Position numbers and translations under genes: made by a program. From the NCBI GenBank assembly GCA_963817915.1, contig CAWFQL010000016.1, forward strand, positions 352,001 to 416,000: 64,000 bases of DNA, in the 5' to 3' direction. Origin of the DNA: an uncultured candidate division Zixibacteria bacterium. Its GTDB lineage: Bacteria > Zixibacteria > MSB-5A5 > UBA10806. Below are positions 1-64,000 of the stretch, piece by piece (positions within the stretch are counted from its first letter, which is position 1; each line of letters starts with the position of its first letter). The notes below the pieces were generated by a model. That model was not told the origin of the DNA and ran no database searches. It saw only the letters and a list, made by a program, of their open reading frames with translations.

Positions 1-338
1 CCTGCAACTACATAAAGATCAAGGTAACCATCATTGTTATAATCACCCCAACAGCTGGCAAAGGCGCTTTTATCAAGAAATTCCACACCTTTGGCCCCCG
101 CGACATCCGTAAAAATGCCATTGATATTTTCATATAGGTGACTTCTACCCGGTGTAAAGTGAGTTCCCACAAAAATGTCCTGGTTGCCGTCATTATTAAA
201 ATCACCCCAGGAACATGTATAGGACACATCATTTACTACGCCTTCGGCTTGATTGGCATTTTCAAACCAGAATGCCTGACTTGATGATACAAAAATAACA
301 CCGAAAATCAAAACTAGCAAGTAAGTTAAACGTCTCAT
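1..338 (-). CDS. Secreted FG-GAP/VCBS-repeat protein (CRTAC1/ASPIC-like), N-terminal part, runs off the window edge
   Basis: Not in the ORF track. Manual translation from ATG at 338 gives MRRLTYLLVLIFGVIFVSSSQA (signal peptide), then WGDFNNDGNQDIFV and WGDYNNDGYLDLYV FG-GAP motifs. GGAAGGG RBS upstream. Confidence 0.8.
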   Translation of the reverse strand, partial: MRRLTYLLVLIFGVIFVSSSQAFWFENANQAEGVVNDVSYTCSWGDFNNDGNQDIFVGTHFTPGRSHLYENINGIFTDVAGAKGVEFLDKSAFASCWGDYNNDGYLDLYVVA

Positions 339-1146
339 GTCATCCCTTCCTTGAAAAATGGTTTCTTGAGTAACCGTTTTCGAGACTAACTTGATGCCTT
401 GCTGATTGCGCTACGATGAAACAGACCCCCGAAACTACCTAATTTGAAGGCCATCCTTGGCATCTCAAATTACTACTTAGTGGTCATTTCATTTTTTAAT
501 GATTGTCCAGGATTTCAGATTGCCTTGCCAAAGAAGTCACTAATCTGGACTTTCGGTTCACCTCCTTTCAGTCCCCCGAAAGTAAGCATAATGTTAGAGT
601 TAACTGGATATGGATAGCCCAACGTAATGTCATCTTCAAATATTACATTTTCGTTATTAATAATTATCGTATTCATATTATAAATCGCATCGCATTATTC
701 GCAATAGTCCAAAAATATGAAATTAGAGCAAATTGACAAATCTGCGTCTCCGCAACATTTATGACATCTATAGCTAATACGATCGAAAATTCGAAATTAA
801 ACATTTAGTACTTCCCCCATGCCCCGTACTTAAATATATTCTTTTTTATATTAGCATAATTATTGAAAATAGGCAAGAGTTAATTTATATGATAATTTAA
901 TTTTTATCCGATCATACCCTTAATAACATATAATCTGCTTGCTTTAAGATTTAATTTTTCGAAAATTTGCCAATATTAAGTAATTAGTTTTTCAAATTGA
1001 GCGTCTATTTATAATTTCTAAACTTGAAGCAAATTGTCGCTAATATTGTATATCCTCAAAGTTACCAAACATTATTATTTATATATTCATTTATTACTAT
1101 ACTGAAATTGGCAAAAACCCCAAATACTGACAGGCAGCCTCAAAAT

Positions 1147-1173
1147 AAAAGGGCCGCCCGATTAAGGCGGCCC
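1147..1173 (-). terminator. Rho-independent terminator
   Basis: GGGCCGCC/GGCGGCCC hairpin followed by a T-tract on the minus strand, just after the stop of 1203..2345. Confidence 0.75.
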
Positions 1174-1202
1174 CATTAGTCATTCGACAAATATTTATAA
1201 GG

Positions 1203-2345
1203 TCAATCAGTCTGATTTGTCTTAATGGAAGTAACTGGTTTGATTGTATGCGACTTTGCAGGTCGAGCCGGTTGCTCCGGGGAAGCCAGCGCCCCTCCCG
1301 GCGGGCAGTCAGCGCAAGGAATGACAGCTGCACCGCCCTTGAAGTAATTTACCATGTAGGTTACGTCAAGACCGTTGAAACTGCAGCTGTTGTTGACATC
1401 GCCTGCGACAAACCAAGTATGGCCGGGAGTGCATTCGCAGTTGAATGGAGGCGCTGCCCCGCCCTTGAAGTAATTGACACTATAGGTAACATCGAGACCA
1501 TTGAATGCTCCGTTGCCGTTGGCGTCCCCCGGTATGTAAACGCAACCTCCGCCTTCAACAGTAATAGCAACCAACTCCGAGTCGGCCAGGCTGCCATCCG
1601 ATCCGATAAACCATACATGATAACTGCCCGCTTGATTGTTGCCCGGCGTCCAAGTAAATGTTCCTGTGCCGTTGTGATTATCCGCAAAATTGGCACCTTG
1701 AGGCAGGCTATCAGCGCTTAATATCGGAACGGCCCCATCGGGATCGGATGCCGTATCCGCAAATGCCAGCATCTGATTTGTCAACACGGTCTTCGGCCCA
1801 ATCGGATTTAAGATGGGTGCTCGATTGAGACTATACGAAATGATAAAGTATTGGGATTGATTTGTTCCGCACACCTGGTATTCCGTAACTACCCTCATGT
1901 CCGTAACAATAATCGTATTGAAGGTGTCTAATAGCGAATATTGCCCTACCGAATTAAATTGGCTCGGGCTCCAACTAAGCATAGCGCATCTCGAAGGTGG
2001 CGGCGGAACATTCCCATGCGGATTCAAATCTATTTGCCATTGGTAACTTAATTGACCCTCTTGACGAATATCCTGATAATACGGTCCGATCCAATTCTCG
2101 CGCCACATTTGCAAAAGCACGGTATATTCAGGCGGCGGCGGTGGTGCAGGAATGGTTTGCTCGTTGATGTCAATACCGATCACGGCGTCGGATAAATGCA
2201 CTGCGCCACCAATTACCTGGCCCTCGGCATGAAGTGTGGCCTGCCAATTGTTGCTTTGAGAATAGCTCTTTGCGACCGTCCCTAATACGCAGGCGACAAC
2301 GACGGACAACAACATTAACAATTTTCTCGCTTTTATCATTTTCAT
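1203..2345 (-). CDS. Secreted protein: uncharacterised Pro-rich beta domain + Ig-like domain + dockerin-like C-terminus
   Basis: Signal peptide; NRAPILNPIG...DPDG...NGTGTFTWTP Ig-like module; duplicated GDANGNGAFNGLDVTY / GDVNNSCSFNGLDVTY Ca-binding dockerin repeats. Confidence 0.8.
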   Translation of the reverse strand: MKMIKARKLLMLLSVVVACVLGTVAKSYSQSNNWQATLHAEGQVIGGAVHLSDAVIGIDINEQTIPAPPPPPEYTVLLQMWRENWIGPYYQDIRQEGQLSYQWQIDLNPHGNVPPPPSRCAMLSWSPSQFNSVGQYSLLDTFNTIIVTDMRVVTEYQVCGTNQSQYFIISYSLNRAPILNPIGPKTVLTNQMLAFADTASDPDGAVPILSADSLPQGANFADNHNGTGTFTWTPGNNQAGSYHVWFIGSDGSLADSELVAITVEGGGCVYIPGDANGNGAFNGLDVTYSVNYFKGGAAPPFNCECTPGHTWFVAGDVNNSCSFNGLDVTYMVNYFKGGAAVIPCADCPPGGALASPEQPARPAKSHTIKPVTSIKTNQTD

Positions 2346-2407
2346 TCTCCCAAATTCGAAGAATTTGAGACCCGTTTTGGTTAATCTTTTTACCTACTCA
2401 ATATGAG

Positions 2408-5400
2408 CTATCTTATCAAGGTCATTTTCATGGTTTTGGAGAATCGGCTGGCAGCCAGGCGATAGAAATAAATTCCCGAGGGCACTCCATTTCCGAATGC
2501 GTCAGTGCCATCCCAGATTAATTTATGGTATCCGGCAGGCTCAACTCCATTGACAAGGGTTCTCACTTCCCTGCCTAACATGTCGTACACGACCAATCGC
2601 ACCTGTGACGGTTGCGGTAAATCAAATTGAATCATTGTCGTTGGGTTGAAGGGGTTCGGATAGCTTTGATGCAGGCAATATTCAAGAGGCAATGTTGGTC
2701 GACCATCTTCCACGCCGGTGACATCAAATCGATGTACCAGACTAAAATAATAATCTTGATTAGTGCCCGTAATCTGATACTGCGTGACTGCTTTCATGTC
2801 GGCTACAACATCTGGGCCAGTATTATCGCTGCCTTGTCTTAGTATATATTCTCCTTCGCCAAATTGCGCGGGATCCCAACTGAGAACAGATGTCCTTTCA
2901 TTCGGAGGATTGATATTGCCATGGGGATTGATGGCTATTACCCAATAATAGCTTGCCGAACCTGATTCTCGAATATCTTCATAGAATGGTCCCGCCCAAT
3001 CGGGTTGATAAAGCTCCATTTTGGCAGAATACTCCGGCGAAGCAGGAGGAGCCAATATGGTTGAGGCTCGAGAATCAACACCAATAATGACATCACAATC
3101 TCTTATACCACCAAGATCTTCACCCTGAGCGTGTAGTATTATCCCTGATGTTATATTCGATGATTGTTCCGCAGGATGACCCGATGTTAAAGGCAAATTT
3201 CCACATTCTAGATCGAACGCGCAGTCATTGCTTACCTTTATCCAATATCCTCTGCCGGAGCAAAGTAAACTATCAAGTTGATATCCACCGCTAAAGCCCC
3301 ATGTTGTGACCGTACCGCAAGACGCGGGCGGTTGTATGCAGCAATTTGGTCCCCCCTCAAGGCTCCATTGGGGTGTTAATGGCTTAGAGCAACCTCCCAC
3401 TTCCTGCCCGCAAATCATAACCGTATCAGCGCCAGGAACTCTAATCCAATATCCCCTGCAAGGCTCGAGCGAGTTTACCGGCAAATATCTATCTGTGTAT
3501 TCAAATGCCGCCGTTGCGGAAGGGAATAAGTACGACAAGGTTGTGGTGTCCGGGGTTACGGGCAATGATATTAAATTCCAGCCAGACGCAAGATTTATAT
3601 CGATGCAAGTTTCAGGACTGCATCTTATTTTAAAAATTCGTGACCCTGCGCCGCATACTTGATATTGACTTATAGTTCGCATATCTGGCACAGCAATCCG
3701 GCCATTATCATCAATCAAAATATATTTAAGATTCATATCCTGGCTCAGACTATCGGGATTCCAGCTGATAGTTGCGCATCTTGATGACGGCGGCGGAACG
3801 TTTCCATGCGGATCGATATCAAATTGCCACTCATAAGTGCTATCATTTCTGGTCTGCCTGATGTCCTGATAATAAGGCCCGCTCCAATCGGGTCGCCAAA
3901 GCTGCGATAACACAGTGTATTCGGGTGGAGGCGGAGGCGCAGGTATCGTGCTTTCATTTGGACATACCCCTATAACTACATTTGAGCTATGTATCGCGTC
4001 ACCAATTACCTCACCCTCAGAATGTATAGCTGCTCGCCAACAAGATCCCGGAGGGGCATCGTATAACTTAGCAACAAAAGAAGCATACCCTGGCTGAACC
4101 GATTGATAAGGATTAAGTGTGGGAAAATCGGTGGATTCCGTGTATCCTGTAATATAAGTATTACCATTTCCATCTATGGCGATATCAACTCCCACATCAA
4201 CACCATCTCCTCCAAGGTAAGTGCTGGAAATGAGAGAACTTCCATCTGCTGAAAGCTCTGTTACAATTGCATCGCACATTCCATGAAATATCTGATAGGA
4301 ATCAAGGGTTGGAAAATTTCCCGACCAGGAGTAACCGATAATGTGAGCGTGTTCGTCGGCATCGACGACCAGGCGGACGCCTGTATCGGTAGTATCCCCA
4401 CCCAAATATGTGCTGTAGACAAGTGAGTTTCCAGCGGGTGAAAATTTGGCAACAAAGCCATCACATTCTCCCTGGTATGTTTGAAATGGATTTAAGGTTG
4501 GGAAATTGGCGGATAGAGTATATCCTGTTATATATGCGCTACCGCTTAAATCAACGGCAATACCGCCACCAACATCATCCGCATTTCCACCTAAATAAGT
4601 GCTATAGATGAGGGTGCTTCCATTGGGTGAAAGCTTGGAAACAAAAGCATTTAAATTCGGCTGGACTGTCTGATAAGGGTTTATGGTAGGAAAATCGGGA
4701 GAATCGGTCTCTCCAGTTACATAGGCGTTACCATTTTGATCGATTGCAATACCAAAGCCATAGTCCAGGCCGCTTCCGCCAAGATAAGTGCTGTATTCTA
4801 GGAAACTCCCATCTGGTGAAAACTTAGTCACGAAGGCATCATAAATTCCGCCATTAAAACTGCCCTCTATTGGATTGACTGTGGGGAAATTGGATGACAG
4901 GGTCTGGCCAACGATATAGGCGCTTCCGCTCCCATCAACTGCAATGTCATGGCCATAGTCACGATTGGCGCCGCCCAGGTAAGTGCTATAAATAAGAGAG
5001 TTACCTGCGGCCGAAAGTTTTGTCACGAAACCGTCATAGGCGCCCTGTTGAGTCTGATAGGGGTTTACGGTTGGATAGTCGGAAGACTCGGTCAAGCCTG
5101 TAACGTAAGCATAACCACTTACGTCCACAGACATTTCCATACAGTAGTCGCTACCGCTGCCGCCGATATATGTACTGTAAATAAGCGAATTACCATCGGG
5201 CGAAAGTTTCGTTACAAAAACATCATCGGCCCCTTGATCCATTTGATATGGATTGAGAGTCGGGAAATATGAAGACCAGGTTACTCCTGCAATTATGACA
5301 CTCCCATCACCCAATACACCAATACCACCGGCAATATCGCATATCTCACCGCCAAGATAAGTACTATATACTAATTCAGGGTCGATAATCAGTGCATAAT

Positions 5401-6172
5401 TGGGATTGTAACCGCCTTCGACAACAAAGCCAAAGTTCTTTCCTTCAATAAGGCCGTATCGTCCGGAAATAGCGTATGTCGTACCATCGATCTCCTGATA
5501 AATATACGGCGCTTTCTCGTAGATTGGCCCAAATGAAGTTTGTGCTTCCAGGTCGCCATTATTGGAAATACCCAGGTTTTCCACTCCGTCATAATAGATT
5601 TGTATTTGGGAAGGATCTGAGCCCGGATTGACGATGAAATCATACTTCATCGAATTACCGTTGCCGTGATATTTTAAATCTATCCCGGGATAAATATCTT
5701 TGTATTCTATAGAAGCATAATTGGCCACATCGGTGTGCCATTTCGATGGATTGTTTCCAAAAAAATAATTGCTGTTGTTCGGCAATCGCTCAACGCCTGT
5801 TGCTGTGGCATTAGGATTTGCTCCGACAAATTGTGCTTTTATGAGCATTGATTCCTTTTTAAAGCGCTGATTGCGAAACCTAAGAGGCACACTCGAAAAT
5901 TCTTCGCTGATTTTGTCAGGTTCATTTGTGTTTCTTACAAATAAATATGCTACTTCATCCTTGCAAAAAAAGAATGTAGCTCCACCTGTTTGAGCTTTAA
6001 ATAACGTCTTCTCGCCGAATTGGCCAACATTCTCGGCAAATGATAATGGCATTGAAGAAGCTCTTGCCGGCATCATTTGCTTAGAAGGTTGATTTGATGA
6101 CAAAGACGGCTGGCCAAACGAAATTACGGCCCACGACAATAGGAGCGTCAAAAACATTCCACACCATTTCAA
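2408..6172 (-). CDS. Large secreted SBBP beta-propeller repeat protein with T9SS/FlgD-type C-terminal domain
   Basis: Repeated YSTYLGG...D....IAVD..G.AYVTG.T.S.NFPT motifs; C-terminal YPNPFNPTT...GIYFYRL...KMTLIR; probable TTG start at 6172 after a GGAGG RBS. Confidence 0.85.
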   Translation of the reverse strand: MKWCGMFLTLLLSWAVISFGQPSLSSNQPSKQMMPARASSMPLSFAENVGQFGEKTLFKAQTGGATFFFCKDEVAYLFVRNTNEPDKISEEFSSVPLRFRNQRFKKESMLIKAQFVGANPNATATGVERLPNNSNYFFGNNPSKWHTDVANYASIEYKDIYPGIDLKYHGNGNSMKYDFIVNPGSDPSQIQIYYDGVENLGISNNGDLEAQTSFGPIYEKAPYIYQEIDGTTYAISGRYGLIEGKNFGFVVEGGYNPNYALIIDPELVYSTYLGGEICDIAGGIGVLGDGSVIIAGVTWSSYFPTLNPYQMDQGADDVFVTKLSPDGNSLIYSTYIGGSGSDYCMEMSVDVSGYAYVTGLTESSDYPTVNPYQTQQGAYDGFVTKLSAAGNSLIYSTYLGGANRDYGHDIAVDGSGSAYIVGQTLSSNFPTVNPIEGSFNGGIYDAFVTKFSPDGSFLEYSTYLGGSGLDYGFGIAIDQNGNAYVTGETDSPDFPTINPYQTVQPNLNAFVSKLSPNGSTLIYSTYLGGNADDVGGGIAVDLSGSAYITGYTLSANFPTLNPFQTYQGECDGFVAKFSPAGNSLVYSTYLGGDTTDTGVRLVVDADEHAHIIGYSWSGNFPTLDSYQIFHGMCDAIVTELSADGSSLISSTYLGGDGVDVGVDIAIDGNGNTYITGYTESTDFPTLNPYQSVQPGYASFVAKLYDAPPGSCWRAAIHSEGEVIGDAIHSSNVVIGVCPNESTIPAPPPPPEYTVLSQLWRPDWSGPYYQDIRQTRNDSTYEWQFDIDPHGNVPPPSSRCATISWNPDSLSQDMNLKYILIDDNGRIAVPDMRTISQYQVCGAGSRIFKIRCSPETCIDINLASGWNLISLPVTPDTTTLSYLFPSATAAFEYTDRYLPVNSLEPCRGYWIRVPGADTVMICGQEVGGCSKPLTPQWSLEGGPNCCIQPPASCGTVTTWGFSGGYQLDSLLCSGRGYWIKVSNDCAFDLECGNLPLTSGHPAEQSSNITSGIILHAQGEDLGGIRDCDVIIGVDSRASTILAPPASPEYSAKMELYQPDWAGPFYEDIRESGSASYYWVIAINPHGNINPPNERTSVLSWDPAQFGEGEYILRQGSDNTGPDVVADMKAVTQYQITGTNQDYYFSLVHRFDVTGVEDGRPTLPLEYCLHQSYPNPFNPTTMIQFDLPQPSQVRLVVYDMLGREVRTLVNGVEPAGYHKLIWDGTDAFGNGVPSGIYFYRLAASRFSKTMKMTLIR

Positions 6173-6550
6173 TTTTACCTCCTGGTAAAAAGGCCTGGGA
6201 AACAATTTATTATTTAATTTTCAATTTACATTAGGTACATAGAAGCAATACAAAAACTTCGAAGAAAATATATAAATGCCTAAAAGGAGTGTCAATGTTT
6301 ATTTATAATGATTACGATTATTATTATCCAACACCAAAGGCTAATTTGCAATCTCAGGCTTGTGAGTCACAATGCTGCTTTTTTGATTTTGCCCGATTTG
6401 TCCAAGTTGCGGCTTTTTTTAATTTGGACATCCTTATCCTGCAAAACGATTATAGAGCCAAAGTGTTGTAATGATGCTGTAAAGGTGATCGCGCAGATAG
6501 ATGCGTTTAATACGGGTGCCCGTAACTCCATGAATATCTTATTGTTATTT

Positions 6551-6595
6551 TGGCGGCGCAGGGATTCGAATCCCGGACACGAGGATTGAGATTCC
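6551..6595 (-). repeat. Decayed copy of tRNA-Met 3' half (att-like site)
   Basis: 41 of 45 nt match 19668..19712 by manual alignment, from acceptor end to anticodon arm. Confidence 0.85.
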
Positions 6596-7080
6596 ATTTC
6601 GAGGCTACCGACTAACTCGACGAGGATGAATGAGATGGCTGAACCTGCCTGTCGTAACATCTACGATGACCTGCACCATTGAGAATCCAGAGAGTATCAG
6701 CGAGCGCCCGAGAGCGGCCGGCAATTACATCTATAAGTTGTTTTAAAACGACAAGACTAATATTGCCATAATCCAGGTTACAAATAATCCTTTATTAATT
6801 AAGAGAATCCCTCGCATAATTGTCAGATAATTTAATGCTAAATCACTTTAAATAAATTTTTCGAACTTTTTGGTTTTTAATAAGTAGAAATTTATTGCTG
6901 GCGACGAAGAATAATTTCAATTTTTAAAGACACAATCAAGTTTTCAAGTTGAACAATATTTCAGCTTGAGAGAACTATGCATATTGTGATATAAAGCCAA
7001 ATTATGCCCGTATCAAACAATGCGCAGGTCCTGAATTATTACGGGCGGAAAATCGCATTTAATATTAACGGAGGGTTGAA

Positions 7081-10000
7081 ATGAATAGATTTCTAAAGAG
7101 CTTTTTTTATCCCAAAGGACTAATTGGCGGGATGATTGTCTTATGCTTATTGACTGCTGCCGGAATGGTTGCTGTCTTAATGGCACAACAGCCTCAAGAT
7201 AAACCGGATTACGATGTAAGGGTAACCAGTTTTTGGCCGAGCGAGTACCTTCCCGTAAGACAAGCGACGAGTATTATTGTCAAATTCTCGAGGGATATGA
7301 TGCCGGATGACAGCCTGAATCTGCTAACGGCCGATATTCCTCTTGAATTAAATCCTCCGATTTCCGGCTTAGCGAGATGGATCGATAATGATAAATTGGA
7401 ATTTATGCCTGATTCTATGTTCGCGCCATCTACCGAATATAAGATTAACATCAAAAGTGATCGAACATATCTATACGGTAATCGTATTAATGAACCTCAA
7501 ATTTTTACATTCAGAACTCCAACATTGATTGTCCAAAGCGTCAATACCGAAATTGTTAATGTCCCCGAACCCAAATTCTATGATCAACTTATCATTCATC
7601 TTATTTTTAATTATAAGGTAGATCCTCAGACGCTGGTCGAACACCTCTATTCGAATCTGAAGGGCCCCAATGGCCCAATCGATTTTGAAATTAAAGATAC
7701 TTCTCCAGCTGCGGAACTGACTCTGGTATCGACTCCCTTTAAACCGCAGGAAGTCAATGGCGAATTCGATTTTACGGTGACTAAAGACCTGCAATGTGTC
7801 GGAGGGCAGATACCGTTACAGGCAGACTTTAAGCAGAAAATTCGAATTCCCAAGCCGGTGCCACTCGTCATTAATCAAGTAACTGCCGAGGCTGCGGGGC
7901 AATATGGCCGAATTGTCATATATCTTTCTCAATCAACATCCTTGAGCGAGGCCGGGGATTTTATCTCAATCAGCCCGGAAACAGATTTTACGATAAATCA
8001 AAATTGGGATCGAATCGAACTCAATGGCAATTTCAAACCTCGCGAAGCTTATACCGTGAATATCAGGGCAGGCCTAAGGGCGTTAAACGGTCAATCTCTC
8101 GACCGAGACTTCTCTTCAAAAGTCGAGACGGGAGATTTATATCCATTGATCAGATTTATAGACGACGGCCAATATATGTCCAAGAAAAGCCGCCAGATAT
8201 TGGCTATCGAGACAACTAATATTGATGAATTAAGCATCGAGGTAGAGCAGATTTTCGTTAATAATATTGTCTATTACCTCGGTGATTATGGACGGGATAT
8301 CAGCCGTGTCGGTCGAAGAATATTCTTCAAGGAATTCAAGCTGCCGGAATCCAAGAATATTCCGCTCGTTTCGACATTCGATATCGGAGATATTGTTGGA
8401 GATTCATTAAGGGGAATTTACAAAGTATCGGTACGCGAAAAGACTCAGCGATGGACATACGCCGAAAAACAAGTCATGATCAGCGATCTTGGCATAATGT
8501 CCCGGCTATCTGATAATTATCTCATGGTCTGGGTCAATTCATTATCGAGCATCACGCCAGTATCAAAAGCCGACGTAGCTTTGATAAGCCGCAACAATCA
8601 GGTACTCTTGAGCGGCAAGACCGATTCGCGGGGCATAGTCGTTTTCGAAAACATTGCCGAAAAAATGGCTGGCTTCGAGCCATACCTGATCACGGTCGGC
8701 AAAGATAACGATCTTTCCTACCTGAATTTCAATGAATGTATGATTTACACCTCGGATTTCGATGTTGATGGCCGTCAATACCTGACTAAAGGATATGAAG
8801 CGTTTTTATATTCGGATAGAGGAGTATACCGTCCGGGCGAAACAGTCCATTTGGTGAGCGTACTACGAGGTGTCAACAATACCGTTCCTCAGGAATTCCC
8901 ATATATTGTTAGCATCAAGGATCCTCAAGGACGAAGCTTCAATGATTACAAATTGACAACAAAAGATCAGGCGATATCCGGGCTGGATATCGATCTGCCA
9001 TCATTCGCCAAGACAGGTGGATATCGGGTTGAAGCCAAAATTGGCGAAGATGTGATCGGCACTTATAATTTTCAGGTCGAAGAATTTATGCCCGACAGAA
9101 TCAAGGCGACTCTGACAACAGATAAGGACTCCTATATTTCGGGAGACGAAGTCAGGATATCGGTTAATGGTGTTTTTCTTTTCGGGCCGCCCTGCGCGGG
9201 TAATAATGTTAATGGCCATATCACTATCGAATCCGATTATTTCAGCCCGAGACAGTGGTCAGGGTATTCATTTTCGAATTCCGATATTGATTTTGCGGCA
9301 ATTCAAGTAGATCTGCCGTCCGATTCGCTTGATGATGCCGGAAATCATATTTATAACTATCGAATCTCATCCAATCTCAAACCGCCATCGTCATTAAAGA
9401 TGATGATATCAGGTACGGTTCAGGAAGAGGGGGGCCGGGCGGTGAGCGCTTATAAGAGCGTCAAGGTTAATCCCTATATGAAATATCTTGGAATCAAGAC
9501 TGGCAATGAGGGATATGCGAAAATCGGCGAAACGTCATCATTTAATATAGTGGCAGTCGACAGCGACGGAAATTTGACTGCTATCGATTCCGCCTGGGTA
9601 AAATTCTATCATATTATTTACCAGAATATTGTCAGACGGGACCAGCATGGAATATTCCGATATGTCTCGGAACCAAAAGATCAGATAGTTGATTCTACTT
9701 TTGTTTCAATATCGAATTCCCCTGCAATTGCGACATTCACTCCCCAACAATACGGCGAATACAAAGCTAAAGTTGTCAGCAATAGAACTTCTCATACTGC
9801 CGTGCTCAATTTCTACGCCGCCGGATGGGGATACTCGTCATGGTCAATGGCTAATCCTGACAAAATTGAACTGCAGTTGGACAAAAAAACATACAAGGTC
9901 GGCGATAAAGCCAAACTCCTCGTCAAGGCGCCCTTCGAAGGAAAATTGCTTTTAACCATAGAAAAAGAAAAGATATTGGAATTTAAAACCATCGATATGG

Positions 10001-12480
10001 ATAGCAATACGGCCAAAATTGAATTGCCGATAAAAAGCGATTACGGACCTAATGTCTATATTTACGCCACTCTAATCAAATCGACTACATCTTTGGAGCG
10101 GTTTTCACCGGCCCGGGCATTTGGTATCGCGCCGATAATGGTAGATAATTCGAACGCGAAACTTGCGATTCAAATCGAATCGCCAACAGTAATCAAACCA
10201 CAGCAAAAGCTTGATATAAGAATTAAGACTAACATGAAAAAAGGCACAAAGCTTACGGTCGCTGCTGTCGACATGGGGATCCTAATGTTGACCGATTTCA
10301 GGACACCAGATCCATTCGATTTTTTCTATGGCAAGAAACGACCTGCCTTAAGGCCTTATGATATCTATTCCCTTATATTTCCTGACATCTCGGAATCGGA
10401 ATCAAAATTATCGCCTGCGGGCAGTGCCGCCTATGAGGCTGCCCGGAAAAGGCATCTAAATCCAATTTCCGCCAAAAGAGTAAAACCGGTGGCCTTATGG
10501 TCTGGGATAATTCAAACTGATACTGCGGGTAATGCCATGGTATCATTCGATGTACCGCAGTTTAACGGCAAATTGGCAATCATGGCAGTCGGATTCAATG
10601 GTTCGAAATGCGGCTCTTCGACTGAAGAAGTGACTGTCAGGGATAAAATTGTCATTCAGGAAAGCTTGCCTCGTTTCATCTCGCCATCTGATAGAATTAG
10701 CACACCGGTCGTAATCTTTAATAATACCGGTAAGGCCGATAGCTTCGCGGTGGCAATGAAGATCGATGGTCCGGCTGAATTGGTTTCAAAAGAGACCATC
10801 ACAATTTTTATTAAAGACAACTCAAAAGAGGTGGCTCAATTCATATTCAAAGCAAATCCCAAACCAGGCAAAGTAAAATTCGAAATAACAGCGACAAATG
10901 GGGTTGAAGTCTCTATGGAAAATGTCGAACTCGCCAACCGACCCGCAAAGCCATTGCTAACCGAACATGGCTCGGGGACGGTTAAGGAGGGAATCCCGGC
11001 GCGCATATCAATGGCCGATAAATGGCTTGAGGGCACATCGCAGTACGAACTGAAATTATCGTCGATGCCCGCGGTCAGATTATCTGGAAGCATTCAATAT
11101 TTGCTTGCCTATCCCTATGGTTGTATCGAACAAACAACATCAAGGCTTTTCCCGCTGCTATATTTCAATGATCTGGCCAAATTTGTGCAGCCCGATATTT
11201 TTGGCACCAAGGGTCAGGATTATTTTATCGGCGAAGGAATCATGAAGGTATCGGGCATGCAGCTGCCATCGGGAGAATTTGTTTATTGGCAGGGCGATAA
11301 CAAGGCCAACCCGTGGGCAAGTGTTTATTCGTCGCATTTCCTGGTCGAAGCCAGGAAGGCCGGATACGGAGTCAACGATGACATTTATGACAAGATGATA
11401 AAGAACCTTCAGAAAATGGCTAAAGATGCGAGTCTGGAAAATAATCAAGGCGTACTTAGAATATATGCCTCCTATGTGCTTGCCAAGGCAGGAAAACTCG
11501 ATAAAAGCGTTATCAATAATCTGAAATTACTAAATATTGAGCAATTGCCGGTTTGGTCGAGATTTCAGTTGGCCGCCGCAATTGCCTTGACCACTGGCGT
11601 AAATGACGCATTATGGCTGATTCCAGTCGAGATTCACCCATTGAAGTATGATCCTCAAACTGGTGAGTATCTTGATTCCGACATTCGCGCCAATGCTATA
11701 CTTCTCGATGTTTTAAGCGAAATAGCTCCAGACAACCCATCGGTGCCCGAATTAATTAAGGAAATTTCAGAAAAATTGTATTTAGGCGAATGGTACACTA
11801 CCCAAAGCAATTCCTGGGCATTGATGGCCCTAGGAAAATTTTTAAAGTCTCAGGAGCAGGCTGCTTATACAGGAATCATTATGGTAGATGGGAAAAAATA
11901 CGGCCAGTTCGGTATCGAGGATTTTAAAGTGAAAGACGCGTTGTTGGCAAATAGAAATATAGAAATAACAATCACAGGAAAAGGCACATGTTATTACTTC
12001 TGGCAGGCCAGCGGAGTCAGTATTGAAAAGGCAGTGAGAGAATTCGACAATCGAATGACTGTCCGCCGCGAATATCTCAACATTTACGGCAACCCCCTGG
12101 ATATAAACAATGTCAATCTTGGCGATCAGGTGGTTGTTAGGATTACTGCGGAGGCGAGAGATAAATATCTTGAAAATGTCGTTATTAATGATCTTTTGCC
12201 CGCTTGTTTTGAAATAGACAATCCCAGATTGCAGACAACAGGAAGAGTCGATATAACATCGGAGCCAAACTATTATGCCTCATACACCGATATTCGCGAT
12301 GATCGATTGCTTCTCTTCGTAAATCTGAGACCGGGAGACAAGTTTACATATAAATATGCCCTAAGAGCGGTATCGAGCGGCGAATTTATGGTTCCTCCAA
12401 TCGCCGGTGAATGTATGTATGACCCCACAATCGCTAGCGCGGCGTCATCTGGATTTATATCGGTGAATGAAGGACGGTAG
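7081..12480 (+). CDS. Bacterial alpha-2-macroglobulin (YfhM/MG2 family)
   Basis: 1799 aa; YSDRGVYRPGETV MG2 motif; thioester motif YPYGCIEQT; DIRDDR motif; adjacent to pbpC. Confidence 0.95.
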   Translation: MNRFLKSFFYPKGLIGGMIVLCLLTAAGMVAVLMAQQPQDKPDYDVRVTSFWPSEYLPVRQATSIIVKFSRDMMPDDSLNLLTADIPLELNPPISGLARWIDNDKLEFMPDSMFAPSTEYKINIKSDRTYLYGNRINEPQIFTFRTPTLIVQSVNTEIVNVPEPKFYDQLIIHLIFNYKVDPQTLVEHLYSNLKGPNGPIDFEIKDTSPAAELTLVSTPFKPQEVNGEFDFTVTKDLQCVGGQIPLQADFKQKIRIPKPVPLVINQVTAEAAGQYGRIVIYLSQSTSLSEAGDFISISPETDFTINQNWDRIELNGNFKPREAYTVNIRAGLRALNGQSLDRDFSSKVETGDLYPLIRFIDDGQYMSKKSRQILAIETTNIDELSIEVEQIFVNNIVYYLGDYGRDISRVGRRIFFKEFKLPESKNIPLVSTFDIGDIVGDSLRGIYKVSVREKTQRWTYAEKQVMISDLGIMSRLSDNYLMVWVNSLSSITPVSKADVALISRNNQVLLSGKTDSRGIVVFENIAEKMAGFEPYLITVGKDNDLSYLNFNECMIYTSDFDVDGRQYLTKGYEAFLYSDRGVYRPGETVHLVSVLRGVNNTVPQEFPYIVSIKDPQGRSFNDYKLTTKDQAISGLDIDLPSFAKTGGYRVEAKIGEDVIGTYNFQVEEFMPDRIKATLTTDKDSYISGDEVRISVNGVFLFGPPCAGNNVNGHITIESDYFSPRQWSGYSFSNSDIDFAAIQVDLPSDSLDDAGNHIYNYRISSNLKPPSSLKMMISGTVQEEGGRAVSAYKSVKVNPYMKYLGIKTGNEGYAKIGETSSFNIVAVDSDGNLTAIDSAWVKFYHIIYQNIVRRDQHGIFRYVSEPKDQIVDSTFVSISNSPAIATFTPQQYGEYKAKVVSNRTSHTAVLNFYAAGWGYSSWSMANPDKIELQLDKKTYKVGDKAKLLVKAPFEGKLLLTIEKEKILEFKTIDMDSNTAKIELPIKSDYGPNVYIYATLIKSTTSLERFSPARAFGIAPIMVDNSNAKLAIQIESPTVIKPQQKLDIRIKTNMKKGTKLTVAAVDMGILMLTDFRTPDPFDFFYGKKRPALRPYDIYSLIFPDISESESKLSPAGSAAYEAARKRHLNPISAKRVKPVALWSGIIQTDTAGNAMVSFDVPQFNGKLAIMAVGFNGSKCGSSTEEVTVRDKIVIQESLPRFISPSDRISTPVVIFNNTGKADSFAVAMKIDGPAELVSKETITIFIKDNSKEVAQFIFKANPKPGKVKFEITATNGVEVSMENVELANRPAKPLLTEHGSGTVKEGIPARISMADKWLEGTSQYELKLSSMPAVRLSGSIQYLLAYPYGCIEQTTSRLFPLLYFNDLAKFVQPDIFGTKGQDYFIGEGIMKVSGMQLPSGEFVYWQGDNKANPWASVYSSHFLVEARKAGYGVNDDIYDKMIKNLQKMAKDASLENNQGVLRIYASYVLAKAGKLDKSVINNLKLLNIEQLPVWSRFQLAAAIALTTGVNDALWLIPVEIHPLKYDPQTGEYLDSDIRANAILLDVLSEIAPDNPSVPELIKEISEKLYLGEWYTTQSNSWALMALGKFLKSQEQAAYTGIIMVDGKKYGQFGIEDFKVKDALLANRNIEITITGKGTCYYFWQASGVSIEKAVREFDNRMTVRREYLNIYGNPLDINNVNLGDQVVVRITAEARDKYLENVVINDLLPACFEIDNPRLQTTGRVDITSEPNYYASYTDIRDDRLLLFVNLRPGDKFTYKYALRAVSSGEFMVPPIAGECMYDPTIASAASSGFISVNEGR

Positions 12481-12496
12481 ACGCGGGGATTATAAA

Positions 12497-14818
12497 ATGA
12501 AATTCGCTAAATTGACAAAACGAAATTATCTAAAGTCACTGGCAATCATCGCGGGAATCATCCTTTCGATGGTTATCGTTGATAGATACATATTCCCCTT
12601 GCCGAAAGATCAGATTTTTAGGCCATCGTCTGTCTTTGTTTACAGCCGCGACAGGCATTTGATGAGATGCTCGATTGCGTCTGATAGCTATTGGCGAAAA
12701 CCGGTCAAATTAATCGATATCTCGCCGTTGCTCAAAAAAAGCGTATTGGCCTGCGAGGATAGGTGGTTCTATTATCATCCGGGCGTGAATCTTTATTCGT
12801 TATTCTCGGCGGCTATCGACAATATAAAAGCCGGAAAACGAGTCAGGGGTGGTTCGACTATCACCATGCAGATCGCCCGCATGATGGAACCCAAATCCAG
12901 AACCATTCAATCGAAATTAATTGAAGTTCTGCGAGCCATACAGCTTGAATCACACTTTTCAAAAAATGAATTATTGGAAATTTACTTTAATATGGCTCCT
13001 TACGGAGGAAATATCGAGGGGGTCGGCGCTGCCGCATATTTCTACTTCGAAAAATCGCCTAAGGAATTAACAGCGTCGCAAGCCGCGCTTCTCGTGTCGG
13101 TGCCAAATTCCCCAACTACGCTGCGACCGGACATCAATATCATGAAAAGCATCAGGGCGCGAGATAAGGTTTTAGGCGTAATGCTTGCAAGGAATATAAT
13201 CTCGAAAGATAAATACAATGAGGCCCTGGCCGAGGAAATTCGCGCGAAAAAAACAGAACCGCCTTTGATAGCGCCCCATTTTACCCGCGATCTGGCATTA
13301 AAGTATCCCTACAAAACTGAGATTGTCTCAACCATCGATTTGAAAATTCAGAACATTTGCGATCAGATCATTCGAAACGCGCGCAATGATCTCCAGGCAA
13401 AAGGAATTTACAATGCCGCGGTAATAGTCATAAAAAATTCAACCGCCGAGGTATTGGCGCTGGTAGGCTCTTCTAATTTCAATGATATTCCACATCAGGG
13501 GCAGGTAAATGGCGCTACATCACCCAGATCGCCGGGCTCCGCCTTGAAACCATTTGTCTACGCGATGGCTATGGATAAGGGACTGATTTCCCCCAATATG
13601 GTAGTAGAGGATTTGCCGGTATATTTTTCCGGATATTCTCCGGAAAATTATGACAAGCAATTCAGAGGTGCGGTCTCCGCTGCCGAGGCCTTGAGGTTAT
13701 CGCTCAATGTCCCCGCCGTTAACCTGACTTCTCAAGTAGGCTATCGGGAAATGATCCGACATTTAAAAGTCGGCGGAATTAAATCGTTTAATCGCAAGGA
13801 AAGTGATTACGGGCTATCGTTGATTTTGGGTGCCTGCGAAATTAAACTTATTGAACTTTGTAATCTTTATAGCTCATTTACCAGAGGAGGCATATTCATT
13901 CCATATAGAAGCGAGCTTTCAGCTATTGTGCCGGATTCTGCAAAATTATTCTCACCTGCGACTTCATATATTATTTCTGATATTTTAAGCGGGTTGCAGA
14001 GGCCGGATTTCCCTGCCAGTTGGGAATTTTCTCCTAATATCCCAAAGGTAGCCTGGAAAACCGGAACGTCATACGGCCGCAAAGATGCCTGGTCGATCGG
14101 TTACGATCCCGAATACACAATCGGTGTATGGGTAGGAAATTTCAACGGCGAAGCTTCGCCTAATCTGGCCGGCGCCGAGGTGGCTGCCCCGATTCTTTTC
14201 GAAATATTTAATTCAATAGGGAGTTCTTTTTCATGGTTCTCGCCACCAAGCGATGTAGGTATCAGACAGGTCTGCAGCGTCAGCGGCAGACCGCCCAATG
14301 ATTTCTGCCAAGTGAAAATCGAAGAGTTATTTATACCCGGTGTTTCCCCCGAATTAAAATGCGATATTCATAAGGAAATCCCGGTTGATTCAGTTTCGGG
14401 AGCAAGATTATGTCGCTATTGCTCTAGCGGGAAAAGGGCCATTGGCAAAATTTATGAAGACTGGCCGGCAAAAGTAGCGACCTGGCTGGAGAAATCTGGC
14501 CACGCAATAGCCTCAATTCCCGAACACGATCCCGATTGTAACGGTATTTCCGCTGATAGCAAACCAGTTATCACATCGCCGAATAACGATGTTGTCTACA
14601 TTATTCGACATCATATACCGTTGGAGCAACAAGGGATATTATTGGACGCATCGGTATCCTCAAAATCCGGGAAAATATTCTGGTTCATCGATGGAGAGTT
14701 AATAGGCAATGTTAAGGCAGGAATGCCGCTATTTTACCTTCCCGTTACAGGCGTTCATAACGTAACCGCTACTGACAGCGAAGGAAAATCGTCGTCAATA
14801 AAAATAAATATCCAGTAA
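12497..14818 (+). CDS. pbpC: Penicillin-binding protein 1C
   Basis: Transglycosylase motifs EDRWFYYHPG and GGSTITMQ; transpeptidase SALK, SLN and KTGT; C-terminal WFIDG domain; typical A2M-pbpC pairing. Confidence 0.95.
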   Translation: MKFAKLTKRNYLKSLAIIAGIILSMVIVDRYIFPLPKDQIFRPSSVFVYSRDRHLMRCSIASDSYWRKPVKLIDISPLLKKSVLACEDRWFYYHPGVNLYSLFSAAIDNIKAGKRVRGGSTITMQIARMMEPKSRTIQSKLIEVLRAIQLESHFSKNELLEIYFNMAPYGGNIEGVGAAAYFYFEKSPKELTASQAALLVSVPNSPTTLRPDINIMKSIRARDKVLGVMLARNIISKDKYNEALAEEIRAKKTEPPLIAPHFTRDLALKYPYKTEIVSTIDLKIQNICDQIIRNARNDLQAKGIYNAAVIVIKNSTAEVLALVGSSNFNDIPHQGQVNGATSPRSPGSALKPFVYAMAMDKGLISPNMVVEDLPVYFSGYSPENYDKQFRGAVSAAEALRLSLNVPAVNLTSQVGYREMIRHLKVGGIKSFNRKESDYGLSLILGACEIKLIELCNLYSSFTRGGIFIPYRSELSAIVPDSAKLFSPATSYIISDILSGLQRPDFPASWEFSPNIPKVAWKTGTSYGRKDAWSIGYDPEYTIGVWVGNFNGEASPNLAGAEVAAPILFEIFNSIGSSFSWFSPPSDVGIRQVCSVSGRPPNDFCQVKIEELFIPGVSPELKCDIHKEIPVDSVSGARLCRYCSSGKRAIGKIYEDWPAKVATWLEKSGHAIASIPEHDPDCNGISADSKPVITSPNNDVVYIIRHHIPLEQQGILLDASVSSKSGKIFWFIDGELIGNVKAGMPLFYLPVTGVHNVTATDSEGKSSSIKINIQ

Positions 14819-14847
14819 ACTAACTTATTTGGATTCCTTGAAAAACA

Positions 14848-14887
14848 ATTAGCGGCGCAGGGATTCGAACCTTAGATATGGAAATGA
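14848..14887 (-). repeat. Second decayed copy of tRNA-Met 3' end (att-like site)
   Basis: 24 nt identical to 19666..19689 (ATTAGCGGCGCAGGGATTCGAACC), then similarity continues with mostly transition differences. Confidence 0.8.
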
Positions 14888-14992
14888 CTGCAAAAAGTTC
14901 GAAAGCTGTCAATAGCTTCCGTTAATCTGACTTGATAGCATTATTTCGAAAACAATGTAATTGCGGAAAAGCAATAAAAAGGCCGCGTTAAA

Positions 14993-16629
14993 CTATAAAT
15001 TTCTTTTAATTATTATCATTGTAATATCATCACTAGCCTCTGGAGATTGACCCAGAAACTCATTAATCTTACCGGTTAAAGATTCAGAGAGAGATTTCGC
15101 ATCCTGATTCGATTTTAAGAACTCGATCATTCTATCCTCGCCATATTGTTCGCCTTTGTCGTTGGTCGCCTCAGAAATGCCGTCAGTATAGATAAATAAC
15201 AGATCTCCCCGGTCCAAATCTATCGACATCTCATCCCAAACAGCTTTCCCTAATATTCCTATTGGTATGCCTGTAGATTTTAGAGATTCTATTTTGCCGT
15301 CTGCCCGCAGGAGAATGGGCGAGTTATGACCGGCATTGATATAATTAAATCTGCCAGTTTCAGGATCAAGAATCCCTACAAAGAGCGTAGCGAAATCTCC
15401 GGGCCTGCTGTGGCTTCGAAGCTGTTCTGATACCATTGATACAGAATTGCGCATTTCAAACCGGTCAGTATTATAGAGTATCCTAAACGATGCGAGAATA
15501 TTTGAGGCCAGAAGGGCGGCGCTGGTTCCCTTACCCGAAACATCTGCCATTAGAAAAAGAATTTTCCCATCTTTAAGTTGTGCTACATCATAAAGATCGC
15601 CCCCAACAGAAAGACATTGCTCCTGCAGGGCATCAAAAAAATATCCCTTTATATCAGGCATTTTTTCGGGAAGCAATTGTCGTTGAATTTTTGATGCCAG
15701 GGCAAGCTCAGCCTCATAGACTTCCTTGGCGCGTCTTTCCTTAAGAAGCTGATAATTGTTGATCTTGGCCGCCAGAATATTGCTGAAAGTTACTGCCACC
15801 ATAAGAATCTCTTCGCTAAAACCGGAGGTTGGCGACAATGAATCAGCGTATAATATCCCCAATACTTTGTCCTCATCAAAAAGCGGCACCGCGATTATAG
15901 ATTGCGCTCCCGAAATCATTATAGATTCTCTGTTGTGGAAATTGCTGTCGAGTCGGAGATTCGGTATAAGTATCGCGCTTCTTTCATCTATTATTTTTTT
16001 TATGATTGTTCGAGAAAGCCTGAATAGTTCATCGCTCTTTTTGATTTTATTAAATCTACTGGCCAATGTCAGGTTATCAGAACTATCCGCTATAAAGTAA
16101 ATCGCCAAACGATCGGCGGGAATGATTTCGGAAAGCATCCCGAGAGCCCGATCATACATTTCATTATCTAGCCCTGGCACTACCAGCATCTTGCCTATCT
16201 CAGAAAAAACCGATAGGGTCCTGGGGTTATCAATGAACATTACGTGACAATGGCCGAGACTGGTTCCCAAGAGGCACAATAGAAACGTTGTGTCAAATCA
16301 ACCTCATCTGATCTATCGTCGTTTTCATAAAGGCTTTTGGGCTTATCGGTAAGAATTCGGAATTGGACTTTGCCAAACCAGATTTCATCATTTTCATTCA
16401 AATATACAAAATCATTTATTTTCTCGCCATTGACAGTAGTGCCGTTATGGCTCCCTAAATCTCTCAATTTTATACTGGAGTCATCCGCGATAATTTCGGC
16501 GTGTCTCCTGGAAATTGTTGTATCATTTATAAAATATTCGGATTCGGGATTTCTTCCGATAATATATTTGCCCGGTAATAACGGCCATCTATATGGCGTA
16601 TTTTTTATAATGCTTGCCAAAATCAGCAT
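14993..16629 (-). CDS. FHA + GAF + PP2C (SpoIIE/RsbU-type) phosphatase, split by an apparent frameshift near 16240-16300
   Basis: ORF 16240..16629 has FHA motifs (IGR, SRRHA, DLGSHNGT); ORF 14993..16279 has GAF plus GGDLYD, DVSGKG, YTDG and DDIT motifs. Confidence 0.85.
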
Positions 16630-16713
16630 ATCAAAATCACCCAGATATTATTAATACTTGAAATTTTCTTTTTGGGGCCTTATGAGGGTTTGTATTACAA
16701 TCAAGAATTATTT

Positions 16714-19299
16714 TTACCCCTTTGGCTTAATAAACTCAATGAATGGTGGATAATCCCAAAGCGACTCGAAGTCAGGATCCGTGTGTATGGAAGAATCAAA
16801 TTCATACCCCTGCAGGACAGCTTCTTTCAAGAGCGAGACCGCCTGATCCTTCTCACCGAGAATAGCTAAGATTCGCGCGCGCAGGAAAGTGTTTCCTCCA
16901 AGCAGATATGGCGTTTTCAGATTTTTCAGCCAATCGGAGACCTCCAGCGCTGTTTGTCTATCTCCTTGCCGAGCAGCGATCTGGCCAAGGTATCCTCTAT
17001 AATTAAAATTGTCGGGAAATTCTTTTTCGAGCTGCTTGAAGATGTTTTTTGCCTTGTCCCAATGGTGAGCGTTATATAGAGTCACCGCAAGCCCAAAGCG
17101 TAGTCGCTTTTCTTCGTCCTTTGGTCGACTTTCGTACCACTGAATAGATTGATCATACATTGTCGCGGCATCGTCTTTGTAACCATGCGCGTTCAGCTCC
17201 ACGGCGGCAATCCGAGCCGTACCGCCCGGCGTCCCCAAGAATGGTGCACTTGTTGAGTATAGAGATTTGCTTTCTTCTATCAATTTTCTGATTTCGTCGA
17301 CTCTGCCAAGCGCCGCCAAGGCCATAATTTCGGCGTTAACTGTTCGAATGTGAGTTGGAAACTGTTTTCGGCCCTCTATAGCCGCATCGAGTTCCCTTTC
17401 GTGATCCCCAAGAGCATGATAGGCCGCGGCCACCATTGGCCAGTAAGGGACCCAAAATTGCGCCCACCCTATTCTGGGATTTACGGTCTTGAAAGCTTCA
17501 ATGGCTTCCTGCGGACGATTAAAATGAAGCGCTTGATATCCCCATCCATACGAGGCATGGGACCCGGGCGCTAGCTTAGCAAGTTTTCGGGAATCATCAA
17601 GTGCTTTTGCCTGATTGCCCAGGAGCAAAGTCCTCCAAATATCAACTGCCAGTATTTGGGGAAGGGCAAGGCGCGTACGGCGTATATTGAGGAATTGAGC
17701 AAGAGAATCTTCTTCTGCGAGCCGACCAAGGTTATAATATGCTATGGTTGACTCGACAAGCGGCTCAAAGAAAGTTGTATCAATTGTATAAGCTCGACTA
17801 AAATGCTCTATTGCTTTTGCCCAATTGTTCCGAGTATGAAATTCATCAAACCCCAGCATATATTCTTGATATGCTTCATACGTTGGTGGTTTCGATCCTT
17901 CTGTGAGAGTTCCCAATAATCTTTCGTCCAAGACAACAGCAAGCACTCCCATTATTCGCTGGCGCAAAGCTCCTATCGCATTCATCACCTCCGAAGTTGG
18001 GAAGCATACCGGCTCAATCGCCTGAAGAAGCTTTTCATTGGCGTCAACAACCTGAGCTTGAATCTGAAGGCTATCACCAAGTCGGTAATAGGAGCCAATT
18101 ACCAGAATTTGTGCACCGGTAGCGCTAACGATCGATTTGACTCCACTCTTCGGATCTATTCCAGATAACACTTCGGTAGGGACAATTTCAGCCAAGCCTG
18201 TCTGAAGGAGACTCTGGTTGGTCCAATCTGCCATCATCAGCCCTAGATTGTTTAATGTCGAATCTCCGGTTTGATTTCTGAAGGGAACCACCACTATTTT
18301 CTTGGTACCCGACGTAGCTTTGTCTGCCGACTTATCAATAAATGTCCATGGCTTAAAAACCAATATTGCTGCTAATATGCCAAGCGATGCAATTAGAGGT
18401 ACTAGAACTCGGCGCTTGAGTCTTAACGAGCTTTGCGGAAGATCTACTGTTGAAATCAGGTATTTCAGATCCGCCAATAGATCCTCAGCATGCTGGTAGC
18501 GCAGATTCTTGTCTTTGATTAAAGCTTTGCCAATGATCCTTTGAAGTTCATCTGGAACGCTATTCTTATACCGAGCCAAAGGTTCGGGAATTGTATCAAT
18601 GATATTCTTGATCGTCGCAATTTCAGAATCGGCTTTAAAGGGAGATTTGCCGGTAATCATTTCATAAAGGATAACACCAAAGGAAAACAAGTCTGACCGA
18701 GCATCGACTTCTTCGCCTCGTGCTTGTTCTGGTGACATATAACCGACTGTGCCCAATGTTGTGCCCGTTTTCGTGAGCTGTTCGTTGCCATGCACTGATG
18801 CCAGTCCAAAATCTACGATCTTTGCTCGACCATCCCGGTCGATTAGAATATTGGATGGTTTTATATCACGGTGAACAACTCCAGCCGAATGTGCTTTGGC
18901 AAGTCCTTCGCAGATCTGTATAGCAAGTTCGATAATACTGCTGAGCGGGAGGTCCTTTCCTTTGCTGAATTCACGAAGAGTCTGTCCTTCTACATTCTCC
19001 ATGGCAAAAAACGGTCTGCCATTGAATTCGCTGACTTCAAAGATTGTAACAATGTTTGGATGGCTTAGTTTAGCCGTCGCTTGGGCCTCACGCTTGAACC
19101 GTGCACGACAGACGGCATCCTGATATAAATGAAGAGGAAGAAACTTAAGCGCGACTTTCCGATTAAGTTCGGTATCTTCAGCCAAGTATACTTCCCCCAT
19201 CCCTCCTGCACCGATCTTCTCGATAATCCTGTAGCGCAGGACCATCGTACCGCTGTTGAGTGTCACGTGGGTCTGGGTCTTATCGTTGTCAGGTGTCAT
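16714..19299 (-). CDS. Hanks-type Ser/Thr protein kinase with TM segment and TolB-like/TPR C-terminal region
   Basis: GAGGMGEVY, VALK, HRDIKPSN, DFG and YMSPEQ motifs; hydrophobic segment; TPR-like helices. Confidence 0.95.
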   Translation of the reverse strand: MTPDNDKTQTHVTLNSGTMVLRYRIIEKIGAGGMGEVYLAEDTELNRKVALKFLPLHLYQDAVCRARFKREAQATAKLSHPNIVTIFEVSEFNGRPFFAMENVEGQTLREFSKGKDLPLSSIIELAIQICEGLAKAHSAGVVHRDIKPSNILIDRDGRAKIVDFGLASVHGNEQLTKTGTTLGTVGYMSPEQARGEEVDARSDLFSFGVILYEMITGKSPFKADSEIATIKNIIDTIPEPLARYKNSVPDELQRIIGKALIKDKNLRYQHAEDLLADLKYLISTVDLPQSSLRLKRRVLVPLIASLGILAAILVFKPWTFIDKSADKATSGTKKIVVVPFRNQTGDSTLNNLGLMMADWTNQSLLQTGLAEIVPTEVLSGIDPKSGVKSIVSATGAQILVIGSYYRLGDSLQIQAQVVDANEKLLQAIEPVCFPTSEVMNAIGALRQRIMGVLAVVLDERLLGTLTEGSKPPTYEAYQEYMLGFDEFHTRNNWAKAIEHFSRAYTIDTTFFEPLVESTIAYYNLGRLAEEDSLAQFLNIRRTRLALPQILAVDIWRTLLLGNQAKALDDSRKLAKLAPGSHASYGWGYQALHFNRPQEAIEAFKTVNPRIGWAQFWVPYWPMVAAAYHALGDHERELDAAIEGRKQFPTHIRTVNAEIMALAALGRVDEIRKLIEESKSLYSTSAPFLGTPGGTARIAAVELNAHGYKDDAATMYDQSIQWYESRPKDEEKRLRFGLAVTLYNAHHWDKAKNIFKQLEKEFPDNFNYRGYLGQIAARQGDRQTALEVSDWLKNLKTPYLLGGNTFLRARILAILGEKDQAVSLLKEAVLQGYEFDSSIHTDPDFESLWDYPPFIEFIKPKG

Positions 19300-19667
19300 A
19301 TATAGGCAAATCAATATTTAATTGTGAATCAAAAACAAACAGATCGTACATTTCGGTATTGTCTCCGACAATTCTAATCGCAGAATAACGAATTGTGTTG
19401 CCATCCGCTTTCCTCAATATAGAAAACTCAAGCACTATTCTCTCATATTCTATCCGGAATCCCATCCGTACGGCCCAAATGCTGCCACAGGGAATATATA
19501 CAACAAAATGGACCAATCGCAAATTGGAAATGCAATCTCATAATTTAAAAATACATTATGTCCATACAAGTCTGAAGACTTACGATTGAAAATAACATGG
19601 TTGTCGTCCCATTGTTTTCTTGGAAAATATGTCCTTTGCCGACATCGTATAAATCAATGATAGATAT

Positions 19668-19741
19668 TAGCGGCGCAGGGATTCGAACCCCGGACACGAG
19701 GATTATGATTCCTCTGCTCTAACCAGCTGAGCTACGCCGCC
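19668..19741 (-). tRNA. tRNA-Met (CAT), probably elongator; CCA not encoded
   Basis: GGCGGCG-TAGCTCAGCTGGTTAGAGC-A-GAGGA-ATCATAA-TCCTC...GGTTCGAATCC...CGCCGCT-A cloverleaf. Confidence 0.95.
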
Positions 19742-19887
19742 ATCCAATACAAAATCGAATCCTGTCTCGAATTCGACAAGCCTAAATTTATCCCGACATC
19801 TACTATTGTCAAGCGGAAACTATGACATCCTCAATTATATGATTTTTTGCCGTGTTTCGAAGGCGATAAGATGTGTCAGCTTATATA

Positions 19888-19916
19888 TTGACATAGTAAT
19901 CCGCTTAAAATAATAT
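19888..19916 (+). promoter_or_regulatory. Sigma70-type promoter of nnr, likely leaderless transcript
   Basis: TTGACA-17 nt-TAATAT, with ATG 6 nt after the -10 box and no SD. Confidence 0.55.
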
Positions 19917-19922
19917 ACTGTC

Positions 19923-21473
19923 ATGAAACTCTGCACTCCTCATCAGATGCAAAATATCGATCGTCGCGCAATCGATGAAATGAAAATACCCGGCCTCGAC
20001 CTCATGGAAAATGCCGGCTCCAAGGTGGCCGAGACTATTCTGCAGCATTTCGGCAATGTGCGCGGAAAAATCGTGACAATTGTCTGCGGCAAGGGGAATA
20101 ATGGCGGCGATGGATTTGTTGTTGCCAGGTTGCTCCATGAAAAAGCGGCGAAGATCGAATTATTTATTATAGGCGATAAGCTGGCGGTTCAAGGGGATGC
20201 CGAGAACAATCTCAAACGAGCCGAGCAGGCTGGACTTCTGGTAAAAGAAATTCGTGGTGTCGATGAATTCTTTATTCACGACGAGACCGCGCTCATTGTC
20301 GACGCGATATTCGGGACAGGATTTTCGGGCCAGATTGGAAGCCCCTTCGATGAAATAATTGTCCGTATCAATAATCATCCAGCTCCGGTGGTTGCTATCG
20401 ATTCTCCCAGCGGTCTGGACGCTGCCACCGGCGAGGTCTCCGCGCCGACAGTGCAGGCCGATCTAACTGTAACATTCGGGCTGCCGAAGTACGGACAGAT
20501 GATTTATCCCGGCAAATCATTCCGCGGATCTCTGGTGATTGCCGATATTGGATTTCCCTATAGAGCAATCAGCGATGAAAATATTTATCTCAATGTCCTC
20601 ATGGACGACGAAGCCGCGATGCTTCTCCCGCGACGAGCCCCTGATTCGCATAAGGGTGATCTCGGCAAATTACTCGTGCTCGCCGGATCGGAAGGATACA
20701 CGGGTGCCGCCGCCTTAACCGCCGAAGCCGGGCTTCGTTCCGGAACCGGTTTGACAATTTTGGGTTGTCCGACTGGATTAAATGATATTTTAGAGGTGAA
20801 ACTGACCGAAGTTATTACCAAGCCGTTGCCCGACGTCCGAAAGCGACGCTGTTTCGCCTTACGCGGGCTGGGAGAAATCAGAGAAATGACAAAATGGGCT
20901 GATGCCGTCGCGGTCGGCCCCGGAATTGGTACATATCATGAAACTCGCGACCTAATTTGTCGATTGTTAGATAAACTTGACAAACCGGCAGTCTTCGATG
21001 CCGATGCCCTGACCATCCTTGCAAAGAATTTGGACTGCCTGAGGGCGCATTCCGCCCCGCTTGTAATTTCACCACACCCCGGCGAAATGTCCCGTCTGAC
21101 CGGCAAATCTATCGAAATTATTCAAGAAAATCGTATAAACATAGCCCTGGAATTCGCTTCCGACTACAATTTAGTCTGTATTTTGAAGGGTGCACCGTCT
21201 GTGATAGCCGCTCCATCGGGCCAGGCCTGGATCAATCTCAATGGCAACGATGGCATGGCGACTGCCGGTTCGGGTGATGTTTTAACCGGCCTGATCGGTG
21301 GATTTTTGGCGCAAGGGCTTATGGATATCGACGCCGCCATATTAGCCTGCTATGTCCATGGTAGAGCGGGAGATATGGCCAGAGATGACCTCGGCGCCCG
21401 CGGAATGATCGCCGGCGACATCCTCAGCGCAGTCCCCGAAGCCCTGAAGGGGATGGAAGAAGATAGCCATTAG
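19923..21473 (+). CDS. nnr: Bifunctional NAD(P)H-hydrate epimerase/dehydratase
   Basis: LMENAG, GKGNNGGDG, DAIFGTG, HKG, PHPGEM and GMATAGSGDVL motifs. Confidence 0.95.
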   Translation: MKLCTPHQMQNIDRRAIDEMKIPGLDLMENAGSKVAETILQHFGNVRGKIVTIVCGKGNNGGDGFVVARLLHEKAAKIELFIIGDKLAVQGDAENNLKRAEQAGLLVKEIRGVDEFFIHDETALIVDAIFGTGFSGQIGSPFDEIIVRINNHPAPVVAIDSPSGLDAATGEVSAPTVQADLTVTFGLPKYGQMIYPGKSFRGSLVIADIGFPYRAISDENIYLNVLMDDEAAMLLPRRAPDSHKGDLGKLLVLAGSEGYTGAAALTAEAGLRSGTGLTILGCPTGLNDILEVKLTEVITKPLPDVRKRRCFALRGLGEIREMTKWADAVAVGPGIGTYHETRDLICRLLDKLDKPAVFDADALTILAKNLDCLRAHSAPLVISPHPGEMSRLTGKSIEIIQENRINIALEFASDYNLVCILKGAPSVIAAPSGQAWINLNGNDGMATAGSGDVLTGLIGGFLAQGLMDIDAAILACYVHGRAGDMARDDLGARGMIAGDILSAVPEALKGMEEDSH

Positions 21474-21606
21474 TAGCCCAAAACACCTTGCAGTTCTGGG
21501 AAATATCCCGGATCTCCTGGAATTTTATGATTGAAATTCAAATATATTGTAGGGGTTTGATTTATCAAACCCTAAATATTACTTATACTCTAATAAAGAG
21601 ATAAAA

Positions 21607-22179
21607 TTGATGTCCAAATTCGTCTCACGTCATAATACCAGGCTTCCCGTATTCAATTACGCAACACAGGGATCGTATTTTATAACAATTTGCGTCCACC
21701 AAATGAAAGAGGAATTTGGCACGGTAATGAAAGATATAATGCATTTGAATGAATATGGCGCGATCGCTGCGTCACGATGGCAACAATTATCTGAGCATTT
21801 TTTAAATATCGAATTAGATGAATTTATTGCTATGCCAAATCATATACATGGAATAATTATCATTAAAGATGTCGAAGAACATGGAGCGGGTTTGATGAAT
21901 CAAACCCCTACGCAAACTTCCAGAAAAAGCAAAAATTGGCAACTATTGTCTGAATCTTCCGGCGCTCTTGGCAAATATATTAGGTATTTCAAGGCTGGAA
22001 CAGCGAGAGTAATTAGGCAGAACGGCTGTACTGATTTCCGCTGGCAAAGAAATTATTATGAACATGTTATTCGTAATGAACGAGACTTATTTGCCATAAG
22101 ACGATATATACATAATAATCCCATGAAGTGGGAGCTTGATGACCATAATCTACGGAATCACAAGAATAGGAATTTGTAG
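21607..22179 (+). mobile_element. REP-associated tyrosine transposase (RAYT, Y1 HUH family)
   Basis: YFITIC, MPNHIHGII (HUH), WQRNYYEHVIR and YIHNNP motifs; GTAG-REP palindromes at 21549..21574 and inside the gene at 21886..21911. Confidence 0.9.
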
Positions 22180-22259
22180 CTCAAAACATACAATTTTTTC
22201 GGTTTTCTCCAAATCTCTAAGAGAATTGAGCTACAACTAATCATAGATTCAATATTGAC

Positions 22260-22949
22260 ATGTTAGATCAAATTTTTTCATATCGTGAAATGTGTGATGC
22301 TGAAAAAATGCAGACGCTTCAACGAGGCATGAATTTCAAAATAAATCCTCAATACTCATTAGTACTTATGTCTAGACGTTCTAATGCTCCTTATCTTGAT
22401 AATATCCTTGATGATGGAATAACGATTGAATACGAAGGTCATGACGAGCCGAAGACGTCTCATGAAATAAACCCCAAAGCACTTGACCAGCCAAGTGTAA
22501 CTAAAAATGGAACATTAACGCAAAATGGAAAATTTATTGAGGCTATTGAGAATTATAAAAAGGGAATTGCAGAGGTGGAGCCCGTAAAAGTTTACGAAAA
22601 GATATTGCCCGGAGTCTGGTCGTTAAAGGGTTTTTTTGATCTAATTGACTATAAAATTAGGCATGATGGTAAAAGAAATGTTTTTAAATTTCTTTTGAGG
22701 CTGTCTCTTGATCAGAATGCGGAAAAAAACATTCAAATTGACCTAAAACATACTAGACTAATATCATCAGAGATAAAAATGGAAGTATGGAAGAGAGATA
22801 AGGGAAAATGCGTGCTTTGTGGTTCAATCAAAAATTTGCATTTCGACCATGACCTCCCTTTTTCAAAAGGAGGGACAAGCCTATTGGCCAAAAACATTCG
22901 TTTATTATGTGCTAAATGTAACTTGTCTAAATCCAATAAAATTGAATAA
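22260..22949 (+). CDS. HNH endonuclease with SRA-like N-terminal domain (possible modification-dependent restriction nuclease)
   Basis: C-terminal CVLC...HFDH...GG...NIRLLCAKCN HNH; N-terminal Y.D..D...IEYEG...DQ....N pattern reminiscent of SRA/YDG. Confidence 0.7.
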   Translation: MLDQIFSYREMCDAEKMQTLQRGMNFKINPQYSLVLMSRRSNAPYLDNILDDGITIEYEGHDEPKTSHEINPKALDQPSVTKNGTLTQNGKFIEAIENYKKGIAEVEPVKVYEKILPGVWSLKGFFDLIDYKIRHDGKRNVFKFLLRLSLDQNAEKNIQIDLKHTRLISSEIKMEVWKRDKGKCVLCGSIKNLHFDHDLPFSKGGTSLLAKNIRLLCAKCNLSKSNKIE

Positions 22950-22955
22950 TCCCGT

Positions 22956-22982
22956 GTAGGGGCCGACCTATGTGTCGGCCCG
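22956..22982. repeat. GTAG-REP palindrome (identical copy at 23990..24016)
   Basis: GTAGGGGCCGACCTATGTGTCGGCCCG at both sites. Confidence 0.85.
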
Positions 22983-23046
22983 AACATGACGGCGCTCGCG
23001 CAGGTGCGCTCCCATACGGAAATCGACAAATATTCGAGGTATCATC

Positions 23047-23844
23047 ATGAACCGTTATGAAAATGGCAATAAAATCCTCTGGGATGAATTGACCGATGTC
23101 CATATAAAATCGTACGGTGTTGATAAATTCAAGCAGGGGAAATCGACCCTTGACGAAATTCAGCTCCGCGAAGTCGGCGATGTCAAAGGCAAAACGCTTT
23201 TGCACCTCCAATGCCATTTCGGATTGGATACGCTGTCGTGGGCCAGAGAGGGAGCGGTTGTTACCGGCGTGGATTTCGTTGAAAAAGCAATCGCCTACGC
23301 CAATAAACTTAAAGACGAAACCGGCCTCAACGCCCGTTTTATTTGCTCAAATATTTACGATCTCGAAAAACATCTCAATGAGCAATTCGATATAGTTTAC
23401 ACATCCCAAGGCGTGCTTTGCTGGCTTAGAGACTTGAATAAATGGGCTCAAATCATCGCGAAATTTCTCAAGCCGGGCGGAATATTCTATCTGATGGAAT
23501 CGCATCCGGTAATGCATATCTTCGATGATACCATCAAGGGGCCATTGAAAATCACTCAGCCGTACTTTCATAATGACGATCCGATCATCTGGGACGATCA
23601 TCATCCCGATTATTCCGATCAATCGCATCTGGTCGAAAATCCGTCGTACGAATGGCAGTGGTCGCTCTCTGACATTATTAATTCATTGATCAACGCCGGC
23701 CTGCGAATTGAATTTCTCAATGAATACAATAAGGAATTTTGCTATGCCTTGCCGGATATGGTGCGCAGGGAAGACGGTTGGTGGTACCTGCCCGGCTATG
23801 AAAAGAATTTGCCGTTGATGTTTACGATCAGAGCGAAGAAGTAG
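23047..23844 (+). CDS. Class I SAM-dependent methyltransferase
   Basis: LLHLQCHFG variant motif I, VTGVDF, FDIVY and LKPGG motifs. Confidence 0.9.
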   Translation: MNRYENGNKILWDELTDVHIKSYGVDKFKQGKSTLDEIQLREVGDVKGKTLLHLQCHFGLDTLSWAREGAVVTGVDFVEKAIAYANKLKDETGLNARFICSNIYDLEKHLNEQFDIVYTSQGVLCWLRDLNKWAQIIAKFLKPGGIFYLMESHPVMHIFDDTIKGPLKITQPYFHNDDPIIWDDHHPDYSDQSHLVENPSYEWQWSLSDIINSLINAGLRIEFLNEYNKEFCYALPDMVRREDGWWYLPGYEKNLPLMFTIRAKK

Positions 23845-24288
23845 CCTTTTTTCGATTTTTCATTCCAGCGAATGCCCATAATTGGCCGGGTGCATAATCG
23901 GCTGAAATCTTTCCCGGTTAAACAAAGATAGATTCCGCATCAAGCTCTCTTGAGTCCGGCGACTGACGGATGCGGAATGACAGGTTATCGTAGGGGCCGA
24001 CCTATGTGTCGGCCCGGCATAACTGACACCCCTCCGCGGTCATTGCTTTGTCCGGCAGCTGCCGGATTGTAAATCCGGCCATTGACGGACTAGCAAAGAC
24101 AGGTAATTCCTGCGAGTCACGGTTTACCGTGACCGCATCCTTTCTTCGTTTGCGGTTAGAGCAAGCCCTGACGCGCAACAATAACAAAAATCGCCTACTC
24201 TATTTTATCGCATAATAGGTCTTCTAATTTCGCTCTCATTATTTGCATTTATTCTTGCCATATATTATCATTAATCCGCAATGCTTAC

Positions 24289-25989
24289 ATGGAGGACTCA
24301 ATGATCGCATTAGTAGTCGTTATTTCTATGATCGTGCTGCTTGCCGGATACCTGACTTACGGGAAAATTCTGTCAAACAAATTTCAGCTCAATGATGCCA
24401 ATCCCACTCCCGCCTGCCAGATCAATGATGGAGTCGATTTTGTTCCAGCCAAAGCCAGCCTGCTTTTGGGCCAGCATTTTTCGGCGATAGCGGCCGCGGG
24501 CCCGATTGTGGGACCAATATTAGCGGCAATCTGGTTTGGATGGCTTCCGGCGATTTTATGGATATTGCTCGGATCGATTTTTATCGGCGGCGTGCATGAT
24601 TTCTCAAGCCTGGTAGCATCGATTAGACATAAGGCAACATCGATTGCGGAAATAGTCAAAGGCAATATGTCGCGGACATCGCATATACTGTTTTTGATAT
24701 TCGTCTGGCTGTCATTGGTCTATGTAATCATAGCATTCACCGATATCACTGCGCAAACATTCAAGACGGTCGCGGCAGGTGATGCCTACGGGCCCGGCGT
24801 GGCGGCATCATCGATATTGTATATCCTCGTAGCAATGGTGATGGGGATTCTACTATATAAATTCAAAGTCAAAGTCGGTATCGCGACATTGATATTTCTA
24901 CCTATCGTATTATTTATAGTCTGGGTCGGCCCTCAAATGCCCGCATCGATATTATCATTCTTCGGCAGTATTCCCACCAAACAATGGGACTTGATCCTAC
25001 TGGCCTATTGCTTTATCGCCTCGATCATACCGATGTGGCTTTTGCTTCAGCCGCGCGGCTATCTTGGCGGATGGTTATTATATCTGACAATCGCAGTCGG
25101 ATTAATCGGCGCGTTATTCGGCGGATTCTCAGTACAATATCCGGCGTTGAATCTGTCCGGCATGTCGAGTATTGCGAATGGTAAGCTGATATTTCCGATT
25201 TTATTCATTACAGTGGCCTGCGGAGCGTGCTCCGGATTTCATGGAATTGTATCATCCGGCACGACATCGAAACAGCTATATAAAGAAACCGATGCCCGCA
25301 AGGTCGGCTATGGCGCCATGCTTCTCGAGGGATTAGTAGGCGTGCTGGCATTAGCGACAGTGATGATGCTACCGGTTGGCTCCGAAATGCTCAAGAGCGA
25401 CCCAAATCTTATCTATGCCAACGGTCTCGCAAAATATTTGGGCCTGATTGGTGTCGGATTCAAGATCGCGTTCCCATTTGCTTTATTGGCATTCTCGACA
25501 TTTGTTTATGATACTCTGGATGTCTGCACTCGTCTGGGCCGTTACATCTTTCAAGAAATATTCGGACTAAAGGGCCGCAGCGGAGCCGTAATTGCGACAT
25601 TGGCGACCCTTGTTATTCCGGTAGTATTCTTATTGCTCACAAAGGAAAAAGGGTATCTGGTAGCCTGGCCGATATTCGGCACCAGCAATCAGCTTCTGGC
25701 AAGTCTGATATTGATGGCGTTATCGGTGTGGCTTATGAAAACCGGCAAGAACGCCCTCTTCACGATTCTCCCTATGATATTCATGCTGGTAATGACATTA
25801 TGGTCGCTGATTGTCCAGATAATCCCATTCATGAGAATAATCCCCGAGTGGTTCGGCGGAGTCGAAATAAAACCCGATATAATAATCTCCGGAGTATTCG
25901 GTGTAATCCTTCTGGTATTGAGCTTATGGCTTTTGTATGAGGCCCGTTATGCGCTATTGCCTAAAAAGGAAAGCGTCTATGGCAAATAA
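24289..25989 (+). CDS. cstA: Carbon starvation protein A family transporter
   Basis: GQHFSAIAAAGPIVGP, LLQPRGY, ACGACSGFH and WPIFGTSNQL motifs; polytopic membrane protein. Confidence 0.95.
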   Translation: MEDSMIALVVVISMIVLLAGYLTYGKILSNKFQLNDANPTPACQINDGVDFVPAKASLLLGQHFSAIAAAGPIVGPILAAIWFGWLPAILWILLGSIFIGGVHDFSSLVASIRHKATSIAEIVKGNMSRTSHILFLIFVWLSLVYVIIAFTDITAQTFKTVAAGDAYGPGVAASSILYILVAMVMGILLYKFKVKVGIATLIFLPIVLFIVWVGPQMPASILSFFGSIPTKQWDLILLAYCFIASIIPMWLLLQPRGYLGGWLLYLTIAVGLIGALFGGFSVQYPALNLSGMSSIANGKLIFPILFITVACGACSGFHGIVSSGTTSKQLYKETDARKVGYGAMLLEGLVGVLALATVMMLPVGSEMLKSDPNLIYANGLAKYLGLIGVGFKIAFPFALLAFSTFVYDTLDVCTRLGRYIFQEIFGLKGRSGAVIATLATLVIPVVFLLLTKEKGYLVAWPIFGTSNQLLASLILMALSVWLMKTGKNALFTILPMIFMLVMTLWSLIVQIIPFMRIIPEWFGGVEIKPDIIISGVFGVILLVLSLWLLYEARYALLPKKESVYGK

Positions 25990-26145
25990 AGATCGTTTTC
26001 GAAAAACCCGTTGCCCGTCTTTGCAAGGAGACCGGCAGCCGCCGGTCGACGAACCAATCTATGGGCAGCATCCTTCAGATTGCTTCGTCCGCCTGCGGCG
26101 GACTCGCAATGACCTTTGCTACTGTTCGTATCGTTGAGGTATATA

Positions 26146-27361
26146 ATGAATATTAAACCAAATTTAAATAATTCGTTTAGCCCGAAAATACTTCAGCTTG
26201 CCAAATTTCACGCGGCGGAGATGATCCGTCTTCGGCGCCAGCTCCATCAATATCCCGAGACTGCTATGGAAGAATTCCAGACTCAAAAGACAATGGCCGC
26301 GATGCTCAAGAAAGCCGGTTGCCAGGTAGATACCAAGATTTGGAAAACTGCGGTCGTCGGCGTTCTAAATGGCAAACACAAAGGCAAGACTATCGGCATT
26401 CGCTCCGATATGGACGCACTGCCCGTGACAGAGCAGACCGGATATACGTTCGCAAGCAAGACCATGGGCAGGATGCACGCTTGCGGCCACGACGCTCACA
26501 TGTCGATTGTCTGGGGCGCGGCGAAGATATTAAGTGAATTGAAAGACGAGCTAAACGGCTCGATCAAATTTGTCTATCAGCCATCGGAAGAAAAACATCC
26601 CGGTGGGGCGAAAGCCGTTAATCGACCATGGCGTCCTGAAAAATCCGCAGGTATCCGCGATGCTTGGCTTGCATGTCTATCCGACTGTACCAGCAGGCAA
26701 GATCGGTATCATGGATGGCGCCATGATGGCTGAGGCAGATGAATTTACTATAACTGTTATTGGCCGTTCAGGGCATGCCGCCCGTCCGCATGAGACTGTG
26801 GATTCTATTGTAGTGGCCGCGAATATTATTACTGCATTGCAGAATATCGCCTCCAGGCAGGTGTCGCCATTCGATCCGGTGGTTATCACGATCGGCCAGA
26901 TCAATGGCGGGACAGCGAATAATATTATCACCGGCGAAGTCGTGATAAAAGGCACTGCCAGAACATTGAGCCCGAATCTGACCAAGGCAATCCCCAAGAT
27001 GCTGGAAAAAATCATCGCCGGTGTCTGTGAGACATTCGGGGCCAAATATAAATTCGATTTCACCCGTGGCTATCCTCCGCTCGTGAATAGCAAAAGCATC
27101 AACGATATTTATCGTCGGTCGGCTAGCGAGCTATATGGCGCAAAATCGATTATCGAAGTAACCGAGCCTTCGATGGGCGGTGAGGATTTCGCATTCTACA
27201 CGCAGAAGGTGCCGTCGGCTATGTTACAGCTTGGAGTTCGCAACCCAGCCATCGGCGCGGATAAGCCCTGGCATCATTCGGAATTCAAGCTCGATGAGAT
27301 GGCGATACCATTCGGCGCGGCACTACTGGCGCATTCTGCAGTAATAGCGCTCAAAAATTAA
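26146..27361 (+). CDS. M20D amidohydrolase, split by an apparent frameshift near 26605
   Basis: RSDMDALP, MHACGHD and QPSEE in the first ORF; GHAARPH, MGGEDF and HH in the second. Confidence 0.88.
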
Positions 27362-27377
27362 ATGAGTCTATTAATAA

Positions 27378-29099
27378 TTACTTCTTGATCCTATCAACGT
27401 ACTCATCTATCGCCTGCTTGATCGTTCTATAAATTTCTCTTACTCCATATAGATTATTTTCAATCGGATCGTTGATAATCACTGGGCCGCGTTTTGATAG
27501 ATGTCCAAGATAGCAGAGTTTTCTTTTCGCGAACGGGAATCTTTCCAGTATTGAATCTTTATTATGGCGATCGAATATGAATATGACATCGGCCCTTCGA
27601 ATCATTTTCTCGGTAACAAAAACCGAACGGTGCGCCGATAGATCGACATCGAATTCATCGGCGATATCAATCGCTCGTTGATGACAGGGCCGGCCGGCGC
27701 GCGGCAGATACCCTCCTGACGCAATCTCGATATCGGCAGGCAGCACGTTGCGGGCATAGTTATCTGCGAATGGGCTGCGGTAGATATTGCCGTAGCATAT
27801 AAAAAGAACGCCTTTCGCCTTGCGCATTAATTTTCTCGCACGATGTACTCTGAAATTCCTGATAATTTTACATTGAGGCAACGCCTCTCTGATTTTTTTG
27901 GCGATTAATTTAATCAATCGTCCGAACTCGTAGATTCCGGGCATCATGTCATCGATTACGCAGGTATCATTTTTTTCTCGAAATAACAGCAAATTAGAAA
28001 ATTCGGAGAGTACTTTGCTATTCGGCAACGTATTTTTCGATGGATCTGTCTTATCAGTCGAGAAATTGCTAAGTATCCATTCAAAATCGCGGATACGATT
28101 TCTGCAATAAAGATCAGTATTATAATCTTGAGCGAAATCTCTCTTGTTTTCAACCTTCATTTGATACAAGAAGTATGGGAAATCCGCGCCTGCTGCCACC
28201 GCCAAAGGTATCGAGCCCCAGAAACGACCGTTGATCTCGAGAAAAATCCATTTGCCGGAGGAAAAATCGAATTTGAATTCCGCCATGCCGACACCGGTGT
28301 AATCAATCTGAGAAATTATCTTCTTAGTAGCGTCCAATAGATCGGGATTGAGCTCCGCGCTTTTTCGATATGAACTCCCGCCCCCCATCAATGGCTCATG
28401 CAGTCTGACATGCTCGAACGCGAACAATATCTTCCCTTGATCTGCCAAAAACTCAATCCCCACACCTGAGCCTATAAAATTCTCCTGTATTAAAACATCG
28501 CCAAAAGCTAATAGATGCCGCAGGCTTGTCTTCAGTTCTTTCGCATTGTATGCCTTATATACATACATTTTTCTTTTAAGGTCGCGCTTGTCAAATGACG
28601 CGCGCGGCTTCAAGACAATCGGGAAAGCAAAATCGCCCAGTATCGAATCGATTTCGGCTAGATCGCGGACCCTTCGCTCTTTCGGCATCGGAATATTCAG
28701 TGAATGAGCCAGGTCATCGGTCTTGAATTTATCGAAGACGACATCATATGCTTTTTGATTCAAGAGATAGACCGATGGATATTTTTCGAAATCAGCGCGG
28801 TGTAATTCAAGCGGCGTCGAGGCTTGCTCATTTACAGGCACGACAAAATCGAATTTCCCTTTTTCGATTAAGGCGATCAGTTCGTCTTTCCAGTAATTAT
28901 TGTCAGTTGTATAGGCTGGGAGTTCGTGAATATATTTCACATATTTGGAATGACGGGCGATACCCTCGTGATGAGACCATCCGAGATGAACCCGTATTCC
29001 TTTTCGTCCAAGCGAACGAATAATAGTCAGGCAGCTTCTATAATTCTTAAAATCGGTCCCGAGGACGAGAGCTTTTCGCTCTGGCTTTATTTCATTCAA
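27378..29099 (-). CDS. ATP-grasp (carboxylate-amine ligase-like) fused to low-molecular-weight phosphatase domain
   Basis: RSLGRKG, FPIVLKP, QENFIG and LEINGRFWGS ATP-grasp motifs; C-terminal FICYGNIYRSP...DP LMW-PTP fold. Confidence 0.85.
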   Translation of the reverse strand: MNEIKPERKALVLGTDFKNYRSCLTIIRSLGRKGIRVHLGWSHHEGIARHSKYVKYIHELPAYTTDNNYWKDELIALIEKGKFDFVVPVNEQASTPLELHRADFEKYPSVYLLNQKAYDVVFDKFKTDDLAHSLNIPMPKERRVRDLAEIDSILGDFAFPIVLKPRASFDKRDLKRKMYVYKAYNAKELKTSLRHLLAFGDVLIQENFIGSGVGIEFLADQGKILFAFEHVRLHEPLMGGGSSYRKSAELNPDLLDATKKIISQIDYTGVGMAEFKFDFSSGKWIFLEINGRFWGSIPLAVAAGADFPYFLYQMKVENKRDFAQDYNTDLYCRNRIRDFEWILSNFSTDKTDPSKNTLPNSKVLSEFSNLLLFREKNDTCVIDDMMPGIYEFGRLIKLIAKKIREALPQCKIIRNFRVHRARKLMRKAKGVLFICYGNIYRSPFADNYARNVLPADIEIASGGYLPRAGRPCHQRAIDIADEFDVDLSAHRSVFVTEKMIRRADVIFIFDRHNKDSILERFPFAKRKLCYLGHLSKRGPVIINDPIENNLYGVREIYRTIKQAIDEYVDRIKK

Positions 29100-29135
29100 A
29101 AATATCTCGCCGCGTCAGAATTATTATTCACTAAT

Positions 29136-29894
29136 TCAATTACCAAAATTCTGAAAAAGCTCTTCCATTGTCATGATCGTAAATTTGTTTGAACGGACAA
29201 ATCTTATCATCTCATCCAAAAAGGATGCCGGACCCATTCCGGGAAAAGTATTGGATTTAATCTGTGCTTCGGACATACGGATCCATTTGTCGGGCGGGAA
29301 TTTGATCTTCAAATCGGCCCAGGCCGCCGCCGATGTAACATTCATGGCGGTAATCATTGGATGAGCGCTGATAATCTTTATCCCCGGCTGGCTGAATTGC
29401 CTGGTAAATTGCGAAAAATCCCAGTTGCGGTTCCATTTGAAATGAATACCATCCTCCCAGAAGCAGGGGAATCTCACGATCCCCGACTCATGCTTGAGCG
29501 GTGCGATATCCTGCTGGCAATCAGTTATCAAATTGGAATCGAATAATATGCCTCGTTTGGCCAGCATTTCCGTGATAATCGCGTTATCGAAACATCGGTG
29601 CGCTCGAAAACATCGGGCACCCGGCGCAAACCGAAATACAGAATCGATAACCTCATCATATGTTTTGCCGTGACTGCTACCTTTTAGAAAATTGGGATGA
29701 ATACCGGTTTCTATTTTGCCCGCTTTGCGCCACTGATCGATCAAGCCGCTCTTGTGAGTTACAAAATACGTGGCCTTGATTTCGTGTTTGTCATAGATGG
29801 CTTGCTGTATTTCCAACGCCGCCTTGCTGGCCCAGTCCATATCCGATGTAAAACAATATACCGGCGCATATTTATAATTCGGTTCGACAGTCAT
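29136..29894 (-). CDS. Polysaccharide deacetylase-like protein (WbmS-like)
   Basis: FTSDMDWA, TYFVTH, GIHPNF, RAH and HP motifs. Confidence 0.7.
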   Translation of the reverse strand: MTVEPNYKYAPVYCFTSDMDWASKAALEIQQAIYDKHEIKATYFVTHKSGLIDQWRKAGKIETGIHPNFLKGSSHGKTYDEVIDSVFRFAPGARCFRAHRCFDNAIITEMLAKRGILFDSNLITDCQQDIAPLKHESGIVRFPCFWEDGIHFKWNRNWDFSQFTRQFSQPGIKIISAHPMITAMNVTSAAAWADLKIKFPPDKWIRMSEAQIKSNTFPGMGPASFLDEMIRFVRSNKFTIMTMEELFQNFGN

Positions 29895-29950
29895 ATTACG
29901 AATTATATAGCTATTTAATTTATGATAGTCAATAAAATGAAAACGTTATG

Positions 29951-30231
29951 GGTGCTGTCGGGTCGACATACTCGATTAATCGGTGCAGTCGGGTCGCCTG
30001 ACCCGACTGCGTATTAACTATCTAAATCTTCCCCGTGTCGTCGGCTCACCATACCCAAACCGCCGCATTTGTCGTCAGGTCGGGCGACCTGACGACACTC
30101 TTAGGTCTAACTTGGAGTGCTATCTACTCACTTCACCCGATTAATCGGTGCTGTTGGTTCGCCGTACCCTATTGATCGGTGCTGTCGGGTCGCCTGATCC
30201 GACAGCCATATTAACAAACTAAATCTTCCCC
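29951..30231. repeat. Cluster of GTCGGGTCGCCTGACCCGAC-type palindromes with a degenerate ~85 bp direct repeat
   Basis: 29951..30034 resembles 30147..30231; a further palindrome at 30071..30096. Confidence 0.75.
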
Positions 30232-31665
30232 ATCGCTACCGATCTCACCAATGAAAACGTCAGGCTGTTCTGATTAAAATTGGTGATTTCGGCATAAAGC
30301 TTCTTAGCCTCGGCGACCCTGTCGGTTTTTTCGTATGTCAACGCCAGATAATGTTTGGCGAATTGGTCCTTGGAATCGGCTTGCACTAGTTCCTTCGTGG
30401 CAGTTTTGTAATCTCGTTTCCAATACGCCACAACTCCCACGAGCGCGTGATAGCTTTCCTTGATGTTGATATTGTTTGATTCTTCCGCCGATTTTTTATA
30501 GTCCTCGATTCGGGCCTCGGCCATCTTATCTTTTTGTTGACGAGTCAAAACAATCGCTTCCGTGTAATCCGCATCGCGAATAAATCCATCGGCCAAGTCC
30601 TTTGTCGATTTCGGGTTTTTGTGCCATCGAATGCTCTTTACGGGCTTCGCGCAGGGCATTATCCAGATCTCCGATCTCGCGATAGATTTCGGCCATTAGC
30701 CCGTGAATTCCAATTTCGGTGTAGATATCTTTATGGGCGCGCGCGAATTTGAGCTGTTCCTTTAAGACAACAATACTCTTGGTGTACTTTTTCTCGTGGC
30801 TATACGATGTCGCCTTCCAGTAGTATGCCGTATTGGTGTCGGCTACCGATTGTGCCTGAGCCATATATTTATCATAGTGCTGCCGGGCCTTTTCGAAATC
30901 TCCCATAAAAAGATAATTATGCCCGATTCCGAGCAGTGATAAGGTGAATTTGGGATCCTTCTCCAATGATTTTGCATACGCGCCGATGGAATTGTTGTGA
31001 TCATCCATCCATAGATATATTTCACCCATTGAATCATGCGGATTTGCCTCGTTGGGCCTGAGTTCGGCATATCTCTTCAAGGCGTCGATAGCTTCCTGAT
31101 ATTTTCCCTGATTGGAAAGTGTATAGGCAAGCATATTGAATGCTAAGGCATAGTCGGGATTAATCTCGGTCGATTTTCTCAACTGCTTTTCGGCGTTGGC
31201 CCAATCTCCCATGCCATAGAGAAATCCGCCGTAGTAATAGTGTGCCCGCGGACTTTCAGGCAAAAACCCGATCAATTGGTCAAAATGGCCGCGGGCAAGG
31301 TCGGCACGGCCATCGGTAGCATTTTTCTGCGCGAGAATCAAAACGTGTTCCGGTTCTGACGCGTTAACCGATAACTCCACTGCCTTATTCAGTTTCTTTA
31401 GGAAGGCTTCGTTATTCGTGGATGTTAACGATGAAAAATAATACGCGATCGCACATTCGGGGTCGGCCTTAATTGCTTTTTCAAATAACGCGTTCGCCTC
31501 ATTGAATGCGAAAGCGTCATTCTTTTCGATACCCTGCTGAAGATACTTGAGCGCTTCCGGCGTTTTGCATGTGAAATTAAAATCTTGGGCCTGGGCAATC
31601 AGCGATTGTGAAACAAAAATCAACGCCGTCAAAAGCATCAACACTGAAGATCTTCTGCGAATCAT
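30219..31665 (-). CDS. Secreted TPR-repeat protein, split by an apparent frameshift near 30600-30640
   Basis: GGAGG RBS, signal peptide and TPR repeats in both overlapping ORFs (30526..31665 and 30219..30659). Confidence 0.8.
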
Positions 31666-32039
31666 CTGCTCCTCCTCTGTACTTCATGTTTTGGAAATTT
31701 TTTATCGGGAATATTGATCATTGCGCAATTCCCTCCTTCCAGATAATTTTTCCAAGAACGGCCAGCCTCTGATGAAGTATTCAATGATGTAAATCCGGCG
31801 AGATTTTTTGGACTAAAATAAATGTAGTATTCCTTTTCGAAAAATCAATGATTTTGCGAAAATAATAATCTACCACCATTCATATTGGTTACGAAAATTG
31901 TGTAATGAATGTTGCCACAACATCGATTTGATTTATTAATGATTGAACTGGGCTGATAATTTAGTTAACGGAGCCATGCCATCGCCCAAACTCGAATTGT
32001 CATTGTCGATAATTCGGCTGTCAATTAATATTTTTTCAC

Positions 32040-32068
32040 TTGCACATTTTTTATTCCGACAATATACT
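32040..32068 (+). promoter_or_regulatory. Sigma70-type promoter of ppdK
   Basis: TTGCAC-17 nt-TATACT, then AGGAG RBS before ATG 32120. Confidence 0.55.
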
Positions 32069-32119
32069 TTGAGGCAGTATAAATGATTGAATAGTATGAC
32101 TTTAAAATAAGGAGCGTTA

Positions 32120-34957
32120 ATGGCAGCAAATAAGACAGGCAAAGATAAGGGGAAAAAGGCGACTAAAGCCCCTTCTTCAAAGCCATCGAATGCCAAAAAG
32201 GCATTAAAAATCAAATCAAAGACAACGAATATCACACCAGCAACTGCCAAAAAGGCAGATGATTTCGATAGGCCTGTCGTAAAGATTTCCGGCAAGTTTC
32301 TATATTTCTTTGGCGAAGGAAAAGCCGAGGGGAACGGCAAGATGAAGGACCTCCTCGGAGGAAAAGGCGCTGGGCTCGCCGAAATGACCAATTCCGGAGT
32401 ACCGGTCCCGCCCGGATTTACAATCACAACCGAGGCTTGCAAACTATTCTATCAAAATCATATGACCATGCCGAATGTCTTTGAGGCTGAGATGCTGAAA
32501 TATATCTCCAAGCTCGAAAAAGCGTCCGGTATGGGGTTTGGAGACGCCAAAGCTCCCCTTCTGGTTTCAGTACGTTCAGGCGCCAAATTCTCCATGCCCG
32601 GAATGATGGACACAGTACTTAATCTTGGACTTAACGATGAGACATTGGTAGGATTAATCAAAAAGACGGAGAATGAACGTTTCGCCTATGATTCTTATCG
32701 ACGATTCGTCCAGATGTTTGGAAATGTTGTCCTGGGCATTGACAAATCCGAGTTTGAGCATGTTCTCGAAGACCGGAAAAAGAAACAGAGGATCAAACTC
32801 GATACCGAATTAAATGTCAACGATCTAAAAACCATCATTAATCGATACAAAGAGCTAATCAAAGAAAAAACCGGCGAGGACTTTCCTCAAAATCCTATGG
32901 AGCAACTCAATCGAACCCGCGATGCTGTATTCAAATCGTGGAATAACCCAAGAGCCATAACATATCGTCAGCTAAACGAAATTCCGACCGACTTAGGCAC
33001 GGCAGTTAACATCCAAGCGATGGTTTTTGGCAATATGGGTGAGACATCGGCGACTGGTGTAGGATTTACACGGAACCCATCGACGGGCCAAAAAGAGTTT
33101 TATGGAGAATATTTGACCAACGCTCAGGGCGAAGACGTGGTCGCAGGTATCAGAACACCCAAGCATATATCGCATCTCGCCAAGGAAATGCCTAAAGTCT
33201 ATAAACAGCTAAAAGAGATTACAGATAAGCTTGAAAAGCATTACAGAGACGTTCAGGATTTCGAGTTTACTATTCAGGAAGGGAAATTATACCTTCTGCA
33301 AACCAGAACCGGCAAAAGAACCACCGCCTCGGCTGTCAAAATCGCAGTCGACATGGTCAATGAGGGCTTGATCACAAAAAAAGAAGCCATCATGCGAGTT
33401 GAACCGATGCAGCTCGATCAGTTATTGCATCCGAGAATTGACCCATCGGCGCAGTTGAATGTTATCGCGAAGGGGTTGGCGGCATCTCCAGGCGCAGGCA
33501 GCGGAATGGTGGTATTCACCGCCGACGACGCGGTCCGTTATGCCGAAGCCGGCAAGGCTGTTATTCTTGTCAGACAAGAAACCAATCCCGATGATATCCA
33601 CGGCATGAATGCCGCTCAGGGAATTTTGACTTCACGTGGCGGAATGACATCTCACGCGGCAGTAGTCGCTCGTGGTATGGGAAAATGCTGCGTGGCCGGT
33701 GTCGAGGATATCAAAGTATATGAAGTCGATAAAAAATTCATAGTCGGAAATCATGTCGTGAAAGAAGGCGACCAGATCACATTGAATGGATCCAAGGGCG
33801 AGGTAATCCTGGGTCAGGTTCCGACAATCGCACCGGAGCTCTCGGGCGAATTCGGTATATTCATGAAATGGGCCGACGAGCTTCGCAAATTGAAAATCCG
33901 CACTAATGCCGATACACCGGCCGATGCCGCTCAGGCGGTTGCATTCGGAGCCGAGGGTATCGGGCTGTGCCGTACCGAACATATGTTTTTCGATCCCGCG
34001 AGAATCCCGATTGTACAGGAGATGATTCTCGCCAACGATGAAATCGCCCGCAGGGAGGCGTTGGACAAATTGATGCCATTCCAGAAGGACGATTTCAAGG
34101 GAATCTTCGAGGCGATGGATGGCAGGCCGGTTACGATTCGTACGATCGATCCACCGTTGCATGAATTCCTTCCACAAAAGGCCGATGTCCAGAAGGAAAT
34201 TGACGCTCTCAAGAAAAAGGATGCCTGGGAAGACGAGATTAAGGCCAGGGAGAAAATATTGGCTCGTATCGACGAGCTGAAGGAATTCAATCCGATGTTG
34301 GGACATCGCGGCTGCCGACTTGGCATAACATATCCCGAAATAACCGAAATGCAGGCTCGCGCGATTTTCTCGGCCGCATGCGAAGTAGCACGCGGGCGCA
34401 AGGCCAAGGCGCCGGTCGTCGAGGTTATGATACCACTGGTAGGTATCCCGGCTGAGTTGAAGCACCAAAGAGATATTGTCATCAGGGTCGCCGAAGAGGT
34501 AATGAAGAAATACAAAGTCGAAGTTCAATACATGGTCGGGACAATGATAGAGGTGCCGCGCGGCGCACTCGTAGCCGATGAGATCGCCAATGACGCCGAA
34601 TTTTTCAGCTTCGGCACCAATGATCTGACTCAGATGTCATTTGGATTCTCGCGCGATGACGCCGGTAAATTTTTGAAAGTCTATCTGGCCAAGGGCATAA
34701 TACTCAAGGACCCGTTTGTAACATTAGATACGGTGGGAGTCGGTCAGCTGATAAAGATGGCGATTGAAAAAGGACGGAAGACTCGTCCCGATTTGAAAGT
34801 TGGGATCTGCGGCGAGCACGGCGGCGATCCGGCCTCGATTCATTTCTGCCATAGTATTGGCATGAGTTATGTTTCGGCATCGCCATTCAGAGTGCCGATA
34901 GCTCGTTTGGCGGCGGCTCAGGCGGCCCTGGGCGCCAGCGAATACACATCGAAATAG
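32120..34957 (+). CDS. ppdK: Pyruvate, phosphate dikinase
   Basis: LGGKGAGLAEM, SVRSGA, GGMTSHAAVVAR (phospho-His), GTNDLTQ and GICGEHGG motifs. Confidence 0.98.
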   Translation: MAANKTGKDKGKKATKAPSSKPSNAKKALKIKSKTTNITPATAKKADDFDRPVVKISGKFLYFFGEGKAEGNGKMKDLLGGKGAGLAEMTNSGVPVPPGFTITTEACKLFYQNHMTMPNVFEAEMLKYISKLEKASGMGFGDAKAPLLVSVRSGAKFSMPGMMDTVLNLGLNDETLVGLIKKTENERFAYDSYRRFVQMFGNVVLGIDKSEFEHVLEDRKKKQRIKLDTELNVNDLKTIINRYKELIKEKTGEDFPQNPMEQLNRTRDAVFKSWNNPRAITYRQLNEIPTDLGTAVNIQAMVFGNMGETSATGVGFTRNPSTGQKEFYGEYLTNAQGEDVVAGIRTPKHISHLAKEMPKVYKQLKEITDKLEKHYRDVQDFEFTIQEGKLYLLQTRTGKRTTASAVKIAVDMVNEGLITKKEAIMRVEPMQLDQLLHPRIDPSAQLNVIAKGLAASPGAGSGMVVFTADDAVRYAEAGKAVILVRQETNPDDIHGMNAAQGILTSRGGMTSHAAVVARGMGKCCVAGVEDIKVYEVDKKFIVGNHVVKEGDQITLNGSKGEVILGQVPTIAPELSGEFGIFMKWADELRKLKIRTNADTPADAAQAVAFGAEGIGLCRTEHMFFDPARIPIVQEMILANDEIARREALDKLMPFQKDDFKGIFEAMDGRPVTIRTIDPPLHEFLPQKADVQKEIDALKKKDAWEDEIKAREKILARIDELKEFNPMLGHRGCRLGITYPEITEMQARAIFSAACEVARGRKAKAPVVEVMIPLVGIPAELKHQRDIVIRVAEEVMKKYKVEVQYMVGTMIEVPRGALVADEIANDAEFFSFGTNDLTQMSFGFSRDDAGKFLKVYLAKGIILKDPFVTLDTVGVGQLIKMAIEKGRKTRPDLKVGICGEHGGDPASIHFCHSIGMSYVSASPFRVPIARLAAAQAALGASEYTSK

Positions 34958-34961
34958 ACAT

Positions 34962-35036
34962 GTAGGGCAGGAGTCGCAGACTCCTGCCGAATAGTTTTTT
35001 AAGATGGCAGGAGTGTTCCACTCCTGCCACTTTTTT
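34962..35036. repeat. REP doublet (GGCAGGAGT..ACTCCTGCC) doubling as terminator
   Basis: Two related palindromes after the ppdK stop; the first is GTAG-led and the second is followed by a T-run. Confidence 0.7.
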
Positions 35037-35037
35037 A

Positions 35038-35066
35038 TTGACATCATCTCATTGCCGGCCTATATT
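35038..35066 (+). promoter_or_regulatory. Sigma70-type promoter heading the beta-helix gene array
   Basis: TTGACA-17 nt-TATATT. Confidence 0.65.
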
Positions 35067-35117
35067 TAATCAAAAGAGCAACTACTTGTGAATCGAGCCA
35101 GCCAAATTGGAGGGCGC

Positions 35118-36515
35118 ATGAAAAGATTTATTATAGCTGTGATGATGGTATTATCGTCTGCGGCTATTATTCAGGCGAGGATAATCAATATCCCTGCAGA
35201 TTACGCGACTATCCAACTTGGAATAAATGCAGTTACCAGTGGCGACACTGTTCTTGTGCAGCCGGGGACATATGTAGAAAATCTCGTCCTGAATGAACAC
35301 GGGATGACTCTGGGATCATATTTTCTGACCACCGGCGATACCTCCTTCATTGCCTCCACAATAATAGATGGAGACTCAAGCAGCACAGTAATCACGGTAC
35401 CAGCAGGGAATGAGGATATTGATATTACCGGATTTACGGTGCAGAGAGGGCGAGGCGCGGGGGGAGGTACCCATGTCCGGGGAAGAAATGTATTCATAAG
35501 AAATAATATTATTAGAGAAAATGTTGCGGCTGGTTTCCCGGCTCAAGGAGGAGGCATTTTCTGCGAAGACAACTCATTTTGCGTAATCTCTAATTGCGTC
35601 GTAATGAATAACCGAGCAGGTGACGGTGGGGGAATATATTGTTCGAATTCGGGACTATACGCACGAAATAATATTATTAAAAATAATCAGGCAAGATTCT
35701 CTGGCGAAGACGGTTGGGGCGGAGGGGGAATTTATCTTTACGGAATCACTTTCGGGTATATTCAGGGAAATATAATTATCGATAATCTGGGCGACATGGG
35801 AGGTGGGGGCATAAAATGCGTGTCATCATCATCTACCTCGATAGAAAACAACGTCATATATAATAATTCCATCGGCGGAGGAATTGTCACAAATTATTCG
35901 AACATTTCTATAGCAAACAATATAATCTGGAATAATCTCCCTGATCAGATTCATTTTTACTCATCTAATGATACTGTCGCTTACAATAATATCATGGGCG
36001 GATACGATGGCAATGGCAATATCAATCTTGATCCTGTGTTCCGCGACCCGACTAATGGCGATTTTCATCTGATGTCCGCATCCTGCGGGGATCCCGACAA
36101 TTCCCCGTGTATAGATGCTGGCAATCCGGCTATTCTGGACCTATTCTTGGATTGCCAATGGGGCCTTGGTACCTCTCGAAGCGATATGGGAGCTTATGGC
36201 GGACGAGACTCTATAGCGACCGATATCGAAGATCAATTGGTGCAATTACCTTTACGAACAGGATTGTTCCAAAATTATCCCAATCCCTTTAACCCCTCGA
36301 CAACTATTAAATATTCGATTTCCCAATCATCGAATGTTCAGATCAATATTTTCAATCTCCTCGGTCAGAAGGTTGAAACCTTATTCGACGGCTGTCGAAA
36401 TGCAGGCGAATATAGCGTATTATGGAATGCATCAGAAGTTCCGTCCGGCGTCTATTTCGCAAAGCTGAATAGTGAAATGAATTCGAAGAGCCTCAAGATG
36501 ATGCTTTTGAAGTAA
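35118..36515 (+). CDS. Secreted right-handed beta-helix protein with T9SS-type CTD (array copy 1)
   Basis: Signal peptide; PADYATIQ...DTVLVQPGTY; GGGIYC repeats; SPCIDAG...SDMGAYGG; NYPNPFNP CTD. Confidence 0.88.
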   Translation: MKRFIIAVMMVLSSAAIIQARIINIPADYATIQLGINAVTSGDTVLVQPGTYVENLVLNEHGMTLGSYFLTTGDTSFIASTIIDGDSSSTVITVPAGNEDIDITGFTVQRGRGAGGGTHVRGRNVFIRNNIIRENVAAGFPAQGGGIFCEDNSFCVISNCVVMNNRAGDGGGIYCSNSGLYARNNIIKNNQARFSGEDGWGGGGIYLYGITFGYIQGNIIIDNLGDMGGGGIKCVSSSSTSIENNVIYNNSIGGGIVTNYSNISIANNIIWNNLPDQIHFYSSNDTVAYNNIMGGYDGNGNINLDPVFRDPTNGDFHLMSASCGDPDNSPCIDAGNPAILDLFLDCQWGLGTSRSDMGAYGGRDSIATDIEDQLVQLPLRTGLFQNYPNPFNPSTTIKYSISQSSNVQINIFNLLGQKVETLFDGCRNAGEYSVLWNASEVPSGVYFAKLNSEMNSKSLKMMLLK

Positions 36516-36543
36516 TGATCGAGCCAGCCGAATTGGAGGGCGC

Positions 36544-39018
36544 ATGAAAAGATTTATTATAGCTTTGATAGTGGTGATATCTTCTGCGGTCATGCTTCAT
36601 GCGAGAATAATAAATGTCCCGGCGGATTATTCCACGATTCAGGCTGCCATTGATTCCAGCGCATATGACGATACGGTTCTTGTTAGCCCCGGTACATATA
36701 TGGAGAACATAAATTTCAATGGGCGTAGTATATTACTAGCTTCGCAATTTATTTTCGGCGAAGACACATCATTTATCTCGCAGACTATAATCGATGGAGA
36801 TTCCAACGCCTCTGTTATTACTATTAATGGCGCCGAGGGAGAAAGAACTGGCGTATGCGGCTTTACGGTTCAAAACGGACAATCATTTCTCGGTGGAGGG
36901 ATAAGTTGCGCTAACTCTAATCCGACTATATCCCATAACATAATCAAAAATAACGAAGCCGAATACGGCGGCGGGGGCATAATCTGCGTTTCCGGAAATG
37001 TGATTATTAAATCCAATCGAATAGTCGATAATTCCGCGACGGGGATCGTTTGGCCCACAAGGGGGGGTGGTATATATTGCTATAACGCCAATGTCCAGAT
37101 AATTGATAATATTATAGAAGGTAATACCTGCAATCCGGACAGCGGCAATCTTGGTCTTGGAGGTGGGATTCAATGCCATTATTCTAACGCAATTATCAAA
37201 TCTAACGTCATCAAATTGAACTCATCAAATAGCGACGGCGGTGGGATCGACCTTCCATTTTCAACAGCAATTATCATGAACAATCTGATAATATATAACA
37301 GCGCCTTTATTAATGGCGGAGGAATCCATGGTTCGGGAACTATTATAAACAACACTCTTGCAGGAAATTCTGCCGGCTATTATGGCGGCGGGTATTGCAG
37401 TGATGGGGGCTCTAATAGAATGATCATTAATAATATATTTTGGGATAATATCGCACCTAACGACCCGCAAATTTCCGACGCTAGTTCCGAGATAAACTAT
37501 TGCGATATCCAGGGTGGTCGAATTGGGCAGGGCAATATCGATGCCGATCCGCTTTTTAGAGATCCTTTCAATGGCGATTATCGATTGCAGATCACGGAGT
37601 GTGGTTATCCTGCTACCTCGCCATGCGTTGATACCGGCAGCCCGATTATTCAGGATAGCCTGCTATCGTGCGGATTCGGCCTGGGAACCAGATTAAGCGA
37701 TATGGGCGCTTATGCTGGTGGCGATTCGCTTCAACATATCGGCCGCACTTTGGATGTGCCTGACGATTACGGAACCATTCAAGGTGCAATCGATGCCAGT
37801 TTTAATAACGACACCATTATAGTCAGTCCCGGTACTTATGTTGAAAATATTCGTTTTGGAGGGCGAAATATAATATTGGCGTCATTGTTTTACCTTACTG
37901 GAGATCAATCTTACATCTCTTCCACTATTATCGACGGTAATGGTTCTGGCTCTGTGGTTACTCTTCAAAGCGGCGAAGATGGCACGAGCGTCATTTCCGG
38001 CTTTACCCTTAGAAACGGTTATTCGGGATCCGGAGGCGGAATCTATTGCTGCAATTCCGGCGCGATAATTCAATACAATATAATTTGTCAAAATACCGCT
38101 TACCACGAATATGGCGGCAATGGCGGGGGTATTGCATGTGAACATTCAAGTCCGACGATTATGGGGAACATAATAACAGAAAATATATCCAATGGCGTGG
38201 GAGGCGGAATATCATTTATCTATTCCAACGCCCGCGTTATTAATAATATTTTGATAGGCAATAGCTCCGGATATAACGGAGGCGGTGGTTTATTCCTGTC
38301 ATTTTCAAACCCGCGAATTACGGATAATACGATTTATGGTAATTCCTCAGAGCTAAGAGGTGGCGGAATATGGCTTAGTTATAACTGCAGCCCAATTATG
38401 ATCAATACTATATTAAGATCTAATTGGTCGAACTCCGATCCCGAAATAGGATATGAATCCGGTTCATTAATAAGGATTAGATATAGCAATATTGAAGGCG
38501 GTTGGTCTGGCGAGGGCAATATCGATTGCGATCCGCTTTTCCGCGATCCGCTTGGCGGCGATTTTCATTTGATGGCGATTTCCTGCGATGATTCCGCGAA
38601 TTCACCATGTATAGATGCTGGAGATCCAGCGATAGTCGATTCGATCCAGGCCTGCAACTGGGGGCTGGGGATGGCAAGAAGCGATATTGGATTCAACTGT
38701 GGCAATATGCCAACCCCGTGGACTGATTTAAACCAAAGCGAAATAAGCGCGCCTGTAAAAATTTCTTTACTCTTTAGTTACCCCAATCCCTTCAATCCCT
38801 CGACAACAATTAAATATTCGATTTCTCAATCATCAAATGTTCAGATCAATATTTTCAATCTCCTCGGTCAGAAGGTTGAAAACTTATTCGACGGCTATCA
38901 AAATGCGGGCGAATATAGCGTATTATGGATTGCGTCAGAAATGCCATCCGGCGTCTATTTCGCAAAATTGAATAGTGAAAAGAATTCGAAGAGCATCAAG
39001 ATGATGCTTTTAAAATAA
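36544..39018 (+). CDS. Secreted beta-helix protein with two tandem beta-helix modules and CTD (array copy 2)
   Basis: Two VP.DY.TIQ.AID to SPC.D.G modules, then YPNPFNP CTD. Confidence 0.88.
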   Translation: MKRFIIALIVVISSAVMLHARIINVPADYSTIQAAIDSSAYDDTVLVSPGTYMENINFNGRSILLASQFIFGEDTSFISQTIIDGDSNASVITINGAEGERTGVCGFTVQNGQSFLGGGISCANSNPTISHNIIKNNEAEYGGGGIICVSGNVIIKSNRIVDNSATGIVWPTRGGGIYCYNANVQIIDNIIEGNTCNPDSGNLGLGGGIQCHYSNAIIKSNVIKLNSSNSDGGGIDLPFSTAIIMNNLIIYNSAFINGGGIHGSGTIINNTLAGNSAGYYGGGYCSDGGSNRMIINNIFWDNIAPNDPQISDASSEINYCDIQGGRIGQGNIDADPLFRDPFNGDYRLQITECGYPATSPCVDTGSPIIQDSLLSCGFGLGTRLSDMGAYAGGDSLQHIGRTLDVPDDYGTIQGAIDASFNNDTIIVSPGTYVENIRFGGRNIILASLFYLTGDQSYISSTIIDGNGSGSVVTLQSGEDGTSVISGFTLRNGYSGSGGGIYCCNSGAIIQYNIICQNTAYHEYGGNGGGIACEHSSPTIMGNIITENISNGVGGGISFIYSNARVINNILIGNSSGYNGGGGLFLSFSNPRITDNTIYGNSSELRGGGIWLSYNCSPIMINTILRSNWSNSDPEIGYESGSLIRIRYSNIEGGWSGEGNIDCDPLFRDPLGGDFHLMAISCDDSANSPCIDAGDPAIVDSIQACNWGLGMARSDIGFNCGNMPTPWTDLNQSEISAPVKISLLFSYPNPFNPSTTIKYSISQSSNVQINIFNLLGQKVENLFDGYQNAGEYSVLWIASEMPSGVYFAKLNSEKNSKSIKMMLLK

Positions 39019-39046
39019 TGTACGGGCCAAACTAATCGGAGGAAAC

Positions 39047-41022
39047 GTGAAGAGATTTATTATAGTCTTGATATTGATACTATCAGCGGCGGTCATGCTT
39101 CAGGCGAGAATAATAAATGTCCCAGCGGATTATTCCACGATTCAGGCCGGCATAAACATTAGCGCAAATGGGGATACTGTTTTGGTGCAACCGGCGATTT
39201 ATCAGGAAAATATCAATTTCAACGGACGACGAATAGTATTATGTTCTTTGTATCTATTGAATCATGATACGACGTCGATAAATTCTACAATTATCGATGG
39301 TCAACAATCCGGTTCGGTGATTACGCTTAACCACGATGAGGATAGCCTTGCCGTCATATCTGGTCTTACTATTAGAAATGGGCGTTCACGTTTGGGCGGA
39401 GGGATAAATTGCCTTGATTCCAGTCCAATAATAAGAGACAATAAAATCAGTGGAAATACTGCCTATTATCAAAATGATTCAGATGGAAATGGTGGAGGAA
39501 TCGCTTCAATCAGCGGTAATCCGTTAATTGAAAGAAATAAATTCATTGGGAATTCTTCTGTAAGTGGTGGAGGAATTTGGATCGGGGCCGGGGCCAGGAT
39601 CAGGGATAATATATTTGTCGAGAACAATGCGCGAATCGAGGGCGCGGGGATATTTATTGGTAATGACACTGAATCGGAAATCACGGGAAATATCTTATCC
39701 GACAACCACGCTGGTTCGGGCGGCGGAATTTCGGCATTTAATATTTCAACGACATTAATCAGCGCAAACACGATTTCAGGGAATGATGTTAATCTCGATG
39801 GCGCAGGTATGTACTTATTTTTCAATAATGTTCCGGATGAAAGATCAATTATTGTTAACGACAATTCTATTTCGGATAATATTGCGTCGGGCCAGGGAGC
39901 CGGTATTTGCATACGCTGCAATTATTACGGTGAGGGCGACAGAATATTCATGATTTCTCATAACAACATATCGTCCAATATATCAGGAAACGGAGGAGGA
40001 ATATATTTGGGATATGGAGCTCGGCAATCTGTGGTGGAAGACAATATAATCAATAATAATTCAGCCAGTACCGGAGGCGGAATTTATTGCTTAAAAGAAT
40101 TCGATATAAAATTAAACAGGATCTATGGCAATAACAGTGTAATGGGGGGCGGAATATATTGCGAGAGATCTAATCCCAATATTATCGGCAACTCGATTTT
40201 CCAAAACCGCGCCAGCTTGATGGGAGCTGGAATTTGCTGCGATTACTCACCCGCCCCTTCAATTATAGGTAATCTGATTTATGAAAACGATGGGAATGGG
40301 ATATATTGCTACGAATCGAACCCGTTAATAAAAGGGAACGTAATATTCGAAAATACCGGCTTTGAAGGCGGAGGCATTTACAGCTGGTTATCGCACGCCA
40401 CAATAACCAATACAATTTTATGGGATAATAATGCGCCCGATGGCCCACAAATCTTGCTTGAAGACGATTCCTCTTCGCTGATATCCTACAATAATATCCA
40501 GGGCGGCTGGTCAGGTAACGGCAATATCAGCTCCAATCCCTTGTTCCGCGATCCAAATAATGGGGATTTCCATTTGATGTCTACAACCTGCGGCGATGCT
40601 TTCGATTCCCCGTGCATCGATGCTGGAGATCCAACAATATTTGATTCAATTTTGGATTGCCAGCATGGCCTCGGCACTGCCCGCAGTGATATGGGAGCTT
40701 ACGGCGGACAGGACTCTATTGCCACCGATATCGAAATCCCAATCGCTCAAATTCCTGAAAGATTTGAGCTTGATACAAAATTACCCCAATCCCTTCAACC
40801 CCTCGACAACAATTAAGTATTCGATTTCTCAACCATCGAATGTTCAAATCAATATCTTCAATCTCCTCGGTCAGAAAGTTGAAACCCTAATCGACGACTA
40901 TCAAAATGCGGGCGAGTACAACCTGATCTGGAATGCATCCGCAAGTGCCATCCGGAGTCTATTTCGCAAAATTGAATGCAGGAATAAAATCGAGCAGTAT
41001 AAAGATGATGCTTTTGAAGTAA
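39047..41022 (+). CDS. Secreted beta-helix protein (array copy 3); CTD interrupted by frameshifts near 40770 and 40945
   Basis: Same architecture; the CTD (QNYPNPFNP) continues in another frame to ...ATGATGCTTTTGAAGTAA. Confidence 0.8.
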
Positions 41023-41050
41023 TGTTTGGGCCAACCAAATTGGAGGGCGC

Positions 41051-42375
41051 ATGAAAAGATTTATTATAACTTTAATAGTGGCGATATCTTCTGCGGTCAT
41101 TCTTCACGCAAGGATCATCTATGTCCCCGCGGAGTACGGGACAATTCAAGCGGGGATTGATGTCAGCCTCAACGGGGATACGGTATTTGTTGAAGAGGGA
41201 GAGTATCACGAGCGTATTGACTTTAACGGGCATAATATTGTATTATGCTCAAGATTTCTGACCTTTGCGGATACTCTCAGCATAGAAAAAACTATTATTG
41301 ATGGAGATTCCTTAGGAACAACAGTCAAATTCCAAAACCATGAAGACAGCACTGCGGCTATTATAGGTTTTACAATAAGGCATGGCATAAACACAGCCGG
41401 AGGGGGCATATCGTGCCGTAATTCCAGCCCAAAAATCTTATGGAATATTATTTGCGAAAATGCCTCCGAGGGATGGAATGGTGGCGCAGGGATATTTGGC
41501 GATTCGTCGAATTCTCTCATTGCCTACAATAGGATTCGTCATAATTATAGCGACTGGAACGGCGGCGGCATGAGCTTTCGTTATTCTGAACCGAAAATCT
41601 ATAATAATATTATCACCCAAAATACGGCTTACGAGTGAAACGGCGGTGGAATGTATTGCAGTTGCAATACACATGCGAACATAGTCAACAATACTATTGC
41701 TTTTAATCAAGCATGTTACGGTGGCGGGGTTTACTTTGAACTCTCAAGTTCTGCTATTACCAATTCCATCATTTACTTTAATGATGCCTATGATGGGGGT
41801 GACGAAATTGTACATTATCAAGATATATTAACTATCACTTATTCCGATATCGGGGGCGGATTCAGCGGCGAAGGAAACATTAATATCAATCCATACTTTC
41901 GGTATATTGAAAACGATAACTTCAGGCTAATGTCAGCAGAATGTGGCGATTCGGTCACTTCGCCCTGTATCGACGCTGGAAGACCTGAAATTGAAGACGG
42001 TTTATTAAGCTGTTTCTGGGGCCAGGGCACTTCCAGAAGCGATATGGGAGCTTACGGCGGCGGCCCGGGCCAGCAGGTAAACATCAATAATGAGATTGAT
42101 AATAAACCGGAGAATTTCTCGATTGTGCAAAACTACCCCAATCCATTTAACCCAACGACATCAATCAAATATTCGATTTCTCAATCTTCGAATGTTCAGA
42201 TCAATATCTATCAATCTGCTCGGCCAGAAGGTTGAAAACTTATTCGACGGCTATCAAAATGCGGGCGAGTATAGCGTCATCATGGAATGCATCCGAAATG
42301 CCATCCGGTGTCTATTTCGCAAAATTGAATGCAGGAATAAAATCGAGCAGTATAAAGATGATGCTTTTGAAATAA
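41051..42375 (+). pseudogene. Secreted beta-helix protein (array copy 4) with in-frame TGA at 41636 and CTD frameshifts; may be sequencing error
   Basis: ORFs 41051..41638 and 41651..42235 are in the same frame (NTAYE*NGGG); CTD tail ends ...ATGATGCTTTTGAAATAA. Confidence 0.7.
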
Positions 42376-42409
42376 CGAAAATTTATCGCGTACGTCCATT
42401 GACATCGAT

Positions 42410-42436
42410 AAGGCGGCACCGTTTGGTGTCGCCTTT
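42410..42436 (+). terminator. Terminator closing the beta-helix array
   Basis: AAGGCGGCACC-GTTT-GGTGTCGCCTTT hairpin. Confidence 0.65.
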
Positions 42437-42644
42437 GTGTTATTTGCCGTAGCGAAAGTACTTTTCTTTTAAAAAACAATTTAAACATACTAAGATATCC
42501 ATATCTATTTATAATTTCAAATTCGCACCTGAATTTATTTTGGGATCAAACTTTTTGCGTGTTCGAGCGTCAAATACATCCAATATGGAAACATGGAGAC
42601 CGGTTTGACGGTTTTCAGCGATATGCCTAAAGGAGGTATACATC

Positions 42645-43055
42645 ATGTCTAGCAGCAGACTAATCAGGCTGACCCTTATCCTAACTGTTTTAGGGTTGGC
42701 GATTTTTTCCGGCTTGGCCGCGGCCAAAGGTAATAAATACGCGGATAAAGCCGCCGAGCATCTGGCATTCTTGAAGAGCAAGCTTAACCTTACGGATGTT
42801 CAAGCCGAGAAGGTAAAAGCTATTCTGGACGAATCACAGAAGACAGCAATGACGGATCGGCAGAAATATAAAGGAAATAAAGATGCCATCCGCAGCGCTT
42901 CCATGGAACGGCAAAAATCGATGGACGAGAAGATAATGGCTGTCCTCGATGAAAACCAGAAGAAGGAATTCGACAAAATCAAAGACACTTCGTGGGAACC
43001 AATGAAAACCCCCAAAGTCCAAAAGACCCAGGAAGCTCCCAAGAGCGGCTATTAA
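42645..43055 (+). CDS. Periplasmic helical protein, Spy/CpxP-like
   Basis: AAGGAGG RBS; signal peptide; LNLTDVQ and VLDENQKKEF (LTxxQ-like) motifs. Confidence 0.65.
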   Translation: MSSSRLIRLTLILTVLGLAIFSGLAAAKGNKYADKAAEHLAFLKSKLNLTDVQAEKVKAILDESQKTAMTDRQKYKGNKDAIRSASMERQKSMDEKIMAVLDENQKKEFDKIKDTSWEPMKTPKVQKTQEAPKSGY

Positions 43056-43075
43056 AAGTTTAAGCCAGTGTTAAG

Positions 43076-43110
43076 AAAATCGCCGGGTCAGATGACCTGG
43101 CGATTTTTTT
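43076..43110. terminator. Bidirectional terminator
   Basis: AAAATCGCCGGGTCA-GA-TGACCTGGCGATTTTTTT between convergent genes. Confidence 0.8.
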
Positions 43111-43114
43111 CTAC

Positions 43115-43192
43115 TTATTTCTTTTTGGCGACTTTCTTCTTGGTCGCTTTTTTGACCGCTGGTTTCGATGCTCCGCATTTCTTGCAGCCCAT
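43115..43192 (-). CDS. 25-aa Lys-rich CxxC microprotein MGCKKCGASKPAVKKATKKKVAKKK
   Basis: GGAGG 6 nt upstream of ATG; the stop is immediately followed by the terminator; below the ORF-track cutoff. Confidence 0.7.
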   Translation of the reverse strand: MGCKKCGASKPAVKKATKKKVAKKK

Positions 43193-43385
43193 TAAGTCCT
43201 CCAAAGGTTAAAAATACAAGGACAACATTGTCTTTTATATTTCACAATGCCAAAATTGTCAAATCCTTATAATGTCGACACCAAGGATTATTATTAATTT
43301 TGGAAGCGGGAACATGGATATCAAAAACTAAGTATATATTTCGCGTGGGAAAAATATAAAGGTCACTTTCAAAGGTGAGGTAGTT

Positions 43386-44012
43386 ATGAAAAAACGTGAT
43401 AGAAATGCTGGCTTCCTTTGGGTGCTTCTGGGCTCGATAATTTTTTTGTCGCCATTAGCCAATGCTACAAATCATCATATCAGCATTACGGGCCTTCAAT
43501 TCGTGCCGCACGGGATATCCGTCAATATCGGTGATACGGTTACCTGGACGAACAATGACGCAGTCTTGCATACGTCGACAAGCGATCAGGGCGTTTGGAA
43601 TTCAGGCACCTTGGCACAGGGAGCTTCATTTTCATTCCGGTTCGACAATTCTGGACGATTTCCATACCATTGCGCCGTGCATCTTTTTATGAAAGATACA
43701 ATCAATGTCGCATTGACTGGAATCAATGATAATTCAAGCAATATCCCGACACAATTTGAACTAAGCCAGAACTATCCCAACCCCTTCAACGCTGAAACCA
43801 ATATCGATTTTACTCTCAACGCCGAAGGACACGCGTTACTTGAAATTTATAATGTGCTTGGGCAGATAGTAGATGTCCTCGTGGATCAGACGATGAGCCC
43901 GGGAACATACAAATATAATTGGAACGCCGGAAACAGAACATCGGGTGTTTTCTTTTATCGGCTGACATTCGAAGGCCAAACCAAAACTGGCCGAATGACA
44001 CTGCTGAAATAA
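43386..44012 (+). CDS. Secreted cupredoxin (amicyanin/plastocyanin-like) with T9SS-type CTD
   Basis: GDTVTWTN..H and YHCAVHLFM give His/Cys/His/Met type-1 Cu ligands; NYPNPFN CTD. Confidence 0.88.
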   Translation: MKKRDRNAGFLWVLLGSIIFLSPLANATNHHISITGLQFVPHGISVNIGDTVTWTNNDAVLHTSTSDQGVWNSGTLAQGASFSFRFDNSGRFPYHCAVHLFMKDTINVALTGINDNSSNIPTQFELSQNYPNPFNAETNIDFTLNAEGHALLEIYNVLGQIVDVLVDQTMSPGTYKYNWNAGNRTSGVFFYRLTFEGQTKTGRMTLLK

Positions 44013-44034
44013 ATGACCAGATTATATAAATAAA

Positions 44035-44063
44035 ATAGGCGGCTTCATCCGGGGCCGCCTTTT
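44035..44063 (+). terminator. Rho-independent terminator
   Basis: AGGCGGCTTC-ATCC-GGGGCCGCCTTTT. Confidence 0.7.
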
Positions 44064-44170
44064 CAATTATTTCCTGCGAGTCACTGCTCGCCGTGACCGC
44101 ATCTTAGCAGTGTTCGCTATCAGGGATTATTTTGGCTTGGTGGCAGGTCTCCGCACCTGCCACCCAACTA

Positions 44171-44736
44171 TTACATTCGTTCGAATTTGCCCATGAGCTC
44201 GCCCTTGGCGATGATATGGCCGTCCATCGCTTTTAATACATTCTCGCGGCGGGCATCGGATTTTAGTTCTAATGTTATATCAAGAGCGTAAAGTCTGAAA
44301 AAGTAGCGATGCGGGCCGCCTCTTGGCGGGCTTGGTCCGCCATAGCAATTTTCGCCCCAGCTGTTTTTCGCCTGCTTGCCAATTTTAGGATCGAGATTCT
44401 TCTTGGGGATATTCTCGGGCAGCCCTGTCGAATCGGGAGGGATTCCGTAAACCACCCAATGCGACCAGGTCTCGCCCGGGGCATCGGGATCATCCATTAT
44501 TAGCACCAGCTCTTTGGTGCCCGTTGGCGGTTTGCTCCAAGAAAGTTGAGGGGAGATATCGTCTCTCAATGCTGTATATTTCGCTGGAATATTTTCGCCA
44601 ATTTTGAATGCGTTGCTTTTGACTTCAAGCGTCGGCATCACAGCCTCCTTCTTATCTTCGGCCATTCCAGATGACAGCCAAAAAATCAAGGCCGCAATAT
44701 AATATTGTGAAAATTGATCTTTTCGATGCTCTTCAT
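44171..44736 (-). CDS. YbhB/YbcL (PEBP/Raf kinase inhibitor-like) protein; N-terminus probably frameshifted
   Basis: SPQLSW, DPDAP, HWVVY, YGGPSPP and HRYFF motifs; AAGGAGG RBS + ATG at 44736 lies out of frame with the core. Confidence 0.85.
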
Positions 44737-44874
44737 TATTCCTCCTTTTCGCCGAATTATAATTACAGCCTCCATATGAAACTGGCAAGACAAAATTGAT
44801 GTTAATGACACAATATGAAGATTGAAATGGCTTCATTTTAATTCATAGGCTATAAATAATAGAGGCAAGCGCTT

Positions 44875-45663
44875 TTGATGATAAATGTGAATGGGGAAAA
44901 AAGACCCGCATTTAATTATTACGGGCTGATAATTTTCATTCTTGAGTTGTTTTTGGGTCTGATATGGCATTCAGCGACTAACTATGTTAATTGGTTGGCG
45001 CTACTCCCTTTGATAATTATCGCTATCTATTTTTACAGCGTCGGCGGGTTCATGTTCGCGCAGTCGTTGTTTTTCATATTTATATATTTAACCCGGTTAT
45101 TCCAAGTGGCAAAGTTAGGGTTACTGTTCGCTTTGCCGCTTGGCCTTTATATTCTGATATCGATATTGGTAAAAAGGCGTTCTGAATTGCTCCCCTGGCT
45201 AAAAAAGGGAAGACTCGGCAGCGAGGTATTCGGCTTAAGCATTTTAACAGTAATTGTGTCGTCTTTTGCGTTGATTGGCTGGTATGAAATTGCCAAACCC
45301 AATGTCAGCCGATTTTGGGCGCTGATTCCCGACTTCAATATCGATGTTCTGATCCCGCTCGGTGTCGGGTTTGCCATAGTAAATTCGATCGTTGAGGAGT
45401 TCATTTTCCGGGGAATTATCTGGCACTCATTGGAGGATATCGGTTGTAATATATTACAAGTCTTGACCATTCAAGCGATCATCTTTGGCCTTATCCATTA
45501 TAACGGGTTTCCTGGCGGCCTTAGTGGTGTCGGTCTCGCTACGATTTATGGGGCGTTTTTGGGTGCGATTAGATACCGCTCGCGGGGATTATTTGCTCCC
45601 ATAACTGTTCATGTATTCGCTGATGTTCTAATTTTCATTTTGCTGCTTGCAAGAATAGCGTAG
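44875..45663 (+). CDS. CPBP (CAAX/Abi) intramembrane glutamic endopeptidase
   Basis: EEFIFRG, FGLIH and HVFAD motifs; multiple TM segments. Confidence 0.9.
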   Translation: MMINVNGEKRPAFNYYGLIIFILELFLGLIWHSATNYVNWLALLPLIIIAIYFYSVGGFMFAQSLFFIFIYLTRLFQVAKLGLLFALPLGLYILISILVKRRSELLPWLKKGRLGSEVFGLSILTVIVSSFALIGWYEIAKPNVSRFWALIPDFNIDVLIPLGVGFAIVNSIVEEFIFRGIIWHSLEDIGCNILQVLTIQAIIFGLIHYNGFPGGLSGVGLATIYGAFLGAIRYRSRGLFAPITVHVFADVLIFILLLARIA

Positions 45664-45941
45664 ATAGAATCCATAATACATTATTAATATGCCTAACACG
45701 AATTACCATCATATGTATCGAATTAGTTGTAATATTTATCGAATATTAAGCTTCGATGCTACAAAAACGGTGCAATACTTATATCGCTATACGCATTTTG
45801 TAGGCATTAAAGTAAGGTTGAGGATTTTGGGTATAGGCCGATACACGAATAGGTACTTGCCGTTCCATTTGCTTATGATGCCGAAGGGGGGCGAACGGTA
45901 AGGATTTCCAGCCAGCTTGGGCTTTTTGGGGGTCCAAGTAC

Positions 45942-45980
45942 AAAACCGGCCCTGAAGTCAACATTAGGACCGGTTTTTTT
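45942..45980. terminator. Bidirectional terminator
   Basis: AAAACCGGCCCT...AGGACCGGTTTTTTT. Confidence 0.75.
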
Positions 45981-46010
45981 ATTGCTACGGCAAATGAAAT
46001 AACAATTTTC

Positions 46011-47243
46011 CTACCCCTCCAAAAACACATGAGCGAAAATCTTGGCATCCCCCAAGATAAATGATATGTCAGTGTATTCGTTAGGTTGATGGGCTGTCTC
46101 ATGAATCCTGCTCCAGACCGCCACCGGATATCCCAATCTGCGGAATAGTGCCGCAACTGTCCCCCCGCCTATGCCGCAAACTGTCCCCTGGACATTATAG
46201 ACCTTCTTGATAGCTTTTTTAAGAGCCTCGACCACCGGGGAATTTTCAGGAGTTGGCGGAGCGGCCTCGGCTTTTTGAACAGGGCTGACTTTGATTTTGA
46301 CATTATCGGCAAGTTCGATTTCGCGAGCCCATTTTTCAATCATCGATACGACTTCATCGAGTTTATACTTGGGTAGGACTCGGCAATCGATATAAAAGAC
46401 ATCATCGCCGGGGATAGTATTGATATTGGGGACATTGGCTTCCTTCTTGGTCGGCTCGAATGACGAATAGGCCGGTTCGAAGAGGCTATCTTTGTAGTCG
46501 AAAATGTTATACAGCGCATGAACCTTTGCGGCTAATTTCGAGGCGGCGGCGAAGGCGTTGACACCCTGATCCGGGCGAGAGGCGTGACATTGCTTGCCGG
46601 TAGTTTCAACCTTGAGCCAGCAAATCGATTTTTCGGCAATTTCGATCGTCTTGCCTTCGGGATCGCCGGAATCGGGGACAATTATCAGGTCTTCTTTTTT
46701 GAATATTTTATGATGTTCGAGTACATAGTCTATCCCGAATTTCGAACCGACTTCCTCATCGGCGACAAAAATCAGGCCAACATTGTACTTCGGTTTTACA
46801 CCGGAATCAATCAGCGCCTTCCCGGCTATTACTCCGGCTACCAGGCCATGCTGATTGTCTTCGACGCCTCGGCCGAACATGCGATCCCCCTCGACACGCA
46901 ATGTGTAAGGATCGCCTTGCCACTTTGAAAGATCGCCCGGCGGAACAATATCGGTATGTGCCATTATCCAAACAGTTTTGGAATTATCTTTGCCGGAGAA
47001 ATTATATACCAAATTGGGGCGGATACCGCTGGGAACTCGCTTATCGGGGGCATTGTATTCTTCCGGTTTCGGGAATCCTGCCGCAGCCAGGTATTTTTTC
47101 AGCGCTTCCGCCTTTTTGATTTCACCTTCACCTTCGCTTTCGGGAGCAAGCGCCGGAATCGATGTCAGCAACCGTTCTAATTCGATAACGTCATTGCGAT
47201 ACCCGTCTATTTTTTGCGAAATTTTGTTGAATTCCTCACCCAT
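46011..47243 (-). CDS. M20 metallohydrolase (DapE/ArgE-like)
   Basis: AHTDIVPPG, GRGVEDN, DEE, HAS and AHQPNE motifs. Confidence 0.9.
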   Translation of the reverse strand: MGEEFNKISQKIDGYRNDVIELERLLTSIPALAPESEGEGEIKKAEALKKYLAAAGFPKPEEYNAPDKRVPSGIRPNLVYNFSGKDNSKTVWIMAHTDIVPPGDLSKWQGDPYTLRVEGDRMFGRGVEDNQHGLVAGVIAGKALIDSGVKPKYNVGLIFVADEEVGSKFGIDYVLEHHKIFKKEDLIIVPDSGDPEGKTIEIAEKSICWLKVETTGKQCHASRPDQGVNAFAAASKLAAKVHALYNIFDYKDSLFEPAYSSFEPTKKEANVPNINTIPGDDVFYIDCRVLPKYKLDEVVSMIEKWAREIELADNVKIKVSPVQKAEAAPPTPENSPVVEALKKAIKKVYNVQGTVCGIGGGTVAALFRRLGYPVAVWSRIHETAHQPNEYTDISFILGDAKIFAHVFLEG

Positions 47244-47721
47244 TTGTATCCTCCTTAAAGATTTCATTATAATGATGTATCATCTGCGGCGGCTCGATTC
47301 CAAGCAATCTCAGGTACACATAAAGATTGCCGCGATGATGAATTTCCTCGTCGATAGCGACATAAATAATAGCCTCGCCTGATATTGAACCGAATTTGGT
47401 TTCATAAGTTTTCATGAATCTGCCTTCGGGCATCATCTTCAGAAAATCATTCGTTCGTTGATGTTCGTTATAAAGTCTGTCGTATAGCGATTTTTTCTCG
47501 AGAATAGGAAAATCCGGCGACGATCTGTAGATCCAATCCTGATTGACCAAACCTCTCCTGATATATAGCTCGACATCAACGATATGCGTAAATTGCTCGG
47601 CGACATTTCGAACATCCTTCGTCGGTCTGAAAGTCATTTGATCCTCTGGGAAAAGTTCGAGCAAATGCAACGTCAGTTTCCTGACATTATCCCAGTATTT
47701 CATAATCTCTCTTTTGACCAT
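47236..47721 (-). CDS. DinB family protein
   Basis: FRPT...AEQFTH and EIHHRGNLYVYLRLLG motifs. Confidence 0.85.
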   Translation of the reverse strand: MVKREIMKYWDNVRKLTLHLLELFPEDQMTFRPTKDVRNVAEQFTHIVDVELYIRRGLVNQDWIYRSSPDFPILEKKSLYDRLYNEHQRTNDFLKMMPEGRFMKTYETKFGSISGEAIIYVAIDEEIHHRGNLYVYLRLLGIEPPQMIHHYNEIFKEDTNG

Positions 47722-47725
47722 GATT

Positions 47726-48493
47726 TTACGACTTATTACAGATTATTATAAATGTTATGGGGAGATGGTCGGCGATATAGCTATATTCGGACATTATCTC
47801 TTTAGAAAATCCTATATGCGGCGTATCGATTGTGGATTTGGGCTCCAATATTTTGGAAATTGCAAAACCGGACTCGATTAAGGTATTGCAGTATTGAGGA
47901 ATCGATCTCACGTAATGCTGGAAACGGGGCGAGGTAGCCATATCGTCAAAATCCCAACGCCATTTCATCAGAATAGGTTCGGCTGGATATGGATTATTGA
48001 AACTCACTCCACCATCGATTTCGTCGATTATATATTGAAGAGGATTCATATCGGATAATATAAATCGGCTGCCCGGTTTGAGCAATCTGTGGGCCTCATC
48101 GAAAACCGACTTTGGATTATCAACAAAGGATATGGCACAAGCCGAAACAATAAAATCGTATGACCCCGAATTTAGTTGGGGGATGTTTTGAATATCACCA
48201 ACCCTGAAATCAATACCAAGCCCTGCGCCGGCCGCCAGCTCTTTTGCGAGCCCAATCTGTTTTAGCGAGAAATCAATTGCGGTGACATCGGCGCCTAACC
48301 TGGCAAGCGCGATAGCGTTCTGACCGCAGCCGCAGCCGAGATCAATAACTTTTTTATCCTTCAAATTACCGACCAGTCCAAGCTTGTCGTCGCCGGGACA
48401 TAGGGGACCATAGTGAACCACATCGGTGGATATCTCGTAGCGTTTCAGATAGCGGTCTGAAATAATATCCCATGATTTTCGAAGATCGACCAT
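47726..48493 (-). CDS. Class I SAM-dependent methyltransferase
   Basis: VIDLGCGCG, YDFI and LLKPG motifs. Confidence 0.9.
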   Translation of the reverse strand: MVDLRKSWDIISDRYLKRYEISTDVVHYGPLCPGDDKLGLVGNLKDKKVIDLGCGCGQNAIALARLGADVTAIDFSLKQIGLAKELAAGAGLGIDFRVGDIQNIPQLNSGSYDFIVSACAISFVDNPKSVFDEAHRLLKPGSRFILSDMNPLQYIIDEIDGGVSFNNPYPAEPILMKWRWDFDDMATSPRFQHYVRSIPQYCNTLIESGFAISKILEPKSTIDTPHIGFSKEIMSEYSYIADHLPITFIIICNKS

Positions 48494-48636
48494 GTCTATT
48501 AGTATATCCTAAACATATTCGAAACGCAACCATGATAGCGTTATCCATATTGAAAATGATAATCATAATAATATTGGGAACAGTGACGACTAAATACTCG
48601 TTTAACCCAAAGCATGAGGAAAGGGAAGATGGAAAT

Positions 48637-49182
48637 ATGAAAAAGAACATGATGATAATTACGATGTTTGGACTGATGGTACTTGCGGCTTCGAATGTCT
48701 GGTCGCAGTCGATTTTAAAAGCAGGAGATACCGTACCGCAATTCAGCCTGTCATTTGCCACCAAGGATGGTCTTGATCTCGGCGCCAAGATAGGACCGGA
48801 TGTGATGAAGGGTAAAGTATTTCTAATTGCGTTTTATCCGGCGGATTGGTCGGGGGGATGCACCAAGGAATTTTGCACTTATCGAGACAACTACAAAGCA
48901 TTCGAGGATTTCGGAGTCCAGGTCTTGATGATATCGGGAGATTATGTTTATGCACATCAGCAATGGGCTAAGGAACAAAATTTCCCGTTTTATTTGCTTT
49001 CGGATCATAAGCATGATGTGGCGAGAGAATTCGGAGTCTATAATGAAGCGACGGGCTATAATGTTCGTTCGGTATTTTTGATTAGCAAGGATGGGCGAAT
49101 CGCTTACATGAATCCGAAATATTCGGTACAGGATGACAAAGATTTTGATGCCTTGAAAGAGGCCATAAGAACCCTAAAGTAG
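48637..49182 (+). CDS. Exported peroxiredoxin (AhpC/TSA, BCP-like)
   Basis: Signal peptide; FYPADWSGGCTKEFC, LLSD and RSVFLI motifs. Confidence 0.88.
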   Translation: MKKNMMIITMFGLMVLAASNVWSQSILKAGDTVPQFSLSFATKDGLDLGAKIGPDVMKGKVFLIAFYPADWSGGCTKEFCTYRDNYKAFEDFGVQVLMISGDYVYAHQQWAKEQNFPFYLLSDHKHDVAREFGVYNEATGYNVRSVFLISKDGRIAYMNPKYSVQDDKDFDALKEAIRTLK

Positions 49183-49254
49183 GTCCCACCACCCACTTTT
49201 TTTAGGGTATGCAACTACCCACAAAAGGGCGGACCCCAAAGCCGCCCTTTCTTA

Positions 49255-49977
49255 TTATCCGCAAATTATGAAAAGTCTGCTCCAGAAATATTTGCCTACA
49301 ATCGGTACGAATCTAATCAAATCGACTGGATATAATATACGGACATAATGCGGAAAATTGATCGTCTTGATATTACTGAAACCGAGTTCGGCAAGAATTC
49401 TCTCGTATTGTTTTGACGTTCTCACCCCGATATGCTCCGGATGAGTTCTAAGTATATTATGAGCCTTGAGTATTTCGAGAAAATATTCCCTGTTGGGCGT
49501 GTGTATATAGAGCTCTCCGCCGTCCTTCAAAATTCTATTTAGCCCTGAAAACAATGCTATAAATTCATTGTCATATATATGCTCTACAAAATCGAGCGCG
49601 AATATCTTATCGAATGATTTATCGGGCTGTTTGCTGACGAAATCTATAATGTCCTCGCAAGTGAAATGGGCGTTAACAACATTCATCTTTTCTGCTCTCT
49701 CTTTGGCGACTTTGATAAAATCCTCGGAGAAATCTACCCCTATGTACGAGCCGATTTTGTCACGGATATAATCAAGCAAAAGGGCGTTGCCGCAGCCGAT
49801 ATCAAGTACCCGGTCGTTGGGTCGAAGATTCATATACTTTAGCAATCGTTTGATTCGCCTGTAGTCGCGAACATGATACTTGGCGACATATTCGGCGCCG
49901 TAGATGCTCTTTAGTTGATTCGGTGTGAGTCTCGTATTTTCAGCAGGGCTTTTCATGTTATTATTCAATATAATCAT
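49255..49977 (-). CDS. Class I SAM-dependent methyltransferase
   Basis: VLDIGCG, GVDFS, DFVEH and HTPN motifs. Confidence 0.88.
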   Translation of the reverse strand: MIILNNNMKSPAENTRLTPNQLKSIYGAEYVAKYHVRDYRRIKRLLKYMNLRPNDRVLDIGCGNALLLDYIRDKIGSYIGVDFSEDFIKVAKERAEKMNVVNAHFTCEDIIDFVSKQPDKSFDKIFALDFVEHIYDNEFIALFSGLNRILKDGGELYIHTPNREYFLEILKAHNILRTHPEHIGVRTSKQYERILAELGFSNIKTINFPHYVRILYPVDLIRFVPIVGKYFWSRLFIICG

Positions 49978-50065
49978 TTTTAGAACTACTGGAAACCCAT
50001 AATAATTCTATTTTAATGTTGCTTTTGGGATGGTTTAATTTTTAAATGAACTGGGGTCGGTATTT

Positions 50066-50446
50066 ATGTCAATTATGGCGACATTGGATATTTTGATGTT
50101 TGCTCATGATGATCATTTCATTAAGGCTATGAAGTCCATATTCACTCTTCATCGCCTCAGCGTTATTAGCAAACCCCACAAATTAATGAATACTGAATTT
50201 GTCAGGAATTTACTTAGTGAAAATATTTACGACACGGTAATCTTTTCCAATTATGGTATTCCCATATCGTTGGTTAAAGAGCATGTAAGGCAAATGCCGG
50301 AATCGAATAAATTAAGGGCTATAATGATCACCGGTTTTATCGATAACTTTGTCGAGGAAACCTGCAGGAAATACAATATTAGATTAATTAGGGCGCCATT
50401 CGAACTTTCCGACCTATTTGACGCTATTGATACAACCTTGAATTAA
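50066..50446 (+). CDS. Receiver-domain-like protein lacking canonical phosphorylation residues
   Basis: HDD..F, YDTVIFSN, IMITGF and RAPFELSDL follow REC spacing. Confidence 0.5.
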   Translation: MSIMATLDILMFAHDDHFIKAMKSIFTLHRLSVISKPHKLMNTEFVRNLLSENIYDTVIFSNYGIPISLVKEHVRQMPESNKLRAIMITGFIDNFVEETCRKYNIRLIRAPFELSDLFDAIDTTLN

Positions 50447-50459
50447 GCCAGGAGTTTCA

Positions 50460-51104
50460 ATGAAATACACTGAACGAGCCCATAAGAAATTCGCAAGTGA
50501 ATGGGACAAGATGCTTTCGCATAAATTTATTGTCGAACTCGCGAATAATCGCCTGCCGGATGAGACATTCGATTTCTGGGCTATGCAGGATTATATACTT
50601 GTGCGAGAGGCGATCAGGTTTTTCTCGGTCCTGATGGCTCGATTCCCGCGCAAATACCAGATACCATTTCAGCAATCATTGGCGGGGCTCGAAAACGAGC
50701 TCAAGATATTCGCAGATTACTCGGCCAAACGGGGATTCGATCTGAATAAGGTCGAACCAACTCCGATATGTCATGGATACAACAGCTTCCTTTTATCGTC
50801 GGCCTACCATGAGGATATCGATGCCAATTTTGTTATTCTATATACGGCCGAGAAGGCATACCAGGAAGCCTGGAAGATTGTCCGCGCCGGAATCAGGAAG
50901 CGAACACCGTACGAATCATTTATCGAAAACTGGGCTGGCGATGGTTTCAAGCAGTATGTCGAATGGCTTGCTGTCGAGCTAAATTCCATGACCGATGGCT
51001 ATCCTGAATCGCGTCTGGCCAAGCTCGATGATATATTTCTGCTGACAGTTCGTTATGAATATCAATTCTGGGAGATGGCGTTCAGCGGCCAGCAATGGAT
51101 GTAA
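50460..51104 (+). CDS. TenA/THI-4 family protein
   Basis: H.F..EL....L....F..W..QDY and YEYQFWEMA motifs. Confidence 0.88.
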   Translation: MKYTERAHKKFASEWDKMLSHKFIVELANNRLPDETFDFWAMQDYILVREAIRFFSVLMARFPRKYQIPFQQSLAGLENELKIFADYSAKRGFDLNKVEPTPICHGYNSFLLSSAYHEDIDANFVILYTAEKAYQEAWKIVRAGIRKRTPYESFIENWAGDGFKQYVEWLAVELNSMTDGYPESRLAKLDDIFLLTVRYEYQFWEMAFSGQQWM

Positions 51105-51142
51105 ATAGGTGGCGTCGGGTCTCTGCACCTGACGCTTATTTA

Positions 51143-51688
51143 TTATAACGTAAATATCAACGCCCGGCTGATACTAACCTTAATTTCTTTGAAGTGCATA
51201 AATCCGACCGCTTTGGCAATCTCGACCGTCTTCTCCCAGTCTTTCTTCCCGACATGCATTTTGGGCTCGACCATCATAAATTTCGCGCCCGGCTTTAATA
51301 GCGCGGTTACCTGGCGCAGCAACCCATCTTTGTCAGGCACTTCATGCACCATCCAGAATGCCAAAACGAAATCTGCCTTTTCATTCAGGTCCAGGGAATC
51401 CGCTTTGCATTGATGAGCCCGAATCCGCGATTGCAGGTTATGCTTGGCGGCGTTGGCCTTGACCATGTCGAGCATTTCGGGCTGAAGATCGACTGAGATC
51501 ACGCGGCCAGAATCGCCGACCATCTTCGCCAGGCCGATCGAGAAATACCCCGGCCCGCAACCGAGATCGATCGCGGTCTGGCCATCGGAAACAAGGCCGG
51601 CGAATATCTTCTCCGGCTTATGAAATAGCCGCCTTAGCGGCGTCATCAGCATTCCGGCATGCGTCGCCGGGCAAACATCTGGGGACAT
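51143..51688 (-). CDS. Class I SAM-dependent methyltransferase
   Basis: DLGCGPG, SVDLQ, MVHEV and LKPG motifs. Confidence 0.9.
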   Translation of the reverse strand: MSPDVCPATHAGMLMTPLRRLFHKPEKIFAGLVSDGQTAIDLGCGPGYFSIGLAKMVGDSGRVISVDLQPEMLDMVKANAAKHNLQSRIRAHQCKADSLDLNEKADFVLAFWMVHEVPDKDGLLRQVTALLKPGAKFMMVEPKMHVGKKDWEKTVEIAKAVGFMHFKEIKVSISRALIFTL

Positions 51689-51721
51689 GGGAGCTATCCT
51701 TTTAATTTAAAATGATTAAAA

Positions 51722-53458
51722 TTATTGCCAACCATATTTCTTGGCTATCAATATCGGCGGGATCATGCCCTCCGACAATATCTTAGCATGAAACGCTTTT
51801 AAACTAAAACTCTTCCTTTCTTTAGCTATGGCTTTCTGGCGCATATCGATCAAAAGAAATCGACCCAGCACATAAGATAAATTATGCGTGGGCTCAACGC
51901 ACATATAGTATTGACCCTTATAGTCAGTCGAATCCGGACCAAGGGTATCTACAATGAATGCGCGCACTGAATCAGTCGACATTTTGCCAGTATGAACCTT
52001 GATATCAACAATTGCTCCAATGGCATAACCGCGAAGCTCTTTATAATAGAAATATGGGATTTGCGGATCATCGCCAAAGAATCCGCGATTCATCAAGAGC
52101 TCTTTAATATATAACTCCCAGCCATGAATCATCATATCGTTTTCTTGAATTTTACGGAAGTTTGATGCGATCCTGCCCGCCATTTGAGTCAATAAATGGC
52201 GCCCGGGCAGAATTGAGGTGATAATATCTTCCCGAAAAGCTGCGCTCATATCATTAGGAGGCAACCCCTCCCCATTGCCAGAATAAGCGAAATCAAGGTT
52301 CCTATAATAATATCCTGTTTGATTTCTGTCAAAAATTCCCGGCGGTTCGTAGAAGTCGCGAGTAATACCTGCATGATTCAGATATGCGGGCAAATCTATA
52401 AAGGCGCATTTCGAAATACTGTCAGGCACGGTTATAATATTCTCTTTTTCCAGGTATTCTTTAATATAGTCGACTTCTTTTTCGCATCGGAATATTAGGG
52501 AATCATCATCAAGGCGGTATAGAACGTCGTCGTGAAAAAATCTGCCAAAAGTGGTATCCTCTGGCGGCATCTTTGCCTTCTCGATTTTAGCCAAAGAATC
52601 AGCCCACTGAAATGTCATTTCTGACAATTTGAGTAAAGAATCTGAATTGAATTCTATTGAATAGGCGTTGGAAATCAAAAACTCAAAATTCTCTTTTCCC
52701 AAAACGATATTTGAATCGGCTTGAGGCAGTATTTTTTGAACAAATTCAATATAATCATTCAGAGCAAATACGGCCCTGTCTCTCAGGGTCGAGATTTCGC
52801 CATTTTCATCAGGAAAGCTATCAACGAGAATGTCACTATATTCTTTTATTAAATCCCTTGCCTGAAATATGGAATGCACAGAAAAATAACATGAATAAAT
52901 ATTAGGCTTAACTATGTTTGGTTTTGACGATTCTAAAAATTGCGGAATCCCCCGTATCCTACCCAGGAATGATCGACTGCGTTGATCAAACGAAGGATAT
53001 TGGCGAGTTTCAAGAGGAAAGATCCCCGATAGTATTTCCCAAATATAAATCATTGGAGACATCCGCCACGTCGGGTAGTCTCGTATGAAAAATTTGCCAT
53101 ACCTCGTGCTTGATGTCATAATGGAATAATCGATTTGATCGTCAATTGGCCATCCGGTAGTGTCATAGCTTTCTATAATTGATAGTTCTTTGTTCATTTC
53201 ATCAAGACAACTCATCATGCTTGAAGCGGAAGGATTTGACCAAAGGCTGTCACGGTCATGATGTCCATTCAAAGTAGCCATCACAGGATAAATATCTTCA
53301 TAAAATTTTTGAATACTATCCGCAAAGATCCGAAATTCCGCTGGATCGGTAGCTTTTGCGATTTGAAAAACAAAAAAGTAGGAAAATATAAATACCGAAG
53401 CGCAAATTGCTTTGAAATTCTTGAAATAACTTTCTAACTTACTTTTTCTCATAAGCAT
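51722..53458 (-). CDS. DUF885 family protein
   Basis: P..AT..G.H, PGRHL, GWELY, VDIKVH, SYVLG and FSLKAFH motifs. Confidence 0.8.
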   Translation of the reverse strand: MLMRKSKLESYFKNFKAICASVFIFSYFFVFQIAKATDPAEFRIFADSIQKFYEDIYPVMATLNGHHDRDSLWSNPSASSMMSCLDEMNKELSIIESYDTTGWPIDDQIDYSIMTSSTRYGKFFIRDYPTWRMSPMIYIWEILSGIFPLETRQYPSFDQRSRSFLGRIRGIPQFLESSKPNIVKPNIYSCYFSVHSIFQARDLIKEYSDILVDSFPDENGEISTLRDRAVFALNDYIEFVQKILPQADSNIVLGKENFEFLISNAYSIEFNSDSLLKLSEMTFQWADSLAKIEKAKMPPEDTTFGRFFHDDVLYRLDDDSLIFRCEKEVDYIKEYLEKENIITVPDSISKCAFIDLPAYLNHAGITRDFYEPPGIFDRNQTGYYYRNLDFAYSGNGEGLPPNDMSAAFREDIITSILPGRHLLTQMAGRIASNFRKIQENDMMIHGWELYIKELLMNRGFFGDDPQIPYFYYKELRGYAIGAIVDIKVHTGKMSTDSVRAFIVDTLGPDSTDYKGQYYMCVEPTHNLSYVLGRFLLIDMRQKAIAKERKSFSLKAFHAKILSEGMIPPILIAKKYGWQ

Positions 53459-55362
53459 TATTTTTTGAAATTCAATATTTCCAGCGAGCTGTTTTCCGGA
53501 ACATAAATTGTTTTGCCCTGTACCATTAAATGCTCGCAGAAATGGCTTCCGGTAAAATAATTAGCAATCAATTTAGGATCGCTAATATCCTTAATATCCA
53601 TAACATAAATCCCTCCCTTGGATCGACTTTGGAGTAAAAAAAGATTCTGTTCTTTCACTTTGACAGCTTCGAATTGAAAATCATAAGAATCCGTAGAGTC
53701 TTTTTCAAGTTTGTATTTTGAGGCTAGGATGGGGTTGGACATATCCGAAACATCTATTACGAAAAGACCCTTTACCGCGTCCGCAAGGAATACTATAGAA
53801 CCTGAAACATCTATTCCGGAAGCGTACTGCGTGTCATAGCTCGACTGGAAATTCGGCTTTGTCTTATCGCTAATATCAAATATCTGCATGCCTGAATATT
53901 CGCATGCCATATAAGCGAAATTACCTTGAACAACTATATCCATAGCAGGAGAGGTCGTCCTAATTTTCCCAACGATATTCGGATGTGCGGGTGTTGATAT
54001 ATCTACTATTAAAAGCCCCGCGTCATTCGCGGCCAAATAAGCATAGCCTTCTTTCACGAATATGCTTGTTAGTCTATCCGGGGTTTCCATGCTGCCAATG
54101 ATTCTTGGATTGGATGGATTTGCGACATCAACCATCAGGAGCCCCTCGCTACCCATGGTTATATAGGCAATTGATTTGTCCACTACTATCCGGTCTGCTT
54201 TTCTATAGACATCCAGAAACTCTTTAGAACCCAATTCCAAATGCCCGATTAGATCGTTATTTCTTGGTCTTTTCAAGCCTAGGATGATAAGGCCAAAATC
54301 CTCTGCCGTGACATAGGCGATGTCATCCACGACGGCGACATCTTTTATTCCTCTTGGCGGGGCAAACAATCCTTTAATTTCAGGGCTTAAAACATTGGAG
54401 ATATTCATTATCAAAATCTGAGCGTCCTTATTAATAATATAAGCCTTATCATCTTCGAAAGAAATACGCCAGAATACCATACTGTCGGCAGCTGTTTCAA
54501 TTAATTTTGGATTCGATGGGGCATTTATATCGAATACCTTAATTGTTCGATTGCTGCCCGGGGAGATAAATGCATAGTTTCCATAAACGAAAATGCTGCC
54601 ATGCCCATCGTTTACAATTTCTGCTTGTCCCGCCAATTTGAGGTTATTCGGATCGCTAATATCCTGGACTAACAAGCCATAGCCGCCATCGAAAACGAAA
54701 GCATAATTGCCCTTGATTACTATAGAGGTAGCCTTTCCTTTAGTATAATAGCTCCCCAATGATTTTGGGGAAGAAGGATCCGTAATGTCGAGCATTTCAA
54801 TGTAGCGGCTTTGGCCCTTAAAATAATCGTCACTTCCTATCCCGATTAGTACATATTTATCGTTAGCCGCGATAGACTGTATTTCCCCGTTAGTGGCATA
54901 TGATCCGATTTTTTGCGGTTTTGAAGGATCGTTGATATCGATTATTAGTAAACCTGATTCCTTGTCGGATATAAAGGCCAATGATCCTTTCAAAAAAACA
55001 CTACGTATATCGCGAGCATCTTTATAATAAGCCATTACCTTAGGTTTTTTCGGATTGGAAATATCAATAATGGGAAGGCCATCATCGACATTTGATACGA
55101 TCGCATAATTGCCGTCAATCGCTATGTCGTGGCACCAGCCATTTAGTTGACATTGACCGATCGGTATAGGGCGGTCTGCGTTTGAGCAATCCAGCACCAT
55201 GAGGCCGGCATCGTTGGTGCAATAGGCGATACGATTTATTACTGTTATTGCGAAAAAATTGTTCGATGCTGTCGATCCCAGATGTTCAATTTCCGAGGCA
55301 TATAAACTCGGCATAATTAGCCACATTATCAAAATTGATAATTGTATCATCGTTTTTTTCAT
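53458..55362 (-). CDS. Secreted LVIVD-repeat beta-propeller protein
   Basis: Many GL.IIDISDP..P..IG repeats; signal peptide. Confidence 0.88.
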   Translation of the reverse strand: MKKTMIQLSILIMWLIMPSLYASEIEHLGSTASNNFFAITVINRIAYCTNDAGLMVLDCSNADRPIPIGQCQLNGWCHDIAIDGNYAIVSNVDDGLPIIDISNPKKPKVMAYYKDARDIRSVFLKGSLAFISDKESGLLIIDINDPSKPQKIGSYATNGEIQSIAANDKYVLIGIGSDDYFKGQSRYIEMLDITDPSSPKSLGSYYTKGKATSIVIKGNYAFVFDGGYGLLVQDISDPNNLKLAGQAEIVNDGHGSIFVYGNYAFISPGSNRTIKVFDINAPSNPKLIETAADSMVFWRISFEDDKAYIINKDAQILIMNISNVLSPEIKGLFAPPRGIKDVAVVDDIAYVTAEDFGLIILGLKRPRNNDLIGHLELGSKEFLDVYRKADRIVVDKSIAYITMGSEGLLMVDVANPSNPRIIGSMETPDRLTSIFVKEGYAYLAANDAGLLIVDISTPAHPNIVGKIRTTSPAMDIVVQGNFAYMACEYSGMQIFDISDKTKPNFQSSYDTQYASGIDVSGSIVFLADAVKGLFVIDVSDMSNPILASKYKLEKDSTDSYDFQFEAVKVKEQNLFLLQSRSKGGIYVMDIKDISDPKLIANYFTGSHFCEHLMVQGKTIYVPENSSLEILNFKK

Positions 55363-55540
55363 TTTAATTTATTTTTTGGCGACAATAACATCTCGGTACG
55401 CAAATATATATACTATTAAATAGAAAAAATATTCCATTATAATTTTTGTTTATAAAAGATTAGGTCTAATTTTTGCAGTATCCTGCAATAAGAATTTTCA
55501 AAATTAGATAATGATTTATTGAAGGTCAATCAGGAAGTGC

Positions 55541-56533
55541 TTACTCCCCCACATCCTTTAGCAGTCTATCGACTATTTCGAGTGTGCCGACGCTATCGGC
55601 CTCGGCGGAAAAGGAGGTTACGATTCTATGGCGCAAAACCGGACGAGCCACGGCGCGGATATCCTCAATCGATGGTGTCGGACGGCCATATAAAATCGCG
55701 CGAGTCTTAGCGCCAAGCACCAGATATTGCGAGGCTCTCGGCCCGGCGCCCCAGCTGACCCAATTCTTGATATAATCCGATGAGCTTTCCACCGGACGAG
55801 TAGCGCGCGCCAATTTCACTGCATAAGCGATAATACTATCGGCGACCGGCACCCGTCTGACCAGGTCCTGCAATTCCATGACCTCATCGGCCTTCATGAC
55901 CTTCTCGGCCGCCGATACATAAGCCGATGTTGTCGTGCGCACGATCTCATTTTCCTCGGCCTCGGATGGATAATCGACATATATATTGAACATGAAACGA
56001 TCCAATTGCGCTTCCGGCAATGGATAGGTGCCTTCCTGCTCGATCGGGTTTTGTGTGGCTAATACGAAAAATGGCTTTTCGAGCTTGTGGGTCGCGCCCG
56101 CGGCAGTCACTTCGTTTTCCTGCATCGCCTGAAGTAGAGCCGATTGCGTTTTCGGCGGAGTACGGTTGATTTCATCGGCCAATACGATATTGGCAAATAC
56201 CGGCCCGCGCACGAAACGAAACTCGCGCGTCCCCGACGCCCTATTCTCCTCGATTAGCTCTGTGCCGGTGATATCCGACGGCATCAGGTCCGGCGTGAAC
56301 TGGATTCGCGAGAATTTCAGGTCGAGCGTTTTCGCCAATGTCGATATCAGCAATGTTTTCGCCAGCCCCGGCACGCCGACCAAAAGGCAATGTCCTCTGG
56401 CCAGAATCGCGACCAGCATCTGCTCGATTACCTGGTCTTGCCCGACAATCACCTTGCCGATTTCCGATTTTATCCGTTTGTACCCCTCGTTGAGTCTTTC
56501 TACAGCCTTAAGATCGCTTTTTTCGGCGCTCAT
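55541..56533 (-). CDS. MoxR family AAA+ ATPase
   Basis: GVPGLAKT, RIQFTPDLMPSD, DEINR, ATQNPIEQEGTY and LDRF motifs. Confidence 0.95.
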   Translation of the reverse strand: MSAEKSDLKAVERLNEGYKRIKSEIGKVIVGQDQVIEQMLVAILARGHCLLVGVPGLAKTLLISTLAKTLDLKFSRIQFTPDLMPSDITGTELIEENRASGTREFRFVRGPVFANIVLADEINRTPPKTQSALLQAMQENEVTAAGATHKLEKPFFVLATQNPIEQEGTYPLPEAQLDRFMFNIYVDYPSEAEENEIVRTTTSAYVSAAEKVMKADEVMELQDLVRRVPVADSIIAYAVKLARATRPVESSSDYIKNWVSWGAGPRASQYLVLGAKTRAILYGRPTPSIEDIRAVARPVLRHRIVTSFSAEADSVGTLEIVDRLLKDVGE

Positions 56534-56581
56534 CTATCCTCCAGTCGACTTGATATCGAAATTACTGTTCCTATTTCCTTT

Positions 56582-57410
56582 GTAGGTCGCGGTTTGAGTC
56601 CGCCCCGGACGAAAACCCGACATCTTTCCTAAATTACCTTTTGTCGGGTTTTTCAAACCCGACCTACTGCTCCCTATTGCAGTGTTCGTAGTTCTTATTT
56701 CTTTTGTAGCTCAGTGTCTGATCCGCCGAAGGCGGAGAAGACCCGACAATTTGTTATTCCCCAAAATCACCACTAAATTTTACTTCACTTACAACTCCCC
56801 AATTTCGCTCATATTTCCCATCTTCATAATACTTCATTAAAGAAGAATACCTATATTCAAATGGATCCTTTGACATTCCATGTCCGACAGGATTAAAATG
56901 AATATAATCAATATGATTATTCATATCGTTTTGATCGCGAATAATATGGTCCCAAAATCGATTTTGCCAAACCTTGCCAGGGCGATATTGGCGGCGGAAT
57001 TCCAATGAATATTTTGTCTTAAACGAATGTATAATTTGGGAAATAGAGATGTCGTCTATTTTTATTATCAGATGAAAATGATCCGGCATAATGACCCAAG
57101 CCTCTAACGTGCTACCGGCCCAACTGCTCCAGAAAAGGTCGATATTTAAATGCAGGATGGCTTCTCTTTTAAACGTGACATTGGTTATAAAATAATAAGT
57201 ATTTCTAATGTCGAATCTTCGTAGCGTCTTCATGCTTAACCTTTTGTCGGGTTTTTCAAACCCGACCTACGACTCCCTAAAATCTGATTGCCTGTCTGAT
57301 TTCCTGTGTAGGTCGCGGTTTGAGTCCGGCGCCTGCCGGACGAAAACCCGACAATTCTTTTATTATTCTTCTTTATTCACTTGTTGTCGGGTTTTTCAAA
57401 CCCGACCTAC
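56582..57410. repeat. Six REP elements (consensus GTAGGTCGGGTTTGAAAAACCCGAC) in inverted pairs flanking a RAYT
   Basis: Copies at 56582, 56641, 56706, 57244, 57308 and 57384. Confidence 0.9.
56754..57233 (-). mobile_element. REP-associated tyrosine transposase (RAYT/YafM-like)
   Basis: YFITNVT, MPDHFH, WQNRFWDHIIRD, YIHFNPV.HG and YSS motifs; flanking REPs. Confidence 0.93.
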
Positions 57411-57561
57411 GGCTCCTTATCAATGGCACAATTGGCCGAAATCAAAAATTCCGGCATTGTCTATTATACGCAATTGTAGGGGAAATGGAAAAGGTATTAT
57501 GGAGGTTTTAAATCAATATTCTGGCGGATTAATTCAAGGAAAACGATATTACAATAAGGTT

Positions 57562-58263
57562 CTATTTTTTTAAAGAATCGACTTTCGCCAGCCCCACCGT
57601 GCCGTCTTTCTCCAACGTTGCAAAAAGCGTATCGGCCTTTTCGGTGGTCACATAATCTGTGGCGAATGTATCTATAGACGCGAACCATCTAAAATACTTG
57701 GAATCCCGAAACAATTCATATGCCATGCTGCCGCCGCCCTCGAGCTCGTTGTGATGAAGCAAAGCTCCAGTCGTATTTGGCGGAATACGCTTCAAGAAGC
57801 GGCTGTCAAATGATGTTGTCTTGTAACATCGCGCGGGCAAACCGAAAATACCATTGGCGAATTTGAAATTTATGATTTCACCATCGAAACGCCAGGAGTC
57901 GCCCGATAGAAAGAAAACATTCTCGATTACGCTAGTATCGGGAGTCGCCGGCTTATAATGAATCCTGAGCGAACGAACCGGATCGTTCATATTATAAACT
58001 GTTATTTCGGCAATTGGGCCGGCGGTTTTCAACGGCCGATAATATTTAAGCTGTGACGAGAGCCAGAAAAAGCCCTGGGCTCCCACTATCGCAAGCAGCG
58101 CGACAATTATCAGAATCAGGCTGGCGCTTCTCGGCGGCTTGGTGTATGGCGGCGGATTATCGACATAGCGGATCCGCTTGATGACACGATTCAGCATATA
58201 CGCCAATAGCAAAATCCCTGCTACAAACAGGATAATGCCATATAACGTTAGATGCGAACCCAT
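57562..58263 (-). CDS. Hypothetical membrane protein (two N-terminal TM helices)
   Basis: Long ORF co-oriented with the bactofilin operon; hydrophobic segments. Confidence 0.7.
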   Translation of the reverse strand: MGSHLTLYGIILFVAGILLLAYMLNRVIKRIRYVDNPPPYTKPPRSASLILIIVALLAIVGAQGFFWLSSQLKYYRPLKTAGPIAEITVYNMNDPVRSLRIHYKPATPDTSVIENVFFLSGDSWRFDGEIINFKFANGIFGLPARCYKTTSFDSRFLKRIPPNTTGALLHHNELEGGGSMAYELFRDSKYFRWFASIDTFATDYVTTEKADTLFATLEKDGTVGLAKVDSLKK

Positions 58264-58277
58264 CAGGTGGACGCTCG

Positions 58278-58664
58278 CTATTTAGGTTGATCGTGTTTTG
58301 GGAATGCTAAATTCGGGCCTGACGATGAATCCTTCATCTTGGAGCTGCCATGAAACATGGCGCCATGCTCGACCAATAATGACTTGGATGTGATATCACC
58401 AATTAATTCCGACTTCGCCTGCAATTCGACTTTTTCGGATGCGATGATATTTCCCTCGACCTTGCCGCCGATGATGATAGCCTTAGCCCTGATTTCGGCC
58501 TTGACCACTCCCGTGGCTCCGACCGTAACGACATCATTGGAGATTAGCTTTCCAGTGACAAAGCCATCAATGCGGGTAGCGCCCTCGATGTCGATCGATC
58601 CTTCGACCTTTGTACCTTTTCCGATTATGGTTTCCAGACGACCCTCACTTTTTGTACCGTTCAT
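58278..58664 (-). CDS. Bactofilin (polymer-forming cytoskeletal protein)
   Basis: TIIGKGTKVEG...RIDG...VEGNI.A..KVEL...GDI....L.VEHGA.F.G. Confidence 0.92.
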   Translation of the reverse strand: MNGTKSEGRLETIIGKGTKVEGSIDIEGATRIDGFVTGKLISNDVVTVGATGVVKAEIRAKAIIIGGKVEGNIIASEKVELQAKSELIGDITSKSLLVEHGAMFHGSSKMKDSSSGPNLAFPKHDQPK

Positions 58665-58714
58665 ATCTCCCTCTTTTTTAATTTCATTTTTTTCGAATCT
58701 TTTCAGCATCATAT

Positions 58715-59533
58715 TTAATCCAGATATGACGCCGGGTTTACCGGTTGGCCATCCTTTCTAATCTCGTAGTGCAAATGAGGCGCAGAGGAGTTGCCGGTAT
58801 TCCCCGAAAGCGCAATGACATCTCCTTTTAACACCTTTTGCCCCTTTTCCACAAGCATTTTTTTATTATGGCCATATAATGTTTGAAAACCATTGCCGTG
58901 GTCTATGATTACTAAATTCCCCAATTCTTTATCCCATCCGGCGTATGATACTGTTCCCGAAGCCGTCGCCAGTACCGATGTACCCTCTTTAACCGCGAAA
59001 TCAATTCCACTATGTTTCTCAAAAACTGTGTCTTTATCAGATGTAAATGGTCTCGTAATCCATCCATATAGTGGTCTGCCATGTGGAATGACTATCTTAG
59101 CGAGCGTATCCGACAAAGGCTTTGAAGAAGCAATCATGGAATTATCAACAGAGTCAGTTCCGGTATCATTATAGTTTGTATCGGGTATATCAGTCTCGGA
59201 TGATCCATACGATTCCGAGAGCGCCATCTGTGAAATATCAACCCCTGCCATCTCAGCCAGGCGGACCGTCAGGTCACGGTTCTTCTTATAGTTCTTTTCG
59301 ATTTCATTTACTCTGGATACATCAGCGCGCAGCTTTTGATTTTCATTTTCCAATGACGACACGCGGCTGGCCTTGACCGCAAGCCCCGCGTATACTATCG
59401 TGATACCAATTAGAGTCAAAATCAAAAGAGCCGAAAGCGAAATGACGACTTTGAACATCGTCAGGGACATGCTCTGTGAAAATATTCGTTCGCCCCCTTC
59501 GGGGACAATCATGAATGTTATCTTCTTGCTCAC
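58715..59533 (-). CDS. M23 peptidase with TM helix and coiled coil
   Basis: HSGID, YGH and HLHYE motifs. Confidence 0.92.
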   Translation of the reverse strand: MSKKITFMIVPEGGERIFSQSMSLTMFKVVISLSALLILTLIGITIVYAGLAVKASRVSSLENENQKLRADVSRVNEIEKNYKKNRDLTVRLAEMAGVDISQMALSESYGSSETDIPDTNYNDTGTDSVDNSMIASSKPLSDTLAKIVIPHGRPLYGWITRPFTSDKDTVFEKHSGIDFAVKEGTSVLATASGTVSYAGWDKELGNLVIIDHGNGFQTLYGHNKKMLVEKGQKVLKGDVIALSGNTGNSSAPHLHYEIRKDGQPVNPASYLD

Positions 59534-60411
59534 TGAGTTTCAATCGCCCCAAATAAATCTAATATTCTATTAAGATCGTCATTGGTGTAATATTCGAAAA
59601 TAATTTTGCCACCCTTTTTCTTCTGATTAATTGACACCTTTGTTCCAAATTTTCTTTTCAATACTTCCTCGACCGAAACTACCTGAGCAGAACGGGATTC
59701 TGCCAATTTTAATTTTCTCGCGGGTTTATTATTATATACGAGCTTTTCGAGCTCGCGAACATTGAGCCCCTCGGCTATCGCTTTTTCAGCCAAGGCGATT
59801 TTTTCTGTATCGGTCTGCAGTGCTAATAGTGTTCGCGCTTGGCCCGCCGAAAGACGACCGTCGTTCACCATTCCCTGTATTACTTCCGGTAATGACAGCA
59901 AACGAAGGGAATTGGCTACAGAGGATCTATCTTTGCCTACTCGTCCGGCGACATCGGCCTGGGTTAGATTGCATTCGGTCATCAGACGACGATATGCCGT
60001 TGCTTCTTCGATCGCATTGAGATTCTCGCGTTGAATATTTTCGATAAGGGCCAATTCCATCGATTCCTCATTGCTGGTGGAATCATAGACTACCGCCGGT
60101 ATAGAGGGCATACCCAATTTCTCGACAGCCTTGAGTCTTCGTTCGCCGACAATCAGTTCGTATCCATTCTCTGTAGCGCGAACTACGACGGGCTGAATCA
60201 CGCCACGTTCTCTTATTGATTCGGCCAGCTCCGCCAATTTTGCCTGATCGAAAACCTGGCGCGGCTGAAATGGATTAGGCTTAATTTCAGATATCGGGAT
60301 TTCGAATATAACACCATGCCTTGAATGTGAGGAGGTATCCTCTTCTGCGCCCGATGCGCCGGCTCCCGGAATCAGGGCCTCAAGTCCTCTACCTAATACC
60401 ATTCGCTTCAT
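59530..60411 (-). CDS. parB: Chromosome partitioning protein ParB
   Basis: LGRGLEAL, PNPFQPR, GERR and ENIQRENL motifs. Confidence 0.97.
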   Translation of the reverse strand: MKRMVLGRGLEALIPGAGASGAEEDTSSHSRHGVIFEIPISEIKPNPFQPRQVFDQAKLAELAESIRERGVIQPVVVRATENGYELIVGERRLKAVEKLGMPSIPAVVYDSTSNEESMELALIENIQRENLNAIEEATAYRRLMTECNLTQADVAGRVGKDRSSVANSLRLLSLPEVIQGMVNDGRLSAGQARTLLALQTDTEKIALAEKAIAEGLNVRELEKLVYNNKPARKLKLAESRSAQVVSVEEVLKRKFGTKVSINQKKKGGKIIFEYYTNDDLNRILDLFGAIETQ

Positions 60412-61166
60412 CTGGACAAAACCTCCTTGGCGAGATTAATATAGTTTGCCGCTCCCGTGGACAAAATATCATATAACAATATCGGCTTGCCGAAACTTGG
60501 CGCTTCCGAAAGCCGGACATTACGATTTATAACAGTCTCGAAAACTTTTTCAGGGAAAAACTTGCGGGTCTCATCCGCGACCTGCTTGGAAAGATTCAAA
60601 CGGCCGTCATACATGGTGAGCAAGACACCGTGGATATCCAATTTCGGATTCAGATGCTTTTGAACTAATCGCACCGTATTCAGAAGTTGCCCTAGCCCTT
60701 CAAGGGCGTAATATTCGCACTGAATGGGAATAATGAGGGAATCGGAGGCTACAAGCGTATTAATTGTCAGAAGTCCCAGCGATGGCGGGCAATCAATCAG
60801 GATAAAGTCGTATTTGTCTCGGATTGACGCCAAAGCATCCTGCAGCCTGTGCTCTCTTGAGGCCACAGACACTAGCTCAAGTTCGGCTCCAACTAAGCTG
60901 ATATTTGCCGGCAGAATATCGAGGAATTTGATCTCTGTGGACACAATCGCTTGTACGGCAGGGACTTGCCCCAACAAAACATCGTAGGTCGATATTTCCA
61001 CGAGCTTCTTATCGATACCTACACCCGATGTCGTATTGCCCTGAGGATCCATATCGATCAGTAGAGTCTTCTTTTCGGCTACAGCCAGACAACAGGCCAG
61101 ATTGATTGCGGTCGTGGTTTTGCCGACACCGCCCTTTTGATTCGTGATTCCAATTATTTTCGACAT
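60408..61166 (-). CDS. parA: Chromosome partitioning ATPase ParA/Soj
   Basis: KGGVGKTT, DPQGN, DCPP and RLSEAPS motifs. Confidence 0.97.
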   Translation of the reverse strand: MSKIIGITNQKGGVGKTTTAINLACCLAVAEKKTLLIDMDPQGNTTSGVGIDKKLVEISTYDVLLGQVPAVQAIVSTEIKFLDILPANISLVGAELELVSVASREHRLQDALASIRDKYDFILIDCPPSLGLLTINTLVASDSLIIPIQCEYYALEGLGQLLNTVRLVQKHLNPKLDIHGVLLTMYDGRLNLSKQVADETRKFFPEKVFETVINRNVRLSEAPSFGKPILLYDILSTGAANYINLAKEVLSR

Positions 61167-61251
61167 TGTAACCTCAAAAATTTCGGAAGGTTAGGGTGCT
61201 CATAGAATCAGATGCAAGACTATATTATTTCAGAGCGAAAATCAAGCGAAA

Positions 61252-61267
61252 AGTTTCACGTGAAACG
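61252..61267. promoter_or_regulatory. parS site
   Basis: AGTTTCACGTGAAACG, upstream of parA. Confidence 0.9.
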
Positions 61268-61283
61268 AGATAATATGGAATCT

Positions 61284-61898
61284 GTAGGTCCGAACCCCCA
61301 TGGTTCGGACTCCTGTCTTTTATTCTCCAATATTTCGGCGAAACCACGGGGGTTCCGCCCTACCCAAAGCAATTTATCTCGGAGCTATGATCTTGTAATA
61401 CCCGACTCGCTCAAAATAGATGACTTTGCCATCGGGCTTGACGATTTCCTTGATACGATCGAGATGTTTCTCCCAGCGAGGGAGGAAATTGTAGGTCCGA
61501 ACCCCTGCGGTTCGGACTCCTGCTTTTCATTTTCCAATATATAGGCGGAACCACGGGGGTTCCGCCCTACCCAAAGCAATTTATCTCGGAGCTATGATCT
61601 TGTAATACCCGACTCGCTCAAAATAGATGACTTTGCCATCGGGCTTGACGATTTCCTTGATACGATCGAGATGTTTTTCCCAACGAGGGAGGAAATTGTA
61701 GGTCCGAACCCCTGCGGTTCGGACTCCTGCTTTTCATTTTCCAATATATAGGCGGAACCACGGGGGTTCCGCCCTACCCAAAGCAATTTATCTCGGAGCT
61801 ATGATCTTGTAATACCCGACTCGTTCAAAATATATGATTTTGCCATCGGGCTTGACGATTTCTTTGATACTATCGAGATGCTTCTCCCAGCGGGGCAG
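61284..61898. repeat. Three 207-bp tandem units: REP doublet + last 111 nt of rsmG
   Basis: REP starts at 61284, 61491 and 61698; rsmG-end blocks start at 61374, 61581 and 61788 (exact 207 nt period). Confidence 0.95.
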
Positions 61899-62339
61899 GG
61901 CGCGCACCAGGGCAACATCGAATTCAACTGTTGGCTGGTATGATTCGAGCCTGATTTCGGCGATTTCGATATTATTAATATCTAATTCGCTATGAAGCTT
62001 CTTTAAAAACAATACTTTTTTATGGACAGATTCAACAAGCGTGAATCTTGCATTGGGACGACTGAGGGCAAGCGGGATTGCCGGGAAGCCGGAGCCGGAA
62101 CCGATATCGACAACCTTACAAATATCGGGAATCTCGTTCAGTGGCGCCAGGGAATCAAAAAGATGTCGGGTGATCATCAGGCTGAGATCGTTTTGAGAAA
62201 CCAGGTTCATCCGGCTCGACCAGGACCTAATCAGATCAAAATGTATCTCGACTTTCTGAACAAAGCCGTCATTGATCCCAAATGACCGGGCCCGAAGCCA
62301 CGTGACTATTCTCTCTTTTTCGGCCTGACTTAACGGCAT
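61788..62339 (-). CDS. rsmG: 16S rRNA m7G527 methyltransferase
   Basis: NLVS...RHLFDSL, DIGSGSGFPAIPLA, LVES..KK and RA motifs; synteny mnmG-rsmG-parA-parB. Confidence 0.95.
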   Translation of the reverse strand: MPLSQAEKERIVTWLRARSFGINDGFVQKVEIHFDLIRSWSSRMNLVSQNDLSLMITRHLFDSLAPLNEIPDICKVVDIGSGSGFPAIPLALSRPNARFTLVESVHKKVLFLKKLHSELDINNIEIAEIRLESYQPTVEFDVALVRALPRWEKHLDSIKEIVKPDGKIIYFERVGYYKIIAPR

Positions 62340-62359
62340 TCTAACCCATTTCCTGCCAA

Positions 62360-62375
62360 TGTTTCACGTGAAACA
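62360..62375. promoter_or_regulatory. parS site (perfect palindrome)
   Basis: TGTTTCACGTGAAACA. Confidence 0.95.
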
Positions 62376-62396
62376 TTTCTACAAAAACACGATGAA

Positions 62397-62423
62397 TTGT
62401 TCACAACCCACTATTTATCCACA
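62397..62423 (+). promoter_or_regulatory. DnaA boxes
   Basis: Perfect TTATCCACA at 62415..62423 and degenerate TTGTTCACA at 62397..62405. Confidence 0.6.
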
Positions 62424-62451
62424 TGATTTCAACAATATATGATGATTATTG

Positions 62452-64000
62452 TCATATTTTCCGCCGAAGATGAACCATCAGGACCGCAATGTCGCCGGGG
62501 GATATCCCCGATATTCGGGATGCCTGACCGAGGGTTTCCGGACGAAATTTAGCCAATTTCTCAACCGCTTCGGTTTTGAGGCCGGTTAACTTTTTATAAT
62601 CCAAACTGGTAGGCATCGAATAGCCATCCAACTTCGCCTGACGATCAACTAGCTCCTGCTGACGTTTGACATATCCGCCATAATAGATTTCGTTGGCCAG
62701 CTGACTAAATAGCCTTTCGCCATGCTTGGCCATTAAATTAGATAATATCGGATAGCTATTGATATCGATATGCGGCATTTTCAACGCATCGTAAACCGAG
62801 ACGTTCTTCATCGTCGTATTGCCGTTATCCCGAGTCTCGATTTCGAGTCGCGTTTTCATCATTTCATTGAGCATTTCAGATTTTACAACACTGATTTTGA
62901 GTATGTCTATCGAAAATATTCTGTTTTACCAGCCCGAGACGATAACCTTTTTCCAAAAGCCGCTCTTCGACATTATCCTCCCGCAGATTCAGGCGATATT
63001 CCGCCCGCGATGTAAACATGCGGTACGGTTCCGATGTCGATTTCGTGACCAGATCATCTATCAATACTCCGATATAGGCTTCTGATCGGCTTAATTTGAA
63101 CGGTTCCTCGCCGCGGATCTTCAAGACAGCATTGATTCCGGCCATAAGCCCTTGCGCCGCTGCCTCTTCGTAGCCCGATGTGCCATTAACCTGCCCCGCG
63201 AAATAGAGATTGGCGACGATCTTGGATTCCATCGTAACATATATCTGATGAGGCGGGAAGAAATCATATTCAATAGCGTAGCCGGGGCGGGTCATCTCGA
63301 TATTCTCCAGGCCGGGGATAGTGCGCAATGCCTGCAGTTGAATCTCCTTCGGCAACGATGACGAAAAGCCGTTGAGATAATATTCGGTGGTATTTTTGCC
63401 CTCGGGCTCCAAAAAGAGCTGATGACGGGGCCGTTCGCTGAAACGAACCACCTTATCCTCTATAGAGGGGCAGTAGCGAGGGCCGATCCCCTTGATGACA
63501 CCCGAATAGAGCGGCGAATACTTGAGATTGTCGCTGATTATCCGATGCGTTACGTCATTGGTATAGGTGAGATAGCAGAATACCTGATCGATCCGGCGCG
63601 AATGGTCGCTGCGATTCGAAAAGTATGGCGCAGGCTCATCGCCGGGCTGGGGATCACATTTGGCGAAATCGATAGTGCGGCCATCGAGACGGGCGGGGTG
63701 CCGGTCTTGAGCCGTCCGGTGGTGATGCCGAACGACTGAGATACTCTGGGATAGCCCGACCGCTGGCGGCTCATCGATACGCCCTGCCGGGAAATGCTCT
63801 AAGCCGATATGTATCAAACCATTAAGGAAGGTGCCAGAGGTGATAACGACAGCCCCGGCGGTGATATTATCGCCATCAGACAGCCTAACCCCTTGACAGA
63901 CATTGCCTTGCGTGATCAGCCCGACAACCTCGCCCTCGATAACCGTAAGCTGTTCTTGGGCTTGCACGGTTTCGGCCATGACCTGCGAATAGAGGGCTCT
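62452..64000 (-). CDS. mnmG: tRNA uridine-5-carboxymethylaminomethyl modification enzyme MnmG (GidA), 5' part outside window, with apparent frameshifts
   Basis: GTFLNG, RLKTGTP (alternate frame), GPRYCPSIEDK, GQVNGTSGYEEAAAQG, PYRMFTSRAEYRL and GQASRISG motifs. Confidence 0.95.

Follow-up and report, generated by a model that had tools for sequence, protein, structure and literature searches.

A tandem array of REP doublets and allele-like rsmG gene ends at the rsmG–parA junction of a Zixibacteria genome

Downstream of rsmG in this genome lie two silent copies of the end of that gene, each attached to a doublet of inverted REP hairpins. The array is probably a REPIN cluster carrying the rsmG end of a sister strain, which entered by homologous recombination, and the joint at the REP end is likely to have been made by a RAYT. 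The joint lies about 5 nt past the REP tag. The variants of the gene end sort into two haplotypes with a bias towards synonymous changes, gene ends joined in this way recur at other loci, and the genome encodes a RAYT that matches the repeats. Repeat clusters of this kind are known, and we describe the array as one that bears the scar of two alleles and not as a demonstrated allele archive.

The array and its repeat family

The window is the whole 64,000-nt stretch that was analysed (G000:C16:352001-416000, where G000 is the source assembly), and bare positions refer to it. The tandem array spans 61283-61899 with a period of 207, 3.0 copies, 94% matches and 0% indels according to TRF, which agrees with the preliminary description of two extra rsmG ends at an exact 207 nt period. 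In the direction of the gene the order is G (the working end), S3, B, S2, A, S1, a parS-like palindrome and parA. The features are as follows.

60408..61166, minus strand: parA (PF13614), the downstream neighbour of the array, left intact by it
61253..61266, no strand: palindrome just beyond the array, which we take to be parS-like, kept before parA in most relatives
61283..61373, no strand: outermost REP doublet S1, hairpins 61284-61310 (+) and 61337-61363 (-)
61342..61409, no strand: 68-nt run invariant across all three units, the last 12 codons plus the doublet start
61374..61484, minus strand: rsmG end, silent copy A, which departs from G at 8 positions (6 synonymous ones, S157R and I168V)
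61485..61489, minus strand: novel joint, from the outer end of the inverted REP through about 5 nt to the Leu148 codon
61490..61580, no strand: REP doublet S2, hairpins 61491-61517 (+) and 61544-61570 (-)
61581..61691, minus strand: silent copy B of the rsmG end, differing from G at 10 positions and from A at 2
61697..61787, no strand: REP doublet S3, identical to S2, mutually inverted hairpins 61698-61724 (+) and 61751-61777 (-)
61788-61898, minus strand: working rsmG end G, the last 111 nt, L148 to stop
61788..62339, minus strand: rsmG (gidB), intact, 183 aa (PF02527, E 9e-39; TIGR00138 above cut-off)

Copies A and B are dead copies of the last 36 rsmG codons, startless scars for which no function is evident. 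Upstream of each, the spacer holds an in-frame TGA, and there is no ATG, GTG or TTG from the TGA to the copy, so they are not separate genes, as the preliminary description had already stated. The joint before copy A recurs identically at 61692-61696 before copy B. Between the rsmG end copies there are 96 nt of REP doublet alone, with no integrase-bearing element. The six GTAG-tagged hairpins of S1-S3 have stems of 9-10 bp and folding z of -4.5 to -5.0, and the REPs of each doublet are inverted and set 53 nt apart, start to start. The doublet had been called the same at each copy; this is right for S2 and S3, but S1 differs from them at 10/91 positions, one of which disrupts a stem, although its linker is homologous. 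S2 agrees with the family consensus from elsewhere in G000.

The surroundings of the array offer some further observations. A second palindrome that is presumably parS-like lies at 62361-62374, and together with the one at 61253-61266 it brackets rsmG and the array. Downstream of parB (58278-60411) are two genes that we take to encode an M23-type peptidase and a bactofilin-like protein. On the other side, mnmG (gidA; 62452-64000) is split near 62876-62890 and runs out of frame at about 63693-63743. These indels are probably assembly errors, because a relative's contigs (run X2) lack them.

The repeats show what defines GTAG-REPs and REPINs: a tag plus palindrome, an inverted pair, many extragenic copies and a matching RAYT. 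The family has 53 copies in G000 (at most 2 mismatches), 16 counted as doublets. It occurs in 55/285 genomes of the phylum, G000 included, and in 0/13 genomes of the same family. Two RAYT genes bear on the array.

G000:C17:582892-583401: RAYT flanked by the array's REP family (NF047646, E 1.3e-38)
56754..57233, minus strand: RAYT inside the window (NF047646 above cut-off)

The second is probably not the cognate enzyme, being flanked by a different REP family. It is intact and bracketed by doublets of this second GTAG-REP family (56580-57410; 9 copies at most 2 mismatches away). For the preliminary proposal that a RAYT mobilised REP plus gene end, the candidate is the family-flanked gene on C17 and not the one in the window.

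Substitution bias and the two haplotypes

Block alignment of G, A and B gives 10 variable positions and no indels. Eight are synonymous third-position changes and the other two are S157/R and I168/V, while the two differences between A and B, at codons 3 and 5, are both synonymous; all of this was correctly noted at the outset. Over 111 nt the pairwise differences are 2 for A-B, 8 for A-G and 10 for B-G. The differences at codons 1 and 2 fall at the very edge of the junction, where the sequence may belong to the flank and not to the allele, so a cautious count is 6 synonymous out of 8. Point mutation would be expected to give a synonymous share of 0.21-0.29. With every change neutral, the observed bias has P = 1e-4 to 0.009. 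With constraint on the working gene alone, P = 0.002 to 0.043, or 0.01-0.04 once the edge codons are removed. The locus was chosen for its synonymous bias, and taken by itself that bias is suggestive and not decisive. The silent copies have neither indels nor stops. To judge by their sequence, A and B are allele-like and resemble working alleles.

Relatives give partial matches to these alleles. An RsmG that is 95% identical (P0001, from a cluster of 2 members, protein only) has R157 as in A and B and I168 as in G. In run X2, a 367-nt contig (depth 3.1) carries parA and just one rsmG end, separated by 139 nt of other sequence. Of its 14 differences from G, 7 are listed. Each of these is synonymous, and the one at codon 22 has the A/B state. 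Three other variable sites are not among the listed differences and were read as having the G state. On this polarity, which rests on the one X2 contig at depth 3.1, the silent copies can be assigned 4 synonymous changes and the conservative I168V (P ~0.02, by hand, with fraction 0.27). As for matching alleles in relatives, the R157 of P0001 and the codon-22 base of the X2 contig go with the silent copies, and I168 of P0001 goes with G. No same-species or same-genus rsmG allele was found, the closest genomes being of the same family, and a metagenome scan for a conspecific rsmG returned 2 loci, at 49% and 33% identity.

A source of sister-strain divergence is present in the assembly itself. 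Stretches of 2.5-8.8 kb in C1, C7, C13, C14, C20 and C21 duplicate other contigs at 94-98% identity, and two duplicated strain contigs match the end of C16. These are haplotypes of co-assembled strains, which lie three deep over the C16 end. Strain contigs C16 and C20 differ by 119 synonymous to 20 non-synonymous changes. At least 6 differences occur in 17/138 windows of 111 nt from five contig pairs, some of these windows coming from the error-rich C21. The G-A divergence of 6-8/111 falls within this range and so fits an allele of a sister strain.

The repeating unit can be read in two ways. Taken as a gene end plus the following REP, A+S1 and B+S2 have 2 coding and 10 REP differences, whereas B+S2 and G+S3 have 10 coding and 0 REP differences. 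With the REP put first and the copy after it, the two inserted units have 2/207 differences. Divergence of the outer parts is 7-11%, and it is biased towards synonymous changes. The near identity of the inserted units and the discordance of the end-first units imply two haplotypes plus one duplication, and the variants phase in this way and not as three successive ends. The preliminary claim that each copy was once a working end therefore stands in that the copies are allele-like, in their bias and in the R157 shared with P0001, but the three alleles reduce to two haplotypes.

Two phasings can be drawn from this. In the first, which is slightly favoured because B's two synonymous changes lie near the joint, G and S1 would be resident and the A/B unit would have come in via a crossover in the 68-nt identical run. 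In the second, about as likely, A and S1 would be resident and G incoming. The 68-nt run (61342-61409) is the likeliest crossover site. After a crossover there, the working end would still be the resident one and the silent copies would be those that immigrated, so the replacement of the C-terminus by a new allele, as originally proposed, belongs to one phasing only.

Gene-end copies at other loci

A scan of G000 for orphan copies of gene ends gave 41 rows, from which 17 joints were picked by hand, with rsmG counted twice. Paralogue pairs and repeat-only rows were dropped from the genome scans. Ten of the 17 joints lie at most 5 nt from a hairpin repeat; among 25,463 non-coding positions sampled as background, 1.1% do. 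Pooling four fragments that come from other genes and are joined to repeats gives 24 synonymous to 5 non-synonymous changes (P 6e-10 if neutral, 3e-6 if half-constrained). The pooled signal comes from two of the four, the 5' end of an aromatic amino acid lyase (13:0) and the 3' end of LigT (10:3). The short fragments, an MFS 3' end (1:1) and a fumarase-type 5' end (0:1), show no bias, and some of the repeats belong to other families. Fragments on C21, at C9:349770, on C11 and on C17 were left out of the pool, these being identical, mostly non-coding, of doubtful ORF or of a paralogue family. The lyase copy (234 nt) and the LigT copy (84 nt) lie in one region, L173 (G000:C3:21200-27823), where both joints are at hairpin repeats and the inserts that the copies bracket consist of two genes and of a broken RAYT-like gene.

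The same was sought in 10 other genomes. Among 150 overlapping loci, out of 197 matches listed there, the share of REP loci with a gene-end copy was 1/150. Five rows were obtained, and four of them (L119, L121) were discarded as ORFs running through repeats. At L079 (G231), a 63-nt gene-end copy has its joint 3-4 nt beyond the same REP tag, with 7 synonymous to 2 non-synonymous changes (P 0.002). A synonymous bias at other REP-adjacent duplicated gene ends, to which the preliminary description had looked, is thus found in G000 (24:5) and again in G231 (7:2). With this recurrence, the second of the grounds on which the preliminary description would have given up its own reading does not apply.

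One locus of this kind has no repeat. The last 29 codons of a nucleoside-transporter (nupC-like) gene are copied 1.9 kb downstream (L177; G000:C3:41911-41997 and 43829-43915) with 10 synonymous and 0 non-synonymous changes. On the side of the joint, the nearest 200 nt contain no hairpin repeat, so scars of this sort do not require a REP.

Other repeat-linked tandem structures were seen along the way. In G000 these are a doublet plus a promoter-like flank, three times over (C8:10338-10730); a 318-nt unit, four times over, in a repeat-linked tandem array (C11:71268-72536); a repeat-linked 123-nt unit, also four times over (C3:73335-73830); and a whole 234-aa gene plus doublet, twice over, with divergence growing away from the repeat (C7:49202-50942). 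Three tandem 322-nt units lie at C16:333683-334702, each with a tRNA-like remnant and a small ORF that, from its motif, we take to be GIY-YIG-like. In G004, of the same family, the parA end and parB start are repeated with a 161-nt period around heptamer repeats (L005:2236-2736). This is a different type of repeat, at the junction neighbouring that of rsmG.

Origin of the array and comparison with known systems

The TnpA-REP papers drawn on here are Ton-Hoang 2012 (PMC3333891) and Corneloup 2021 (PMC8266576). How REPINs move in living cells is given as a still open question (PMC8266576, PMC3337134). In vitro, TnpA-REP cuts single strands at a CT that is 5' or 3' of the REP, also distantly, and transfers strands, and it has been proposed to excise circles and to sequester gene fragments (PMC3333891, PMC8266576). 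Circular REP DNA was not seen in an E. coli mobilome, obtained by a method unsuited to single-stranded circles (bioRxiv 2024.07.17.603846). A CT dinucleotide is present at the rsmG and L079 joints and absent at the MFS joint; CT is common by chance. A lead concerning the Ssn nuclease was dropped, the text of PMC11893778 having no CGTC or RAYT passage.

In the origin that we favour, a REP doublet would already have been present downstream of rsmG in both strains. Single strands would have been cut past the REP end and at Leu148 and then rejoined. The product would be the 207-nt unit, a gene end together with its doublet, which could have been circular in the donor or have formed the non-homologous end of the DNA that came in. 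For the rsmG joint we infer that a RAYT acted. The unit would then recombine into the recipient via the rsmG end, the gene staying whole and one allele being left startless. One duplication of the unit, or its arrival as a dimer, would complete the array. ComEC (PF03772) and DprA (PF02481) are above cut-off in G000, but since both are also in 10/14 control genomes they are weak support for DNA uptake.

The same parts can be put together more generally, in a scheme of gene-end homing that we offer tentatively, as something that could well be wrong. REPINs would spread between strains by using a captured core-gene end as the homology anchor. What a RAYT excises would be a single-stranded circle that starts within the adjacent core gene and extends up to the REP end. 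Carrying cargo or not, this circle would enter the same locus of a sister strain, needing no integrase and leaving the gene unbroken. The rsmG array would then be the cargo-free minimum, and its joint would mark RAYT cut sites in vivo. In this sense the array may be a footprint of how hairpin repeats move between strains. Allele-like ends joined to REP ends point to exact candidate cut sites, and inter-strain transfer by ordinary recombination is predicted from them. If that is true, it would also explain how core loci as tightly packed as rsmG-parAB can take up repeats and small cargo undamaged.

Four other explanations were weighed against a sister-strain end that entered by recombination. 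The array could be an assembly chimera, with the flanks (G and S1) from one strain and the middle from a recent REPIN amplification in another. This would yield the observed phasing of G-S1 against the insert, in an assembly that holds strain contigs duplicated at 94-98% identity. The mnmG indels next door are missing from the relative's contigs and, with the duplicated contigs, are as expected for a long-read consensus of mixed strains. Neither of 2 listed runs contains array-spanning sequence (word shares 0.08 and 0.05; both contigs). However, the same signature appears at loci with kilobase inserts in this assembly and in an unrelated, differently fragmented one, so an artefact is not the general cause and a chimera is an unlikely, minority explanation. 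A and B also differ from each other at two synonymous sites, and the array would tend to be lost from the consensus if the majority strain did not have it. Were the array a chimera after all, it would caution against taking the long-read consensus of mixed strains at face value. The preliminary description had instead seen an allele-swapping element, each round of which swaps the rsmG C-terminus and archives the old end, so that A, B and G are successive. The encoded end is indeed intact in all three copies, the A-B differences are solely synonymous, the joints are at REP ends and a matching RAYT is encoded. But successive swaps require the discordant units (2 coding/10 REP; 10/0), and copies made within one chromosome start out identical, so the divergence would need another strain anyway. 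The swap would alter just S/R and I/V, at positions that vary among RsmG homologues; the effect on RsmG function is probably nil, and an adaptive allele switch is not evident. No duplicated rsmG end occurs in 19 relatives' loci with a full rsmG match (of 21 loci, L002-L022, leaving out L019, which is cut, and L022, a weak partial match). The allele-like copy at L177 lacks a repeat at its joint. Such an element is an unlikely explanation.

Nor does the bias sit easily with an old local capture, in which the genome's own rsmG end was copied by REPIN amplification, after which the gene evolved under selection while the copy drifted and was recently duplicated, the excess of synonymous changes being a chance result singled out among many arrays. 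REPIN clusters with repeated flanks have been described (PMC3116915) and are present here (the C8 promoter triple and C11), P is no lower than 0.01-0.04 without the edge codons, and R157 and the codon-22 base of the copies appear ancestral. The MFS and fumarase-type fragments each have one non-synonymous change. Against these stand the changes assigned to the silent copies (4 synonymous to 1 conservative, P ~0.02, from one contig at depth 3.1), the pooled 24:5 elsewhere (P 3e-6) and the freedom of the copies from indels and stops, and we think such a capture improbable. Translation of the copies or selection on their protein (as a small ORF, by read-through or as a frameshift product) would account for the open frame and stop codon that both retain. 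Yet each copy has the in-frame TGA upstream and no start codon, the 36 residues are a fragment of a methyltransferase domain, and a promoter scan of the copies gave one promoter-like match, at chance level. This explanation is very improbable.

A sister-strain rsmG end brought in by recombination can be set beside several known processes. Homology-facilitated illegitimate recombination, in natural transformation, uses one homologous anchor and one non-homologous joint, the latter at microhomologies. It would likewise leave a displaced allele, and it fits the repeat-less L177 copy too; the joints of the array, in contrast, are at the tagged end of a repeat family. The integration of the prophage e14 uses an integrase. 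In E. coli icd/icdC, e14 displaces a C-terminal fragment with mostly synonymous differences, and recombination swaps the end (PMC13626634). The duplicated gene 3' end and the mostly synonymous differences are shared with the array, but e14 is a 15-kb prophage with site-specific integration (PMC13626634), whereas a 96-nt REP doublet lies between the copies here. The GTAG-tagged hairpins are shared with the REPtron, that is TnpA-REP with its REPs and BIMEs, for which the available portions of the papers describe neither inter-strain transfer nor homology-driven re-entry (PMC3333891, PMC8266576). Supplementary Fig. S7 of PMC3333891 concerns captured fragments and may bear on novelty. A literature search found nothing on allele-like gene ends joined at REP ends, a weak negative from partly noisy results that covered few subscription journals.

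A further likeness is to P. fluorescens SBW25, where tandem REPIN clusters including their flanks are the commonest higher-order arrangement (Bertels and Rainey 2011, PMC3116915) and for which no mechanism is put forward in the available part of PMC3337134. Both have a head-to-tail arrangement of REP doublet plus flank, and a RAYT beside the REP family (PMC3116915). The SBW25 units are described as nearly identical (PMC3116915), whereas here the flank is the coding end of a gene with allele-like divergence, a feature absent from the available portions of that paper. REPIN-plus-flank arrays are known, and what is apparently new is the allelic signature of the captured gene end.
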